Source of the DNA: an uncultured Spirochaetota bacterium
GTDB lineage: Bacteria; Spirochaetota; Spirochaetia; SZUA-6; CAVTHK01
Length of the DNA: 64,000 bases
Direction of reading: 5' to 3'
NCBI GenBank assembly: GCA_963734495.1
Contig: CAVTHK010000001.1
Span: 512,001 to 576,000 of the forward strand
The notes beneath the pieces were generated by a model, which saw nothing but the letters and a program-made list of their open reading frames with translations, made no database searches and was not told the DNA's origin. The position numbers and the translations under genes are program-made. Positions 1 through 64,000 of this stretch are shown here, one piece after another (the first letter of the stretch is position 1; each line of letters starts with the position of its first letter).

Positions 1-844
1 GGACAGGCTCACGCTGGGCTCGCCGTTGAGGCGTGAGTAGCTCGTGCTGCTCCTGGAACCCGTAGGACACGTCGGCGACGTCGCGGAGCGAGATCGGCCG
101 GTTGTCGCGGCTCTCGATCACGACGTCGCGAAGCTGGTCCATGGACTCAAGCTCTCCGGGCATGCGGATCGTCCAGTTGAGCGAAGAGCTCTCGGTGGCG
201 CCGCCGGGGATGGTCATGTTGGCGCCGGAGATGGCGCCGATCACGTCGTCGACGCTGATGTTGTAGTGCACCAGGCGCGTGGGGTTGACGTTGACCTTGA
301 CCTCGCGCTCCAGGCCTCCCGAGATCTCCACGGAAAGCACGCCCGGGAGGTTCTCGATCTTGTCCTTGAGGCCCTCGGCGATCTCCTTGAGCCGCAGGAG
401 GCTCTCCTTGCCGGTGATCGCCACGACGAGGACGGGGATATTCTCGAAGTTGATCTCCTGGACGATCGGCTCGTCCGCGTCCGCGGGAAGAGAGGGCCTC
501 GCCTGGTCCACTTTCTCGCGCACGCGCCGCAGCGCGTCATCCACGCCGATGTCGGACTGGAACTCCGCGACGATCGAGGTGTAGCCCTCCCGGCTCGTGG
601 ACGAGAGGGTCTTGATCTTGGCGATCTCCTTGAGCTTGTCCTCCAGCGGCTTGGCGACCAGCGTTTCCATGTCCCTCGGGGCCACGCCCGCGTAGGGGAC
701 GGTGACAAAGACGACCGGCTGCTCGATGGCCGGAAAGGACTCCAGCGGCAGGCTGAGGTAGGCGACCACGCCCATGAGCGCGACGATCACGAGCATCACG
801 AAGATGGTGACGCGATTGTTCAGGCACAGGTTCGTCAGCTTCAT
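1..844 (-). CDS. RND efflux transporter permease (AcrB/AcrD/AcrF family), N-terminal part; runs off the window edge
   Basis: Manual translation from ATG at 844: MKLTNLCLNNRVTIFVMLVIVALMGVVAYLSLPLESFPAIEQPVVFVTVPYAGVAPRDMETLVAKPLED...SREG, a typical AcrB N-terminus. No stop seen before base 1. Confidence 0.9.
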   Translation of the reverse strand, partial: MKLTNLCLNNRVTIFVMLVIVALMGVVAYLSLPLESFPAIEQPVVFVTVPYAGVAPRDMETLVAKPLEDKLKEIAKIKTLSSTSREGYTSIVAEFQSDIGVDDALRRVREKVDQARPSLPADADEPIVQEINFENIPVLVVAITGKESLLRLKEIAEGLKDKIENLPGVLSVEISGGLEREVKVNVNPTRLVHYNISVDDVIGAISGANMTIPGGATESSSLNWTIRMPGELESMDQLRDVVIESRDNRPISLRDVADVSYGFQEQHELLTPQRRAQREPV

Positions 845-846
845 GT

Positions 847-1896
847 TCAGATCTCTTCCGGCGCGACCGCGTCGCCGTCGCCCAGGGAGCGCTGCCCGAC
901 CACCACGAGCTTCTGCCCCGCCTTGAGCCCCTCGACCAGCACGACCGTGTCGTTGACTGCGACCTGCGTCACGGGAACGCGGTGCGCCGTGCGGTCCTCT
1001 TCGACGAACACGAACCAGCCCCTGGTCGGTCTCGATCAGGGAGTCGAGAGGAACCACGATGCGGTTCTCGAGCGCCTGGTGGCGCAGGCGGATGTTGGCC
1101 ACCATCGCGGGGGCGATCCTCCCGTCGGGGTTGTCGGCCTCGACCTCGACGTCGAACATCCTGCTCTTCGGGTCGATCGTGCGGGAGACGTAGGTGACCC
1201 TGGCGCGCAGGATCGCGCCCGGGTAAGCGTCGAGGGTGATCTCGGCCGGCGTTCCGACCTTGACGGTCCCGAAGAAACGCTCGGCGACTCCCGCCTGGAT
1301 GCGCACGCGGGCGACGTCGATGAGCTCGAATACGCGCGCCGCGGGCGTGACGTAGGCCCCGTGGTCGAGGTAGCGGCGGTTGACGATGCCGGCGATCGGC
1401 GCGCGGATGACGAGCTTGTCCACCCGGGTCTGCGTCGCAGCGAGGCTGGCGCGCGCGCCTTCGAGACGGTAGCCGCTGTTCAGCAGGTCGTTCTCCGCGA
1501 TCGCCTTCTTCTCGAAGAGGATCGTCTTGCTCGCATGGTCGAGCTCCGCCTCCTTGACCGCGGCGGCCGCCTGGTCGCGGGCCGCCATCAGGAGCGGGCC
1601 ATCGAGGACCGCCAGGGGCGCGCCGGCTTCGACGAAGCCCCCGCTGTCCACGCGGATCTCCTTGAGGATGCCCGGACTCTTCGGCGACGACGTCGATCTG
1701 GCTCCGCGCCTTGACCGCGCCGGTCACCCGGATGTAGCTGGTAAAGCTCTGCGGCTCGATGGCCTGCACGCGCACGGGCACGGGCCTGCGCTCTCCGGCC
1801 GCGGCCTGCGGCGCCGGTCGCAGCCGGCTTCGCCGCGCACGAGGCGAGAACGGGAGCACGAGCACGAGCAAGGCCACTCTTCGCACCGTTCTTCAT
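847..1896 (-). CDS. RND efflux periplasmic adaptor (membrane fusion protein), frameshifted
   Basis: Pieces in different frames: VPVRVQAIEPQSFTSYIRVTGAVKA...IRAPIAGIV...VVVGQRSLGDGDAV. Lies directly upstream of the permease; several indels. Confidence 0.8.
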
Positions 1897-2111
1897 TCGC
1901 GATCTCCTTTTGGGGCGCAGCCGTCTCCGATGCAGGGAAACGGCGCGAAGCGCACGGGGATACTCCCTATCGAACACCGCGGCACGCCGCGAATGTCACC
2001 GGGAGAGCTCGCTCTGTACTGTGGCAGCAGGCGGAGGCGATCGGCGCCTGGGGACGCCGGCGGCGGGGCGGACGCGAGCGCGCCGCGGCCCCGCGCCGGC
2101 CAGGGCGAGGT

Positions 2112-2456
2112 CTACAGCGCAGTCACGAGAAGGGCCACGAAACCGGCGACGGCGACGGCGCCGTGGACGAATCCGAGCCACTTGGGCGGCTTCCTGGTCG
2201 CGACGTCGATGCCGAAGAGCAGGAACCCTCCCACGGCCGCGATGACGAAAAGGATCAAGGCGACGATCGGGGCAGTCTGCTGGTTGAGCAGCGAGTAGAC
2301 GATCAGGAGCACGAGGGCAACCGCGGCAAAGAGACCGTGAATGTACACGGTGGCCCGCGGCGCCCGGTCCGCGGCTACGATCCGGGCGATGTTGATGATG
2401 CCAAAGACGGCCGCAACGGCGAACAACACGATGCAAGCGATGACCATTGTTTCCAA
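2112..2456 (-). CDS. Small integral membrane protein (about 4 TM helices, two His-Gly motifs)
   Basis: 114-aa hydrophobic ORF (YIHGLFAA, FVHGAVAV). RBS GAGAGG; ATG at 2447 is an alternative start. Confidence 0.7.
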   Translation of the reverse strand: METMVIACIVLFAVAAVFGIINIARIVAADRAPRATVYIHGLFAAVALVLLIVYSLLNQQTAPIVALILFVIAAVGGFLLFGIDVATRKPPKWLGFVHGAVAVAGFVALLVTAL

Positions 2457-2468
2457 CCTCTCTCGCCA

Positions 2469-2497
2469 TTCGACGCCGGGAGGCCGCGCAGGTTACA
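2469..2497 (-). promoter_or_regulatory. Putative ECF-sigma promoter TGTAACC-N15-CGTCGAA
   Basis: Reverse-strand motif upstream of 2112..2456; near-identical motif at 3693..3722. Confidence 0.6.
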
Positions 2498-2555
2498 TGC
2501 GAAGGTGCGGATGCATGCACGGCTGCGGAATGGTTATCTTGGGCTGGGAGCAACC

Positions 2556-3257
2556 ATGGACGCTGTTCAGGCCATCGCGAAACCCGCCGCGAAGATCGAT
2601 GATCCCGACGAGACGATCGTGGAGCGCGTCCGCGGCGGCGAGACGGAGCTGTATGAGGTCCTGATCCGCCGCCACAACCAGCGCCTCTACCGCGTCGCGC
2701 GGGCGATCCTGCGGGAAGACGCGGCGGTCGAGGACGTCATGCAGGAAGCCTACCTCAAGGCGTTCACGGGCCTTTCCCGTTTCGAAGGGAGAGCGCTGTT
2801 CTCGACGTGGCTCACGCGCATCCTCATCAACTGCGCGCTGGCGCACCTGAGGAGCCGGGCGCGTCGCACCGAGGTCGCGCTCGAGCTGGTGGACGAAACC
2901 AAGGTGGCGGGGGCCGACGACGCCGCCCCCCGCGCCGGAGAATCCATCGCGCGCGAACAGGTGGGGCGGCTCATCGAGAAAGCTGTCGACGAGCTTCCGG
3001 CGAAGTACCGCGTCGTCTTCGTCATGCGCGAGGTGGAGGAAAGAACCGTGGCGGAGACCGCGGCCTGCCTCGGTATCAGCCCGGTCAACACGAAGGTGCG
3101 CCTCCACCGGGCGAAGAAGCTGCTGAGGGGTGTCCTCTCCCGGCAGGTGCCGGACATCTTCCTCTACAGCTTCCTCGGCCCGCGCTGCGACGAGCTCACG
3201 AAGCGGGTCATGGAGAAGATCGCGTCGCTCTATCCGGGGACCTTGCGCCCGGTCTGA
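2556..3257 (+). CDS. ECF RNA polymerase sigma factor with C-terminal RCD motif (ECF29-like)
   Basis: Region 2 (EDVMQEAYLKAF...FSTWLTRI), region 4 (LPAKYRVVFVMREVE...TKVRLHRAK) and tail FLGPRCD. ATG at 2556 after GGGAG. Confidence 0.9.
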   Translation: MDAVQAIAKPAAKIDDPDETIVERVRGGETELYEVLIRRHNQRLYRVARAILREDAAVEDVMQEAYLKAFTGLSRFEGRALFSTWLTRILINCALAHLRSRARRTEVALELVDETKVAGADDAAPRAGESIAREQVGRLIEKAVDELPAKYRVVFVMREVEERTVAETAACLGISPVNTKVRLHRAKKLLRGVLSRQVPDIFLYSFLGPRCDELTKRVMEKIASLYPGTLRPV

Positions 3258-3686
3258 CCGACCCCGAGGTCGTAGACGAGCTGCGCGCCGATGTGGGCGC
3301 CCGCGGCGAGCGCGGCGAAGCCGACCGCAGAGACCGCGAGGCAGACCCACCCCCCGAGGGGGCCGGCCGCTCCAGCCACGAAGCGCAGCAGGAGATCGAC
3401 GGCGAACACGGCCCAGGCCGAGCTCATGAAGACCATGTGCTTGAGCGCGGTCCGCTGGGCCGGCGTGTCCGGGGGGAGCGCGGCGAGGTCCGTGAACCCC
3501 GCCGTCATCGCGCCGAGCGCCGTGACCGCCCCGGCTACGAGCAGTCCCTGCGACATTCGCCACCAGACCGGCTCACGAAGCGCGACGTAGAGCACGTCCG
3601 TCGCGACCGTCGCCGGTCCAGGCCGCTACGGGAAAATGGACCACCGCCGGGTGCAGCGAGTGGCCGAGGAGCTTCCATCCGTTCAT
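3230..3686 (-). CDS. DUF2231-family membrane protein (one frameshift near 3615)
   Basis: N-terminus MNGWKLLGHSLHPAVVHFPVAAW and C-terminus GAHIGAQLVYDLGVG match the family signature. Confidence 0.75.
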
Positions 3687-3692
3687 CCCCAT

Positions 3693-3722
3693 TTGGACGA
3701 GCGTGGCCGACGGATGGTTACA
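3693..3722 (-). promoter_or_regulatory. Putative ECF-sigma promoter TGTAACC-N16-CGTCCAA
   Basis: Reverse-strand motif 6 nt upstream of the DUF2231 ATG; matches 2469..2497. Confidence 0.6.
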
Positions 3723-3740
3723 GGCGCAGGGCCGCGCGCG

Positions 3741-4983
3741 TCACTTCTTGTTCAATATCTCGATCGCCTTCGCGAGCTGGGCGTCGGAGCCGGCGTCGCT
3801 CGCAGCATCCTTGAGCCTGTCCGGAGTCACGAGCTCCACCCCCGCGGCGAGGGGAGTCGCGACGTCGGGGCTGATCCCCTTGTGCCAGATCGAGCGGCCG
3901 GCGGGAGTCAGCCACTCGGTGACCGCGAGCAGGAGCATCGAGCCGTCCGCGAGCTTGAAGCTCTGCAGCACGGTCCCCGTGCCGAAGGTCGTGTCCCCGA
4001 CGACCCTGGCCCGGCCCGCGTCCTGCAGAGCGCCAGCCACGATCTCCGCGGCACTCGCCGTCCCGTTGTTGACCAGCACGACCAGGGGGATCGAAGGGGC
4101 GGCGCCGCCCGCCTTGACGCCATCGGCGCGCGTGTCTCCCGCGGCGTTCTTTTCGAGCAGCACGTTCCCGCCGGAGAGGAACTGGCTCGCGACGCCGATC
4201 GCTTCGCTGAGCTCGCCGCCGGGATCGTTGCGCAGGTCGAGCACCACGCCGGCATAGCCGCCCTTCTGGATGGCCTCCAGACCCGCCTTGACCTCGTCGG
4301 TGACTCCGGCGCTGAATGCGGCGATCCGCAGGTCGGCGATCGGCAGACCGGGGATCGTGTGCCAGGAGACGTTGTCGATCCTGATGATCGCCCGCGTCAG
4401 GGCGACCTCGCGGGGCACGCTTGAACCGGGGCTCACGATCGTGAGCGTGACCTTCGTCCCGGCCTGCCCCACGATGCTCTGCACGACCTGCGAGAGCGAA
4501 AGCCCGTCTACATCCGCGCCGTCGACCCGCACGATCTGGTCGCCGGCGCGCAACCCCGCCTTCAAAGCGGGCGACCCGTCCATGGGCGTGACCACGGTGA
4601 CGCGGCCTTCCTTCATCTCTATCTGCAATCCGACGCCGGCGTAGCTGCCGCGCACGAAGGACATCTGCTGCTCGACGAGGTCGGGCGAGAGGAACGTGCT
4701 GTGCCCGGTGTCGCCGAGGGCGTCGACCATGCCGCGGATGGCGCCGTAGGTGAGCAGCTTGTCCTTGAGGGCGGCGCGGTCCACGTACCGGCGGTCGATG
4801 ATGGACCACGCCTGCCTGACCATGTCCCAGTCGGGCTCCTGCGCGAGGGCCGGCGAGTTCGCGGCCGAACGGGCGCCGGAGCGGTCCGGCGTCCCGAAGA
4901 GGACAGCCGCCGCCGAAGGCGAGGAGGACCGCGACGGCCGCCGCGGCCGCCGGCATCAGGAGCTTTCGCGAGAATACTTTCAT
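3741..4983 (-). CDS. S41 family carboxy-terminal processing protease (PDZ + peptidase), frameshift near the N-terminus
   Basis: GVGLQI PDZ loop, LDLRNDPGG, TASAAEI, TFGTGTV. Signal-like N-terminus MKVFSRKLLM is in another frame. Confidence 0.88.
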
Positions 4984-5051
4984 GGAGGGAAAATACCGAG
5001 AAATCGGGGCGGGCGGCGCGCGAGCCCCGGGCGGCGCGGCCCCCTCGTCGG

Positions 5052-8030
5052 TCAGTCCCGGATGAGCCCGTTGCGGAACGCAAACGCCGTGGCCTCGGTG
5101 CGGTTCGCCATGCCGGTCTTCTCGAGCACGTTCTGCAGGTGCCGCGCCACAGTGTTCGGGCTGATGAACAGCCGCTCGCCGATCTCCGCGTTGGTCAGGC
5201 CGCGCGCCACGATGCGCAGGACCTCGATCTCCCTCGCGCTGAGGCCGCCCGGGCGGACGGGGGGCTCGAGACGGCCGGCGGCCTCGAGCGCCGCCTCGAT
5301 CCTCGCCGTGGTCGGCCGCATCCCGAACTCGCGTGCTACCGCCAGCCCTTCGCGCAGCGCCGCTTCGGCCCGCGACACGGGGCCGCCCGCCCCGCGGCGC
5401 AGGAGCGCCTCGCCGTAGTCGCGGCAGGTGCGCGCAAATTCGGGCGGGGACCCCGATCGCCTGCCAAAGGCGAGCGCATCCTCGAACGCCGCGTCCGCCT
5501 CCTCGTGCCTGCCCAGCGTCTCCGCGAGCAGCGCGATCAGGCCGTCGGACGGCATGCCGCTCGCGTTGTACGGGATCCGCAGCCCCTTCCGTCCGAGAAA
5601 GATGTTGCGGGAACGTGTTGCTTCCGCAAGGTCGCCCCGCATGACAGCCACGAGGGCGAGGGCCGAGTCGCGCGACATCCTCACCCAGTCGAACGGCGCA
5701 GCCGCAGGCTCGATCCCGCCGAGCGCCTCGGCCGCGGCGTCTATGCGGCTGGTGTCGCCCGTGATCCAGGCCATCTTGGGAATGTAGAAGGGGAAGGGAG
5801 CCCTCGGGTCGCCGCCCAGGCTGCCGAGGGCGCGCAGGTGCTTCTCGGCCTCAGGCACGTTCCCGGTCTCGTACTCGGTGAGCGCCAGCGTGGCGAGCGT
5901 GACCTCGTGGCTGTGGGTCTCGCCGCGGCCGGGCTGCAGCCGCAGGCAGGCGCGCGCGTGCTCGCGAGAGGAGTCCCAGTCCCCGGTCATGTGCGCCACG
6001 ATCGCGCACGCCTGGTGGGCCGCCGCGATGGAGAGCCGGGAATGGGCGCGCTCGGCATCGGCCAGCATCTCGCGCGCCGACTCTTGGAGCGCCGGGAGGT
6101 CGCCCACAAGCGCGCTGCTGCGGCAGCGCCAGTACAGCAGGAAACGAGCGCCCCACCGGTCTCCGAGCCTCCCTGCTATGGCGCGGGCCTCGTCCTCCTC
6201 GGATCGGGCGCGCGCGAACTCCCCGCCGCACAGGTGCGCGTGGGCGAGATGCCAGAGCGCGGTCATCTCCAGGCGCTCGTCCCCCTCGCGGCGCGCGATC
6301 GCCAGCGCGCGCTCGATGTCCGCGGGCGACGACTGCTGCGCCAGCAGCCGGCCCTGCTGTATCGTCCCGGGCCGCGCGACGGCAAGAGCGCGCTCGCGCA
6401 GGTCCGCGAGCCCGGTGTCAGCGTACGACCAGGTGACGGAACCGCCGATGCGCGTCGCGCGCTGAACGGGCGTGAGTGCGACCTCCACCATCCGGTCGAC
6501 GTCGCCAACCCGCGCGTAAATGTCGAAGGCGCGGCTCAGGCTCTGGGCCGCGGCAGCGCCTCTGCCGGTGTCTTCGAGCGCGCAGGCGTGCCGGTAGAGC
6601 AGCTCCGCGGTGTCGGCGTCCGCCGAGGCCGGGGCGCCCTCCTTCGCCCGGAGCGCGCGCTCCAGCAGCGTGACCGCCTGGTCCGGCGCGAGGTCGGCCA
6701 CGGCGCTCTCCGCCGCCTCCAGCGTGACCGGCACGAGGCGCGCGAGCGACTGCGGATCGCCGGCCTCGGCGAGGTGATGCGCGATTGCGGCTGCGCACCC
6801 GCGGGCATGAGGACCCGCGCGCGCCTCCATGGCTGCGGCGGTACGCGCGTGCCTGCGCGCGCGCAGCGGCCCCGGCACGCCGCTGTAGAGGACCTCCTGC
6901 ACCAGAGCGTGCGAAAAGCGGTACTGTCCCGCCTCGTCGGCCATCTCCTGCACGAAACCCGCGCGCCGCGCCTGCTCGAGCCCGGTGATCACCCGATCCG
7001 CCGGCCCATCCTCCGCAACGGCGCACAGCAGGTCGAGCGGGAATATGCGACCGATCACCGCGGCTGCGGACAGCACCCGCACGGTCTCCGCGGGCAGGCG
7101 GTCGAGGCGCGCGCCGATCGCCTCCCTTACGCCCGGAGGAATCCTGTGCCGGCCCGCGCTCGCGCTCTGCGATTCGGCCAGGTCGCGGACCAACTCGAGG
7201 AGGAAGAGCGGGTTGCCGTCCGTGCGCCGATGGGCCTCGCGCGCGAACTTCGCGCTCGGCTCGGCATCCATGGCCGCCCCGAGGTAGCTCGCCACCTCGG
7301 CCGACGAAAGACCACCGAGCGCTATGCGGCGGAACGCGCTTTCCTTGGCTAGCTCGGGGAGCGTGGAGCGCAGAGGGTGGCGCTCGTCCAGATCCGTGTC
7401 CCGATAGGTCCCGAGCACCAGGAGCGCGACATCCGCGATCTCCGCGCTCAAGTGCTCGAGGAGCTTGAGCGAACCGGGGTCGGCCCACTGGAGGTTGTCG
7501 AGGAACACGAGGAGCGGCCGCTGCCTCGCGGCCGCGCGCAGCACCTCGATCACGGCGTCGTAAAGGCGGATGCGGGCCTCCGCGGCGGGCTGTGCGAGCC
7601 CTCCGCGCCCCGGCGCGGCCTCGATCAGGGACGCAGCCTCGGGCGCGAGCCGCGAGGCAGGCAGCGGCTTGAGGGCGGTTCTCCACGGGCCGTAAGGCGG
7701 AGTCTCTTCGCCCTCGTAGCAGCGGCCCTTGAGGATGGTGACTTGATTCGCGGCGGCGTGCGCGGCGAGCTCGGCCGCGGTCCGTGTCTTGCCGATGCCG
7801 GCCTCCCCCACCAGCACCGCGACGCTGCCCCGGCCGCGGCCCGCGGCCGCGAGCGCTTCGCGCAGCTCGGCCAACTCCCGCTCCCGGCCGACAAAGAGGT
7901 CTCCGGCCCGGCGGAACGGGGTCGGGACTGACGAGGCGCGGCTCTTTGCTGCATCGCGGCGCACGACGTACCAGCTTTCCCAATGCTCAGTCGACGCCGG
8001 CCGCTGTTGCAAGCCGTTTTGCGACCCCAA
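5052..8030 (-). CDS. AAA-ATPase (STAND, MalT-like) transcriptional regulator with C-terminal LuxR HTH; true start probably downstream of 8030
   Basis: FVGREREL, Walker A GEAGIGKT, LDNLQWAD, GNPLFL, C-terminal LSAREIEVLRIVARGLTNAEIGERLFISPNTVARH. Confidence 0.9.
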   Translation of the reverse strand: MGSQNGLQQRPASTEHWESWYVVRRDAAKSRASSVPTPFRRAGDLFVGRERELAELREALAAAGRGRGSVAVLVGEAGIGKTRTAAELAAHAAANQVTILKGRCYEGEETPPYGPWRTALKPLPASRLAPEAASLIEAAPGRGGLAQPAAEARIRLYDAVIEVLRAAARQRPLLVFLDNLQWADPGSLKLLEHLSAEIADVALLVLGTYRDTDLDERHPLRSTLPELAKESAFRRIALGGLSSAEVASYLGAAMDAEPSAKFAREAHRRTDGNPLFLLELVRDLAESQSASAGRHRIPPGVREAIGARLDRLPAETVRVLSAAAVIGRIFPLDLLCAVAEDGPADRVITGLEQARRAGFVQEMADEAGQYRFSHALVQEVLYSGVPGPLRARRHARTAAAMEARAGPHARGCAAAIAHHLAEAGDPQSLARLVPVTLEAAESAVADLAPDQAVTLLERALRAKEGAPASADADTAELLYRHACALEDTGRGAAAAQSLSRAFDIYARVGDVDRMVEVALTPVQRATRIGGSVTWSYADTGLADLRERALAVARPGTIQQGRLLAQQSSPADIERALAIARREGDERLEMTALWHLAHAHLCGGEFARARSEEDEARAIAGRLGDRWGARFLLYWRCRSSALVGDLPALQESAREMLADAERAHSRLSIAAAHQACAIVAHMTGDWDSSREHARACLRLQPGRGETHSHEVTLATLALTEYETGNVPEAEKHLRALGSLGGDPRAPFPFYIPKMAWITGDTSRIDAAAEALGGIEPAAAPFDWVRMSRDSALALVAVMRGDLAEATRSRNIFLGRKGLRIPYNASGMPSDGLIALLAETLGRHEEADAAFEDALAFGRRSGSPPEFARTCRDYGEALLRRGAGGPVSRAEAALREGLAVAREFGMRPTTARIEAALEAAGRLEPPVRPGGLSAREIEVLRIVARGLTNAEIGERLFISPNTVARHLQNVLEKTGMANRTEATAFAFRNGLIRD

Positions 8031-8049
8031 TGGTCAGGTCTGACCATTG
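8028..8049. promoter_or_regulatory. Perfect inverted repeat CAATGGTCAG-gt-CTGACCATTG, candidate LuxR-type operator
   Basis: 10-bp perfect arms with a 2-nt spacer, between the divergent regulator and lipoprotein genes. Confidence 0.6.
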
Positions 8050-8160
8050 ACGACCACGGGATGCGCCCGAAGGCGGACCCGACGATTGCTGAGAGCTGGG
8101 AATTCCGCCGCGGCCGGGCCGGGCCTTACGCTTGGGGCAAACGCTCAAGAGGAGGCAGAC

Positions 8161-8646
8161 ATGAAGCGCGCGTTGTTCTCGGCGGCGGGAGGCCTGGTGG
8201 CCGTATTCCTGGTTGTGGGTTGCGCGACGACGGGCAGCACGGCGGAGGAGGCGCAGTCGTTCAAGGCCGCGGTGGACCAGACGTTCGCGGTCTGGTCGGA
8301 CAGCAGCGTCAACCCGAGCGTCGAAAGGTTCGCGGCGCTGTGGGACGAGAAGGCGGTCAAGATGGCGGCGGGCCAGGAGCCGAAAGTCGGCCAGTCGACC
8401 ATCCGGGCGGCCCGGCAGAAGAAGACCGAAACCACCACCTACGACAAGTTCGAAATCAAGACCGACGAGTACCAGCTCGCGGGGGAGTTCGGATGGGCCA
8501 GGGGCATCTACACGATCGTGACGCATCCCAAGGCGGGAGGGGCGCCGTCCACGGAAGTCGGCATATTCCTCACCGTGTTCCACAAGCAGCCCGACGGGAC
8601 GTGGAAGGTGTACCGTGACACCATGATGCCACTTCCCACGAAGTAG
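8161..8646 (+). CDS. NTF2-like/DUF4440 (SnoaL-like) lipoprotein
   Basis: RBS GAGGAGG, lipobox VVGC, C-terminal FHKQPDGTWKVYRD. Confidence 0.8.
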   Translation: MKRALFSAAGGLVAVFLVVGCATTGSTAEEAQSFKAAVDQTFAVWSDSSVNPSVERFAALWDEKAVKMAAGQEPKVGQSTIRAARQKKTETTTYDKFEIKTDEYQLAGEFGWARGIYTIVTHPKAGGAPSTEVGIFLTVFHKQPDGTWKVYRDTMMPLPTK

Positions 8647-8778
8647 GCCTCTGCCGCGCCGCGTCGGACCCCGCCCCGGCGCGGCGGCTGTTTGACCGGC
8701 CTGCGCGACATGGATACCTTGGCGTCCTGCGGGCGCCGACGGTGGCGCCTCACGCCTGTGCCCAGGGGAGGAGGATCC

Positions 8779-11337
8779 ATGCCGGACACTTCGGGACCCG
8801 CCGGCGAGCGCGTCCTTCACCTGATCGTCTTTTCCCACCTCGACCTCACGTTCATGGGCAGCCACGAGGAGTGCCTCTCACGCGGGAACAAGGTGCTGGC
8901 CCGCGCGCTCGCGCTGCTCGACGAGCACGAGGACTTCAGGTTCCTCGTCGAGTACGCGCTGTTCATGCGGAACTACCTCGAGTGCCACCCGGAGGAACGG
9001 GACCGTGTCTCCCGCCACGTCCGCTCCGGCCGCCTGCAGATCGGCCTCGAGTGGAGCGGGATCTACCAGGCGTCGGAAGAGGAGGAGAACCTCATCCGCA
9101 ACGTGACGCTGGCGAAGCGCTATCTCGAGCGCGAGCTCGGCGCCTCGGGCCGCAGCGTCCAGCTCACGGACCTCCCGTCGTTCACGCCGCAGATGCCGCA
9201 GGTGCTGTCGAGGTGCGGGATCGACTTCTGCGTGATCACACGCGCCGGACCCGCGGACCATCCCCTCTTCCTGTGGAAGGCGCCCGACGGCTCCGAGGTG
9301 CTCGCCTGCTACACGCACGGCTACAACGAGGCGGCGCGGCTCGGCCTTCAGAGGGACTTCGACTCCATCGACCGGACCGCGGTCGAGCGCGAGGTATCCG
9401 AGAGGCTTTCGGCGGGCCCCATGGTCGTCCACTGGGGCAGCGACATGTACCTTCCCGCGTCGAAGCTCCCCGAGACGGTGCGCCGGTGGAACGCCGCCGG
9501 CTCGACGCCCGTCCGGCTCGACACGCTCGAGACCCTGCGGGCCGCGCTCCAGGGCCGCAAGGGTCTGCCCGCGCTCCGCGGCGACATGCCGAGCGTCTGG
9601 CCTTACGCCCTCGCCGCCCACGCGGACGTGACCTCGCATGACGGCAGGGCGAACGCGTGGGTCTCCCTCGCAGAGCGCCTCGCCACCCTCGGGTGGCTGC
9701 TCGGAGAGCCCTACCCGGCCCAGGAGATCGGCAGCGCCTGGGAGACGCTGCTGTTCGCCCGCGACCACAACTTCAGCGGGAAAGGGGCGGCCGAGGGGCA
9801 GCGGCGAAAGCTCGCCGACCGCCTGCGGGCGATGACCGCCGGCGAGGAGATCGCGCGGAGCGCCTTTGCCAGGATAGCGGAGCGCGTGCAGGCGCCGGAG
9901 CAGAGCGTGCCGATCGTCGTGTTCAACGGCCACCTGTGGCCGGTCACGGCCCCGGTGACAGCCCACGTCACGCTGTACCCGCACGAGACGGGAGACCGCG
10001 GGCTACTCGACATCTTCGGAGACAGGGAGCTCTTCGCTTCGCAACGGCTGCCGGTGCTCCGGGACTGCGAAGGCCGCTCGGTGGCGTACCAGATCGTCGA
10101 GGACAAGCGCAGCACTCTCGGCGAGATGACGATCGTCTTCGAGGCGTCCGAGGTCCCTTCGTTCGGCTACACGACCTATCGGCTGGAACCGGGGGAAGAG
10201 GCAGCGCGCGCACCTCGATGCCAATTGACCCGGCCGTCCTGGTTCCGGGCCTCCCCCGGCCGCATCCTCGTCCGATCGCGCACCACTCAGGTCGAGGTCG
10301 ATGAGCGCAGCGGCGAGCTCCACCTGCGCGATGTCGGAAGCGGCAAGCGCCTGCTCGCGTCGGTGGTGCCCGTCGGCATCGAGGAGGCGCACATCGAGGC
10401 GCTCCGCGAAGCGCCTCCCCGCGGCCTGTCTCAGGATTTTCCGGACGAGGAGATCCGCGCCGGCTTCGAGGCGGGCAGCGTCGAAGTCACCGAGCACGGC
10501 CCGGTCCGCACCTGCCTGAGGATCAGCGGGACCGTGCTCTCGCGCCCGGTCGTGGAGACGATCTCGATCTACCCGGACGATCACTTCGACGTCGACCTGA
10601 GGATCACGTGGGACAGGGCTCAGTGGGGCAGGATCGAGCTGCAGTGCCTCACCCCGGGCCGCGCCGGCGACACGGAGTACGGGGTGCCCTTCGGCCGGAG
10701 CGCCTGGAACGAGACGCTGCCGGGCTCGGGGCCCTCGCCGTTGCGGCCCGACGAAGCTTCGCCTGCCGCGTGGGCCGCGATGCGGATCGCCCAGAAGTGG
10801 CTCAGGCTCGAGTCGCCGGCCGGCCCGGTCACGATCGCCACTCAGCAGCGCCTGTGGCGGCAGGACGGCGACGGGCTTCACGCGGTGCTCGTGCGCGGCG
10901 GACGAATGGCCGGGTCGTTCGCCACGACCTGCGAGCTCGACTTCTCGTTCTCGTTCCATGCCGGCCGCGCCGCGGAGCGCGCGCCGCATCGGCTGGGAGC
11001 CGCCGGGGCGATGCCGCTGCTCGCGTACGTGGTCAACGACACATCGAGCCGCAAGACGCTGCCGCCGTCAAAGAGCTGGGTCTCGGCCGAGGGCGCGGAC
11101 GTGGTGATGACCGCCTTCAAGCCGGCAGACGAGCCCGACCGCGTGATCCTGCGCTTCTTCGAGGCGACAGGGAAAGAGGGCAAGGTGAAGGTAAGCTTCG
11201 CGCCCGAGCTCCGCGTCGACGCCAGGGGTCGGGCCTGCAGCCTGTCCGAGGAGCCGACATCGCCCGAGACCGGCGCATTCGCGGTCTCGGCGTGGGAAAT
11301 CGCGACGCTGGCCTTCGCCCGAGCTGCGCCCCGCTGA
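8779..11337 (+). CDS. Glycoside hydrolase family 38-like (alpha-mannosidase-like) protein
   Basis: SHLDL Zn motif, EENLIRN, PQMPQVL, FLWKAPDGSEV, C-terminal AFKPADE...ILRFFE. Confidence 0.8.
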   Translation: MPDTSGPAGERVLHLIVFSHLDLTFMGSHEECLSRGNKVLARALALLDEHEDFRFLVEYALFMRNYLECHPEERDRVSRHVRSGRLQIGLEWSGIYQASEEEENLIRNVTLAKRYLERELGASGRSVQLTDLPSFTPQMPQVLSRCGIDFCVITRAGPADHPLFLWKAPDGSEVLACYTHGYNEAARLGLQRDFDSIDRTAVEREVSERLSAGPMVVHWGSDMYLPASKLPETVRRWNAAGSTPVRLDTLETLRAALQGRKGLPALRGDMPSVWPYALAAHADVTSHDGRANAWVSLAERLATLGWLLGEPYPAQEIGSAWETLLFARDHNFSGKGAAEGQRRKLADRLRAMTAGEEIARSAFARIAERVQAPEQSVPIVVFNGHLWPVTAPVTAHVTLYPHETGDRGLLDIFGDRELFASQRLPVLRDCEGRSVAYQIVEDKRSTLGEMTIVFEASEVPSFGYTTYRLEPGEEAARAPRCQLTRPSWFRASPGRILVRSRTTQVEVDERSGELHLRDVGSGKRLLASVVPVGIEEAHIEALREAPPRGLSQDFPDEEIRAGFEAGSVEVTEHGPVRTCLRISGTVLSRPVVETISIYPDDHFDVDLRITWDRAQWGRIELQCLTPGRAGDTEYGVPFGRSAWNETLPGSGPSPLRPDEASPAAWAAMRIAQKWLRLESPAGPVTIATQQRLWRQDGDGLHAVLVRGGRMAGSFATTCELDFSFSFHAGRAAERAPHRLGAAGAMPLLAYVVNDTSSRKTLPPSKSWVSAEGADVVMTAFKPADEPDRVILRFFEATGKEGKVKVSFAPELRVDARGRACSLSEEPTSPETGAFAVSAWEIATLAFARAAPR

Positions 11338-11498
11338 GGCGGCGCGCGAGCGCACGACCGCGGGCGGGTGCCTTCCCCCTCAACTATCTCTTGTCCCGGA
11401 GTGCCAGGCGGTCCAGGCGCTACGAAACCTCGGCGGCCGGACGCATTTTGTTGACTTGCAAACTCGTGTATAGATAGCTTTGGCGCCGAGGAAGACAC

Positions 11499-12272
11499 AT
11501 GACAAAAGGCAAGACGATGGTTGTTCTCGCGGCCGCGGCGCTGCTGCTCGCAGGCATCGCGTACGCGGAGGATCTCACCGATGCCGCGGCGCCCAACGTT
11601 TCATTCCAGGGCGCCGGGGGCGTCACGCTGCACGGCTACCTCGCCGTGCCGCAAGGCTCGGGCGTCCATCCCGCGGTCCTGATGATCCACGAGTGGTGGG
11701 GGCTGAACCGCGACATCACGCACCTCGCGGACGCGCTCGCGGCCCAGGGCTTCGTGGTGCTCGCCGCCGACGGTTACCGCGGCGGCGTGGCCAAGGACGC
11801 GGGCGCCGCCACCAGGCTGGTGACCCAGACGCCCGCGCCGCAGGTTGCCGGCGACCTCGACGCGGCCCTCTCGTACCTCAAGAGCCTCCCGGGCGTGGAT
11901 CCCGCGCACGTGGCGTCGCTGGGATTCTGCTGGGGCGGGACGCAGTCGATGTACCTGGGCACCCGCGATCCCGGGCTCGCGGCCGTCGTGATCCTCTACG
12001 GGCCCGGCCCGATCCAGGACGCGTCGAAGCTCGGAAAGATGAACCAAGCCGGTCCGGTTCTCGGCATCTTCGGCGCGGATGATCCCAACATCCCGCAGCC
12101 CCAGGTGAAAGGATTCCAGGCCGCCCTCAACGCCGCCGGCATCGCGAACACGATCACGGTCTACCCCGGAGTGGGGCACGCCTTCGTGAAGACCGCCACC
12201 TACCAGGACGGCAAGGCCGCACAGCAGGCGTGGCAGCAGGTGATCGACTTCCTGCACGGCAACCTGGGCTGA
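11499..12272 (+). CDS. Dienelactone hydrolase family protein, exported
   Basis: HEWWGLN, GFCWGG, YPGVGHAF; N-terminal signal peptide. Confidence 0.9.
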   Translation: MTKGKTMVVLAAAALLLAGIAYAEDLTDAAAPNVSFQGAGGVTLHGYLAVPQGSGVHPAVLMIHEWWGLNRDITHLADALAAQGFVVLAADGYRGGVAKDAGAATRLVTQTPAPQVAGDLDAALSYLKSLPGVDPAHVASLGFCWGGTQSMYLGTRDPGLAAVVILYGPGPIQDASKLGKMNQAGPVLGIFGADDPNIPQPQVKGFQAALNAAGIANTITVYPGVGHAFVKTATYQDGKAAQQAWQQVIDFLHGNLG

Positions 12273-12312
12273 TCGCGCCGCTGTCGGGGACGCCCGGCCC
12301 GGCGCTCGGGCC

Positions 12313-13843
12313 TCAGGTGCGCGGCTTGCCCTGGCGCTTGTCCTCGCGCAGCTCCTCGACGCTCTTGGTCGGGAGACGCGCCGCGCCCGCGGTGCCGCGC
12401 GTGCCGAGAGGCTTCTCGCTCGCGAGCCTCTTTCGAGCCGCCGGAATCTCGCCGCTGTACTGCGGCAGCCAGCGCGCCTGCGCCACGAGCATCTCGTCGG
12501 TCATCTGCCAGATCTCCGGCGGGTTGCAGACCGCGCCGGTCAGCGGGTCCATCATCATCGCCTGCTTGAGCAGCGTCGACGTCGCCGCGCACGGCCGCCT
12601 CGCACCGCCAGCCGCTGCACGCGTGACGCTGGCGTTGCAGATGGCCGCGCAGCCCAGCGGCAGGTCGCCGACGCGCGGGATGCTGATGCCGTTGCGGTCC
12701 ACGTAGCCGGGCACCTCGACGATGCAGTCGGCGGGCAGGTTGGTGATGCAGCCGTCGTTGACCACGTTGAAGTGGCCGCGGTAGAGGCGGCCGGTCTCGA
12801 GCGCCTCGATGATGTAGCTGCCGTGCTCGTCGCCGCGGTTCTCGGGGGCGAAGCGCGGCGGCTCCTCCTTCGAGCCAGCTGCGGGAAGTCGGTCTCGAAC
12901 CAGTTGCGCCCCTCGGTGCAGACGCGCAGGTAGCCGCCCGTCTCGCCGTTGATCCAGCGGCCGAGGTCGATCCACCTGCGGATCTCGTCGGGGCGCTTGC
13001 GGTACCACGGCACGTACTCGCGACAGGTGGCCGTTGGACTCGGTGCTGTAGTAGCCGAAGCGGCGCAGCACGTCGATGCGCACCTTCTCGGTGCCTGCGA
13101 GTAGACCGGGTGCTTCTCGAAGCCCTCCAGCAGCCGGCCGGTCCAGTCCTCGCCCTTGTAGCGCACCTGGATGTACCAGGTCTGGTGGTTGATGCCGGCG
13201 CAGATGATGTCGACCTCGCTCTTGGCGACCTTGACGTAGCCGGGCGAGTCGCGGGCCCTGCCGTCGTTGACCAGCAGCTCGATCACCTCGGCGATCTGCT
13301 GGTGGCCGCCCTGGACGCCGTGGCACAGGCCGATCGGTGCGGACCCCGCCGTACTCGTTGCGCCGCCCACGTGTTCATCGCGTTGGGGTTGGCGTAGTTC
13401 AGGAACAGGCACGTCGGCGGCGGCCACCTCGCGGATGTCCTTGCAGAAGTCGAGGACGCACGGGGATGTTGCGCTGGCCGTACATGATGCCGCCGGCGCA
13501 CAGCGTGTCGCCGACGCACTGGTCGACGCCGTACTTCAGCGGGATGTCGATGTCCAGCTGCGAAGGCCTCCAGGCCGCCGATGCGCGTCGCAGTTGATGA
13601 CGTAGTCGGCCCCGTCGAGCGCGCGCGCGGCGGTCGAGGCGTCGGCGATGATCCGTGGCGGCGAGCCTGTTGGCCTCGATGTCCCGCTCGGCAGAGCCGG
13701 GTGACCATGTCCAGGTTGCGCTCGCTGATGTCGGTGAAGGCGAACTCCGTGTCGCCGAGCTCCGGCACGGTGAGGATGTCCCGCAACAGCTTGCGGGTGA
13801 ACCCGATGCTGCCCGCGCCGATGACCGCGACCTTGATTGCCAT
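12313..13843 (-). CDS. Glycoside hydrolase family 4 (NAD-dependent alpha-galactosidase/glucosidase), multiply frameshifted
   Basis: KVAVIGAGSIGFT, LNYANPN, IGLCHGVQG, AGINHQ, STESNGHLS, AMMMDPLTGAV spread over several frames. Confidence 0.85.
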
Positions 13844-13959
13844 GAGAATCTCCCGTCGGTGGAATGCTCACCGCATCATACGCCAAAGCGGGCGGCCTTG
13901 GAATCGAGGATCGGCCCCCCATGGCCCCTCCGCCGGCCCGCCCGGCGCCCGTGGCGCCC

Positions 13960-14815
13960 CTACCCCTTGACGGCGCCCGCCGTGAGGCCCTCGACGATGT
14001 AGCGGTGCGCGAACGCAAACAGCAGCAGGACCGGCAGGGTCGTCACGGTCGCCCCGGCGGTCAGCGCGCCCCACTCCGTGCCCCAGACGCCCAGCAGGCG
14101 CGCCACCTCGACGGTGAGCGTGCGCGCGGTGGCGGTGCTGGTGAACGTGTTCGCGAACAGGAAGTCGTTCCACGCTCTGAGGAACGCGTACACGCTGGTC
14201 GTCATCAGGCCGGGCGCGGAGAGCGGGAATGACGATCAGGATCGAGGATCTGCAGCGAGTGCGCGCCGTCGATGAAGGCGCTTTCGAACATCTCCTGCGG
14301 CAGGCTCATGAAGTAGGAGGCCGCGAGGAGAAAGCAGAAGGGGATGGTGAAGGTGGCGTAGCTCACGATCAGGCCGTAGTAGGTGTCGAGCAGGCGGTAG
14401 TTCTTCAGGATGATGTACAGCGGCACGATGATCAGGATCGACGGGATCATCTGCAGCATCAGGATGAACCGCGAGATGACCTGCCGCCCCGCATCTTGAG
14501 GATGCTGATCGCGTAGGCCGCCGGGACGACCACGACGAAGCTGAGGACCACGGTCGCGAGGGAGATCACCGTGCTGTTGAAGAAGTAGCGTCCGAAGTGG
14601 CCGAACGTGAACACGGTCCGGTAGTGCTCGAGCGTCAGCGCGGCGGAAGCAGAGACATCGTGCGGGACGTGATGTACCTGTCCGGCTTGAGCGAGGTGCG
14701 TCACGACCCAGAAGAAGGGGAATGCCACGTAGAGCACGAGCAGAGCGAGCAGGACGTAGACGACCGCGCGCTCGGCGGCGCGGCCGAGGCGTCTTGCGAA
14801 CCGGGCGCCGATCAT
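13960..14815 (-). CDS. Carbohydrate ABC transporter permease, frameshifted
   Basis: YFFNSTVIS, EAA-like ESAFIDGA, AWNDFLFA, YIVEGLTAGAVKG. Confidence 0.85.
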
Positions 14816-15711
14816 TCGGCTCGTCCGCCTGCAGCCTGTTGACCCTCGCGTAGGAGGGTCCCGACCGTCACCGCGAGCACGAGGAGCAGGAAGACGCCGA
14901 TGGCCGCGGCGTACCCCATCTCGAAATGCTCGAACGCGTACGAGTACAGCAGCGTCGGGAGGACCTCCGTCGCGTGCAGCGGCCCGCCCGCCGTGAGCAG
15001 GTAGATGACGTCGAAGTTGGTAAAGGTCCATATCAGGTGAAGGACCACGATCACCATGGCGACGTTCCTGATGCCCGGCAGCGTGATGTGGCGGAAGCGC
15101 GCGAAGCGGGAGGCCCCGTCCACGTGCGCCGCCTCGTACAGCTCCCGCGGCACCGTCGAGAGCCCCGCGAGCAGCGTGATCGTGTAGAAGGGAAAGCTGC
15201 GCCAGACGTTGATGAAGATGCAGACCCCCATGACCAGCTTGAGATCGCCGAGCCAGTTCGTGGTGAGGAAGTCGTGAAAGCCCGTCAGGTCCATCAGCTG
15301 GTTGACGAAGCCGATGTTCGGGGCGAGCATGAAGCGCCAGATCAGCGAGTTGATGGCGATCGGCACGGCCCAGGGCAGGAGCACGAGCGCCTTGAGAAAG
15401 TTCCTGAGAGGCGCCCTGGGGCTGTTGAGGAGAAGCGCGGATCCGAGTCCGAGAAGGAACTCGAACACGACCGAGCCGAGGGTGAACACGACGGTGTTCG
15501 CGAGGGCGGGAAAGAGCAGCCGCTCCTTTGTGAAGAGCCGGACAAAGTTGCCGAACCCGACCCAGCGCTCGGCGGCCGGATTCATCAGGTCCTTCGAGCG
15601 GAAGCCCAGGACGATGGCGTCCACGAACGGGTAGAGCCCGACCGCGGTCACCAGCACGACGAGCATCGCGAGGTAGAGATACTGGGACCGGCCCTGCGTG
15701 CTGCGAACCAT
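14812..15711 (-). CDS. Carbohydrate ABC transporter permease
   Basis: WVGFGNF, LYEAAHVDGASRFARFRHITLP, LTAGGP. Confidence 0.92.
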   Translation of the reverse strand: MVRSTQGRSQYLYLAMLVVLVTAVGLYPFVDAIVLGFRSKDLMNPAAERWVGFGNFVRLFTKERLLFPALANTVVFTLGSVVFEFLLGLGSALLLNSPRAPLRNFLKALVLLPWAVPIAINSLIWRFMLAPNIGFVNQLMDLTGFHDFLTTNWLGDLKLVMGVCIFINVWRSFPFYTITLLAGLSTVPRELYEAAHVDGASRFARFRHITLPGIRNVAMVIVVLHLIWTFTNFDVIYLLTAGGPLHATEVLPTLLYSYAFEHFEMGYAAAIGVFLLLVLAVTVGTLLREGQQAAGGRAE

Positions 15712-15730
15712 GGCGGCATTTCGCCGAAAG

Positions 15731-15761
15731 CCATCCTCCCTCCTCGAGGGAGGGAGGATGG
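15731..15761. other. Intercistronic 13-bp stem-loop after the sugar-binding protein gene
   Basis: CCATCCTCCCTCC-tcgag-GGAGGGAGGATGG with perfect arms and no U-tract. Confidence 0.6.
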
Positions 15762-15782
15762 TCCAGCGGTGGAGTTGCCGGT

Positions 15783-17087
15783 CTACTTCTTGTTCACGGT
15801 CGAGTCAAGGCTGTCCTTGACCTTGTTGTAGTAGTCCTTCGCCGCGGCCTCGGGCGTCATCCGCTTGTAGAGCACTTCCTGCACGTCCTCCATGCTGCCC
15901 TTGAGGATGCCCGCCGTCGGGACCGGGGGCATGGGCTTTCCGTTCGGGACGGTCTTGAAGAACATGTCGCGCCAGACGGGGTCCGCGACCCAGTACGGCG
16001 ACTGCGCGCTGTCGGTCCTCGGCGGAAGGTTCCCGGTGCGGGTGATGTAGACCATGTTGTCGCGGCTGTACATCCACTTCATGAAGTCCCAGGCTTCCTT
16101 CTTGAACTTCGCGAACTTGCTGATGCCCTCGACCTTGACCTCGAGATATGTGGCCGGGACACGAGCGTAGGGGTACGGGGCGGTCTTCCAGCTCTTGCCG
16201 GTCTCCGCCTGGTCCGAGCGGCGCTTCATCCAGGCGCCGTCCTGGCACATGGCGAACGTCCCGGCCTGGAAGCCGGGATCCAGCTCGGTGTACTCCCAGC
16301 CGAGCGAGAACTCGGGCGCCGACTTGTCGGTGAACATCAGGTCATAGTAGAGCTGGAACACGTCCTTCGCCTGCTCGAGCGTGAAGCCGGGCACCCAGCG
16401 GTCGCCTTCCTTCTTCGCGAGGTCGCCGCCCGTCGACCACAGGTGGATCGCGAACTCCTGCGGTCCGCGGATCGCCTTGCTCGAGGAGCAGAACGCGAAG
16501 CCGAAGAGGTCCGGCTTGCCGTCGCCGGTGGTGTCCTGGGTCAGCTTCTTCGCGGTCTCGCGCAGGTCGGTCCAGGTCACCGGCACCTTCGCGATGCCGG
16601 CCTTGCCGAAGATGTCCTCGCGGTAGAGCAGCACGCGCGTGGAGGCCGTGCTCGGGATGCCGTAGATCTTGCCGCTGGCCGTCGCGACGTTCCAGGTCGC
16701 CTGCGGGAACTTGTCGGCGTCGGGCCACGCCTTGACGTTCGGCGTCAGGTCCTCGAGGATCCCCATCAGCGTGAACTCAGGGATCCACTCGCCGAGCATG
16801 TGCATCACCTCGGGGCCCTGCTGGGCCTGCCCCGCGACGATGTACTTCTGCTTGAGGTCGGCGTAGACCATCGTGTTCCACTTGATGGTCACCCCGGGGT
16901 GCGCCTTCTCGTACTCCTTCTGCTTTTCCTGATGCGAGATCCCGTCCACGTTCGTGGCCGGGTCGAACACGTTCCAGATCTCGATCGTGGCGGGTCCCCC
17001 CTTGGGTGCCGCCCCCTCCGTCCCTCCCGAGGCGAACAGAGCCGCCGCCGCGAAGGACGCGGCGCAGATGACCGATAGTCTCTTCAT
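15783..17087 (-). CDS. Sugar ABC transporter substrate-binding protein
   Basis: Signal MKRLSVICAASFAAAALFASG, RBS AAGGAGG, GKIYGIP...LLYREDIF...PVTWTDL. Confidence 0.92.
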   Translation of the reverse strand: MKRLSVICAASFAAAALFASGGTEGAAPKGGPATIEIWNVFDPATNVDGISHQEKQKEYEKAHPGVTIKWNTMVYADLKQKYIVAGQAQQGPEVMHMLGEWIPEFTLMGILEDLTPNVKAWPDADKFPQATWNVATASGKIYGIPSTASTRVLLYREDIFGKAGIAKVPVTWTDLRETAKKLTQDTTGDGKPDLFGFAFCSSSKAIRGPQEFAIHLWSTGGDLAKKEGDRWVPGFTLEQAKDVFQLYYDLMFTDKSAPEFSLGWEYTELDPGFQAGTFAMCQDGAWMKRRSDQAETGKSWKTAPYPYARVPATYLEVKVEGISKFAKFKKEAWDFMKWMYSRDNMVYITRTGNLPPRTDSAQSPYWVADPVWRDMFFKTVPNGKPMPPVPTAGILKGSMEDVQEVLYKRMTPEAAAKDYYNKVKDSLDSTVNKK

Positions 17088-17204
17088 GCAAGCCTCCTTT
17101 TCCCCTGACACGAAACTCGGGGAGCTATCCTAAACCTTTGCGCGCCGACCCGCAAACGGCGCAGCCGAAGCCAGCCAAAGCCTTTCGTCGCAGGCCGCCG
17201 GCCC

Positions 17205-18191
17205 TCAGATCCGGCTCCGCCGCCTCAGCCACAGCCACATACAGCCGGGCAGCGCGGCGATCACCGCAACCACGACGATGAATGCCACGCTCCCCGTCGA
17301 CCCCGGCGGCGGGGCCTGCGGCGAAAAGAAGTTCATGCCGAAGAACCCCGTGATGAACGAGATCGGCATGAAGAAGGTGGTGATGAGCGTGAGGGTCTTC
17401 ATCACCTCGTTCATGCGGTTGTTGATGGAAGAGAGATAGGTTTCCAGCACTCCCGCGGCGAGGTCGCGCATGCTCTCCACGATGTCGTAGAGGCGCACGA
17501 GATGGTCGTACACGTCGCGGAAATACGGACGCACCGCCGCCTCCACGACGGCGTACTGGTCGCGCGCCAGGCGCCCCAGCACGTCGCGCTGCGGCGCGAC
17601 GATGCGCCGCAGATGGAGGAGCGCGCGCTTGAGTGCGAGGACCTCCGGCAGAACCGCAGGGGTCGGCCGCCCGATGATGCGCTCCTCGGCGTCCTCGAGC
17701 GCCTCGTCGATCGCGTCGGCGGCGGGCATGTGGCCGGCCACCAGCTCGTCGACGAGCTGGTAGAGCAGCCGCGCAGCGCCTCCCGCGGCGGCGCGGGGGT
17801 CCCGCACGCACGCCGCGAGCGTCCGCTCCACGCAGTCGAGGTCCTCTTCGTGGTGGGTGACGAGATAGTTCGGTCCGAGGAAGATGTCGAGCTCGCGCGT
17901 GGTGAGCTTGCGGGATCCGTCGCCAGCGAAATGCACCGCGTGCAGCACGATGTAGAGGTACCCGCCCCAGTCGTCCACCTTGGGCACGTGCGTCTCCTGG
18001 ATCGCATCGTCGACCGCGAGGGGATGAAAATGGAACGTGTCCAGGAGAATCCTCTCATCCCCGGGCACGGCTTCGTTGAACAGGTCTACCCAGATCGTCG
18101 CGCCGGTCTCTTCGAGGATCGAAGGGAAACGTTCGGGGGGGACGCCGGTCTCGATGGAGCCGTCGGCGTGGCGGACAAGGGCGCGCACCAT
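17205..18191 (-). CDS. corA: Magnesium/cobalt transporter CorA
   Basis: FHFHPLAVDD, MNEVMKTLT, FFGMNF signature. Confidence 0.92.
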   Translation of the reverse strand: MVRALVRHADGSIETGVPPERFPSILEETGATIWVDLFNEAVPGDERILLDTFHFHPLAVDDAIQETHVPKVDDWGGYLYIVLHAVHFAGDGSRKLTTRELDIFLGPNYLVTHHEEDLDCVERTLAACVRDPRAAAGGAARLLYQLVDELVAGHMPAADAIDEALEDAEERIIGRPTPAVLPEVLALKRALLHLRRIVAPQRDVLGRLARDQYAVVEAAVRPYFRDVYDHLVRLYDIVESMRDLAAGVLETYLSSINNRMNEVMKTLTLITTFFMPISFITGFFGMNFFSPQAPPPGSTGSVAFIVVVAVIAALPGCMWLWLRRRSRI

Positions 18192-18302
18192 GGAGCGAGC
18201 CTATTCGAACTTCATCGCCGCGTAAAGGCCGGCCCGGAACGGAGCGGCCGCCGCGGCGCGGAGGCGAGCGCGCCGCGGCGGCCTTCTTCGATTTCTACAA
18301 TC

Positions 18303-19722
18303 CTACATGTCGAAGTACAGCACGTACTCCCAGGGATGCGGCCTGAGGGCCAGGGCCTTCACCTCGTTCGTCATCTTGTAGTCGATCCAGGTGTCGATGA
18401 CGTCGGGCGTGAACACGTCGCCCTTGAGCAGGAACTCGTGGTCCGCCTTGAGGGCGTTGAGCGACCCCTCGAGGCTGCCCGGCGTCGTGGGGACCTTGGC
18501 GAGCTCCTCGGGCGGGAGGTCGTAGAGGTCCTTGTCGAGCGGTCCGCCCGGGTCGAGCTTGTTGAGGATCCCGTCCATGGCCGCCATGGTGATGGCGCTG
18601 AAGGTCAGGTACGGGTTGCACGACGGGTCGGGGCAGCGGAACTCGATCCGCTTGGCCTTGGCGCTCTTGGAGTACATCGGGATGCGCACCGCGGCGGAGC
18701 GGTTGCGGCTCGAGTAGGCCAGGTTGACCGGGGCCTCGAAACCCGGCACCAGGCGCTTGTAGCTGTTGGTCGTCGGGCTGGCAAAGGCCAGGATCGCGGG
18801 CGCGTGCTTGATGATGCCGCCGATCGCGTAGAGCGCCTGCTGGCTCAGGCCGGCGTACTTGTCACCGGCAAAGTTGTTCTTGCCGCCCTTCCACAGCGAG
18901 AAGTGGGTGTGCATGCCGCTGCCGTTGTCGTTCCAGATCGGCTTGGGCATGAACGTGACGGTCTTGTTGTGCTTCTTGGCGACGTTCTTGATGACGTACT
19001 TGTACTTGAGCATCTTGTCGGACATCGCGAGCAGCGTGTCGAAGCGCATGTCGATCTCGCTCTGGCCGGCAGTGGCGACCTCGTGGTGCTGAGCCTCGAT
19101 CTCGATGCCCACGCTCTCGAGGGTGAGCAGCATCTCGCTGCGGATGTCCTGGAACTTGTCGTTGGGCGGGACCGGGAAGTAGCCTTCCTTGTACCGGATC
19201 TTGTAGCCGAGGTTCGGGTTCTCCTCGCGGCCGGTGTTCCAGCGGCCTTCGATCGAGTCGATGTAGTAGTAGCCGGAGTGCTCGTTCTGGTCGTAGCGGA
19301 CGTCGTCAAAGATGAAGAACTCCGCCTCGGGCCCGATGAACGCCTGGTCCGCGATCCCGCTCGCCTTGACATAGGCCTCGACCTTGGTGGCGATGTGACG
19401 CGGGTCGCGGGAGTAGTCCGCGCCGGTGATCGGGTCGCAGATGTTGCAGATCATGACGAGCGTCTTGTGCTCGGTGAACGGGTCGAGGAACGCGGTGTCG
19501 GCGACAGGCTTGACGAGCATGTCGCTCTCGTTGATGGCCTGCCACCCGCGGATGCTCGAGCCGTCGAAGCCGAGCCCCGCTGCTGAACGTGTCCTCCTCG
19601 ATCACGTGCGCCGGCACCGAGAAGTGCTGCCACAGTCCCGGAAAGTCCATGAAGCGCAGGTCTACGATCTGCACCTTCTCCTTTGCGATGAAGTCCACGA
19701 CTTCCTTGCCTGTTTTGAACAT
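18303..19722 (-). CDS. glnA: Glutamine synthetase type I (single frameshift near 19580)
   Basis: [55 protein letters not shown] adenylylation site. Confidence 0.95.
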
Positions 19723-19789
19723 AACTGCTCCTTGATCGCGTGCGATTGCCTACGCCTGCCAGGTCTGGGCGACAGGTCGTACAAGGATA

Positions 19790-19805
19790 AGCAAGACTCG
19801 TGCCG
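19790..19805 (-). promoter_or_regulatory. Sigma-54 (-24/-12) promoter of glnA
   Basis: Reverse strand CGGCACGAGTCTTGCT is GG-N10-GC, close to the TGGCACG-N4-TTGC consensus, about 70 nt upstream of the ATG. Confidence 0.75.
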
Positions 19806-20033
19806 TCTTCTGCGCTCAGGGCCTCGGGGGCCGAAGAAGGTCCTGAAAGGGTTCCCGAACGCCCCGCTGCGCGCGCCGCCGAGTGCAAATTTCGCAGTCT
19901 GCGTCCCGCAGTCGCACAAGCGGGCGCAGGCGTCGCTACGGAAACGTCGTGCGAACACCCCGCCTCCTACAGGAATGTAGGCTCACTCGTCGTGAGGCGG
20001 CCCTGTCCGCGAGCGGCGAGGGCCGGGCCCGGG

Positions 20034-20714
20034 TCACAGGCGGAAGCGCTCGTTCCGTTGCTTCAGGAGCCACTCGTACAGCTTCGGGTTGGCGTACGTC
20101 TTCGTCCACGAGTCGTGCGCCGCCTTCGGGTACACGGTGAACCTGACTCCGCTGCCGGCCTCGCGCAGGGCATCGACCAGCACCCGGGATTCGCGAATCG
20201 GAACCGTCCTGTCCTGAGCGCCGTGAAAGACCCAGATCGGCAGGTCCGCGAGCAACTTGACGCGCTCGGGGAAGCCCAGGGCGGGCGTCGCACGTCCGCA
20301 GACGGGGACGGCGGCGGCAAAGGCCCGCGGGTGCTCCGCGGCGAGGTGCCACGTCCCGGCCCCGCCCATGCTCAGCCCCGTGAGGTAGATGCGGCTGGTG
20401 TCGATCGCGTAGAGCGCGATCACTTCCTTGAGCAGAGCGCCGAGCGCTTCCATCTGGAAGATCCAGGCCGACCCGAGCGGACACTGCGGCGCCACGAGCA
20501 CGAAGGGGAAGTCGCGCCCCGCTTCCGCCAGCTTCGGCGGGCCGTGCTTCGCCACCAGCGACAGGTCGGCCCCCCGCTCGCCCATGCCGTGGAGGAACAC
20601 CATCAGCGGCCGTCCGCCGCGTGCCGTCCTCCGGGCCTTCGGCAGGTACACCAGGTAGTCGAGCTCGACCCGCTTGCGGACCGTAGCCTTGAATCGCGCT
20701 TGCGTCCCTCTCAC
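20034..20714 (-). CDS. Alpha/beta-hydrolase (phospholipase/carboxylesterase or predicted peptidase)
   Basis: VFLHGMGERG, TGLSMGG, WVFHGAQD, HDSW; GTG start after AGGAGG. Confidence 0.88.
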   Translation of the reverse strand: MRGTQARFKATVRKRVELDYLVYLPKARRTARGGRPLMVFLHGMGERGADLSLVAKHGPPKLAEAGRDFPFVLVAPQCPLGSAWIFQMEALGALLKEVIALYAIDTSRIYLTGLSMGGAGTWHLAAEHPRAFAAAVPVCGRATPALGFPERVKLLADLPIWVFHGAQDRTVPIRESRVLVDALREAGSGVRFTVYPKAAHDSWTKTYANPKLYEWLLKQRNERFRL

Positions 20715-20724
20715 CGCCTGCCTC

Positions 20725-21162
20725 CTATGCGGATGCTCGCGGCGTTCTGCCGCGAAACAGGACCCGAACCCCGAGAGCGAGGCTCGCGACCGCGTTGGCA
20801 AGCAGCCACAGTCGGTCGTCGAGCGACGTGCCGTCGATGAGCGAACCGACGAACGGAAACTTGACCGGATGCGACTGAAAGGCGTCCAGGAAAAGGTGAA
20901 CAGTGAAGGCTGCCGCCCCGCCCGCCGCGACTCCCGCCGCCAGCGACGCGAGCCAGCGCGGGCGCCAGCGGCCGCGCGCGGCCCAGCACAGCAGCAGCGG
21001 CACGAGCGCCGAGTGAAACGCGAAGTAGCGGTGGTAGCCCGGCCCGAGCACGGCGATGTCGCGGTCCGGGAAGTCGCGAAGGACGAGCATCCCGATCCCG
21101 GCGCCGACGAGCGTCACAACCCACAGCGCGGGCGACCTGAGGGTCACGACTGGGTGCCTCAT
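20725..21162 (-). CDS. Hypothetical membrane protein (metal-dependent hydrolase-like D/H motifs)
   Basis: MRHPVVTL...FPDRD...HRYFAFHS...VHLFLD; ATG overlaps the upstream stop codon. Confidence 0.6.
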   Translation of the reverse strand: MRHPVVTLRSPALWVVTLVGAGIGMLVLRDFPDRDIAVLGPGYHRYFAFHSALVPLLLCWAARGRWRPRWLASLAAGVAAGGAAAFTVHLFLDAFQSHPVKFPFVGSLIDGTSLDDRLWLLANAVASLALGVRVLFRGRTPRASA

Positions 21163-21695
21163 CGGTTCCCCTTCGCGACCCAGTCGACGGCGACTCCCGC
21201 CGCGTTCCGCAGCCGGTCCACCAGCTGCCCCGTGTGATGCTCCAGGTGCCGGAGGTTGTAGAGGTGCAGCTCCAGCTTGCTCAGCTTTAGCCAGAAGAAG
21301 CCGGAGGGGGCTTCGAGGTCGGCCGCGTCCACGCTGCGATCGAGCCCGGGCCCGAGCTCCTCGACGTAGGCGAGCAGCTCCTCTCTGGTGTAGGGCGTGC
21401 GCGGCCCCGGCAGGGTGTGCGGCGGCCACGGCGTCGACTCCTGGAACTGGTAGTCCTTCCGGTGCTTCGACCACGCCTTGAAAGACTTCTCGTCGGGCGA
21501 GGAGTACAGGTGCGTGTAGAAGAGCGCGTGGTAGGCGACGTGCCAGAAGGGGAACCTGAACTGCGGGTCGGTCCACAAGCCGTCGGGGCACTCGCGGATG
21601 GCGGCGGCGAGCTGCGACAGCGCCGCGTGGTACTGGCCCTTGATCGCGCCGCAGATCGCGCCGCAGATCGCGCTCGCTCCCTCGCCCGTCTCCAT
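21159..21695 (-). CDS. DinB/YfiT family protein
   Basis: FWHVAYHALFY and NLRHLEHHTGQL histidine motifs. Confidence 0.8.
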   Translation of the reverse strand: METGEGASAICGAICGAIKGQYHAALSQLAAAIRECPDGLWTDPQFRFPFWHVAYHALFYTHLYSSPDEKSFKAWSKHRKDYQFQESTPWPPHTLPGPRTPYTREELLAYVEELGPGLDRSVDAADLEAPSGFFWLKLSKLELHLYNLRHLEHHTGQLVDRLRNAAGVAVDWVAKGNR

Positions 21696-21817
21696 GCCCC
21701 GCCCGGCCGGCCTGCACGGTGCCGCCCGCCGCCTTAGGAGATTAGGCCAACACGGGCCGTGGCGCAAGGCGCGCGCGTGCTGGAGCCGCCGCCCGACCGG
21801 GGGTAGACTCGCCCCCG

Positions 21818-22189
21818 ATGCAGGAGCTCCCGATCGGCGAGAGCGCGACTACCGACGGAGCCGGAGCGACACTGGTTCTGCCGCTACTGCGGCACGATCA
21901 TCACCTCCGACGCGCGAGCGCATCGAGCGCGACGGGGAGTTCAGGCACACGTTCGCCAACCCGGGCGGCTACGTCTTCGGAATCGGCTGCTTCGCGGACG
22001 CGCCGGGGTGCGTGGAGGCAGGCGACTACACCGCGCGAGCACACGTGGTTCGCGGGCTTCGAGTGGTGCTACGCCTTCTGCAGCGGATGCACGAGCCACC
22101 TCGGGTGGCGCTACCGCGGCGGCGAGGAGCGCGAGGAAGACGCCTTCTACGGCCTGATCCTCGACCGGCTCATCGCGCCGGACGCTTGA
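21818..22189 (+). CDS. Cereblon-family (CULT/thalidomide-binding domain) Zn protein, compensating frameshifts
   Basis: Joined frames give CRYCG...HTFANPGGYVFGIGCF...EHTWFAGFEWCYAFCSGCTSHLGWRY. Confidence 0.85.
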   Translation: MQELPIGESATTDGAGATLVLPLLRHDHHLRRASASSATGSSGTRSPTRAATSSESAASRTRRGAWRQATTPREHTWFAGFEWCYAFCSGCTSHLGWRYRGGEEREEDAFYGLILDRLIAPDA

Positions 22190-22776
22190 GCGAGGCGGCC
22201 GTGCCGGGGCCCAGCGCGGCGTCGCGCACCTGCGCCTCGAGAGCCTCGAGCGTGCGCCTCGTTGACGATCATCACGTCGGCCATGGCGATGGGTCCGCCC
22301 TTCTCTATGCCTTCGATCTCGGCGTAGTCGCGCCGGCGCGCCTCGTCGGGGCGCAGGCGCCGGAGCGTGCGCGCGGGATCCGCTTCGGCTTCGGCCCGCT
22401 CGGCCAGGCGCGCATAGCGGATCGCAGGCGAAGCGTGGATCGCGATCACGGCGAACGTTTCGGGAAAGCGCTCCTTGAGGATCTTGTACTCGCTCCACGA
22501 GTACAGGCCGTCGATCACGACCGGGCCCGCGAGCCAGCTCCCGCTCGATGTCCGGCAGCAGCAGCCTCGGCGTACGCGCCCATGCCGTGCTCGCGCCGCA
22601 GCGCCTCGCGCATGCGCTTCTCGTTGTCCGGGGTGACCTCCCAGCCGTGCCTCGACGAGCCGGTCGATCGTGAGCTTGCCGAAGCGGATGTAGCCCCAGC
22701 CCTCGCGGCGCAGCACCTCGCAGGCGGCCGACTTGCCCGAGCCGGTCATGCCGACGACGGCGACGAGGCGGTTCAC
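22170..22776 (-). CDS. P-loop nucleotide kinase, archaeal UPF0200/dephospho-CoA-kinase-like, frameshifted
   Basis: VAVVGMTGSGKS, VIDGLYSWSEY, RRRDYAEIEGIEKGGPIAMAD; GTG overlaps the argA stop. Confidence 0.75.
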
Positions 22777-24130
22777 GAGCCGGCCCTCTCGGGGCCGGCC
22801 TCGGAGAGCCGGAAGACGAGCACGCGGGAGCCGCGCTTGCGGTCGTAGGTCCCCCGCCGCTCGGGCGGAAGGTCCTCGACGGTCCCCAGCGTAAAGCCGA
22901 GCTCGGCGAACCAGTCCCAGGTCTGCGTCGTCAGGGCGAACGCGCGGGTCAGGCCCATCTTGCGCGCCTTCTGCAGCAGGAACTGCACGACCTTGCGCCC
23001 GATGCCGAGGCTCACGTAGCTGTCGTCGACGGCGATCCCCGCGATCTCGGCCGCGTCCCCCGGAATACCGGTGCAGGGCGCCGCAGGCGTGCACGCGGCC
23101 GTCGACCTCGAACACGACGAAGTCGTCGAGCCGCTCCTCGAGCAGCTCGGCGCTGCGCTGCACGAGGATCCCCTTTTCCACCGCGGGCTGCATGATGCGC
23201 AGGACCTGCGGGATGTCCTCGAGCCTCATCGGCCGGATGCCCGGCGTGCTCGTCGGCGTAGATCATGGTGCCCGCGCCTTCGCTGGAAAAGATCTCCTTG
23301 AGCACGACGCCGTCGAGCCTCCCGTCGACGACGTGGACGCGGGGCACGCCCGACTCGCAGGCCTGGCAGGCGAGGCGCACGAGGTTGAGCGCGGCGGTCC
23401 TCGGCGCGGCCCGGGTTGAGCTCCAGGAGCTGCCGCGCCTGCTCGTGCGGTGAGCCTGCGGAAGGCAGCCGTCGCGCGCGGGCTCGATGTCGGCGGGCAG
23501 CCGGTAGTCGGCCGGCCGGGATGCCGGCCCGCGTCCACATGAAGAACAGCTTCTCGGCGAACAGCTCGCCGCGCGAGGCTGGCCGCCAGCTCGTCCGAGG
23601 AGATGTTGTACGGCCTGCCCGCCCGCGCTCCACCCGATGTTGGGGAAGATCGGGATCACGCCGTCGGCGAGCACGCTGCGCACGATGTCGCCCTTGATCC
23701 GGTCCACCAGGCCGCTCTCCTGGTAGTCCACGCCGTCGCGCACGCCGATGGCGCGCGCCCGCACCCAGTTGCCGATCACGCCGTCGACGCGGTTCTCGGC
23801 GAGCAGGGTCATGACGCGGTTGGAGACGTCAAAGGCCGCCATCTTGATAAAGGGGATCGCCTCCGCGCGTCGAGATGCGGATGCCGTTCGACGGTCTTCC
23901 ACTGGATCGCCGTACTTGGTGAGGATCTCGTCGATGCGGCTCTGGGCGCCGGGCACGATCGCGATGCGGATGCCGAGCCTGTGCAGCAGCGCGAGGTCGC
24001 TCACGAGCACCGCGAACAGCGGGTCCATGATGATCTCGGTGTCGATCTTGATGACGAAGAGCTTGCCGCGGAACTGGGAGATGTAGCCGAAGGCCTGGCG
24101 GATCAGCTCGACCTGCCCCGAGAGGGTCAT
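22773..24130 (-). CDS. argA: Amino-acid N-acetyltransferase (N-acetylglutamate synthase), multiply frameshifted
   Basis: YISQFRGKLFVIK, ARAIGVRDGVDY, EIFSSEGAGTMI, GNAT domain ACGALH...ALTTQTWDWF, NRKRGSRV-like tail. Confidence 0.88.
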
Positions 24131-24311
24131 GCCCAGAGAGTAGCCGATCCGGCGCGGGGTGACAATTGCGCGCGGAGGTTGGGTAGAGGGGAAGCCTCGG
24201 CGCGACGGCGCCGATCGCGCCCGCGGCGAAGCCGCTCGAGCAGAGCGGCTGCGTCTTCGCCGTGGAACGCGATCGACGTTTCGGTCCCCGGTCGCCGGGG
24301 CGCGCGAGGCC

Positions 24312-25108
24312 CTACAGCTGCGTGTTCTGCACTACGTCCCACTGGCCGGCGACCGTCCCGCACGGACGACCCGTCGGACGCCGTAGACGGTAGTAGGTGA
24401 TCTTCACCTTTCCGAAGCTCAAGGTGACCTCTTCGACGAAGCTTCCGCGCCGGATGTGCCGGCGGGCTTGAAGGAGCTCAGGAACACGTCCTGAAGCTCG
24501 TATCTCAGCACGAGCCGGAACCGCTTCGCTTGACTGCCGGCCGATATCCACTGTCGCCTGCTGGATATGGGTGCCGCTGGCCGTGTCGATGAACAGCGTG
24601 GGCGAGGCCTTGTCCACGACCTTCAGGATCCTGAAGTCCTGGAAGGTGGCCTTGCCCGCGCCGCCGCCGCCGCCGCCGCCGCCGCTGGAGCCGGTCTGCG
24701 TGACCCCGAAGCTGTAGCCCAGGGTATCGATCCAGTTCGGATGACCCGCGTCGGTCGATTCACCGTCGATGCCCGTCGATCTGCGTAAAGATGGCGAACC
24801 CCGCGAGCACGGGCACGTCGCTCGCCGCTGTTCCGGCGAGCCCCTCCACGTTGACCGTCACGTCGCTCGGGGTGCCGGCGGGCCCCTGAGCGCCCTGCGG
24901 CCCGGCTGGGCCCTGCGCGCCGGCCGGCCCCTGCGGACCAGGGGTGAGCTGGATGGTCTGGAGGGACTGGGAGAGGGACTGGACTTGCGCCGTGAGCCTG
25001 TCCACCTGGGCCTTCAGGCCGTTGTCAGCGTTCTGCGCCCACGCGGACGCCGGCCAGCACCATGGTGAGCACGGCCGTGAACGAAAGGAACTTGAGGTAC
25101 TTCCGCAT
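24312..25108 (-). CDS. Signal peptide + coiled coil + collagen-like repeat + Hcp (T6SS tube) domain fusion, frameshifted
   Basis: RBS AGGAGG; MRKYLKFLSFTAVLTMVLA-ASAWA/Q; 8 Gly-X-Y triplets; then IDGIDGESTDAGHPNWIDTLGYSFG...GKATFQDF..VDKASPTLF..SGTHI..EEVTLSFGKVKITY..WDV. Confidence 0.8.
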
Positions 25109-25601
25109 GACACTTTCCTCCTGGCGCGTAAGTTCGAAAGGCCGACGGCGGAAGTCAAGAAGAACCGGCTGCCGTGTCAAGGCTGCCGCGATGACGCGGG
25201 CGCGGGCGAACCGGTGACAACGCGACGCGCTGCGGGCTCGAGGTCAGGCGGTTCACAACGCGCGGCTGATGAAGAGGTTGCCGAGGTGCGAGGAGCGGAA
25301 GGCCTGGCGGATCAGCTCGGGAAGCCGCGGCGCGGCGGCGTGGGCGCCGATTGCGCCCGCGGGGAAGTCGCAGTCATCGTCGGGAAGGATGCGTGACGTC
25401 CCCGTGGTACGCAACGGAGGCACCCGGAAGGATCGAATGTCCTATATCTCTTTGTTCGCCGCCAGGTCTGAGCGTTGCTTCCTCCTCGTTATGCTCTCCG
25501 GCAACGGCGACTGTCTGTCAAAAGCCGGATCTCGGACTTGCGCGCGGAGGCGCCGGCGCGCGCGCTTGCCGGCACGCGCCCCTTGTCCCTACACTCGCGT
25601 G

Positions 25602-26401
25602 GTGGCCGTGATCTACGTCGGAACCAGCGGCTACTCGTATTCGGACTGGGTCGGCCCCGTCTACCCGGCGGGGACGCGGCAGCGCGACTTTCTGGAGCTG
25701 TACGCGCGCGAGTTCGCCATGGTGGAGCTGAACTTCTCCTTCTACTCCCGGCCCAGGGCGGAACAGCTCGCGCGCATGGCGGACAGGGCGGGCGAGCGGA
25801 TGCTCTTCAGCGTCAAGGCGCACCAGTCCCTGACGCACGAGCGGCCGGAGGATCCCGGCGCCCGAGGCGGCCGCGCTGCGCGACGCAGTAGCGCCCGCTG
25901 GCGGAGCGGTCGAGGCTCGGCGCGGTTCTCGTGCAGTTTCCCTTCAGCTTTCACTACGACGTGCCCTCGCGGCGGTACCTCGACCGCCTCTGCCGCAGCC
26001 TCGAGGGGCTGCCGGCGGCGGTCGAGTTCCGCAACCGGGAGTGGCAGCGCGAGTCGGTGCTGCAGTCGCTCGCGGAGCGCAGCGTGGCGTTCGTGAACGT
26101 GGACCAGCCCGAGCTGCCGGAGCTGCTGGAGGCGAGCGAGGCGGCTACCGCGGACCTCGGCTACCTGCGCTTCCACGGCCGCAACAAGACGAACTGGTGG
26201 ACGGGGGACAACGCGACGCGCTACGACTACCTGTACTCGGACGGCGAGCTGGAAGGGTGGGTGGACCGGGTGCGGGCGATCCTGAGGCGGGCACGGACGT
26301 TGCTGATCGCCTTCAACAATCACTTCAGAGGTCAGGCTGTCCAGAACGCGCGGATGATGAAGGGCCTGCTGGCTCGAGACGGTATCGGGCCGGTCGCCTG
26401 A
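25602..26401 (+). CDS. DUF72 domain protein (YecE-like), frameshift near 25870
   Basis: IYVGTSGYSYSDWVGPVYP, VELNFSFY, QFPFSF, VEFRN, YLRFHGRN, YDYLYS, FNNH. Confidence 0.9.
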
Positions 26402-26457
26402 CGGCCGGCTCGCGGCGACTTGTCGAAGGCGTGGATGATGAATCTGATTGTCGGGTA

Positions 26458-26486
26458 TTGATTCCCGCGAGGGGCGTTATTATATT
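26458..26486 (+). promoter_or_regulatory. Sigma-70 promoter TTGATT-N17-TATATT
   Basis: Near-consensus AT-rich hexamers with 17-nt spacing, directly upstream of the hairpin repeat array. Confidence 0.75.
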
Positions 26487-26492
26487 CCGGTC

Positions 26493-26662
26493 AGCGCACA
26501 TGCTTCTGTCGGGGCCTCCCGGGTTTTCGACCTCCTTTTCCCCGGGAACCAACCTTGACAGGGGCGGCCCCCCGGGTTTTCGACCTCCTTTTCCCTGGGG
26601 GCTTTTTTTTGCCTTGCGGCCCCCGGGGATTCGACCTCCTTTTCCCCGGGGGCTTTCATTTT
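26493..26662 (+). ncRNA. Candidate small RNA with three GC-stem hairpins carrying the conserved loop UUCGACCUCCUUU (anti-SD)
   Basis: Three repeats at 26517-26547, 26567-26602 and 26619-26653. T8 tract after hairpin 2, TTTCATTTT after hairpin 3, promoter upstream, no credible ORF. Confidence 0.65.
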
Positions 26663-26735
26663 CGCGCTGCCCGTGCCGCCCAGTGCCGCTCCCGGCCGGG
26701 TTGACATTCCGAGGGCAAAAAGCTTGACTTCTCGC

Positions 26736-27793
26736 ATGCTCTATGCGCTGGGCCAGCTGCTGGCGCCCGTCTACGGGCCGTTCCGGCTGCTGCGCTCCCA
26801 CCTGTTCCTGGCCGTGCTCGGCCTGATGGCCTGCTGGTACCTGTCCTGGAAGCTGCTGCCCCTTCTCGCCTGCCGGCTCCCGAGCGATCGCGGCAGGCAG
26901 TACGCCGTCGGCAGCGAGCACGCCAAGGGGAAGCCGACCGGCGCCGGTCTTCTCTTCGTCTCCATCTACCTGCTGGTCCTGCTTCTCGTCGTGCCGTGGG
27001 ACGCCAGCTACCTGGTGGTCATGGCGTGCATCTTCGTGGCGATGCTCTTCGGCTACTTCGACGACCGGGCGACTCACCCCTGGTCGGAGTACACCAAGGG
27101 TTTCATCGACCTCGTGCTGGCGCTGATCGCGGCCTCGGCGCTTTGGGTGTTCAAGTTCCACGAGGCGCCGGTGTGGCTGCCCCTGACAAAGAAGTTCTTC
27201 CACGTTCGGACCGGTGCCTTTCATCGCCGGCGCTTCCGCCCTGATCTGGCTCGTCGTCAACGCCGTCAACTGCACGGACGGCATCGACGGCCTGTCGGGC
27301 ACCCTGTCCGTCCTCGCGCTGCATCAGCCTGGGGGTCGTGCTGGCCTTCGTGGTCGGGCATGCGCTGTTCGCCGGATACTTCCTGGTGCCGCACTACCCC
27401 GACGGCGCGCGCTGGGCGATCATGGCGTTCGCGATGGTCGGCAGCCTCTTCGGCTATCTCTGGCACAACGCCTATCCCAGCGCGCTGCTGATGGGCGACG
27501 CGGGCTCGCGCGCCGTGGGCCTCCTCATCGGCATCCTCGTGATCGCGACGGGCAATCCCTTCGTCATCCTCACCGTCGCCACGGTGGTGCTGGTCAACGG
27601 CGGCACCGGCCTGATCAAGGTGGCGCTCCTGCGCTTCTTCCGCATCGGGATCTTCCACGACGTCCGCTTCCCGCTGCACGACCACTTCAGGGACAAGTGG
27701 GGGTGGAGCAACACGCAGGTGCTGCTGCGCTTCGCCATCGCGCAGACCCTGCTCACCATCGTCCTTCTGTCGGTCCTGGTGAAGATCAGATAA
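26736..27793 (+). CDS. mraY: Phospho-N-acetylmuramoyl-pentapeptide transferase, frameshifted at ~27200-27330
   Basis: FGYFDD, NAVNCTDGIDGL, NAYPSALLMGDAGS, PLHDHF; GKPTGAG variant of the TPTMGG loop. Confidence 0.88.
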
Positions 27794-27859
27794 TAGATTG
27801 AAGAAGTCCGCCGCCCGGCTTTCCGCACCCGGCGCCGGCGGTCCGTCTGTGAGCGCGTT

Positions 27860-29009
27860 GTGAGGAAGAACAGGCTGCAGGTCGAGCTCGAGGCCCGGCG
27901 GGCCGCGGGGCCCGTCATCGACCTGATCGACACGAGCTTCCACGCCAACGGGCTACCTGTTCCCCGCCGGGCCGCTGGCGGAGTGGCTCGCGGAATACGC
28001 GGGCAGCCGAAGCTACTCGCCGCACCCGCGCGGCTCGCCCGAAGCGCGGGCGAGCATCGCGGCGTACTATGCGGCGGCGGGCATTCGCCTCGACGCCGAG
28101 AGCATCCTCATCACCGCGTCGGCTTCGGAGAGCTACCACCTGCTGTTCAACACACTGGCAGAGCCCGGAGACAACGTGCTCCTGCCCAGGCCCGGCTACC
28201 CGCTGTTCGACTACCTCGCCTCGTTCAGCCGCCTCGAGACCCGCTCCTACCGCCTCGATCCCGATCGCGCCTGGAGCGTCGATCTGGAGTCGGTGGAGCG
28301 GGCGATCGACGGGAGGACCCGCTTCGTCGTGCTGATCTCGCCCAACAACCCCACGGGCCGGGTGGCTTCGGCTGCCGAGGTCGAGGGGCTGCTCGCGGTC
28401 TGCGCCCGGCGCGGCGTCCCCGTCGTCTGCGACGAGGTCTTCAGCGAGTTTCTCTACGATGGGGCGACTCTCGCGCGACCCGCCGCAGCCGACAGCGGCG
28501 TCCTCGTGTTCACGCTCAACGGCGTGTCCAAGATGTTCGCGTCGCCGGACCTCAAGCTGGGATGGATCGCCGTGACCGGGCCGCGGGGCCGCGCAGGCGA
28601 AGCGCTCGAGGCTCTCGAGACGGTCAACGACATCTACTTGAGCTGCTCGAGCCCGGCGCAGTTTCTCCTGCCGCGGCTGTTCGCGCACGGGGCGGCATTC
28701 CAGCGCGGGATGGTGGCGCGCGTCGATGCGGGCCGACGGCTTCTCGTCGGCCTGCTCTCGAGCCTGCCGCGCGTGCGCCTCGCGACCCCGACCGGCGGCA
28801 TCCACGCGATCCTGGACCTCGGGCCCCAGGCCACCGGCGCACCCGACGATGAGGAGCTCTGCGTCCGGCTCCTCCGCGAGCAGTCGGTCTACGTGCACCC
28901 CGGGTACTTCTACGACATCGAGGACCGGGTCGCCTTCATTTTGAGCTTCCTCAAGGAGAAGTCCCAGCTCGAAGAGGGGCTGGCGCGCCTGGCGCGATTC
29001 CTCGGCTGA
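27860..29009 (+). CDS. PLP-dependent aminotransferase class I/II (frameshift near 27960)
   Basis: PRPGYPLF, SPNNPTG, CDEVF, GVSKMFASPDLKLGW. Confidence 0.88.
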
Positions 29010-29111
29010 CCCCCGGCGGGACGCGCGCGCGCCTCAGTGACCGGACCGCGAAAGACGCATCCGCGCGGGTGAAACGCATCCGTGCGGCGCCTCCTCGCCG
29101 CTCGGCGGCTG

Positions 29112-31544
29112 CTAAGGAGCCGCCCCGGCGACCTCGACCAGCGCGCGGCGCTCGAGGCCCCGGCCGAAGCCGCGCAGGTACGGCAGGAGCGGGAAACGCG
29201 GCCCGACGCTGAGGTCCAGGCACCAGACGCCGTCGGCGAGCAGGCAGGTCCCGCCCGCGAGCGCGCGACGCGCCTTGGCCGCCGGCTGCAGGCGCCAGCC
29301 GCCGCCGTCGCGCAGCGCCGTGACCGGAGCGTGCGCGCGGTTGAGGGCGTCGGCGAGCCGCGGTCCCGCCTGGGGAAAGAGCTCGTCCGCGAGCCGCACG
29401 CGCAGCCGCAGGTGCGACGGCGCGGGCGCGCCGGCTTCGGCGGCGCCGAGCAGCGCGAGCCCGCCCGGCGTGGAGGCCCGCGCCTCGAGCGCGGCGAGCA
29501 GCCGCTCGCTCCTCCACGCGACCAGCCCGAACAGCGATTCCCCGTACCAGGGGATCGCAGGCGCCCAGAACGACTCCTGCTCGCGCGCCAGCCGCGAGAG
29601 GGTGAGCTCGCGCACGTCGAGCAGGTCGTTCACGAGCCCCGCGTCCAGGCTCATCAGCTCCCGCGCGATCCAGGCGGAAAGCTCCTCGCTGCCCATGCCG
29701 GCCGCGGATTCCGGCACGCGCAGGCGCGCGGGCAGCGGCGCGAGCGCCGCCTTTTCGCGCACCACGCGACGCACCTCGCGGATCAGGGTGTCGGGCACGG
29801 GCCGCCGGGCGACCGCCGGCGCGGGAGCGGCCGGCGCCTCCCCCGCCAGGGCCGCCGTCGCGGCCACGTAGCGCGCGTACAGCGCCGCCTGCGCGACCGC
29901 CCCGGTCACGAAGCCGAGCGGGAACCCGTAGTCCGCCGGCTTGGGCGCGGTGAAGTCCGCGCTCACCGCCTGCGGGTGCGCCGCCATCCATGCCTTGAGC
30001 ACCTCCCACGTCCCGGGTTGCGCCTCGCCCTCGTAGACGTGCCCGTCGCGCGCGAGCTCCCGCACCGCGTCGCAGAGCCACCGCCCGCCGAGCGCGAGCA
30101 CCTGGCAGAGCGCGTACTCGGGCCATGACGAGGCGAGCCGGAACTCGTAGCCCGCGCCGGCCACCGCGGAGCGCGCTCGGCTCACGGAGGGCTGCCACCG
30201 CTCCTGCTCGAGAAGCAGCCGGTCGAATGCGAGCGGCGTGAAGGGCATGCGGATGAGCCTGTTGAAGCTGAAGACGATCCGCGTGCGGTTCCTCCTGGCC
30301 TCGGCCTCCCCGCGCAGCCAGGCGAGGAACGCCTTGAGCTCGGCGAAATCCTCGTCCGTCTCGTAGCCCGAGAGCAGGTAGAAGAGCTTGACCTCGCGCG
30401 CCCCGGCGGCCAGCAGGTCCGAGAGCACCCGCCTCACGCGCCCCTCGTCGAGCCGCTTGTCCATGAAACGGCGCTGCCGCTCGCTCACGCCCTCCACGCC
30501 CAGCGTGAAGCTGCGCTTGCCGGCGGCCATCTCGGCCTCGAGCAGCCCGCGCGTGTCGGCCAGGATGTCCGCGCGCTGGCTCATCAGGCTGACCTCGGCG
30601 AAGAGCCGGTTGAGCTCGAGCGCGAGGGGGATGATGTCGCGGTGCGTGTTGAAGTTGAAGCTCGAAAGCTCGAGCGAGCGAGCGCCCGTCGCCCGCTTGA
30701 GCTCGGCCGCGGCCGCGAGCAGCTCCTCGGCAGGCACCTCGCGGTAGGGCTTGCGGCCGTATCCTTCGAAGCAGAACGCGCAGGTAAAGGGGCAACCGTA
30801 GGAGATCTGCAGCCGCGCCGTTCCGGCCTCCCTCCCCGGCAGCACGGGGTACTCGGTGACGAGCTCCCTCGCGCGCGGCGCGGGGCAGACCGCCGCTTTG
30901 ACCGCGGCGCTCGTCGAGCCGGCGAGCCAGAGCCCCGCGATCTCCCCGGCGGCGCGGCGCAGCAGCTCCTTCGCGCCCGCCCCGCGCGACTCGGCAAAGA
31001 TGCGCGTGAGGTGCTCGACGTGCCCTTCACCTTCGCCAAAGAAGATCGCGTCTACCATCGCGTCGCCGGACCCGCTCACGATCGCCTGCGACGCGAGCGC
31101 ACTGGAGCCCCCGAGCACGAACGCGGGGCCTGCGGGTCGCTCCGACGCCATGAGCGGAAGCCCGGAGCGCTCGAGCAGCACGGGGAGATTGAGCAGCTCC
31201 AGCACGAAGGAGCAGGAGACCAGCGCCAGATCGAAGTCCTCCACGGAGCGCGAAGAGGCGACGCCGACGAGCGGCGGAACGCCGTTCGCGGCGAGCAGGG
31301 CCGCGTCTTCGCGGCCGGGGAAGAAGCAGAAGTCCACGAAGACGCCACGGCCGCCCCTGCGCGCCTCCTGGGCGAGGAACAGGTGCGTCGTCGAGCGGTC
31401 GACGTCGCCGTAGGGGGAGAGGCGCACGATGAGGACGCGCAGAGACGCCTCCCCCCACGCGGGATTCGCGACGCGAGCCGCCGTGAGATCGCCGAGCCTG
31501 AGGAGATGTCGGTGCGAGGTGAAGAACGCGCCGTGGTCGGCCAG
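29112..31544 (-). CDS. Large radical SAM protein (B12-binding/TIGR03960-like); start uncertain
   Basis: CxxxCxxC (GCPFTCAFC), FFGEGEG, TLGVEGVSER, PFTP. Frame stays open upstream of the GTG at 31427. Confidence 0.75.
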   Translation of the reverse strand: MADHGAFFTSHRHLLRLGDLTAARVANPAWGEASLRVLIVRLSPYGDVDRSTTHLFLAQEARRGGRGVFVDFCFFPGREDAALLAANGVPPLVGVASSRSVEDFDLALVSCSFVLELLNLPVLLERSGLPLMASERPAGPAFVLGGSSALASQAIVSGSGDAMVDAIFFGEGEGHVEHLTRIFAESRGAGAKELLRRAAGEIAGLWLAGSTSAAVKAAVCPAPRARELVTEYPVLPGREAGTARLQISYGCPFTCAFCFEGYGRKPYREVPAEELLAAAAELKRATGARSLELSSFNFNTHRDIIPLALELNRLFAEVSLMSQRADILADTRGLLEAEMAAGKRSFTLGVEGVSERQRRFMDKRLDEGRVRRVLSDLLAAGAREVKLFYLLSGYETDEDFAELKAFLAWLRGEAEARRNRTRIVFSFNRLIRMPFTPLAFDRLLLEQERWQPSVSRARSAVAGAGYEFRLASSWPEYALCQVLALGGRWLCDAVRELARDGHVYEGEAQPGTWEVLKAWMAAHPQAVSADFTAPKPADYGFPLGFVTGAVAQAALYARYVAATAALAGEAPAAPAPAVARRPVPDTLIREVRRVVREKAALAPLPARLRVPESAAGMGSEELSAWIARELMSLDAGLVNDLLDVRELTLSRLAREQESFWAPAIPWYGESLFGLVAWRSERLLAALEARASTPGGLALLGAAEAGAPAPSHLRLRVRLADELFPQAGPRLADALNRAHAPVTALRDGGGWRLQPAAKARRALAGGTCLLADGVWCLDLSVGPRFPLLPYLRGFGRGLERRALVEVAGAAP

Positions 31545-31643
31545 GGCTCCCCCCGAACGGAAAGCTAGGCACCGCCGCGGCGGCGGTCAAGCCCGCGCCT
31601 CTCGCTATCCAGCGGCGGCGCGGCTGCCTATACTGCGCGGACC

Positions 31644-33077
31644 GTGAGTTCGAGCCTCATCGACCGCGCTCGACGGCGCTGGAGCGAGCGGGGCGGCTAC
31701 CGCGAGCTGCTCGCGATGGCGGTGCCGCTGATCCTGAGCACGAGCGCGTCGAGCGTGCAGCAGTTCATCGACCGGATGTTCCTCTCGTGGTACTCCGCGG
31801 ACGCCGTCGCCGCGGCCCTGCCAGCGGGCCTGGTCAACTTCGCCATCTCCACGATCTTCGTGGGAACGGCGGGCTATGTGAACACCTTTGTCGCCCAGTA
31901 TCACGGCGCCGGGCGGCCCCACCGCATCGGACCTTCGCTCTGGCAGGGGCTCTACGTCTCCGCGATCGGCGGCGCGTTCCTGCTGGCCCTGGCGCCGGCC
32001 GCGGAGCCGCTGTTCCGGTTCATCGGCCACGAGCCCGCGGTGCGCGAAGGCGAGATCGTGTTCTTCAGGATTCTCTGCTACGGCTCGTTCTTCCCGATCG
32101 CCGCGGGCGCGCTCTCGGCGTTCTTCTCGGGCCGGGGCCGGAACTGGCCGATCGCGTGGGTCAACGCGCTTGCGACCGCGGTCAACAGCGTCCTCAACTG
32201 GCTGCTGGTCTTCGGCAACTGGGGCTTCCCCGAAATGGGCATCCGCGGGTCGGCGATCGCGACGGTGGCCTCGGGGTTCGTGACCTTTGTCGCGTACGCC
32301 GTGCTGGCGTTCCGGGCGGCCGACGACGAGCGCTACCGCACGCTGCGCGGATGGCGCCTGGAACCGCGGCTGTTCGCGCGCCTGGTGCGGTACGGGCTTC
32401 CGAGCGGGGTGCAGTTCTTTCTCGATGTGGCGGGCTTTACCGCCTTCCTGCTGATGCTCGGCAGGCTCGGCACCGCGGAGCTTGCTGCCAGCAACATCGC
32501 CTTCAATATCAACACCCTCGCGTTCATGCCCATGATCGGGTGCGGGATCGCGGTCAGCGTCCTGGTCGGCCAGTACCTCGGCGAGGACCGCCCCGACCTG
32601 GCCGAACGCAGCGCCTACTCGGGCTTCCACGTGGCCATGCTGTACATGAGCTCGATCGCCGCGGCGTACGTGCTGGTCCCCGGCGCGTTCATCGCCCCGT
32701 TCACCGCGCGCGCCGACGCCCGTTCGTTCGCCGCGATCGCCGAGACGGTGCGGATCCTGCTGCGCTTCGTCGCGCTCTACTCGATCTTCGACACCATGAC
32801 GATCATCTTTTCCTCCGCCGTCAAAGGCGCGGGCGACACGCGTTTCGTGATGGTGGCGATCGGCGCGCTCTCCGTCTGCGGCCTTGTCGCGCCCAGCTAC
32901 GTGGCGCTGGTCGCGCTCGGCGCGGATCTCACCGTGGGCTGGATCATCGTGACCGCCTACATCAGCCTGCTGGGGCTCGCTTTCTTCCTGCGCTTCGCGA
33001 CGGGCAAGTGGCGCTCGATGCGCGTGATCGAGCCGCAGGTCGTTCCGCCGGCCGATTCCGAGACCAGCGAGCCCTGA
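31644..33077 (+). CDS. MATE family efflux transporter
   Basis: LAMAVPLI, FIDRMFL, VAQYHGAG, GIRGSAIAT, VGQYLG, KGAGDT. Confidence 0.92.
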   Translation: MSSSLIDRARRRWSERGGYRELLAMAVPLILSTSASSVQQFIDRMFLSWYSADAVAAALPAGLVNFAISTIFVGTAGYVNTFVAQYHGAGRPHRIGPSLWQGLYVSAIGGAFLLALAPAAEPLFRFIGHEPAVREGEIVFFRILCYGSFFPIAAGALSAFFSGRGRNWPIAWVNALATAVNSVLNWLLVFGNWGFPEMGIRGSAIATVASGFVTFVAYAVLAFRAADDERYRTLRGWRLEPRLFARLVRYGLPSGVQFFLDVAGFTAFLLMLGRLGTAELAASNIAFNINTLAFMPMIGCGIAVSVLVGQYLGEDRPDLAERSAYSGFHVAMLYMSSIAAAYVLVPGAFIAPFTARADARSFAAIAETVRILLRFVALYSIFDTMTIIFSSAVKGAGDTRFVMVAIGALSVCGLVAPSYVALVALGADLTVGWIIVTAYISLLGLAFFLRFATGKWRSMRVIEPQVVPPADSETSEP

Positions 33078-33155
33078 GCCCGGGACTACCCGGGGGCGCA
33101 TCGGAGTGGCGGCCGCCGCGTGTCCATGGTACGATGGGGAGGCGGGCGAGGGATC

Positions 33156-33614
33156 ATGCCGTTCAGCGCTTCGCTGATATCTGCCGTCGTGGTGCAGCTC
33201 CTGTGCCAGATCTTCAAGGCGGCGTACTACTCCGTCAGGGAACGAAAGCTCCGGCTCGGCTACCTGTCCGCCGCGGGCGGCATGCCCAGCGGGCACGCCG
33301 CCTTCGTGACCGCCCTCACCGTCTCCATCGGGCTGAGCAGCGGCCTCCGGTCGGATGCCTTCACCGTGGCCTTCGTCTTCTCCGTGATCATCATCTACGA
33401 CATCCTGAGGGTCCGCTCGGTCGTGCAGAGGCATTCGGAGGTCCTGGACGAGCTGGCCGGCGAGCGCGCCGCGGGCGGGCGCGATGCGGCGCGTCCGCCG
33501 CGGTCGCTCTTCGCGATCCCGCGGAACATCGGCCACACCCCGGCGGAGGTGGCGGTCGGCGTCGCGGTCGGCGCGGCGTTCAGCGTCGCGGTCCGCGCGC
33601 TCGCGGCGGGATAG
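33156..33614 (+). CDS. Divergent PAP2 family protein (DUF212)
   Basis: QIFK, GGMPSGHAA, IIYD, IGHTPAEV. Confidence 0.85.
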   Translation: MPFSASLISAVVVQLLCQIFKAAYYSVRERKLRLGYLSAAGGMPSGHAAFVTALTVSIGLSSGLRSDAFTVAFVFSVIIIYDILRVRSVVQRHSEVLDELAGERAAGGRDAARPPRSLFAIPRNIGHTPAEVAVGVAVGAAFSVAVRALAAG

Positions 33615-33626
33615 ACGCGCGGCGGC

Positions 33627-35306
33627 TCAAAGCCGCCCCGAGCGCAGCGTGCCGATGAAGAACCACAGGCCGAGGATGCCGGCCACGGCAAAGCCCAGCA
33701 GCCCGAGGACCGGCAGCCCGAGGTAGGTGGGACCCAGCCCGGTGCGGATGACGAGCGACGAGCCGACCAGAAGCCCGGCGATCACCACGGAGAAGGCAAG
33801 CCGGTTGATCGAGCGATCGATCTCCTGCACGCGCCTGTCGAGGCCCTCGAAGTCCATCTTGATCCGCAGCCGGCCGGTGCGCGCCTTTTCCAGCAGCTCG
33901 TTGGCCTGCCAGGGCAGCGCGCGCACGAAACGCCCTGTGTCCTCTGCGAGGTCGTAGATCTCCTCCCTGCCCAGCCACTCCCGCAGCCGGCTCGTCCGCA
34001 CCCGGGCGACAAAGGGACGGGCGACTTCGAGCACATCGAAGCCGGGGTCGAGCCGCTTGCCGAGGCTCTCGAGCGTCACGATGACCTTGAGCGTGAGGGC
34101 GAGGTCCGCGGGCAGGTTGATGCGATGCCTGCGGACGACCGCGCTCAGGTCCTGCAGCATGCGGCTGACCGGCAGCTGGGCCAGCGGCATCCTGTAGTAG
34201 TCGATCAGCCGCCCGAGGTCCTCGCGCAGCGCGTCCCGGTCGGCCGAGTCCTCGATCAACCCGAGGCCCGCGAACAGGCGCACGAGCCGGGCGGGGTCCT
34301 TGTTGATAAAGCAGAGCAGCAGCGTCACGAGCGCGTGCCTCAGCTCCTGGCTGAGGCTGCTCACCATTCCGAAGTCGACGGGCGCCAGGATCCCGTCGGG
34401 CCGCACGATGAAGTTCGCGGGGTGAGGGTCCGCGTTGTAGACGCCATGGCGAAAGACCTGCGCCAGCACGTAGCTCGCCCCGACGCGCGCGATCCGCTTC
34501 GTGTCCACATGCGTCTCGGCGAACCGCTCGGGGTCGGAGAGGCGCACGCCCTCGATGTACTCCATGGCGAGGAGGCGCTGCGTGGAGAGGTCCCAGCGGA
34601 CGGTCGGGATGTGGATCGTCGCGTCGCCCCGGAAGTTCTCCCGGAACAGGTCCATGGTCCGGCCTTCGTACAGGAAGTCGAGCTCCAGGGTGATGACCTT
34701 GGCAAAGTGGTCGGTCAGCCGCGAAGGATGATAGACCCTGACCCGGGGAAGGTAGCGCTCCAGAACCGCGGCGAGGTCCACCAGGATCGCCATGTCCGCC
34801 TGGATCGTGTCGGCGATGCCGGGCCGCTGGATCTTGAGCGCGAGCTGCTCCCCGTCCAGGGCCACGGCGCGGTGGACCTGCGCGATCGATGCGCTCGCGA
34901 TGGGCTGCGGGTCGACGCTCCTGAAGAGCCCGCGCCATGAATCCCCGAGCTCCTGCCGCAGCACGGGCTCGAGCTGCGAGAACGGCAGCGGCGCCGCGCC
35001 GTACTGCAGTTTCTCCAGCGCCGAGGTGACATCCTCGGGGAGCAGGTCCGAGCGCAGGCTCATGAGCTGGCCGAGCTTGATGAAGGTGGGGCCCAGGCCC
35101 TCGAACAGAAGCCGCAGGCGCGTCCCGAAGGTCATGGCGCGCAGCCGCCTGGACCCGCCGCGCTCGTCGGCGGGATGCCGTCTCCACCACCGGCGCAGCC
35201 CCAGCGCCTCAGCGGACTCGATGAAGCCGTAGAAGGCGAGGCGCGAGAGGATCTGCCTGTAGCGCTTGAGCTTCCGGAGGCGCTGGCGGATTCCGGCGAA
35301 GGGCAT
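33627..35306 (-). CDS. AarF/UbiB (ABC1) family atypical kinase
   Basis: LGPTFIKLGQ, PIASASIAQVH, KIQRP, ADPHPAN, VDFGM. Confidence 0.92.
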   Translation of the reverse strand: MPFAGIRQRLRKLKRYRQILSRLAFYGFIESAEALGLRRWWRRHPADERGGSRRLRAMTFGTRLRLLFEGLGPTFIKLGQLMSLRSDLLPEDVTSALEKLQYGAAPLPFSQLEPVLRQELGDSWRGLFRSVDPQPIASASIAQVHRAVALDGEQLALKIQRPGIADTIQADMAILVDLAAVLERYLPRVRVYHPSRLTDHFAKVITLELDFLYEGRTMDLFRENFRGDATIHIPTVRWDLSTQRLLAMEYIEGVRLSDPERFAETHVDTKRIARVGASYVLAQVFRHGVYNADPHPANFIVRPDGILAPVDFGMVSSLSQELRHALVTLLLCFINKDPARLVRLFAGLGLIEDSADRDALREDLGRLIDYYRMPLAQLPVSRMLQDLSAVVRRHRINLPADLALTLKVIVTLESLGKRLDPGFDVLEVARPFVARVRTSRLREWLGREEIYDLAEDTGRFVRALPWQANELLEKARTGRLRIKMDFEGLDRRVQEIDRSINRLAFSVVIAGLLVGSSLVIRTGLGPTYLGLPVLGLLGFAVAGILGLWFFIGTLRSGRL

Positions 35307-35323
35307 CAGCGCGGGGAGGCCCC

Positions 35324-35611
35324 TCAGCTCACCTTTTCGACGCTCAGCGTGCACTCGGTCATGACGGCGGACAGCGCGGCGAGCGCCACGAGGGCGGGCG
35401 CGAGGAGGGTGCCGACCACGCCCGCCGACAGGGGAAAGCTCGCGATGACTTTGCCTTCCTTGTCTTTGACCGTGATGCGGCGCACGTTGCCTTCTTTTAC
35501 GAGGTCCTTGACCGTCCTGAGCAGGTCCTCGGCCATGACCTTCACGTCCTTCACGACGACCTTGGCATCGTCCGCGAAGTGGGCAGCGCCCTTCTTGACG
35601 GAGTCACTCAT
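35324..35611 (-). CDS. DUF4342 domain protein
   Basis: VKDLVKEGNVRRITVK...LAALSAVMTECTLSVEK; RBS GGAGG. Confidence 0.85.
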   Translation of the reverse strand: MSDSVKKGAAHFADDAKVVVKDVKVMAEDLLRTVKDLVKEGNVRRITVKDKEGKVIASFPLSAGVVGTLLAPALVALAALSAVMTECTLSVEKVS

Positions 35612-35734
35612 CGGTTCCTCCCCTGACCTGGCGTCTGCCGCCAGGTCCCCAGGCCCGCCGTACACGGCGGGCTCCCTCGTACCTATACTGTAGCCTCGAG
35701 CGCATCCCGCGTCCACCGACCCGACGACGGCGTG

Positions 35735-36094
35735 CTACCGCGCCGGCCGGCTCTCCAGGTACTCCTTGAGCGCCTGCGCGCAGGAACGCTCCGGGGGCCT
35801 CGACGCGAACACGAGCGTCACCGGGCCCTTGCGCGCGGCGTCGCGCAGGGGAGCGACCGCCTCAGGGTGCCGGTCCAGCTCGCCGAAGTAGCGGCGCCGA
35901 AAGGCGTCCCAGTTCTCGGGTTCGTGGTCGTACCACTTGCGGAGCTCCGCGCTCGGTGCCGCGTCCTTGAGCCAGGCCGCGAGGCGCGCCCTGTCCTTGC
36001 TGATGCCACGCGGCCAGAGCCTCTCCACCAGGAAGCGCTGCCCGTCCCCGTCGTCCGCGGGCTCGTAGATGCGCTTGAGGTTCACGCGCGCCAT
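35735..36094 (-). CDS. DUF488 (YeaO-like) protein
   Basis: KRIYEP, LVERLWPRGISK, APSAELRKWYDH. Confidence 0.9.
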   Translation of the reverse strand: MARVNLKRIYEPADDGDGQRFLVERLWPRGISKDRARLAAWLKDAAPSAELRKWYDHEPENWDAFRRRYFGELDRHPEAVAPLRDAARKGPVTLVFASRPPERSCAQALKEYLESRPAR

Positions 36095-36152
36095 GATAGA
36101 AGAATACTGAGGCGGGGCGCCGTCGGCGCGCCCCGCGCCCCCCGGAGGACGC

Positions 36153-37178
36153 CTACTTGCGGCCGAGGCGCTCGAGGATGTGCTCGGCCTCGATGACGGC
36201 CTCGTCGATGAGGCTCTCGATCACCCTGGGAACGGGCATGATCTCCCTGACCAGGCCGACGCTCTGGCCGGCCATCATCGAGCCCCGCTTGACGTCGCCG
36301 TCGATCACCGCCTTGCGCAAGCCGCCGATCCAGAACTCCTCGAGGCGCTGCTGCGCCTCCTTGGGGCTGATCTGCCCGCGCTCGAGCTGCGCGATCAGTC
36401 CCAGCTGAAGCGTGTTGAAGTCGACCGTGCCTTCGTTGACGAGGGCGCGCACGGGAATGACCGGGATCCGCGGGTCGAAGGCGGAGGTCGGCAGCGCGTC
36501 CTTGGCCCGCGCGCGGATCATGGCCTGCTTGAAGTTGGGGTGCGCGATCGACTCCTCCGCGACCGCGAACTTGGTCCCGATCTGCACGCCCGCCGCCCCC
36601 ATCAGCAGGTAGTGCACCATCATGACGCCGCTCCCGATCCCGCCGGCCACGAACACGGGCACCCTGTGGGTGTGGGGCAGGATCTCTTCGGCGAGGACGG
36701 CGGTCGAGACCGGGCCGATGTGGCCTCCCGCCTCGCTGCCTTCGATGATGAGGGCGTCGACGCCCTCTTTGATGAGCCTGTGGGCGATGCCGACGGTCGG
36801 CGCGAAGCAGAAGACCTTGATCCCCTCGGCCTTCGCGTCGCGGATGGCCTCGCGGGGCGGCAGGCCGCCGGCGAAGATCACGACGGGGAACTTGATGCTC
36901 ATCACGTGGTCGAGGTGGCGGCGGAAGTTGGGAGCGATGGCGATGAGGTTGACTCCGAAGGGCTTGTCTGTCTTTTCGCGCGTCTTCTCGATCTCCTCCT
37001 TGAGGAGCTGCGGCGGCATGTTTCCGCCCGCGAGCACGCCGAAGCCGCCCGCGTTCGAGATCGCGGACACGAGGCGGTGTTCCGAGATCCAGGACATGGC
37101 GCCGCCCAGGATGGGGTACTGGGTCCCCAGGAACTGGCGCCCGCGCTGCCACAGCTTTTCGAGCATCTCTCTAGGCAC
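36153..37178 (-). CDS. fabK: FMN-dependent enoyl-ACP reductase II / nitronate monooxygenase family
   Basis: YPILGGAM, DKPFGVN, EGSEAGGHIG, AGGIGSG, GSMMAGQSVG. Confidence 0.75.
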   Translation of the reverse strand: MPREMLEKLWQRGRQFLGTQYPILGGAMSWISEHRLVSAISNAGGFGVLAGGNMPPQLLKEEIEKTREKTDKPFGVNLIAIAPNFRRHLDHVMSIKFPVVIFAGGLPPREAIRDAKAEGIKVFCFAPTVGIAHRLIKEGVDALIIEGSEAGGHIGPVSTAVLAEEILPHTHRVPVFVAGGIGSGVMMVHYLLMGAAGVQIGTKFAVAEESIAHPNFKQAMIRARAKDALPTSAFDPRIPVIPVRALVNEGTVDFNTLQLGLIAQLERGQISPKEAQQRLEEFWIGGLRKAVIDGDVKRGSMMAGQSVGLVREIMPVPRVIESLIDEAVIEAEHILERLGRK

Positions 37179-37376
37179 GATCTTCCTCCAGACACAAAGA
37201 GCCGCTGGGCGCCCTTTGTCGGAAGCGCGATAGCGGCCCTCGAGCGGAAATCGTAGCGAGTATACCAGAAGGTGCGCCGCGTGTAAGCCCGGTGCGGGCC
37301 CGGTGCAGGCGCCACCTGGCCCGGCGTAGGCCCGGTGCTGCGCCGCTGCGCAAGCCCCGCGCCCACGGAGCCGGTG

Positions 37377-37985
37377 TCAGCGCGGAAGCCGGCGCTTCGT
37401 TTCGCGGCCACCCGGCAGGCGGCGCGGCCGCGTCCTGACCTCCACGCCGCCCAGGAGCGCAAACCCCCGGATCACGAGGCGCGGTGTATTGCCAGGATCG
37501 CTGCGGCTGCTGTCGTCGAACCCTCCGAGGATCCCCGTGCCTTCGACCTGCACCGTGACGTCCGGCGGAACCGTGACCTCCACGCCGCCCAGCACGCAGG
37601 CCACGTTGACGATCGTCCCGCCTTCGGGGAAGACAGCGTCGCGGAAATCGAGCTCGATTCCTCCGAGGACGGTCAGGGCGCGCAGATTGCACGGAGGGTA
37701 CCAGCGGCCCGATCGGGAGGAGCCTCCGAGGAGGGCCGCGATCGTCCCCCGCTGGCTGGGCCGCGGGTTCGTTGCGGCCGCGGCCGCCGCTGCACCAGGC
37801 GCCGCGGGAAGATCCTCGACGAGGCTCGCGAGCTCCCGGTGCGAGCCGGCATCATGGGCGGCGGCCAACCTCTTCTCGTATTCCTCGAGGTCGAGGTGAC
37901 CGACAGCGAAGTGGATCTTGAGCGCCTCGACCACCCGCTCCCTGGCCTCCGGCAGGCCCGGCTCAAGCAGATCACGCGACGCCAT
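37377..37985 (-). CDS. DUF1707 + LiaF-like C-terminal domain protein
   Basis: RERVVEALKIHFAVGHLDLEEYEKRL, LGGIELDFR, LGGVEV repeats. Confidence 0.8.
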   Translation of the reverse strand: MASRDLLEPGLPEARERVVEALKIHFAVGHLDLEEYEKRLAAAHDAGSHRELASLVEDLPAAPGAAAAAAATNPRPSQRGTIAALLGGSSRSGRWYPPCNLRALTVLGGIELDFRDAVFPEGGTIVNVACVLGGVEVTVPPDVTVQVEGTGILGGFDDSSRSDPGNTPRLVIRGFALLGGVEVRTRPRRLPGGRETKRRLPR

Positions 37986-38101
37986 GACGCGAGCCTATCA
38001 CCACGCCCCTGGGCGCGCAAACCGCAAGCCAGCGCAAACCACCCCAAACCGTCGCAAACCCGGACAAGACAGCGCCAGGGGTCTCGCGAGGGCGCGCCCT
38101 C

Positions 38102-39128
38102 TCACGCGTTCTTGTTCACGACTCCGCGGATCACGCCGGACACCAGGAGCTGGAACGGGTGGTAGAAGAGCAGCGGCAGCACGGCCATGCCGAGCAGCTC
38201 CGGGTTGTGCGCGAAGTAGATGCCGAGCAGCGGCACGCCCATCACCAGCGTGCGCTGAGGCGCGACGAACAGGAGCGCAATCAGGTCCTCGCGGCCGAAG
38301 CCCTGCACGCGCGCCGCGGCCCACGCCAGCCCCACGAAGGCGAGGTGGGCGGTCGCGAGGTACACGATGGGCGCCACAAGCCCCGCGAGCCCGGAGGCAA
38401 ACGCGGGATGCCCCGCGGACTTGGAGACGGCGAAGAAGACGGTCGCCAGGATCAGCAGGTTCGCGGCGACGCCGAAGCGGCCGCGGTTGGCGGTCGGCGA
38501 CCCGCGCAAAGGCGAGCCGCAGGAGCTGGCCGGCCAGCGCGGGAACGAGCATCTTGCCGCCCAGGTCCGTGAACACGGCCAGCGCCTGGTCAGGCGGGAG
38601 GGCCTGGCCCGAGCCCCTGAGCAGGACCGAGAGGAGCAGCGGAGCCAGGATGATCCCCGCCGCGTTGGACAGCGCGGAGTTGAACATCGCGCCGGACACG
38701 TTCCCGCCGGAGAGCTGCGTGAAGACGACGCAGCTTGCCACCGTCGTGGGCAGCGCGCCCAGGGCGACGATCCCGACCATCAGGCCGGGGTCGACGAACC
38801 CGCGCAGCGGCATCGAGGTCAGCGCGAAGAACACGGGGCTCACGACCCAGATCAGGATCTGGGCGGTCAGGTGCAGGCGCCAGCCGGAGAGGCCGCGCAG
38901 CAGGCTCTCCGTCGGGACGGTGAACCCGAGGATGAGGAACTGCACCACGACGATCGTGTTGGTCGTCGCCGAGCCCGGGTTGAGGCTGCGGCCGGCGCGC
39001 GGCGCGAGAAAGCCCAGCGCGACCACCGCGACGATCCCGAGGAGGAACCAGTTGCGCTTCAGGGAGTCCACGAACGAGCGCGGCCGGCGCGTGACCGCGG
39101 CCGCGGCCCGCGTTGCTTTCTGCTGCAT
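38102..39128 (-). CDS. Bile acid:sodium symporter family transporter (frameshift near 38500)
   Basis: NWFLLGI, LPTTVASCVVFT..GGN, QRTLVMGVP, PLLFYHPFQL. Confidence 0.85.
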
Positions 39129-39250
39129 CGCGCGTGAGTGTGCCGGATTTTCACGCGTCGCTTCAAGGCCCCGCTGCTCGGGTCACCGGCGCCTGCTGTT
39201 CGGGGCTGTTCGGGGGCCTTGACCAAGGCGCGCCGCCGCCGTAGTCTCCG

Positions 39251-39340
<90 letters not shown>

Positions 39341-39409
39341 GAACCCTCCCCACTATCACCAACGAGCAGCGCGCAGGCATCGTCGCGCGCACGCTGCGGG
39401 AGGCTTGCC

Positions 39410-40436
39410 GTGAGCTGGCGAACACCGCTCCTCGTTGCCGCGTTTGCGGCCGTGGCGGGAAATCTATCCGCTTCGCCGAACCCCGAACGCGTCAAGGAAA
39501 CGGATCTCGTGATCTACACCTATGACTCCTTCGTGGCCGAGTGGGGGCCCGCGCCCAGGGTCATCCCGCAGTTCGAGGCGAAATACGGAGTCAAGGTGCA
39601 GGCGGTCTCGGCGGGCGATGCCGGGCAGGTCCTGAGCCGGCTGATCCTGGAGAAGGACTCCCCGAGAGCCGACGTGGTCGTCGGCCTGGACAACAACCTG
39701 CTCGCCCGCGCCGTGGAGGCGGGCGTGCTGCAGCCCTACAAGCCGGCCGGGGCCGACAAGCTCCCGCCCGAGGTCGCCTTCGACCCCGGCTTCCGCCTGA
39801 CGCCGTTCGACTACGGGTACTTCGCCTTCGTCGTCGACACGCAGAAGCTCTCGAGCCCGCCGAAGTCGCTCGAAGACCTCACGGACCCGCGCTTCCGCAG
39901 GAAGATCATCCTGGAGGATCCGCGCACTTCCAGCCCCGGGCTCGGCTTTCTTCTCTGGACGGTCGCGGCCTACGGCGACCGCTGGCTCGACTACTGGCAG
40001 CGGCTCTCGCCTAACATCCTCACGATCGCCGAGGGCTGGGACGCCGCCTACGGGATGTTCACGTCGGGCGAGGCGCCCCTCGTGCTGAGCTACACGACGA
40101 GCCCGGCTTATCACGTCGAGAACGAAAAGACCACCCGCTACCAGGCCGCGATGTTCCCCGAGGGCCACTACGCGCAGATCGAAGGCCTGGGGGTCGTCAC
40201 GGGCGCGAAGCACGCCGACCTCGCGCGCAAGTTCGTCGACTTCGCGCTGAGCGAGGGCTTCCAGAAGGAGATCCCTCTCACCAACTGGATGTACCCGGTG
40301 ATGCCCGCGACCGCGCTTCCCGACTCCTACCGGTACGCGCCGAAGCCCGAGCGGACGCTCTCCCTCGACGCGAAGACCGTCGCGGCGAACGCAGCGGCGC
40401 TGGCTCGCCGCGTGGGCGAGGCAGATGGGAAAGTAG
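39410..40436 (+). CDS. thiB: Thiamine ABC transporter substrate-binding protein (frameshift near the C-terminus)
   Basis: IYTYDSFVAEWG, DPRTSSPGLGFL, VLSYTTSPAYH, NWMYP. Confidence 0.9.
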
Positions 40437-42092
40437 GTGAAGAAGGCCGCCGCCGCGCGCGCAGCGACGGCCGCGCTCCTGGTCGCGGCCCTGGTGCCGC
40501 TCTTCTACTACCCCGTCGGCTCGGTGCTCGCCGGCGCGGCGACCGACTCCGCCGGCAGGCCGAGCCTCGCGCGCCTGGCGGCCCTGGCCCGTGACCCCTA
40601 CGTGCTGCGGGTGGTCGGCTTCACCTTTGCCCAGGCCGCGCTGAGCACTCTGCTCGCGGTCGCGCTCGGCCTGCCGGGAGCGTGGCTCCTCGCGCGCTTC
40701 CGCTTCCCCGGCCGCGCCCTCGTGCGGTCGCTCACGACGATCCCCTTCGTGCTCCCTTCGATCCTGGTCGTGCTCGGCTTCGTGCTCTTCTTCGGCAACA
40801 ACGGCGCGGCCAACCGCTTTCTGCAGGCGCTCCTCGGGACGCGGGAGCCGCCTCTGCGGATCCTCTACTCGTTCCCCGCGATCCTGCTCGCTCACGCGTT
40901 CTACAACTTCCCCGTGTGCGTCCGCGTGGTCGGAAGCCTCTGGGAGCGCGTGAGCCCCCACCCGGCCGAGGCCGCGCGCAGCCTCGGCGCCCGCGGCCCG
41001 CGCCTCTTCTTCGCCGTGACCCTGCCGCAGATCCTCCCCGCGATCCTCTCGAGCGCCGCGATGATCTTCCTCTTCTGCTTCCTCTCCTTCGCGGTCATCC
41101 TCGTGCTGGGCGGCGGCCCGCGCTACACGACGATCGAGGTCGAGATCTACCGCCTGGCCCGCGTCGACGTTGACCTCTCCGGCGCGAGCGCCCTCGCCTT
41201 CGTCGGCACCATGCTCTCCGTCCTCCTGCTGGCGGTCCAGATACGCCTGGAGCGCCGCAGCGCCTTCGCCGAGCGCCTGTCGTCGTGGAGCGAGCCGGCG
41301 CGCCTGCGCTCACCGGCGGCGCGGATCGCCGCGGGCCTGTACCTGGCGGCGGTCGCGGTCATCGTGCTGGGGCCGATGCTTTCGGTGGTCGGGCAGTCGC
41401 TGCGGCAGCGCTCCGGCTGGGCCGGCGGCACGAGCTTGACGCTCCGCTGGTACGCGCAGCTCGCGGCCGGGGCCTCCAGCCGATTCGGCGGCTCCTACCG
41501 GGAGGCGGTGGTCACCAGCGTGGCGCTCGGCCTCGGCACGGCCGCGGTGTCCCTCCCGATGGGCGTCGCCGTGGCGCGCCTCCTGCAGCGCAGAGCGTCC
41601 GCCGCGTCCGGCCTCCTCGAGGCCGCGCTCATGGCGCCGATGGGCGTCTCGGGCGTCGTGCTCGGCCTCGCCTACGTCAAGGCGTGGGGCGGCGGCGCCG
41701 GCACCCTCGCCGTGGTCATGGCCCACGCGGTCGTGGCCTACCCGTTCGTGGCGCGCACGGTCGCGAGCACCCTCGCGAAGATCCGGCCCTCGCTCCTCGA
41801 CGCCTCGCGCTCGCTCGGCGCGGGGCCCCTCGCGACGCTGCTGCACATCGAGCTGCCCCTGGCGCGCTCGGGGCTGGTTACGGGGGCGGCCTTCGCCTTT
41901 GCGATCTCCATGGGCGAGATCAACGCGACGCTGCTGCTCGCGCCGCCCGGGATGGTCACCATCCCCATCGCGATCTACCGCATGATCGGCGCCTACAACT
42001 TTTTCGCCGCCTGCGCGATGGGCACCGTGCTGATGGCCGTGTCGCTCGCGGCCTTCTGGCTGATCGAGCGCGCGGCGCCGGAGGCCTTCTGA
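40437..42092 (+). CDS. thiP: Thiamine ABC transporter permease
   Basis: FTFAQAALST, AHAFYNFP, two EAA-like motifs, SMGE. Confidence 0.88.
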   Translation: MKKAAAARAATAALLVAALVPLFYYPVGSVLAGAATDSAGRPSLARLAALARDPYVLRVVGFTFAQAALSTLLAVALGLPGAWLLARFRFPGRALVRSLTTIPFVLPSILVVLGFVLFFGNNGAANRFLQALLGTREPPLRILYSFPAILLAHAFYNFPVCVRVVGSLWERVSPHPAEAARSLGARGPRLFFAVTLPQILPAILSSAAMIFLFCFLSFAVILVLGGGPRYTTIEVEIYRLARVDVDLSGASALAFVGTMLSVLLLAVQIRLERRSAFAERLSSWSEPARLRSPAARIAAGLYLAAVAVIVLGPMLSVVGQSLRQRSGWAGGTSLTLRWYAQLAAGASSRFGGSYREAVVTSVALGLGTAAVSLPMGVAVARLLQRRASAASGLLEAALMAPMGVSGVVLGLAYVKAWGGGAGTLAVVMAHAVVAYPFVARTVASTLAKIRPSLLDASRSLGAGPLATLLHIELPLARSGLVTGAAFAFAISMGEINATLLLAPPGMVTIPIAIYRMIGAYNFFAACAMGTVLMAVSLAAFWLIERAAPEAF

Positions 42093-43159
42093 TGCCGCTC
42101 GTCCTGCGCGGCCTCGCCAAGCGCTACCCGCAGCTCGACCTCGAGCTGTCGCTGGAGATCGCGACGGGCGAGCTCGCGACGCTGCTCGGCCCGAGCGGCT
42201 GCGGAAAGACCACCGCGCTGCGGCTGATCGCCGGCTTCCTCGCTCCCGACCGCGGGGAGGTCGTGCTGGACGGCCGCGACGTGACGCGCCTGGCGCCCGA
42301 GGACCGCGGCGTCGGGATCGTCTTCCAGGACTACGCGCTGTTCCCGCACATGAACGTCGCGCAGAACGTGGCCTTCGGGCCGCGCATGCGCGGGTGGCCG
42401 CGGGCGGGAACGGAGGCACGGGTCGAGGAGCTGCTCGCGCTGGTCGGGCTCGCCGGCTTCGAGGAGCGGCGGGTCGAGGAGCTTTCGGGGGGCGAGCAGC
42501 AGCGGGTCGCCCTCGCGCGCGCCCTCGCCCCGCGGCCCCGCCTGCTCCTGCTCGACGAGCCGCTCTCCGCCCTCGACCGAGGCCTGCGCGAAGGGCTGCG
42601 CCGCGAGATCCGCCGCGTGCAGCGCGGGCTCGGCATCACGACCGTCTACGTGACCCACGACCAGGAGGAAGCGCTCGCGCTCTCCGACCGCGTCGTGGTG
42701 CTCAACGGCGGCCGCGTCGCCCAGGCCGGGCCGCCCCGCGAGATCTACCACAGGCCGCGGACCCTGTTCGTGGCGGACTTCGTCGGCAAGTCCAACCAGG
42801 TGCCGGGGCGCGTCGTGCGGCGCGACGAGGGCGGGCTCGAGGTCGAGACGCCGTCGGGCGTGTGGCGGTGCCTGGGCCCCGACGGCGTCGCGCCCGGCGA
42901 CGCGGTGCGCGTGCTCTTCAGGCCCGAGAGCTGCCGGCTCGACGCGGCGGGCGGGGCCGCCGGCAACCGCGTCGTCGCCGCGGTCGACAGCGTCGAGTAC
43001 CTCGGTGAGGGGTCCGTGATCCGGGCGCGCGCCGGCGCGAGCGAGCTGGTCATCAGGGCCGGCGACGACGCGGCCCCCGCCCCGGGCGCCAGCGTCTCGT
43101 TCACCGTCGCCCCCTCCGCCTGCTGGGCGCTGCCGCAGCAGCCGCCGCGCGGCGCTTGA
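42092..43159 (+). CDS. ABC transporter ATP-binding protein (thiamine system)
   Basis: GPSGCGKT, LSGGEQQR, LLDEP, VTHDQEEA, TOBE-like tail. Confidence 0.9.
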   Translation: MPLVLRGLAKRYPQLDLELSLEIATGELATLLGPSGCGKTTALRLIAGFLAPDRGEVVLDGRDVTRLAPEDRGVGIVFQDYALFPHMNVAQNVAFGPRMRGWPRAGTEARVEELLALVGLAGFEERRVEELSGGEQQRVALARALAPRPRLLLLDEPLSALDRGLREGLRREIRRVQRGLGITTVYVTHDQEEALALSDRVVVLNGGRVAQAGPPREIYHRPRTLFVADFVGKSNQVPGRVVRRDEGGLEVETPSGVWRCLGPDGVAPGDAVRVLFRPESCRLDAAGGAAGNRVVAAVDSVEYLGEGSVIRARAGASELVIRAGDDAAPAPGASVSFTVAPSACWALPQQPPRGA

Positions 43160-43191
43160 CCTTGGGAAGCGCCGGGGACGAACATCACCGC

Positions 43192-44208
43192 GTGATCGAT
43201 CGCGCGAGCCCGGTTCCGCTGCACTACCAGCTCTATCTCGAGCTCAAGGAGTGGTTCGTGCGGGAGTTCTCGCCGCGCGAGGTCCTGCCGACCGAGCTCG
43301 CGATCGCCGAGCGCTTCGGCATCGGGCGCGGCACCGTGCGGATCGCGCTGGACAACCTGGTGCGCGAAGGCCTGATCGTGCGCACCTCGGGCCGTGGGAC
43401 TTTCCTCAGCGAAGACTACCAGGTGCGGCTGCGCCAGGTGCGGGTGGGGATCATCCTCTCGGAGGCCGAGTTCGCGAACCGCGACGTCTGGGAGTACACG
43501 TGGGTGCACCACCTCCAGATGATCAACGGGATCATGGAAGCCAGCCCCCGCTACAACGTGGCCACCGAGCTCATCTCGGAGGAGATCTTTACCGAGCGCT
43601 ACAACGACCTCTGCGAAGGCTTCGTGCTGTGCCGGTACCTCAGGCCCGACGTCCTGGCCCGCATCCGCAGGCCGGTCGCGAGCCTGAACTACCTGATGGA
43701 CTTCCTGGACGGCTTCCGGCAGGTCGCGCGGCACGTGGCAGACACCGGCTACCGCCGGGTCGGCTACATCGGCTGGCCGACGGGCGGCAGGCTCGACACC
43801 GTGAACCGGGTGCTCGCGGAGAGCGGCAGGGCGCCGATCGCAGCCGAGGACGTCGTGGTCTGCGACGGCGCGCCCGAAGACGGCTACGGCGCCTGCAGGC
43901 AGCTGCTGCGTGACGGGCGTCCGATCGACGGCATCATCTGCTCCACCGATCTGCGCGCCATCGGCGTGCTCGACTACCTCCACGAATCCGGGCGGGCGGT
44001 CCCGGAGGCGGTCTCGATCTACGGCTTCGACGGCATCCTCAAGAGCGAGCTTACCACGCCCCCGTTGACGACCTGCGGATACGACTGGAAGTACCCGGGG
44101 CACTTCTCGATCCGGGAGATCCGGGCGCTGCTGGACGGCAGCGAGGCACCCGTCTACGTGCCGCCTCGGGGCGAGCTCATCGTCCGCAAGAGCACGCGCC
44201 GCGCCTGA
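43192..44208 (+). CDS. GntR HTH + LacI-type sugar-binding domain regulator (AraR-like)
   Basis: PLHYQL..LPTELAIAERFGIGRGTVR..GRGTF; C-terminal VPEAVSIYGFD, PPLTT. Confidence 0.88.
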   Translation: MIDRASPVPLHYQLYLELKEWFVREFSPREVLPTELAIAERFGIGRGTVRIALDNLVREGLIVRTSGRGTFLSEDYQVRLRQVRVGIILSEAEFANRDVWEYTWVHHLQMINGIMEASPRYNVATELISEEIFTERYNDLCEGFVLCRYLRPDVLARIRRPVASLNYLMDFLDGFRQVARHVADTGYRRVGYIGWPTGGRLDTVNRVLAESGRAPIAAEDVVVCDGAPEDGYGACRQLLRDGRPIDGIICSTDLRAIGVLDYLHESGRAVPEAVSIYGFDGILKSELTTPPLTTCGYDWKYPGHFSIREIRALLDGSEAPVYVPPRGELIVRKSTRRA

Positions 44209-44240
44209 AACGTGCGTCCTCCGTCACTGGGAGCGCGCGA

Positions 44241-44293
44241 GCAAATGTTCGAACGTTTGCATCTTGACAGGCCCAAGGCTGAATGCGTAAGGT
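44241..44293 (+). promoter_or_regulatory. Palindromic operator GCAAATGTTC/GAACGTTTGC plus promoter TTGACA-N18-TAAGGT
   Basis: 20-bp palindrome with 1 mismatch (44241-44260), abutting the -35 box upstream of nagB. Confidence 0.65.
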
Positions 44294-44339
44294 TTTTCAG
44301 AGAGAGGCGGAGAGCAATGTCGCGCGCGATGAAGGCGCC

Positions 44340-46688
44340 ATGAGCGAAAACGGCCGAATCTCCTCGCGGGTCGAGCGGCACTTCCTCGAGCGGTCGGGGA
44401 TGGCGCCGATGTACGAGCCCGATGAGCGGATCCCGGTGATCGTCGTCTCCAATTTCCCGGAGCTGGGCCGGCTCGCCGCCCTCCGCTTCCTCGAATGGGT
44501 GCAGGACCACCCCGAAGGAGCGGTCTCGCTTCCCACGGGCAAGACCCCCGAGCACTTCATCCGCGAGGTTCCCCGGATACTCAGGAGCTGGGACGAGCCC
44601 GACACGCGGAGGCTGCTCGAAGAGGTGGGCTTGGACCCGGGCCGAAGGCCGCGGCTGGACGGCCTTCATTTTGTCCAGATCGACGAGTTCTACCCGATCA
44701 ACCCCCTGCACCACAACAGCTTCGCCTTCTACGTCCGCCGCTTCTACCTCGAGGGCCTGGGGCTCGACCCCGAGCGGGCGCTGCTGATCGAGTGCGACCG
44801 CATCGGGCTCCCCGAAGGGACCGCCCTCGAGGAGGTCTGGAGCGAAGACGAGGTCGACCTGAGCCTCCGCCGGCGCAGGCCGCTGGACGCGCGCGAGCGG
44901 CTGCAGAGGGACGTGCTCCACAGGATCGACCAATGGTGCGACGAGTACGAGGAGAAGATCCGCGCCCTCGGGGGGCTCGGCTTCTTCCTCGGAGGCATCG
45001 GCCCGGACGGGCACATCGCCTTCAACATCCGCGGCTCGAGCCTCTACTCGACGACGCGCCTGGCGGCCACCAACTACGAGACGCAGGCCGCCGCGGCCCT
45101 GGACCTCGGCGGCATCGAGGTCGCGCGCAGGCGCTGCGTCATCACGATCGGTCTCGGGACGATCACACGCAACCCGGACTGCGTCGCGATCATCCTCGCG
45201 GCGGGCGAGGCCAAGAAGACGATCGTGGCCGGCTCGGTCACGAGCCCGGTCGACGTCCGCTACCCCGCCTCGGTCCTGCAGAGGCTGCCCGAGGCGCGCT
45301 TCTACCTCACGCGGGGCGCCGCGCTGGATCTCGCGGCGCGCCGCTCGGCCGAGCTGGAAAAGCTTCCGCAGATCCCCACCCAGGAGAGCGACCGCATCCT
45401 GGTCGACCTCGCGCTCGCGTCGGGCAAGACGCTCGCGGAGCTGACCGACGACGACCTCGCCGGCTCCGGTTTCGGCCGGCTGCTCGCCTCGCGCGGGCTT
45501 TCGGCTTCCGCCGGGGCCGCGGCCGCGACCCGCATCCGGGAAAAGCTCGAGGCGGGGATGCACACCCTCGGAGGCAAGACCTTCCTCCACACCGAGCCGC
45601 ACCACGACGACATCCTCCTCGGCTACCTGCCCCACGTCGTGCGCCACATCCGCGACTGGAGCACCACGCACCACTTCGCGACGCTCACCAGCGGCTTCAA
45701 CGCGGTCACCAACGGCTTCATGCTCGAGCTGGTCCGCGGCCTCGAGAGCTTCCTTGCGGGCCCCGTCTTCGCGGGGCTGCTCGCCTCCGGTTCCTTCGAC
45801 CGCGGGAACAACGCCGCCCGCGACCAGGACGTGTGGCACTACCTCGACGGCATCGCCGAGCAGTCGACGGACCGGGCGCGCGAGGGCGAGATGCGGCGCC
45901 TCGCGCGGAACCTCATCGATCTGTATGACGAGAGGGACCCGCGGGCGCTGGTCGACCGCGTGCACGAGCTGGCGAACTACTTCCAGACCCAGTACCCGGG
46001 GCGCAAGGACCTGCCGCACATCCAGCGCCTGAAAGGCATGTGCCGGGAATGGGAATCGGACTGCCTGTGGGGCTACTTCGGCTGGAACGGCGAGTTCGTC
46101 CATCACCTGCGTCTCGGGTTCTACCAGGGCGAGGTCTTCACCGAGGAACCGACGATGGACCGCGACGTCAAGCCGATCATCGAGCTCCTCGCCGGCGTCA
46201 ACCCCGACGTCGTGACGGTCGCCTTCGACCCCGAGGCAAGCGGCCCCGACACCCACTACAAGTGCATGCAGGCGCTGGCCGAGGCGCTGCGAGCCCACGA
46301 GCGCTCGAGCGGCCGCAGCGACATCCGGGTGCTCGCCTACCGCAACGTGTGGTACCGGTTCCACCCCTGCGAGGCCAACGTGTACGTCCCGGTGTCGCTC
46401 AACATGTTCACCCTGCAGCACAGCGCCTTCATGAGCGCGTACCTCTCGCAGAGCAACGCCTCCTTCCCGAGCTACGATCACGAGGGGCCGTTCCCGGAGC
46501 TCGCGCAGCGCATCCAGGTCGAGCAGTACGGGACGCTCAAGGGCTGCCTCGGCGAGCGCTGGTTCAGCGAGCACCCGAGCGCGCTCATCCGGGCCACGCG
46601 CGGAATGGTCTTCCTGCGCATGATGAGCCTGGAGGAGTTCTACGGCGCCTGCCGCGCCCTGCGCGCGACGATGGAAGATAAAGGTTGA
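44340..46688 (+). CDS. nagB: Glucosamine-6-phosphate deaminase, long form with C-terminal PIG-L/LmbE-like domain
   Basis: SLPTGKTP, QIDEFYP, GGIGPDGHIAFN, ITIGLGTI, YPASVL; second domain EPHHDDI, PDTH. Confidence 0.8.
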   Translation: MSENGRISSRVERHFLERSGMAPMYEPDERIPVIVVSNFPELGRLAALRFLEWVQDHPEGAVSLPTGKTPEHFIREVPRILRSWDEPDTRRLLEEVGLDPGRRPRLDGLHFVQIDEFYPINPLHHNSFAFYVRRFYLEGLGLDPERALLIECDRIGLPEGTALEEVWSEDEVDLSLRRRRPLDARERLQRDVLHRIDQWCDEYEEKIRALGGLGFFLGGIGPDGHIAFNIRGSSLYSTTRLAATNYETQAAAALDLGGIEVARRRCVITIGLGTITRNPDCVAIILAAGEAKKTIVAGSVTSPVDVRYPASVLQRLPEARFYLTRGAALDLAARRSAELEKLPQIPTQESDRILVDLALASGKTLAELTDDDLAGSGFGRLLASRGLSASAGAAAATRIREKLEAGMHTLGGKTFLHTEPHHDDILLGYLPHVVRHIRDWSTTHHFATLTSGFNAVTNGFMLELVRGLESFLAGPVFAGLLASGSFDRGNNAARDQDVWHYLDGIAEQSTDRAREGEMRRLARNLIDLYDERDPRALVDRVHELANYFQTQYPGRKDLPHIQRLKGMCREWESDCLWGYFGWNGEFVHHLRLGFYQGEVFTEEPTMDRDVKPIIELLAGVNPDVVTVAFDPEASGPDTHYKCMQALAEALRAHERSSGRSDIRVLAYRNVWYRFHPCEANVYVPVSLNMFTLQHSAFMSAYLSQSNASFPSYDHEGPFPELAQRIQVEQYGTLKGCLGERWFSEHPSALIRATRGMVFLRMMSLEEFYGACRALRATMEDKG

Positions 46689-46765
46689 AGCAAGGCGCCG
46701 GCCGACCCGCTCGAGCCGCTCTCGCGCCTTGACCCCTCGCGGCGGGGCTGCGTATCCTTTCGGCG

Positions 46766-47560
46766 TTGAAGCAATATCAGGACCTGCTGAGATTGATCCT
46801 CGAGCGCGGCACCCGCCGCGGCGACCGCACGGGCACCGGAACGCTCTCCTGGTTCGGCCACCAGATGCGCTTCGATCTCGCGGCAGGCTTCCCGTGCCTG
46901 ACGACCAAGCGACTGCGGCTGCGCTCGATCATCCACGAGCTGCTGTGGTTCCTGCGCGGCGAGACCAACGTCCGCTCGCTGAACGAGAACGACGTGCACA
47001 TCTGGGATCCGTGGGCGGACTCCAGCGGCGACCTCGGCCCGATCTACGGCGCGCAGTGGCGCTCCTGGCCCGCGGCCGACGGCCGCGCCATCGACCAGAT
47101 GGCCCGCGTCGTGGACCAGATCCGCTCGCACCCGGAATCGCGCCGGCTCGTGGTCAGCGCGTGGAACGTGGGCGAGCTGGACAGGATGGCGCTGCCCCCG
47201 TGCCACCTGCTGTTCCAGTTCTACGTGGCGGAGGGACGGCTCTCCTGCCAGCTCTACCAGCGCAGCGCCGACGTCTTCCTCGGCCTTCCCTTCAACATTG
47301 CCTCGTATGCGCTGCTGACCCTCATGGTCGCGCAGGTCACGGGGCTCGGTCCGGGCCACCTCGTGCACACCCTCGGTGATGCCCACCTGTACCTGAACCA
47401 CCTCGAGCAGGCGAAGCTCGTTCTCGAACGCGAGCCTCGCCCGCTTCCCACGCTGCGCCTGAACCCGGCGGTCACGTCCCTGTCAGGCTTCCGCTACGAC
47501 GACATCAGTCTCGAGAACTACGACCCCCATCCCGCCATCAAGGCACCGATCGCCGTATGA
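46766..47560 (+). CDS. thyA: Thymidylate synthase
   Basis: [39 protein letters not shown]. Confidence 0.97.
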
Positions 47561-48663
47561 GCGGCGACGATTCACCGCGCGCGGCCGCGCAACGGATGCT
47601 CGTCTCCGTCATCGCCGCGGTGGCGGAAAACGGGGTCATCGGGCGCGCGGGTGACCTCGCGCTTCGGATCCCCGCCGACCTCGCGCGGCTGAAACGGCTC
47701 ACCATGGGCCACCACCTTGTCATGGGTCGGCGCACCTGGGAGTCGATCGGCAAGCCGCTTCCGGGCCGCACGACCATTGTGCTGTCGCGTGACTCCGGCT
47801 ACCGCGCTCCCGGCTGCCTGACGGCCGTCTCGCTCGCCGAGGCGCTGGAGACGGCGAGGCGCGCCGGCGAAACGGAGGCCTTCATCATGGGGGGCGGCGA
47901 GGTCTACAAGCAGGCCGTGCCGGCGGCCGACCGCCTCTACCTCACCCGCATCCATGCCTCGCCTGCGGGCGACACGACATTCCCGCCGGTCGGGCCGGAG
48001 TGGCGCGAGACCGCGCGCGAAGACCATCCCGAGGGCTCGCCCGCGCCCTTCACCTTTGTCGACCTGGAGCGGGCAGGGCGCGATCCTCTGGAGGAGACGG
48101 TGCTCTCCCGTAGAGAGCTCTTCCGCGGCGGCTATCTCCGGCTGGAGGAGCTCGCGATCCGCCTCCCTGACGGCCGCCAGGGCCGCCGCGAAGTGGTCAG
48201 CGTCCGCGACGCCGTGGCCGTGCTTCCCGTCGACGCCGCGGGCCGGGTGCACCTCGTCCGCCAGCACCGGGCCGCGATCGGCCGCACGATCCTCGAGGCG
48301 CCGGCCGGCGTCATCGAGCGGGACGAGGACCCTGAAGCCGCGGCCCGAAGGGAGTGCGAGGAGGAGATCGGCCTGCGGCCGAAGCGGCTGCTTCGCCTCA
48401 TCAGCTACGCGCACGCCGAAGGCTATTCGACGGGCTTCATCACGCTGTACGTCGGCCTCGACCTCGAGCGCGTGGAGAGCCCCGGCCTCGACGCGAGCGA
48501 ATTCCTCGAGCACGTCGTGCTGCCGTTCGCGGAGCTTCGCGAACAGGTCGGTCGCAACGAGATCGTGGACTCCAAGACCATCCTGACTACGCTGTACTGG
48601 GAGAGGATCAGGGAGACTCTGCCGCCTTCGGGCGCTCCGGCCGAAGCGTCCGCGCGCCCGTGA
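47557..48663 (+). CDS. folA: Dihydrofolate reductase fused to a Nudix hydrolase
   Basis: [39 protein letters not shown], then Nudix box [24 protein letters not shown] in one ORF. Confidence 0.85.
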
Positions 48664-49490
48664 ACGCCCGCGGGTGCCGCGCGCCGGCGCTGCTTGCGGC
48701 GTCGCTGCTGCTGTTCGCCGGCTGCGGCGGCGGAGCGCGCAGGGAACGCGCCATCGGACCGGATTTCCGCATCGGGGCCCGCGATCTCGCGCAGACGACG
48801 GCCGGCCTGCGTTCCGACACCAGGGCGAGGATCGAGGCGGACCCGGCGGGGTTCCTGCGCCTGATGACGCAGATCATGTCCGCGCCGCAGCCGCTGCTCA
48901 CCCTCGTCGACAAACAGCATGGGCTTTCTCCTGACGAGGTCCCCCGGGACCTCGTGCCGCTCGAACGCACCCGCCTTCGCGCGGCGAGGAAGGGCCTCTC
49001 GCTCAGGGCGATCGTCGTCCCGGACATGGAGGCGATGGCCGAAGCTGCCGAGCGGTCCGGCGCCGGCCTTCTTGTTTCATCTGCCTATCGTTCCTACGAG
49101 TATCAGCAGGGGCTGTTCGAGCGGAGCGTGCGGGCGGAAGGCCGCGAGCAGACCGAGAGGGAGCTCGCTCTCCCCGGTCACTCCGAGCATCAGCTCGGCA
49201 CGGCGGTCGATTTCGGATCGGTCGACGCCTCCTTCGCGGACACCGCGGCCGGGAGATGGCTCGCATCGGAGGCGTGGAAGTACGGCTTCGTGCTCTCCTA
49301 TCCCCGCAACGGAGAGGGGGAGACGGGCTACATCTACGAGCCCTGGCATTTCCGCTACGTCGGCAGGCCCGCGGCCGCGATGGCGCACGCGTTCTTCGGC
49401 GACGACAGGCAGGAGCTCCTCACGTTCTACCGGGAAAAGGAGCCGTACTTCCGCGACCGCGCGCGGACGAGCGGCCGCACTTCCCCATAG
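48660..49490 (+). CDS. M15 family D-Ala-D-Ala carboxypeptidase (VanY-like) lipoprotein
   Basis: Lipobox FAGC, SAYRS, SEHQLGTAVD, YEPWHFRY. Confidence 0.9.
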   Translation: MNARGCRAPALLAASLLLFAGCGGGARRERAIGPDFRIGARDLAQTTAGLRSDTRARIEADPAGFLRLMTQIMSAPQPLLTLVDKQHGLSPDEVPRDLVPLERTRLRAARKGLSLRAIVVPDMEAMAEAAERSGAGLLVSSAYRSYEYQQGLFERSVRAEGREQTERELALPGHSEHQLGTAVDFGSVDASFADTAAGRWLASEAWKYGFVLSYPRNGEGETGYIYEPWHFRYVGRPAAAMAHAFFGDDRQELLTFYREKEPYFRDRARTSGRTSP

Positions 49491-49657
49491 CGGCGGGGGC
49501 CCTGCTGTCCGGTCGCAGAAATCGGAGATCTGCGGAAAACGTTGTGTGGCATTTTCACCCAATTTGCCGATAATAGGGGAGAACTCCCGACTCAATGCCT
49601 GACAGGCGCCCGCGGGGCGGCATTGCGCCCCGTTGAAATGGGTGTGGAGCACGAGCG

Positions 49658-51802
49658 ATGATGCTTGCGTTGAAAGAGCTCAAGGAGATCGTCACCGAGC
49701 TGCCCCGGGGAGGCTACCTGGTGCAGACCTCGGCCGGCTATATCCAGCTCGGAGCGCCTCCGGAAACCATCAAGGACACCATGCTGCTGCCCAACTCGGT
49801 GCCGCAGCTCTTTGTCCTGCCGCGGCGTCTGTTCAACGCAGAGAAGGGCATCAGCCTGGCCGAGCTCGAGTTCCCGATCTACTTCAACTTCTTCATCCTC
49901 AAGCGCAAGACGACGATCATCTGCACTCGTCAGCAGGCCGTGCGGCTGCTCCGGGTGCTGAGGGAGCCGATCTTCGGCCCCGAGGTGGTCGACACGCGGC
50001 AGGACGTCAATCCGGCCAGCACGGGAGTCATCGCCCCCGACCTCAAGTCCGAGATGGACTACTACAAGAACTTCGGGCTCGAGAACCTGCTCTCCTTCCA
50101 CTTCTTCCGCGACGGCCGCTGCAGCTTCGGCAAGGTGTCCGTGTTCTCGCTGCCTTCGGGCTTCACCATCTCCGACGGCGGAACCATCGTCGCGCAGCTT
50201 CCGGCCACGATCGAGTACAAGGGGCGCTTCGAAGTCGGGCAGAGGCTGGCGGAGCCGTACAGGCCGCCGCTGTTCGGGGTCACCTGCCTCGGACCGAGCC
50301 ACGGCTTCGATCCCACCGAGAACACGTCGGGATATATCGTCTGGCTCAACCACCGCGGGATCATGGTCGACCCGCCGGTCAACTCGACGGAGTGGCTCGA
50401 AGAGTCCAACGTCAACCCCAAGCTCATCGACGCCATCATCGTCACGCACTGCCACGCCGACCACGACGCCGGAACCTTCCAGAAGATCATGGAAGAAGGC
50501 AGGATCACCGTCTACACGACGCGCACCGTGATGGACAGCTTTCTCCGCAAGTACTCGGCACTCTCGGAGGAGTCGATCGAGTACCTGCTGCAGCTCTTCC
50601 ACTTCGAGCCGGTTCACCTGGAGCGGCCCTACTACATCCACGGGGGCGAGTTCCGCTTCGTGTACAGGCTGCACTCGATCCCGACGATCGGCTTCACCCT
50701 GAAGTTCCAGGGGCAGACGTTCGTGTACTCCTCGGACCACCAGGGCGAGCCGCGGGTCCACAAGCAGCTCCTGGAGGAGAAGCGGATCAGCCCCGAGCGC
50801 TTCAAGCAGCTCTCCCACTTCCCGTGGGACGCGGACGTGATCTACCACGAGTCGGGCATCCCGCCCCTGCACACGGCGATCAAGTGGCTCGATTCGCTGC
50901 CCGAGGAGTACAAGCGCAAGACCAACGTCTACCACATCGCGAAGAAGGACTTCCCCGAGAAGACCTCGCTCACGCTCGCGACGTTCGGCATCGAGAACAC
51001 CCTCTACTTCAAGACGACCCCGCCGAGGTTCGAAAAGACCTACGAGGTGCTCGGCATCCTGAAGCACCTGGACTTCTTCCAGGATTTCCCGCTCGAGAAG
51101 GTGCAGCAGTTCGTCATCTCCGTGGAGGAGGAGGAGTTCCGCAAGGGGCAGACCATCATCCGCAGGGGCGAGCGGGGCCGCAAGTTCTACATCATCTATT
51201 CGGGAAACGTGGCCATCAACTTCGAGGGCCTCGAGAAGAAGAAGATCTACAGCAACTACGAGTACTTCGGCGAGCTCAGCCTGCTCACCGACCAGCCGGT
51301 GTCCGCCGACGTGGTCGCGGAGACCGACGTCATTGCCTACTCGATGGAGCGCGACAAGTTCCTCGCCTTCGTGGCGGGCACCGATTTCGAGAAGACTCTG
51401 AAGAAGCTCATCCAGGCGCGCGACGAGGAGACCTGGAACGTGCTGTCGACGAGCAGCTTCTTCCAGCGGCTGACCTCGTACCAGAAGACCTGGCTCGAGA
51501 GCTACCTCACGCGCGAGCCCGACGGCGAGTCGCGCGTGCTCGCGCGGGAGGGCGAGCCCTTCGACCGCATGTACATCATCCGCGAGGGGATCGTGGACGT
51601 GACGCGGGCGCGCCGCAAGATCGCGGAGCTGAAGCGCGGGGATTTCGTCGGGGACCTGCACGGGATCGCGAGCAACAGCCCGTCGGACTTCACGTTCACG
51701 GCGCGCTCGGGCGTCCGCCTGTTCTCGATCGACAGCGCGGACATGCGGCTGTTTGCCAAGCAGAACCCGGGGCTCATTCTCAAGCTGGCGTACGAGTTCT
51801 AG
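49658..51802 (+). CDS. Metallo-beta-lactamase-fold hydrolase (putative cyclic-nucleotide phosphodiesterase) with two cNMP-binding domains
   Basis: THCHADHD, LHSIP, YSSD, IYHE, LHT; C-terminal GQTIIRRGERG..YFGE and a second degenerate cNMP domain. Confidence 0.8.
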   Translation: MMLALKELKEIVTELPRGGYLVQTSAGYIQLGAPPETIKDTMLLPNSVPQLFVLPRRLFNAEKGISLAELEFPIYFNFFILKRKTTIICTRQQAVRLLRVLREPIFGPEVVDTRQDVNPASTGVIAPDLKSEMDYYKNFGLENLLSFHFFRDGRCSFGKVSVFSLPSGFTISDGGTIVAQLPATIEYKGRFEVGQRLAEPYRPPLFGVTCLGPSHGFDPTENTSGYIVWLNHRGIMVDPPVNSTEWLEESNVNPKLIDAIIVTHCHADHDAGTFQKIMEEGRITVYTTRTVMDSFLRKYSALSEESIEYLLQLFHFEPVHLERPYYIHGGEFRFVYRLHSIPTIGFTLKFQGQTFVYSSDHQGEPRVHKQLLEEKRISPERFKQLSHFPWDADVIYHESGIPPLHTAIKWLDSLPEEYKRKTNVYHIAKKDFPEKTSLTLATFGIENTLYFKTTPPRFEKTYEVLGILKHLDFFQDFPLEKVQQFVISVEEEEFRKGQTIIRRGERGRKFYIIYSGNVAINFEGLEKKKIYSNYEYFGELSLLTDQPVSADVVAETDVIAYSMERDKFLAFVAGTDFEKTLKKLIQARDEETWNVLSTSSFFQRLTSYQKTWLESYLTREPDGESRVLAREGEPFDRMYIIREGIVDVTRARRKIAELKRGDFVGDLHGIASNSPSDFTFTARSGVRLFSIDSADMRLFAKQNPGLILKLAYEF

Positions 51803-51910
51803 GGATCGGAGCCCCCGGGTCCGGGGGGCATGCACCGTGCGGTGAGGAGACGCTGCGATGAACCAGGCGAAAATTGACCGCACCCCCCCTTTGTGCTACC
51901 CTGACCTCTG

Positions 51911-53080
51911 ATGAAGGACCACGGCGGCAGACTCCTCGTCTCCCGCAAGACCTATCCCGCGAACACGGTCCTTTGCCACGAAGGTGAGATCTGCGACCGG
52001 ATCTACCTCCTGCTGCGCGGATCCATGCAGCTCGTCGCACAGGACAAGGTCATCCGCACCATCGAGGAGCCCGGCAGCTTCGTAGGCGAGCTTACGCCCC
52101 TCTTCAACCAGCCTCGGGCCACGACTCTCGTGACGCGCGAGGAATGCGAGTGCATCGAAATCCCCGCCTCGTACCTCGAGGACCTGCTCGCGCAGAGCCC
52201 TGAGGAGGGCGCCAACCTCCTCGGGATCCTGGCCGAACGGCTGCTGCGCAAGTCGGACGCGTTCCACAGGCTCGAAAAGGAGCTCGTCGGCGTCCGCCGG
52301 CCCGAAGAAGAGCCCCTCGCGGCGGCCCGCACGGCCGAGCTGCGGCGCGTGATCCTCGTCGCGGCCGAGCCGAACCTGCTCGAGCCGCTGAACTACCATC
52401 TCGTCCCGGTCGGGTATCACGTGGAGCACATGAGCGACCCGGTCGCCGTGATGCGCGACCTCGAGGAGCTCGACCCGGACATGATCATCTTCGACGGGGC
52501 AGACTACCCGCGCCAGTGGAAGCCGCTGCTGAAGCTCCTGCGGGGGCAGTGGGACCCCGAGGAGAGCGTCTTTATCCTCATCACGCCCGACGATTTCCCG
52601 TTCGAAGAGGCCGCCAAGGCGGCCTACCTGGGCGTGAACGCCCTGATGCCGGCCCAGGTCCTGTCGGAGCATGTCGTCTACAGGCTCGAAGAGCTGCTCA
52701 AGCGGTACAAGAGCATCGTGGACAAGCGCAAGTCGCCCCGCATCTCGCCCAACGAAACGGAGAGGTTCGAGCTGCTGTTCACCCACCCGGACAGGCTCGA
52801 GCTCATCGGCGGGGTTATCGGGGACGTCTCTCTCGACGGGACCCGCTTCTTTCCCTGGGACGCCGCGCTGACGCGCGACCTGAGGGTCGACCAGAGGATC
52901 CGGGGATGCTCGCTGCGGATCGGCTCGGAGATCGTCACCGTCAACTGCCGCGTGGTCCGCAACGGCCACGACCTTGGGCTGGAGTTCGAGTCGTTCGAAG
53001 CGAACGGGGACCAGACCCTCTTCCAGTATCTCGTCGAGCGGCCTGACAGGGAGCTGCGCCTCGTCACCGGCCGGACGTAG
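51911..53080 (+). CDS. cNMP-binding + receiver-like + PilZ domain protein
   Basis: FVGELTPLFNQPRATT (cNMP), DPDMIIFD (REC-like), RKSPR and DVSLDG (PilZ RxxxR, DxSxxG). Confidence 0.8.
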   Translation: MKDHGGRLLVSRKTYPANTVLCHEGEICDRIYLLLRGSMQLVAQDKVIRTIEEPGSFVGELTPLFNQPRATTLVTREECECIEIPASYLEDLLAQSPEEGANLLGILAERLLRKSDAFHRLEKELVGVRRPEEEPLAAARTAELRRVILVAAEPNLLEPLNYHLVPVGYHVEHMSDPVAVMRDLEELDPDMIIFDGADYPRQWKPLLKLLRGQWDPEESVFILITPDDFPFEEAAKAAYLGVNALMPAQVLSEHVVYRLEELLKRYKSIVDKRKSPRISPNETERFELLFTHPDRLELIGGVIGDVSLDGTRFFPWDAALTRDLRVDQRIRGCSLRIGSEIVTVNCRVVRNGHDLGLEFESFEANGDQTLFQYLVERPDRELRLVTGRT

Positions 53081-53097
53081 GGCCGCGGCCCGGGCAA

Positions 53098-54336
53098 TCA
53101 ATTCTCCGCGTCGGGATACTTCTCGTAGATCTGCTTGATGTGGCCGTAGGCCTCGAAGAAGATTTCGACGAGTGAAGGATCGAGCTTCTTGCCCGACATC
53201 ATCCTCATCTCCTGCAGGACCTTCTCTTCGGGCCAGGCCTCCTTGTAGACCCGCCGGCAGCTGAGGGCGTCGAAGACGTCGGCGACCGCCACGACCCGGC
53301 CGAAGATGGGGATCTCCTCGCCCCGGGGCCTGGCGAGCTCGCCGTTCCCGCCTTTCGCGCGCGGCTGGCCGGTCTCCACGTCCACGAGGCCCGGGTAGCC
53401 GGTGCCGTCCCAGTTCTCGTGATGCGTCATCGCCACCTGCAGCGCCACCTCGTCGAGCTCGGACTGCTTGGGCAGGAACAGCCGCGCGCCGCAGTAGGTA
53501 TGGGTCTTCATGATCTCGTACTCTTTGTCGTCGAAGCGGCCGGGCTTCTTCAGGATGAGGTCCGAGATCGCGACCTTGCCCACGTCGTGCAGCATCGCCG
53601 CCATGCGGAGCAGGTCCCTGTCGCGGTCGATCTGCCTTCGCTCCATGCCCTGCTTCATCGCCCAGCGCTCGTAGATCTCGACCGCGATGGCGGCCACGCG
53701 GTTGACGTGCGGGCCCGTCTCCTTGGGGTCCCGCAGCTCGGCCATGCTGATCATGCGCAGCAGGAGCTGGCGCATGAGCTGGGCCCGCTGCAGGGCCTGG
53801 CTCGCCACGTTGGCGAAATGCCCCACCAGGAGCTCGTCGTTCTTGTTGAAGGCGACTACCCGGCCGCCGGCGTCCATGGCGTTGATGACCTGGATGACGC
53901 CGACGACCTCCTCGACGTCGGTCATCAGCACCAGCGGGATGGTCAGCATGGACGTCGTCTTGTAGTTGGCCTTGTGATCGAACTCAGCGTTGAAGTGATA
54001 GGGGGCGTCCGACGGGATTTCGTAGACGTCCGGGATGTTCAGGATCTTCTTCGTGGTCGCGACGTACCCGCTGATCGAGTTCCTGTCGATGGTCATCTTG
54101 AAGAAGGAGTACGGCAGCTTCTCGCCGGGCGGCAGCTCCTTCTCCTTGGTGTCGTTCTGCGCGTAGGCAAAGAGCAGCTCGTCGCCGCGTTTCAGATAGA
54201 TGGTCCCGCTGTCGGCGAGGGTGAACTGGCGCGCCTCGAACAGGATCCTCTCGAGCAGCAGGTCGAGGTCCTGGATGCTCTGCAGGCTCGTCCCGAGCCC
54301 AATGATCTTCCTGAGCTTGTCGACTTCCCTGGCCAT
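53098..54336 (-). CDS. GAF + HD-GYP c-di-GMP phosphodiesterase
   Basis: GAF (SMLTIPL..VIQVIN), ETGPHVNRV, LHDVGK, HHENWDGTGYP, ADVFDAL..RRVYK. Confidence 0.9.
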   Translation of the reverse strand: MAREVDKLRKIIGLGTSLQSIQDLDLLLERILFEARQFTLADSGTIYLKRGDELLFAYAQNDTKEKELPPGEKLPYSFFKMTIDRNSISGYVATTKKILNIPDVYEIPSDAPYHFNAEFDHKANYKTTSMLTIPLVLMTDVEEVVGVIQVINAMDAGGRVVAFNKNDELLVGHFANVASQALQRAQLMRQLLLRMISMAELRDPKETGPHVNRVAAIAVEIYERWAMKQGMERRQIDRDRDLLRMAAMLHDVGKVAISDLILKKPGRFDDKEYEIMKTHTYCGARLFLPKQSELDEVALQVAMTHHENWDGTGYPGLVDVETGQPRAKGGNGELARPRGEEIPIFGRVVAVADVFDALSCRRVYKEAWPEEKVLQEMRMMSGKKLDPSLVEIFFEAYGHIKQIYEKYPDAEN

Positions 54337-54500
54337 GAAACCGGCTTGAACCGCCCCCGCCCGTAACTGTCTCTCACAGTATCGGCGGCCCTGTGCTTTC
54401 GTTTCAGTCAGAATACGGCTTTTCGGCAGGGAAGCCAAGGGTCAGGGAGGACCCCCGAAGGCTCCGAGCGTCAGCGAGGAGGTGGCCCGGCGCAGCCAGG

Positions 54501-55466
54501 CTACCAGCGGATCAGGTTCGCGCCCCAGGTCAGCCCGCCACCGAAGCCGATGGTCAGGATCAGGTCGCCCTGCCGCAGGAGCCCGGAGGCTGACATCTCG
54601 TCGAGGGCGATGGGGATCGACGCTGCCGAAGTGTTCGCCACTCGGTCCATGTTGATGTAGAAGAGCCCTTCGGGGGCGCCGAGCCTCTTGGCCGCGGCCT
54701 TGATGATGCGGACGTTGGCCTGGTGAGGCACGATCGCCTTGAAATCGGAGAGCGAGACCCCGTACGTCCCGGAGATCTCGTCGATCAGCTCCGTCATCAC
54801 GCGCAAGGCGAAATTGTAGACGATCCGTCCGTCCATCCGGAGGCAGGCCCGGCCCTCCCCCTCGACCGTTTCGATCTTGAGCGCGTCCACCCCGGCCCCG
54901 TCGCTGCGGATGATCGAGCCGATGACCCCTCGCTCGGCCGCGCCCTCCCCGTAAGCGCCCGCCGAAAGCAGGGTCGCGCCGGCGCCGTCCCCGAACAGGA
55001 CGCAGGTGGCGCGGTCGCTCCAGTCGAGCACGCGGCTCATGACTTCGGTGCCGACCACCAGAACGTGACGGGCCATCCCCGACTCGACGAACGCGGATGC
55101 AGTGGCCAGGGCGTACACGTACCCGGTGCACGCAGCCGTCATGTCGAAGGCCGCCGCCCTCTTCGCACCGAGGCGGTCCTGTATCAGGCAGGCGGTCGAG
55201 GGGAAGCCCTGGAAATCGCCCGTGGAAGTCGCTACGAGGACCAGGTCGAGGTCTGCCGGGTCCAGATTGCCCTTGGCGAGCGCCGCCTGGGCGGCCTGGA
55301 GGCCGATGTCCGACGCCTTCTCTCCGTCTGCGGCGATGTGCCTGAACTTGATGCCGGTGTGGGAAACGATCCACTCGTCGGTCGTGTCGAGGGAACGGGA
55401 GAACTCGTCGTTTGCCATGCGACGGGCCGGCAGATACGAGCCTGAGCCCGAGATTACCGCCCGCAC
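54501..55466 (-). CDS. fabH: 3-oxoacyl-ACP synthase III
   Basis: DTTDEWI, AACTGY, LFGDGAGA, PHQAN, NTSAASIP, GFGGGLTWG. Confidence 0.95.
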   Translation of the reverse strand: MRAVISGSGSYLPARRMANDEFSRSLDTTDEWIVSHTGIKFRHIAADGEKASDIGLQAAQAALAKGNLDPADLDLVLVATSTGDFQGFPSTACLIQDRLGAKRAAAFDMTAACTGYVYALATASAFVESGMARHVLVVGTEVMSRVLDWSDRATCVLFGDGAGATLLSAGAYGEGAAERGVIGSIIRSDGAGVDALKIETVEGEGRACLRMDGRIVYNFALRVMTELIDEISGTYGVSLSDFKAIVPHQANVRIIKAAAKRLGAPEGLFYINMDRVANTSAASIPIALDEMSASGLLRQGDLILTIGFGGGLTWGANLIRW

Positions 55467-55612
55467 AGCGTGCTCTTCATAAAGCGACCCACTGTAGCGA
55501 CTGGAAACGAGCATGGTCAAGCGAGCGCGGGCCCCACGGGGGCGCGAGAGGGCCCTGCCCGAGCGGCGAGTCCCATACGCCGGGGTATGTCAAGCCGATT
55601 TGGGGGGCGCGA

Positions 55613-55642
55613 TTGACCTTTTTCGAGCCCTCGTGCTACTCT
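55613..55642 (+). promoter_or_regulatory. Sigma-70 promoter of fabD-fabG-fabF (TTGACC-N18-TACTCT, extended TG)
   Basis: Hexamers about 30 nt upstream of the fabD start. Confidence 0.55.
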
Positions 55643-55673
55643 CCGGAGCCATATCCGGAAAAAAGAGGCCGCC

Positions 55674-56603
55674 GTGAAGACAGCTTTCCTGTTCCCAGGC
55701 CAGGGAGCTCAATATCCCGGCATGGGCAAGGATCTTTGGGAGACCAGTGCTTCGGTCAAGGAGCTGTTCCAGCTCGCTTCCGATACCACCGGTCTCGACC
55801 TGGCCAGGCTCATCTTCGAGGGAACCGAAGAGGAGCTCAAGGCCACGGACAAGCAGCAGGTGGCGATCACCGTGGTCAACCTCGCGGCCGCGGCGATCCT
55901 CAGAGAGCACGCCATCCGGCCGGACGCGGTCGCCGGGTTCAGCCTCGGCGAGTTCTCTGCGCTATGCGAAGCCGGAGTCGTCTCGCTCAAGGACGCGATC
56001 CGAATCGTGCGTGCCAGGGGCGAGATCTTTGAGCGCGTGAGCCGAAGCCTCGACTCGCCTTCGGGCAGCCCCGGCATGGCCGCGGTAGTGGGCCTGGAGT
56101 TCGACAAGCTGACCGGGGTCCTCAAGGGAATCGAAGGCGTCTATCCCGCCAACTACAACGGCCCGACCCAGATCGCGATCTCGGGCACGGCGAAGGGCCT
56201 GGACGCGGCCGAGGCGGCACTCAAGGCGGCAGGCGCCCGGCGTTTCATCAGGCTCAAGGTCTCAGGCCCGTTCCACTCGCCGCTGCTCGCGGAGGCGCGG
56301 ACCGCCTTCGGGGCCTTCCTGGAGACGATCTCCTTTGCCGACCCGAAGATCCCTCTGTATCAGAACGTGACGGGAAAGCGGACCGTCTCGGCGGTCGAGG
56401 CGAAGAAGCTCAGCGTCGAGCAGGTCGTGTCGACCGTGCGGTGGGTCGACCTGGAGCGCAGCTTGATCGCCGAAGGTATCGAGCGCTTCATCGAAGTCGG
56501 CCCCGGCACGGTGCTGGCGGGCCTCCTCAAGGGAGTGGCGGACAACCGGCCCTGCCTCGCGGCAGGCAAGATAGAGCAGATCAACGCGATCATAGGGGGA
56601 TGA
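55674..56603 (+). CDS. fabD: Malonyl-CoA:ACP transacylase
   Basis: FPGQGAQ, GFSLGE (GxSxG), VSGPFHS, EVGPG. Confidence 0.95.
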   Translation: MKTAFLFPGQGAQYPGMGKDLWETSASVKELFQLASDTTGLDLARLIFEGTEEELKATDKQQVAITVVNLAAAAILREHAIRPDAVAGFSLGEFSALCEAGVVSLKDAIRIVRARGEIFERVSRSLDSPSGSPGMAAVVGLEFDKLTGVLKGIEGVYPANYNGPTQIAISGTAKGLDAAEAALKAAGARRFIRLKVSGPFHSPLLAEARTAFGAFLETISFADPKIPLYQNVTGKRTVSAVEAKKLSVEQVVSTVRWVDLERSLIAEGIERFIEVGPGTVLAGLLKGVADNRPCLAAGKIEQINAIIGG

Positions 56604-57352
56604 GCTCAAGCATGTTGCTTTCAGGCAAGAGAGCGGTAGTCACGGGCGGGGCGCGTGGCATCGGCCGGTGCATCACCGAGGCCTTCCTGCGCGAGGGCGC
56701 GTCGGTCGTCTTCTTCGACATAGCGCCGAGCGACGCCATGGCCGAGATGGAGAGCCTGGCCAAGGCCAACGGCGTGAGCGTCGCCTACAAGAAGTGCGAC
56801 GTCTCCAGCGAGGAAGACGTCAACCGGGTCGTCAAGGAGACGCTCGAAGAGGGCAACGTCGACATCCTGGTCAACAACGCGGGCATCACGCGCGACGGCC
56901 TGATCTTCCGCATGAAGGCGGAGGACTGGAAAAAGGTCATCGACATCAACCTCACCAGCGCGTTTCTCGTCTCCAAGCATATCTCGATGGCCATGATGAA
57001 GCAGCGCTCGGGCTCCATCATCAACATCGCTTCCGTGGTCGGCATCGGCGGGAACGCGGGCCAGACCAACTACTCGGCCTCCAAGGCGGGCCTGATCGGC
57101 TTTACCAAGAGCCTCGCCAAGGAGGTCGGGGCACGTGGAGTGCGGGTCAACGCGGTCGCGCCCGGCTACATAATCACCGACATGACGGCGAAGCTCCCCG
57201 AAGAGGCACGCAACGCCTTTCTCACCGTGATCCCCATGGGCCGCGGCGGCACGCCCGAAGAGGTGGCCAAAGTGGTCCTGTTCCTCGCCTCGGACCTGGC
57301 CTCGTACGTGACCGCAAGGGTCGTCCAGGTCGACGGCGGCATGAGCATCTGA
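56600..57352 (+). CDS. fabG: 3-oxoacyl-ACP reductase
   Basis: TGGARGIG, NNAGITRD, YSASK, VDGGM. Confidence 0.95.
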   Translation: MSSSMLLSGKRAVVTGGARGIGRCITEAFLREGASVVFFDIAPSDAMAEMESLAKANGVSVAYKKCDVSSEEDVNRVVKETLEEGNVDILVNNAGITRDGLIFRMKAEDWKKVIDINLTSAFLVSKHISMAMMKQRSGSIINIASVVGIGGNAGQTNYSASKAGLIGFTKSLAKEVGARGVRVNAVAPGYIITDMTAKLPEEARNAFLTVIPMGRGGTPEEVAKVVLFLASDLASYVTARVVQVDGGMSI

Positions 57353-57395
57353 ATCAGCCCCCCGGGTACGTGGGGCCTCAAGAGAGGGAGGCAGA

Positions 57396-58649
57396 ATGTC
57401 GCGCAAGATAGTCATCACGGGAATCGGCACGGTCAACCCGCTGGGCAACGACGTTGCTACGACCTGGGCAAAGGTCAAGAACGGTGAAAACGGCATCGGC
57501 CCGATCACGAAGTTCGACATGACCAGCTTGTTTTCCGGCTTCTCGACCAAGATCGCCGGCGAAGTGCGCGGCCTCGACATGTCGAAGTACGCCGAGAAGA
57601 AGGAAGTCCGCCGCATGGACGCCTTTATCCAGTTCGCCATGGCTGCGTCGGTGCAGGCCATGGAGGACGCCGGCCTCAAGGACGGCGGCTACGACCCCGA
57701 ACGCACCAGCGTGATCTTCGGCAACGGCATCGGCGGCATCGAGACCCTCGAGAACAACATCGTCGGCCTGCACAACAAGGGCATCAACGCGGTCCACCCG
57801 CTGCTGGTGCCCAAGATGATCATCAACGAAGCCCCGGGCATGGTCGCGATCCGCTTCAACGCCCAGGGCCCGAGCTACGGCGTCGTGACCGCCTGCTCGT
57901 CGGCCACCGATGCGATCGGCATATGCATGAACCTGATCCAGAAGGGCTGGATCGACGTGGCGATCACCGGCGGCACGGAGGCGCCGATCACGCCGCTGGG
58001 CGTCGGAGGCTTCTGCGTGCTGCAGGCGGTGAGCGGGCGCAACGACGACCCCGAGCACGCCAGCCGGCCCTTCGACAAGGACCGCGACGGTTTCGTCATC
58101 TCCGAAGGCTCCGGCGTGATCGTGATCGAGGCCGAGGAGCACGCGAAGAAGCGCGGGGCGAAGATCTACTGCGAGATGGCCGGCTACGGCTCCACCTGCG
58201 ACGCCCACCACATCACGGCGCCCCACCCCGACGGCATCGGCGCCGTCAGGGCCATGAAGCTCGCGGTGCAGGAGGCCGGACTGAAGCTCGAGGACATCGA
58301 CTACATCAACGCCCACGGCACCTCGACCCCGATCAACGACCCGATCGAGACCAAGGCGGTCAAGACGCTCTTTGGCGAGCACGCGTACAAGCTCAAGATG
58401 TCGTCGACCAAAAGCATGCACGGCCACCTCCTCGGCGCCGCGGGGGGCATCGAGGCGGTGCTCTGCGCCCTTGCGATCAAGGAGCAGGTCTTCCCGCCGA
58501 CGCGCAACCTCGTGGAAAAGGACCCCGAGTGCGACCTGGACTACGTGCCCGGCAAGGCCGTGCCCGGCAGGATCCGCGCCGCGCTCTCGAACTCCCTCGG
58601 TTTCGGCGGCCACAACGGAGTGCTCTGCTTCAAGGAGTACAAGGCATAG
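57396..58649 (+). CDS. fabF: 3-oxoacyl-ACP synthase II
   Basis: VTACSS, SRPFDKDRDGF, NAHGTST, KSMHGHLLGAAG, GFGGHN. Confidence 0.96.
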   Translation: MSRKIVITGIGTVNPLGNDVATTWAKVKNGENGIGPITKFDMTSLFSGFSTKIAGEVRGLDMSKYAEKKEVRRMDAFIQFAMAASVQAMEDAGLKDGGYDPERTSVIFGNGIGGIETLENNIVGLHNKGINAVHPLLVPKMIINEAPGMVAIRFNAQGPSYGVVTACSSATDAIGICMNLIQKGWIDVAITGGTEAPITPLGVGGFCVLQAVSGRNDDPEHASRPFDKDRDGFVISEGSGVIVIEAEEHAKKRGAKIYCEMAGYGSTCDAHHITAPHPDGIGAVRAMKLAVQEAGLKLEDIDYINAHGTSTPINDPIETKAVKTLFGEHAYKLKMSSTKSMHGHLLGAAGGIEAVLCALAIKEQVFPPTRNLVEKDPECDLDYVPGKAVPGRIRAALSNSLGFGGHNGVLCFKEYKA

Positions 58650-58668
58650 GCCGCGCGCGCGACTCGCG

Positions 58669-58695
58669 AGCCCTCCCCCGCGGGAGGGCTTTTTT
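58669..58695 (+). terminator. Rho-independent terminator after fabF
   Basis: AGCCCTCCC-ccgc-GGGAGGGCT followed by TTTTT. Confidence 0.85.
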
Positions 58696-58735
58696 GTCGG
58701 CCGCGCGAGACGGCACCTCTCGAAAGGGCCCGGCG

Positions 58736-59977
58736 ATGAGCAGGTACTGGATAGGCACACAGATATTCCTCGGACAGGCGGAACGCGCGGAGCTCACGAA
58801 GACCTCGGTTCGCGACGCGGTGCGCAGGGCCAGGGAGCTCGCGGGGCTGGACGGGCTCATCATCGCGGCGGGGTCCCACCCGGCGCAGACGGCGGACATC
58901 GCCGCAGAGGCGCGCGCCTGCGGGGTGGAGAGCTATCTCTGGTTCCCGGTCCTCGCCGATGTGCCGGGCGTTCCGGCCCGCGCGGAGGACCTGGTGGTCT
59001 GCGCGGACGGCGCCCGCGGCAACGGGCGAAGCGGGGCGTGGGAAGGGCTCGCGGGAGGAGACGAGGAGTTCGCATTCTCCTGCCCGAACAACGCCGCGTC
59101 CGTGGACCGCGCCTTCGAGGCATACACCCGGCTCATCGATCGGACCGGCGTCACTGGAGTGATGCTGGACCGCATCCGCTTCCCGTCGCCGGCCAACGGT
59201 TTCGAGGCCCTCTTTACGTGCTTCTGCGGCTTCTGCGCTGCCCGGTATCAAGCGGAGACCGGGCGCCCGCTGGGGCGGGAACGCGAGCGCGCCACGGGCT
59301 TTCTGTCGCGCCTCGCGACGCTCACGGCGTCGAGCCTCGGCGCGGAGTGGAGCGAGATCGACGACCTCTGGACAGCGGCCGGCCTGACCGACCTCGCCCG
59401 CTTCCGCCGGCGGTCCGTGGTGGATGCCGTCCGCCGGTTTGCGCAAGCCGCGCGCTCACGCGGCCTCAAAGTCGGGCTCGACCTCTTCTCGCCTTCCATG
59501 GCGGGACTCGTGAGCCAGGACTACCGCGCGCTCGCGGGCCTCGCGGACTGGATCAAGCCGATGATCTACCGGCTTGCCGCGGGTCCGGCCGGCCTTCCCC
59601 TCGAGCTTGCCAGCCTGACGCGGGCGCTGTCGGCCCTCTGCCTGGGGCTGGGGGATGCCGGGGCGTGCAGGCTGGTCGGCGCTGCCACGGGCTGGGACAT
59701 CCCCGAAAGCTCCGCCGAGCTCCTCGCACACGGCCTGCCCGAGAGCGTCATCGCCTCCGAGCTGGGCCGCATCCGCTCGCTGGGCCTTTCCGGAACAGCC
59801 GTGTACGCGGGGATAGAGGCCGTGAGCATTCCCGCTTTCCACATCGACGTCACGCGAGAGGTGCTCGAGCGGTCGCTCTCCTGCCTGGGCGAGCCCGCCA
59901 CCGGGCTCATCGCGTCGTGGAACCTCCTGCGCATCCCGGAGGAAAACCTGCGCCTGATCGGCGCGCTCAACGCCTGA
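58736..59977 (+). CDS. Hypothetical glycoside-hydrolase-like (TIM-barrel) protein
   Basis: FSCPNN, GVMLDRIRF, CFCGFC, SQDY..L..LADWIKPMIY resemble GHL-type families. Confidence 0.55.
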   Translation: MSRYWIGTQIFLGQAERAELTKTSVRDAVRRARELAGLDGLIIAAGSHPAQTADIAAEARACGVESYLWFPVLADVPGVPARAEDLVVCADGARGNGRSGAWEGLAGGDEEFAFSCPNNAASVDRAFEAYTRLIDRTGVTGVMLDRIRFPSPANGFEALFTCFCGFCAARYQAETGRPLGRERERATGFLSRLATLTASSLGAEWSEIDDLWTAAGLTDLARFRRRSVVDAVRRFAQAARSRGLKVGLDLFSPSMAGLVSQDYRALAGLADWIKPMIYRLAAGPAGLPLELASLTRALSALCLGLGDAGACRLVGAATGWDIPESSAELLAHGLPESVIASELGRIRSLGLSGTAVYAGIEAVSIPAFHIDVTREVLERSLSCLGEPATGLIASWNLLRIPEENLRLIGALNA

Positions 59978-59999
59978 CGCCTTCGCCGCGCGCAGCCGG

Positions 60000-62978
<2,979 letters not shown>

Positions 62979-63010
62979 AGAGCGGGCCGCTCCGGGTCGA
63001 CGGCAGGGAG

Positions 63011-63094
63011 TGCCGACGAAGGGACTCGAACCCTTACGGCCTTGCGGCCGCCAGATTTTGAGTCTGACACGTCTACCAGTTTCGTCACGTCGGC
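63011..63094 (-). tRNA. tRNA-Leu (anticodon CAA)
   Basis: GCCGACG acceptor stem, D-loop TGGTAGAC, anticodon loop CT-CAA-AA, long variable arm, GGTTCGAGTCC. CCA not encoded. Promoter TTGACA-N18-TACCGT at 63133-63104. Confidence 0.95.
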
Positions 63095-63234
63095 GTGATT
63101 CTCACGGTAGCGGGAGTCCCCTGCCGCTGTCAACGCGCGCGGTCAGTGCGGTCAATGCGCGGGCTCTCCGCTGGGGCTGCGCCGCTCCGCGGGAACCGCT
63201 CGGCCGGGCGGGGCGGCGCAGACACCGCCCCGTC

Positions 63235-63924
63235 TCACGCGGGCCCGATCACCGTCCCGACGAACGGCTCGCTGCGCAGAATCTTCGCGAAGTTGGGGAG
63301 GTCGGCGCCCGAAGCGAAGACGACCCGGATGCGCGCCGCTGCGGCGCGGCGGGCGGCGACGGGGTCGAAGGGGCTGTTCTTGCCGGGCGTCCACTCGTCG
63401 CCGACGATCGCCCGGAAGGCGGTCCACGACACCCGCTCGAGCGGCCGCGCCGAGGGGTCGATCTTGGGATCCGCGGTGTACACTTGGGCGATGTTCGAGA
63501 GGTTGATGAGGTCGGCTGCCGCGAACCTCTCGGCGAGGATGACGGCGTCGTTGTCGGTGGAGAAGCCGGGCTTCCATCCGGCGCCCACGAGCACGCGGCC
63601 GCGGAACGAATCGACCGCGCTCGGGTCGGTGACGACGGCGTCCTCGCACCAGCGGGCGAGGAGCTGCCGCACCAGCTCGGCGTTGACGCGGGTGGCGGCC
63701 ACGCCGATCCAGTCCTGCGCGTCCACCGAAGGGGAAGGGGCGATGTCGCGGTAGGCCTTCTGGTACGACCGCGCGAGCATCCCGCCGCCGCAGACGACCA
63801 CGGCGCGGTTCGACGCGTCGCGGCCGACGTAGTCATCCACGACCCGCACGAACCCGCGGACGAATGCCGTGTCCACCCCGTCCGGGGCGATCAGCGAGCC
63901 GCCCACCGAGATGACTGTGGTCAC
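63235..63924 (-). CDS. pyrH: UMP kinase (archaeal/spirochaete type)
   Basis: VISVGGSLI, VCGGG, DWIGVAATRVNA, PGFSTD, VYTADPK, PFDPVAA. Confidence 0.9.
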   Translation of the reverse strand: MTTVISVGGSLIAPDGVDTAFVRGFVRVVDDYVGRDASNRAVVVCGGGMLARSYQKAYRDIAPSPSVDAQDWIGVAATRVNAELVRQLLARWCEDAVVTDPSAVDSFRGRVLVGAGWKPGFSTDNDAVILAERFAAADLINLSNIAQVYTADPKIDPSARPLERVSWTAFRAIVGDEWTPGKNSPFDPVAARRAAAARIRVVFASGADLPNFAKILRSEPFVGTVIGPA

Positions 63925-64000
63925 GGCGAGATGATAGCCGAACGCCGGCGCGAGGCACAAGGAGGGCGCGGCAGCGGGCGGAATGATCCGCGCGCGCCAC

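Follow-up and report, generated by a model that had tools for sequence, protein, structure and literature searches.

Hcp (TssD) is treated as a hallmark of Type VI secretion systems (T6SS). The canonical protein carries no signal sequence and is exported by the T6SS itself; it is some 160–170 aa long, starts at the Hcp domain, and acts as a chaperone for effectors. VgrG and the phage protein gp27 are pseudo-hexameric trimers. The collagen-like surface proteins of bacteria (e.g. streptococcal Scl1 and Scl2, Legionella Lcl and Bacillus BclA) are built on repeats of Gly-X-Y (GXY). Collagen repeats trimerise, their rise is 2.9 Å per residue, and the heads of Scl/Lcl/BclA-type proteins are V-domains or C1q-like domains. 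The literature that we searched in full text holds no description of a signal- or collagen-bearing Hcp; on Hcp fusions, two passages of PMC3482391 deal with Hcp1–toxin fusions only. The mosaic adhesive trimer (MAT) fibres of Bdellovibrio bacteriovorus are surface-displayed trimeric fibres with exchangeable tips, according to the abstract (PMC10769870).

Here we describe a gene in which a signal peptide, a collagen stalk and an Hcp domain are joined. It lies in a 64,000-nucleotide stretch of DNA (‘the window’) from an uncultured Spirochaetota bacterium, positions 512,001 to 576,000 of contig CAVTHK010000001.1. We consider it rather likely that the gene is genuine and accessory, with indels of the assembly as its only damage, and that its product leaves the cytoplasm by Sec and puts the T6SS tube fold to use where no T6SS exists, working as trimeric collagen stalks with Hcp heads in six-domain rings.

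The gene occupies the minus strand, as do all of its features given below, from 25108 to 24312 when read across three frames, and encodes about 265 aa. A Shine–Dalgarno sequence, AGGAGG (25117..25122), is read directly 8 nt upstream of the ATG at 25108. A Sec-type signal peptide follows (25036..25108). It starts in frame 2 with MRKYLKFLSFTAVLTMVLAG, passes through the first frame break at ~25045–25060, and ends in frame 0; its n-region is MRKYLK, its h-region FLSFTAVLTMVLAG and its c-region SAWA, followed by Q, with no lipobox cysteine anywhere in it. Signal peptides were called by eye together with a Kyte–Doolittle score, in this protein and in its relatives. Frame 0 (25044–24763) then runs from ..SAWAQNADNG through LKAQVDRLTAQVQSLSQSLQTIQL, TP, eight GXY triplets and a linker to ..FAIFTQIDG. 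The segment LKAQVDRLTAQVQSLSQSLQTIQL (24946..25017) comprises 24 residues, or 3.5 heptads, with hydrophobic residues in strict 3–4 spacing, and is presumed to be a coiled coil that serves as the trimerisation nucleus of the adjoining collagen. The eight triplets of the frame-0 read (24868..24939) are GPQ GPA GAQ GPA GPQ GAQ GPA GTP; the repeat is short, and Pfam Collagen scores 22.9 bits on this open reading frame, below its cut-off of 27.2. The linker, SDVTVNVEG..VPVLAG (24799..24867), is conserved in our alignment A1, and has low pLDDT in the monomer model of an orthologue.

The Hcp domain (24315..24798; Pfam T6SS_HCP) begins at about residue 104 and contains the five remaining frame breaks. 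Its pieces run over frames 1, 2, 1, 0 and 1: IDGESTDAGHPNWI.., a poly-Gly stretch and VDKASPTLF.. in frame 1 (24779–24516), RFRLVLRYELQDVFLSSFKPAGTSGAE in frame 2, FVEEVTLSFGKVKITYY in frame 1, and the C-terminal pieces DGSSV in frame 0 and GQWDVVQNTQL in frame 1. A TAG stop codon, also read directly, closes the gene at 24312..24314. The signal peptide, heptads, eight triplets and complete Hcp domain that the initial annotation had listed are thus all present in the three minus-strand frames. A scan of 24000–25500 for promoters and terminators returned no sites, and one of 22000–28000 against Rfam no matches. Further along, in the gap between the genes for a DUF72 protein and a GT4 glycosyltransferase, are three direct copies of a GC-rich hairpin unit at a spacing of ~52 nt (26516–26661), each reading CCCCCGGG...CCCGGGGG and then a run of T; these have no Rfam match, and might represent either terminators in a stack or a repeat element of small size.

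Fold and profile both place the protein in the Hcp domain family. The unaltered frame-1 read matches T6SS_HCP at 85.3 bits against a cut-off of 23.5 (E 5.5e-24), which bears out the claimed Hcp domain, and in a scan of the genome the gene is the only Hcp match in the assembly (E 3.9e-23). The AlphaFold2 (AF2) model of an intact orthologue, P0001, made from an 87-row alignment, has pLDDT >93 for the Hcp part over residues 150–312, a signal helix at residues 2–16, and a helix at 35–57 where the coiled coil lies. The collagen stretch is unstructured in the model, as expected for a single chain. The best Foldseek match to this model in the PDB is Pseudomonas aeruginosa Hcp1 (1y12; TMt 0.90, rmsd 2.0 Å, 32% identity), and phmmer against PDB sequences finds 7fcf and 1y12 at E about 1e-26. 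With TIGR03344, P0001 (59.3), P0002 (56.2), P0004 (57.5) and P0006 (59.0) score close to the cut-off of 58.9.

The fusion does not depend on our joining of frames. Intact orthologues occur in three other genomes, and one of these, from a 99%-complete member of the same genus (G001), is a single uninterrupted open reading frame of 312 aa (P0001; L009:1398-2336) in the same synteny, between the DUF72 and ArgA-like genes as in the window. It runs from a signal-like N-terminus through the coiled coil, a stretch of 22 GXY triplets and the PSDVTVNVEG linker to the Hcp domain (residues 158–287), with the Hcp part as a whole starting at residue 151–158. Because one open reading frame holds the same parts in the same order among the same neighbours, the fusion in the window is not an artefact of frame-joining, and what had been claimed as a true fusion stands. 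Pfam finds both domains in P0001, T6SS_HCP at 111.7 bits (E 3.7e-32) and Collagen at 35.7 bits; in another orthologue Collagen reaches 50.6 bits. The N-termini of P0001, P0002, P0004, P0136 and P0154 all combine a basic n-region with a hydrophobic h-region and a site of the AxA type, as does that of the window gene. Translation from an internal start at the Hcp domain was considered and ruled out, no start codon being conserved at the domain boundary in alignment A1.

Whole-length orthologues are few. Two patterns drawn from alignment A1 were scanned against one genome from each of 185,579 species; 101 of the 146 candidates were confirmed, and only three span the whole protein: L014 (the G001 gene), L015 (41% identity) and L016 (48%), all from Spirochaetales or Spirochaetota metagenome-assembled genomes (MAGs). 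The other confirmed matches, spread across many genomes, cover only the junction of coiled coil and collagen. A DNA search of 40 relatives found a true match in G001 only, with 27–70-nt stretches of GC-rich, collagen or poly-Gly sequence and nothing longer in five others. Across the three loci L014, L015 and L016 no conserved gene neighbourhood was found, and no shared neighbour hints at a function.

Collagen–Hcp proteins recur in metagenomes. A word-indexed protein search with the orthologue, over lengths of 171–546 aa, gave a best 120 matches in which 26 contain PF05638, 19 of them together with PF01391; in the remaining 94, collagen is joined to heads of a different kind. Ahead of the collagen there are at least two unrelated N-terminal modules. 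Module A is the coiled coil, as in the window; module B is a membrane or signal segment with ‘GVIHGCYD...WNQQGP’. A second exported gene in G001 (L097:1438-3161, minus strand, contig C107) encodes a signal-like N-terminus, a ‘IIYGAYQKNSGNLRII’ module of kind B, collagen and two tandem Hcp domains, its collagen repeat being interrupted by an assembly gap of N. A tandem-Hcp paralogue of this kind was sought in the genome of the window (G000), and none was found.

An exhaustive HMMER search with the linker and Hcp domain retrieved 8991 proteins at E≤1e-3. Among the best 150, a ranking by summed score that favours multi-domain chains, the number of Hcp domains per chain is one (70 proteins), two (15), three (7), four (6), five (3), six (46) or seven (1), with no full-length domain in two; four, five or seven domains thus occur in just 10. 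In many of the one-domain matches a hydrophobic N-terminal segment stands ahead of the domain, and by a crude rule 41 of the one-domain relatives are ‘SP_only’ and 22 ‘canonical’. Of the collagen-bearing members, 28 contain a single Hcp domain and five contain two, and none of the 63 chains with three or more has collagen, most collagen-bearing forms having come from the search limited to 171–546 aa. The six-Hcp single chains (P0121–P0135 and others) are 909–3652 aa long, and many begin R..L..E.LE.R.LL, which we take to be the motif known from exported proteins of Planctomycetota. One of them, P0127, folds with pTM 0.80, a model that suggests a fixed arrangement of its six domains. In trees of the Hcp domain (FastTree and IQ-TREE), the seven proteins of the coiled-coil type form one group (SH-aLRT 98), and the collagen-bearing forms need at least two origins. 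Canonical forms are intermixed with signal-bearing ones and the deep branches are unresolved, so the trees give no direction of evolution.

How might such a protein work? The signal peptide would direct Sec export, with cleavage after AWA. The coiled coil would then bring three chains into register and nucleate the collagen triple helix; that the product is a trimer is what the known behaviour of collagen repeats implies. Each trimer would hold three C-terminal Hcp domains on linkers of ~23 residues, and these domains would associate with one another as in Hcp rings, probably with two trimers to each six-domain ring. A single trimer of a tandem-Hcp paralogue could supply all six domains. The stalk would be ~70 Å long for eight triplets and ~190 Å for 22. 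The initial annotation pictured a ring or filament to which trimeric stalks are attached; in our proposal the product would be a stalked ring, either periplasmic or displayed at the surface of a diderm cell of the spirochaete type. What it does there is the weakest step: most likely it would be a structural or adhesive scaffold rather than a secretion tube, and a bolder option is that small proteins are captured in the lumen of the ring.

The strongest rival dispenses with the ring. The protein might be an exported collagen-stalked adhesin, its Hcp domain a globular ligand-binding head that is trimeric or independent, like the heads of other collagen-like or fibre proteins of bacteria. The company that the stalk keeps speaks for this: in other proteins the same coiled-coil/collagen module precedes C-terminal domains of many kinds, among them members of the tail-fibre, collar, BclA_C and YadA families, which indicates that such stalks carry interchangeable heads, and the MAT fibres of Bdellovibrio, as described in the abstract, follow the same logic (PMC10769870). 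A trimer, moreover, holds three Hcp domains and not six. Against these points stand the closeness of the domain to Hcp1, which forms rings, at 32% identity and TMt 0.90, and the numbers of domains per chain. Counts of 1, 2, 3 and 6 among relatives, and of 1 or 2 among collagen-bearing forms, fit a six-domain unit, a fit that is correlative. We regard the ringless adhesin as unlikely, and prefer the stalked ring.

A second rival concerns the gene rather than its product: in the strain sampled, it could be a decaying pseudogene, some or all of its frameshifts being real. Two indels, near 25050 and 24770, had been thought sufficient to restore the frame; this proved too few, and six frame changes are needed, at ~25050, 24775, 24523, ~24440, ~24385 and ~24345. 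Short-read contigs of relatives from four public metagenome runs were compared with the window over 24200–25300. The public runs listed as holding matching sequence include no RNA run and hold it in small shares, 0.09 or less; the contigs compared reach two of the six breaks. At 24775, the junction of linker and Hcp domain, the window has one surplus base that is absent from the contigs of all three covering runs (X1, X2 and X3); at 24523 it has another, absent from those of both covering runs (X2 and X3). Breaks four to six (24340..24445) are seen as frame switches in the translations and lie outside the contig cover. The X1 contig crosses the collagen repeat without a change of length, and where contigs differ from the window the differences are mostly synonymous in the assigned frames (7/10, 8/13 and 9/13 changed codons).

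The neighbouring genes are broken as well. Of twelve proteins from the syntenic region of G001 that were compared with the window, seven gave syntenic matches: an aminotransferase, the GT4 glycosyltransferase, the DUF72 protein, the collagen–Hcp protein, an ArgA-like kinase/acetyltransferase, and proteins of 158 and 516 aa. In the window each of the seven corresponding genes, housekeeping ones included, is spread across at least two frames. Across the syntenic block (18306–29003), each comparable gene is split over 2–3 frames, and single-base indels occur throughout the assembly. That assembly totals 5.38 Mb in 18 contigs and is 83% complete; so low a completeness in so few contigs is explained by single-base indels across it. 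Within the collagen–Hcp gene, the residues on both sides of each break align to orthologues. With seven of seven syntenic genes broken, and the surplus base missing from relatives at two sites, assembly error is the likely cause of the breaks. Some chance of decay in the strain is left by their number, six in 0.8 kb against one or two in each neighbour; contigs support error at two of the six and at none of the other four, and the gene is an accessory one, present in few genomes of its order. On balance we think decay improbable, and take the gene to be intact in the organism and broken only in its assembly.

The distribution of Hcp domains bears on whether a T6SS is involved. Within the order to which the window belongs, Hcp domains occur in four of 92 genomes (G000, G001, G009 and G086), in open frames of 181–472 aa, and all are collagen-fusion loci. 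The collagen–Hcp gene is, then, an accessory gene of patchy distribution. The initial annotation held that it is independent of the T6SS, and the search for T6SS genes agrees: profiles for TssB, TssC, TssF and VgrG have no match in the gene's own genome, although at 83% completeness their absence there is not proven. TssC is likewise absent from all three other carriers of a full-length orthologue (the 99%-complete G001, and the genomes of L015 and L016) and from each of the four Hcp carriers of the order. Among the 28 genes neighbouring the three orthologous loci, none of T6SS or phage type was found. TssC matches just one of the 92 genomes of the order, and there as a fragment of 70 residues; it lies on a small contig (G044, contig C323:174-383) of an 81%-complete MAG with no Hcp match, and may be contamination. 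In a sample of the phylum, eight of 401 genomes have an Hcp match. One of these loci, L099, when translated, is a canonical, signal-less Hcp, and another, L103 (G142, contig C28), has a hydrophobic, signal-like segment directly before its Hcp domain. L103 comes from a low-GC genus of the same phylum (g63), five genomes of which have an open frame of ~180 aa with an Hcp match.

The product could also be read as a standard T6SS tube protein, with the rest of its apparatus absent from an incomplete assembly, or as a component of some phage, tailocin or extracellular contractile system. We consider this very improbable, the name in use by public pipelines (‘type VI secretion system tube protein Hcp’) and the incomplete genome being outweighed by the four core families not found there, the lack of TssC in the 99%-complete congener, the lack of phage or T6SS neighbours, the signal, coiled coil and collagen that share one open reading frame with Hcp in the orthologues, and the want of a conserved start codon at the Hcp boundary. 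The labelling has consequences of its own. Pipelines call collagen–Hcp proteins ‘T6SS tube protein’, and because here the Hcp fold stands behind a Sec signal in genomes where a T6SS was not found, such annotations would mislead censuses of the T6SS.

A wider proposal can be made, which we put forward as speculation and think somewhat doubtful. It would place the gene in an extensive and undescribed class, that of Sec-exported ‘exo-Hcp’ rings working with no contractile machine, in which the number of domains per chain multiplied by the oligomeric state equals six, the ring being an ancient module of the envelope or the extracellular space. If so, exo-Hcp proteins would reach six in several ways: as a six-domain chain, as a dimer of three-domain chains, as a collagen trimer of two-domain chains, or as two such trimers of one-domain chains. 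Their ring might serve as scaffold or conduit, or catch small proteins in its lumen (e.g. incoming T6SS effectors), and forms with a collagen stalk would be variants that are tethered or that cross-link. Taken together, the collagen-bearing, signal-only, tandem and six-domain relatives point to a use of the phage-tail-tube fold outside the cytoplasm that is unexplored.

Among the closest known systems, Hcp/TssD (PF05638; TIGR03344; 1y12) has in common with the window protein its fold and clear sequence homology. They differ in what comes before the Hcp domain, to which the window protein adds a Sec-like signal, a coiled coil, collagen and a linker, and in genomic setting, T6SS genes not having been found in carriers of collagen–Hcp. 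In overall plan the protein resembles Scl1/Scl2, Lcl and BclA, exported proteins in which a GXY stalk adjoins a trimerisation element, a putative one in the window protein, and is joined to a globular domain; unlike their V-domain or C1q-like heads, however, its head is an Hcp domain. NCBIfam models for Lcl and Scl match the stalk weakly (58.9 against a cut-off of 500, 52 against 325, and 40.6 against 400), and these scores, far below the equivalog cut-offs, rule out membership of either family. No LPXTG anchor occurs in the collagen–Hcp sequences examined. The MAT fibres of Bdellovibrio, which we compare by description only, are alike in concept, and the abstract describes neither a collagen stalk nor an Hcp tip (PMC10769870).

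Closer to home, the forms with the cysteine-containing ‘GVIHGCYD’ module also join a signal, collagen and Hcp, whereas the lineage of the window has the coiled coil and forms its own clade (SH-aLRT 98). The topology of a large N-terminal partner with Hcp1 behind it is found in engineered ‘assistant hexamer’ fusions: Hcp1 makes up residues 359–515 of 519 in Vps4–Hcp1 (6ap1), 414–570 of 581 in GspE–Hcp1 (4kss/4ksr), and 831–987 of 990 in TrwK–Hcp1 (7o42). We take these to be artificial constructs made to force hexamers. Since Hcp1 is C-terminal in them and 6ap1, 4kss and 7o42 have six chains per entry, an N-terminal stalk is compatible with an Hcp ring. In collagen–Hcp the partner is a natural stalk, presumed to be trimeric. 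Collagen–Hcp would be an instance, provided by nature, in which a six-fold ring domain is coupled to a three-fold collagen stalk, the mismatch being solved either by two trimers per ring or by tandem domains. In the second solution, where one trimer of a tandem-Hcp form would make a six-domain ring, it would resemble the pseudo-hexameric trimers of VgrG and gp27.

Follow-up and report, generated by a model that had tools for sequence, protein, structure and literature searches.

A putative three-hairpin small RNA displaying copies of the 16S rRNA 3' tail in an uncultured spirochaete, and its likely relation to a class-wide family

The region 26458-26662 of the window (the whole stretch of DNA analysed, 64,000 nucleotides of an uncultured Spirochaetota bacterium) is placed between a DUF72 gene and a glycosyltransferase gene. 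It contains, as the earlier note had described, a sigma-70-like promoter on the plus strand followed by three GC-rich hairpins with the same loop core. The features are the following.

25596..26401, plus strand: DUF72 gene (Pfam PF01904), the upstream neighbour, in two frames (25596-25880 and 25931-26398)
26458..26486, plus strand: sigma-70-like promoter, TTGATT at 26458-26463, 17-nt spacer, TATATT at 26481-26486 (9/12 matches)
26493..26662, plus strand: predicted small RNA of ~170 nt (~118 nt if it ends at the T8 after H2)
26506..26561, plus strand: hairpin H1, loop TTCGACCTCCTTT at 26526-26538; match to covariance model R1 at 26512-26552, 51.8 bits
26566..26610, plus strand: hairpin H2 (26566-26602) followed by T8 (26603-26610), loop TTCGACCTCCTTT at 26579-26591
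26618..26662, plus strand: hairpin H3 (26618-26654) followed by TTTCATTTT, loop TTCGACCTCCTTT at 26630-26642
26701..27793, plus strand: glycosyltransferase family 4 gene (MraY/WecA-like, Pfam PF00953), the downstream neighbour, in three frames, ATG at 26736

The promoter TTGATT-17-TATATT is the only sigma-70-like site in 26300-26800 (one found against 0.1 expected in shuffles), and the minus strand of the same interval shows no promoter-like site. The start of the small RNA at 26493 is placed by reference to the −10 element and not by mapping. H1 is formed by an inner stem, TCCCGGG/CCCGGGA (26517-26523/26541-26547), and an outer stem, CTGTCGGGG/CCTTGACAG (26506-26514/26553-26561), and no T-run follows it. 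H2 is an intrinsic-terminator-like site (R1 match 26565-26605, 55.2 bits) and H3 is a second one (R1 match 26616-26656, 55.6 bits); the stem of the latter, once described as a perfect 11-bp helix, is predicted to comprise 10 G-C pairs, one A-U and one G-U. The predicted fold of the plus strand contains the three hairpins and has a free energy of −89.9 kcal/mol (z = −5.5, none of 200 shuffles being as good), compared with −82.3 kcal/mol (z = −3.2) for the minus strand. The region looks like a real small RNA gene.

Both neighbouring genes were assigned by Pfam, with E-values of 2e-19 and 1.7e-32 for the two parts of the DUF72 gene and of 7.5e-11 for positions 27338-27790 of the glycosyltransferase gene. 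Since both are split over frames, the assembly may carry indel errors, and hence the lengths of the T-runs and G/C-runs at the locus are uncertain. Preceding the glycosyltransferase ATG are TTGACA (26701-26706), a 17-nt spacer, TTGACT (26724-26729) and 6 nt, and no Shine-Dalgarno (SD) sequence was found upstream of it; we infer, and only infer, that this gene may be leaderless. Of the proposal that many neighbouring genes are leaderless, the analysis covered this next gene, which lacks an SD and may have a leaderless promoter, and, elsewhere in the genome set, the conserved ECF sigma gene described below, which looks leaderless.

The exact loop core TTCGACCTCCTTT occurs three times in the window, always within 26458-26662; in the shuffle control, allowing up to 2 mismatches, the mean was 0.71 and three were reached in 2 of 100 shuffles. 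It is found nowhere else in the whole genome (5,378,768 bases), where sites with one mismatch amount to four further ones versus 12 for the reversed control pattern. With only three adjacent exact copies in 5.38 Mb, the element is no REP or terminator repeat of genome-wide distribution, an identity that the earlier note had kept in view.

To follow the hairpin module in the order, the covariance model R1 was built from 11 sequences. The three window hairpins are among these training sequences (51.8-55.6 bits), and all of them fit the pattern of a hairpin with the loop UUU(Y)(N0-2)ACCUCCUUU(N). The U-run after the hairpin, a family trait, is present after H2 (T8) and H3 (TTTCATTTT) and absent after H1. 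Independently of these, R1 matched one to three copies each in 43 of the 92 genomes of the order; by family the counts are 24/24 in f7, 17/21 in f6 and 1/1 in f1, with no matches in f2 (25 genomes), f3 (5), f4 (2), f5 (8) and f8 (5). An exact-pattern scan of 185,579 species genomes returned 40 loci, 38 of them titled spirochaete. In the R1 alignment of 39 distinct sequences 89.5% of the cells are paired, both sides have changed in six of the ten pairs, and the covariation score is 0.254 versus 0.163 in shuffles, a value attained by none of 500; the loop is invariant while the stems vary, as had been noticed in the window copies.

The triple-hairpin array is present in both genomes of the genus (2/2) and has so far been seen nowhere else. 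The orthologue in the sister species, G001, has the same synteny including the DUF72 gene, keeps both promoter hexamers (TATTGAT, ATATATT) with a diverged spacer, and conserves the CAGCGCAC block directly 3' of the −10 element; its H1 stem differs by a compensatory C-G to U-A change. The H3 loop of G001 is degenerate (TTTGACCTCATT) and T6 still follows; the third loop having decayed, H3 may be mainly a terminator in that species. The conservation in relatives to which the earlier note had looked is thus found both across the order and in this same-genus orthologue.

In a canonical form of ~90 nt, described by the model R2, the GTAAC-N15-TTGTT promoter precedes a 5' hairpin, after which come a single-stranded ACCUCCUUUU and a terminator hairpin that repeats the motif in its loop, so that each gene presents ACCUCCUUU twice, once unpaired and once in the loop of the terminator. 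R2 detected this form in 68 of the 151 Spirochaetia genomes sampled and in 6/151 genomes of a phylum sample, 1 of the 6 lying outside the class; the positive genomes include complete ones of 2.8 Mb, probably of cultivated genera. R1 recognises the terminator hairpin in 28 of 54 canonical loci. No R2 match was obtained in the genome of the window (G000) or in six other sampled genomes of its order, and the link between array and canonical form rests on the common hairpin module and the promoter. The canonical locus of this genome is on another contig (C13:232832-233022), has a GTAAC-type promoter and is 93% identical to its G001 counterpart. The array consists of the hairpin module only, with neither the canonical 5' hairpin nor the single-stranded ACCUCCUUUU, and the 160 nt preceding the window hairpins lack GTAAC, TTGATT-17-TATATT being there instead. 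Because it is devoid of the ECF promoter and the single-stranded motif, the array may be regulated and used differently.

The promoter of the canonical form is rare. TGTAAC-N14-16-TTGTTT occurs 0-2 times per genome in five genomes, and the matches correspond to the small-RNA gene and to an ECF sigma gene. Orthologues of this sigma gene are present in 332 of 401 class genomes; 28 of 32 orthologue loci carry the promoter, with the start codon 3-9 nt downstream of it, and judged from the sequence the gene is apparently leaderless. None of the small-RNA loci covered by a tblastn search had the ECF gene next to it. A promoter-plus-motif pattern was found in 67/401 class genomes (the reversed control pattern in 19 genomes), and by eye ~57 of its 71 places look canonical; the family counts given here come from the covariance models and not from this pattern. 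A small gene opposite the canonical core (UUUUUCAU-NN-ACCUCCUUU, read as SD, ATG and AAAAA) was considered in three examples read by eye and ruled out, its frames being short or unconserved, its SD-ATG gap 3-4 nt and the terminator T-runs located on the small-RNA strand. No regulon data for the spirochaete ECF sigma factor were found in the literature searched. Giacani reportedly described a spirochaetal ECF regulon in 2013, whose binding motif may be relevant to the promoter assignment made here. This class-wide context, with the canonical gene behind an ECF-sigma promoter, had been missed by the earlier note.

The array is most likely, as far as sequence comparison goes, an extra, genus-specific paralogue of the class-wide family whose canonical gene has the ECF-sigma promoter. 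A promoter with conserved hexamers between DUF72 and H1, and an H1 devoid of a T-run, are difficult to accommodate if the hairpins were mere terminators or insulators between the DUF72 and glycosyltransferase genes, multiplied by duplication, with the loop as a by-product lacking any trans function. Such a role would suit the T-runs and terminator-like scores of H2 and H3, the location of the hairpins downstream of a plus-strand gene, the G001 H3 that lost its loop and retained stem and T6, and the convergent gene directly after the hairpin in several relatives. However, the loop is fixed over changing stems across three families of the order, a conservation not seen in ordinary terminators, and elsewhere in the class the same loop belongs to a ~90-nt unit that has a promoter of its own and carries the motif a second time in single-stranded form; we regard the terminator-only explanation as unlikely.

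The resemblance of the loop to the 3' tail of 16S rRNA, claimed for bacteria in general by the earlier note, extends to the organism itself. The two 16S genes of this genome share the 3' end GGATCACCTCCTTTCT, and therefore ACCTCCTTT of the loop is identical to its own tail over 9 nt; in family f7 the identity reaches 11 nt (UCACCUCCUUU). An identity exceeding CCUCC, like the presence of three copies, might indicate that, instead of base-pairing with mRNAs, the RNA mimics the tail in order to titrate a protein that recognises it (for instance an RNase, or a factor of maturation or assembly); the KH domain of Era binds GAUCACCUCC. Nonetheless, the bases 5' of ACCUCC differ by lineage (CG, CC, CA, GU, UA or none) where 16S has an invariant GAUC, no partner protein is encoded nearby, and the flanking U-runs, which are conserved, would suit base-pairing around SDs in an A-rich context. 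We know of no precedent for a tail-mimic titration RNA and consider this explanation quite improbable. That the minus strand is the functional one, its loops displaying AAAGGAGGU as a CsrA sponge like CsrB/RsmZ, is very improbable: GGA in hairpin loops is a CsrA site and occurs in the loops on this strand only, the genome encodes CsrA (87.3 bits) and the fold of the minus strand is likewise better than in shuffles, but the promoter and T-runs of the locus are on the plus strand, among 53 instances of the module in relatives at least four T directly follow the hairpin on the anti-SD strand in 43 while an A-run precedes it in 6, and the conserved GTAAC promoter of the canonical genes is oriented so as to yield the anti-SD RNA, in agreement with the polarity first proposed.

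We consider it probable that the array encodes a putative trans-acting anti-SD small RNA of ~120-170 nt, the genus-specific paralogue of the class-wide family. From sequence, structure, conservation, covariation, strand and promoter sharing, which were observed directly, we infer transcription, pairing, repression and a target class, and propose the following model. A plus-strand RNA of ~120-170 nt would be transcribed from the sigma-70-type promoter and would fold into three tandem copies of the GC-rich hairpin, each with a 13-17-nt loop displaying UUCGACCUCCUUU, which copies the 3' end of the organism's own 16S rRNA. The module would be the terminator hairpin of the Spirochaetia-conserved small-RNA family, whose canonical gene would be transcribed from the rare promoter that also autoregulates the conserved ECF sigma gene. 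The exposed anti-SD loops would pair with strong Shine-Dalgarno sites (AAAGGAGGU) and impede binding of the 30S subunit; ribosome-binding sites on mRNAs are probably blocked in this way. Putative targets would be strong-SD leaders (AAAGGAGG), for instance those of solute-binding-protein or flagellin genes, and the outcome would be that proteins whose genes have the strongest SDs, here enriched for signal-peptide proteins such as solute-binding lipoproteins, are made in smaller amounts. Messengers that are SD-less or leaderless, that of the ECF sigma factor included, would escape.

The putative target class was approached through the genes with a strong SD. A signal-peptide-like N-terminus was found behind AAGGAGG in 28 of 52 genes, versus 30/115 and 63/218 behind shorter SDs and 39/489 and 55/555 in the non-SD controls, figures obtained with a crude heuristic on our own gene starts and control sets that hold more false starts. 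Many N-termini of the strong-SD genes look like those of solute-binding lipoproteins (by appearance, not by family search), and two flagellins are among these genes. GGAGG lies upstream of 7.3% of starts in this genome versus 5.0-6.2% for G-rich control words, a weak excess which suggests that SD-led initiation may be a minority mode here. Genome-wide complementarity to the full 16-nt loop was mostly inside coding sequence (GAGGAGGTCGA) and gave no convincing specific target; a generic 9-nt anti-SD would match hundreds of sites, which weighs against the model on grounds of specificity. Hfq was not found in the genome, which is 83% complete. The sequencing runs are nine DNA metagenomes (shares 0.05-0.12) and no RNA, the contigs of four not covering 26408-26713, and have no bearing on transcription.

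We put forward tentatively, as a conceivable extension, that Spirochaetia have a class-wide non-coding arm of an ECF sigma factor, in which a 16S-tail copy competes for strong SDs, the array being a constitutive baseline-setter of higher valency in one genus. If this were true, the induced RNA would shut down abundant exported proteins while the leaderless sigma-factor mRNA and other SD-less mRNAs would still be translated, in a stress-triggered shift between SD-led and SD-independent initiation. To our knowledge few regulatory RNAs are known from the spirochaete phylum. Envelope-stress small RNAs are known from Proteobacteria, Firmicutes and Fusobacteria, and the present family bears on whether spirochaetes have them too. 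A class-wide RNA with a promoter common to a near-universal ECF gene provides a testable entry to spirochaetal ECF sigma function, and raises the question of how a full 16S-tail copy can regulate and yet leave translation as a whole running. An Rfam family could be seeded with R1 and R2.

The novelty anticipated by the earlier note agrees with the Rfam comparison, in which the locus reaches the gathering score of no family. Over the whole window the gathering-score scan returned a TPP riboswitch and tRNA only, no match close to threshold came out of permissive scans covering the locus and 15 related ones, and the Csr/Rsm families had no match at the locus. Matches to the ylbH leader, on the opposite strand and at 15.5 and 23.2 bits versus 50, were disregarded. 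In the literature covered, largely outside the subscription journals, no spirochaete small RNA of such kind was found. The class-wide family is undescribed in that literature and matches no Rfam family, and the spirochaete RNA is a member of none of the cuckoo/CcsR, LhrC or sigma-E-dependent small RNAs.

AbcR1 and the UCCC-loop small RNAs RNAIII and RsaE of Staphylococcus, whose chaperone dependence is known, direct C-rich loops against ribosome-binding sites, as proposed for the spirochaete RNA. AbcR1 of the Rhizobiales targets mRNAs of ABC-transporter proteins (PMC4152367), and the C-rich loop motifs of Staphylococcus RNAIII pair with ribosome-binding sites (PMC4615179). These RNAs have no sequence or model similarity to the array, and their motifs are different and shorter. 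MicA, RybB and MicL form in enterobacteria a sigma-E non-coding arm that represses envelope and membrane-protein mRNAs. In Fusobacterium, FoxI is described in PMC9546586 as sigma-E-dependent and as repressing membrane-protein mRNAs. The canonical spirochaete members resemble these RNAs in sharing the autoregulatory promoter of an ECF sigma gene, and differ from all four in using a 16S-tail copy where the former use specific 5' seeds; the array in turn has a sigma-70-like promoter and not an ECF one.

The sites of LhrC are distributed over loops, a single-stranded stretch and the loop of the terminator, a placement that resembles the canonical spirochaete form. LhrC1-5 of Listeria are multicopy, induced by cell-envelope stress, and bind an mRNA through three redundant CU-rich sites impeding its translation (PMC4132741). 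LhrC is under LisRK two-component control and has the motif UCCC, whereas the canonical spirochaete RNA has an ECF sigma-type promoter. The LhrC model (RF00616) gave no match in the window at E ≤ 10, and on three relatives 26.9-32.1 bits versus a gathering score of 110.

In architecture the array comes closest to cuckoo/CcsR/alpha-r14 (ar14, RF02344), whose model attains 15 bits on the window versus a gathering score of 58.8 (E = 4.2). The cuckoo RNAs belong to Alphaproteobacteria and the array to another phylum. In Rhodobacter they are driven by the stress sigma factors RpoHI/HII (PMC4615179) and co-transcribed with a small protein gene, while the array has its own promoter. The same source describes two to four adjacent hairpins with a common anti-SD-like loop motif CCUCCUCCC, variable stems and several copies per genome, the last being likewise a trait of the spirochaete RNA. 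As CU-rich RNAs with several hairpins or sites that attach to ribosome-binding sites, cuckoo and LhrC provide a precedent for the mechanism proposed here. The array loops present UUCGACCUCCUUU and are without CCUCCUCCC. The likeness drawn by the earlier note is one of architecture, in which two to four adjacent hairpins of similar size, three in the array, hold fixed anti-SD-like loops on variable stems.

The stretch from window position 26458 to 26662 is, with high probability, a genuine RNA gene of a Spirochaetia family carrying an anti-Shine-Dalgarno (anti-SD) sequence. It lies on the plus strand between a DUF72 gene upstream and a glycosyltransferase-4 (MraY/WecA-like) gene downstream, both on the same strand, and the promoter and three same-loop hairpins are found exactly as the earlier note described them. 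The features of the window are the following:

25596-26401, plus strand: DUF72 gene, readable in two frames only
26458-26463 and 26481-26486, plus strand: TTGATT and TATATT, separated by a 17-nt spacer, a sigma-70-like promoter by sequence reading
26517-26547 (inner stem) and 26506-26561 (outer stem), plus strand: GC-rich hairpin H1
26566-26602, plus strand: GC-rich hairpin H2, followed by T8
26618-26654, plus strand: GC-rich hairpin H3, followed by TTTCATTTT
26736-27793, plus strand: glycosyltransferase-4 gene with its ATG at 26736, readable in three frames only
39250-39347, plus strand: TPP riboswitch (Rfam, 59.7 bits)
63011-63094, minus strand: tRNA (Rfam, 54.9 bits)

The TTGATT/TATATT pair is the single sigma-70-like site in 26300-26800, where 0.1 would be expected. 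The plus strand folds with -89.9 kcal/mol (z = -5.5), yielding H1 to H3, and the minus strand of the array with -82.3 kcal/mol (z = -3.2). The loops of all three hairpins contain the 13-mer TTCGACCTCCTTT, present three times in the window and never outside the array. The two 16S genes of the genome terminate with GGATCACCTCCTTTCT, so each loop is identical over 9 nt to the 16S tail of its own organism. An explanation raised in the earlier note, a REP-type or terminator repeat scattered over the genome, is rejected because the array holds the only exact loop copies in the 5,378,768 bases of the genome and one-mismatch sites number 4 versus 12 for a reversed control pattern.

The change of frame in both flanking genes reflects either indel errors of the assembly or broken genes (pseudogenes), and for this reason homopolymer lengths at the array need caution; the genome, in just 18 contigs, has a stated completeness of 83%. 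The glycosyltransferase-4 gene starts without an SD, and 26701-26738 comprises TTGACA, a 17-nt spacer, TTGACT, 6 nt and the ATG, a possible leaderless promoter of this gene. TTGACA and CTTGA are likewise present in the sister species, the one other genome of the genus.

The Rfam scan of the whole window at gathering scores returned only the TPP riboswitch and the tRNA, with nothing at the array. A permissive scan of 26000-27200 gave no family near threshold, the best being anti-hemB (19.3 bits versus 49.5), and over the same interval ar14, the cuckoo model, reached 15 bits versus a gathering score of 58.8. Neither did any family attain its gathering score at the loci of relatives or at the canonical loci of the class, where LhrC came top with 26.9-32.1 bits versus 110. 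The novelty claimed for the RNA is upheld.

The sister species keeps the same layout, from DUF72 through the promoter and a conserved CAGCGCAC block to three hairpins. Both promoter hexamers are kept while the spacer has diverged. H1 and H2 retain the loop with compensatory changes in the stems, such as CTCCCGGG/CCCGGGA to CTTCCGGG/CCCGGAAG, and the outer helix of H1 is maintained with different bases; the loop of H3 is degenerate (TTTGACCTCATT), yet T6 follows the hairpin. R1, a covariance model of the hairpin module built from 11 hairpins, matches 43 of 92 genomes of the order with 1-3 copies each (family f7 24/24, f6 17/21, f1 1/1), with no match in families f2 (25 genomes), f3 (5), f4 (2), f5 (8) and f8 (5). 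When the 76 R1 hits, 39 distinct sequences, were aligned and pairs were counted in the corrected register, 89.5% of the stem cells were paired and both sides had changed in 6 of 10 pairs. The covariation score was 0.254 versus 0.163 for shuffled alignments, a value reached by 0 of 500 shuffles, and all pairing measures fall when the partner is slid by one column. Almost no variation is seen in the loop, G/UUUUC-N-ACCUCCUUU-N; its f7 version, UCACCUCCUUU, agrees with the 16S tail over 11 nt. The variable stems and fixed loop that the earlier note saw in the window are also those of the relatives. The exact hairpin pattern occurs at 40 loci in public records, 38 titled spirochaete, one 'Thiotrichales' MAG and one 'Christensenellaceae' MAG, titles that put the element in Spirochaetota.

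Genus g7 carries tandem hairpin genes about 200 nt apart (G051, G014, G061 and G063). At the locus inspected, L039 of G051, each has its own GTAACC promoter, so this is a duplication of the gene, unlike the hairpin duplication in the window array. A subgroup of hairpins (L025-L027, in G047, G077 and G031) has A-rich runs upstream instead of a GTAAC promoter and carries GCCTCCTTATTTTATTTT a second time shortly after the hairpin; it may represent a variant gene or terminators that work in both directions.

The main addition to the first reading is a class-wide family and its ECF-sigma promoter. In other families of the class, the promoter that also stands before the ECF sigma gene precedes a canonical unit of about 90 nt. 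From 5' to 3' this unit has a hairpin, an unpaired (U)UUUUCAU-NN-ACCUCCUUUU, a short connecting stretch and a terminator hairpin, for example CCCUCAGGG-UUUUGUACCUCCUUUU-CCCUGAGGG, that runs into a U-run. A model of this unit, R2, built from 20 canonical units, matches 68 of 151 class genomes, mostly with one copy per genome; families with matches include f9, f14, f16 and f25 (6/6 each) and f17 (5/6), and matches extend to complete 2.8-Mb genomes from genus g60. Families without a match include f34 (0/6), which is also without the ECF gene. In a phylum sample, 6 of 151 genomes matched, 5 of them class members, and the lone match outside the class (E = 1.4e-4) came from about 135 genomes of other classes. 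R2 matched 0 of 7 genomes of the window's order, the window's own included; there the single-stranded motif is lost and the hairpin module alone is left. R1, trained on the window's order only, recognises the terminator hairpin in 28 of 54 canonical loci, which ties the array form to the canonical form.

In canonical sRNAs of other families (L097-L126), conservation is highest in UUUUUCAU-NN-ACCUCCUUUU. Its antisense is an SD, AUG and AAAAA, like the generic start of Lys-rich signal peptides, with a GGAGG-AUG gap of just 3-4 nt. In the 5' hairpin the 3' arm is invariant and the 5' arm variable.

The promoter TGTAAC-N14-16-TTGTTT is rare (two sites in the window's genome, G000, one in G037, none in G041, one in G007 and two in G073; control hits, 1), and its sites precede either a hairpin gene (G037, G073) or an ECF sigma gene. 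In G000 two loci are concerned:

contig 3, 232372-232921 (L093:1500-2053): ECF sigma gene with ATG start, directly behind the rare promoter
contig 13, 232832-233022 (L095:1340-1530), minus strand: second sRNA locus, promoter TGTAACC-N14-GGTTGTTT

The ECF gene has the domains Sigma70_r2 (3.6e-12), r4_2 (4.2e-16) and Sigma70_ECF (9e-6), and it is apparently leaderless, since in G000 and G073 the start codon lies only 3 nt past TTGTTT. By eye, the gene 3' of it resembles an anti-sigma factor at its N-terminus; in G000 the frame of this gene is apparently broken further on. A single-copy ECF orthologue is present in 332 of 401 sampled class genomes (E <= 1e-20). Directly upstream of the ECF gene, GTAAC-N13-18-T(G/T)GT was found at 28 of 32 loci, where the start codon lies 3-9 nt past GTTGTtt; 3 of the 4 remaining loci carry GTAAC with CTGTTT. 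At the contig 13 locus the promoter is followed by about 50 nt, the hairpin GGGCAAG/CTTGCCC with loop UUUCACCUCCUUUC and a separate terminator. R1 gives no match to this locus, which is 93% identical to that of the sister species over the transcribed part, the promoter spacer having diverged. G000 therefore has a canonical ECF-promoter gene plus an extra sigma-70-promoter array, that of the window.

Among 53 hairpin instances with differing flanks, at least 4 T directly follow the hairpin on the anti-SD strand in 43, an A-run of at least 4 precedes it in only 6, and TGTAAC-N13-17-T(G/T)GT lies up to 160 nt upstream on the anti-SD strand in 27. These counts identify the window's plus strand as the functional one, as the earlier note had argued. 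That the minus strand would function through its AGGAGG loops is unlikely given these T-runs and promoters, even though G000 encodes CsrA.

The plus-strand RNA gene is conserved, structured and stand-alone. What does not vary in it is a stretch that copies the anti-SD tail of 16S rRNA, exposed in a large loop and, in the canonical genes, in a single strand as well. These canonical genes are preceded by the same autoregulatory promoter as the ECF sigma factor gene. As a moderately probable mode of action, read from these sequences, we propose that the RNA would act by SD pairing and repress translation. The anti-SD loops would pair with strong SD sites of mRNAs and block translation initiation, and the ECF mRNA, apparently leaderless, would not be affected, a concrete case of the escape suggested earlier for leaderless genes. 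In G000 (68% G+C), 185 of 860 AAGGAGG sites lead into a start codon with a good open frame; by eye, many of the N-termini resemble those of lipoproteins with signal peptides or of solute-binding proteins, and two those of flagellins. When starts were filtered more strictly and signal peptides called by a crude rule, exported-looking products number 28/52 for AAGGAGG genes, 30/115 and 63/218 for shorter SDs, 10/87 and 49/278 for partial SDs, and 39/489 and 55/555 for non-SD controls. The share rises with match length to ACCUCCUU, circumstantial support for targeting of SD sites. Against SD pairing count the generic 9-nt seed, which confers no specificity, the seemingly modest use of SDs in G000, the array's differences from canonical genes (another promoter, no single-stranded site), and the decay of the third loop in the sister species.

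On contig 7 of G000, csrA (328738-328896) lies about 8 kb from two flagellin-like genes (starts 319847 and 320936). The ribosome-binding site of each is AAGGAGG, to which an anti-SD RNA could pair as well.

The proposed logic would parallel that of envelope-stress sRNAs elsewhere, LhrC and FoxI and further MicA, RybB and MicL. No spirochaete RNA of this kind was found in the literature searched, and an earlier mention is possible. The nearest architectural counterpart of the array is cuckoo/CcsR, described as 2-4 adjacent hairpins that repeat one anti-SD-like loop motif on variable stems, under stress-sigma control (PMC4615179, in part), but the array lacks the defining loop motif, falls short of the model score and belongs to another phylum. 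The canonical form is like LhrC in layout, an RNA induced by envelope stress with three redundant CU-rich sites (PMC4132741, in part), and like the sigma-E sRNAs in regulation, among them FoxI, which depends on sigma-E and represses mRNAs of membrane proteins (PMC9546586, in part). Failure of the cuckoo motif and model, together with the likeness to LhrC and the sigma-E sRNAs, therefore makes this a new family within a known kind of regulator.
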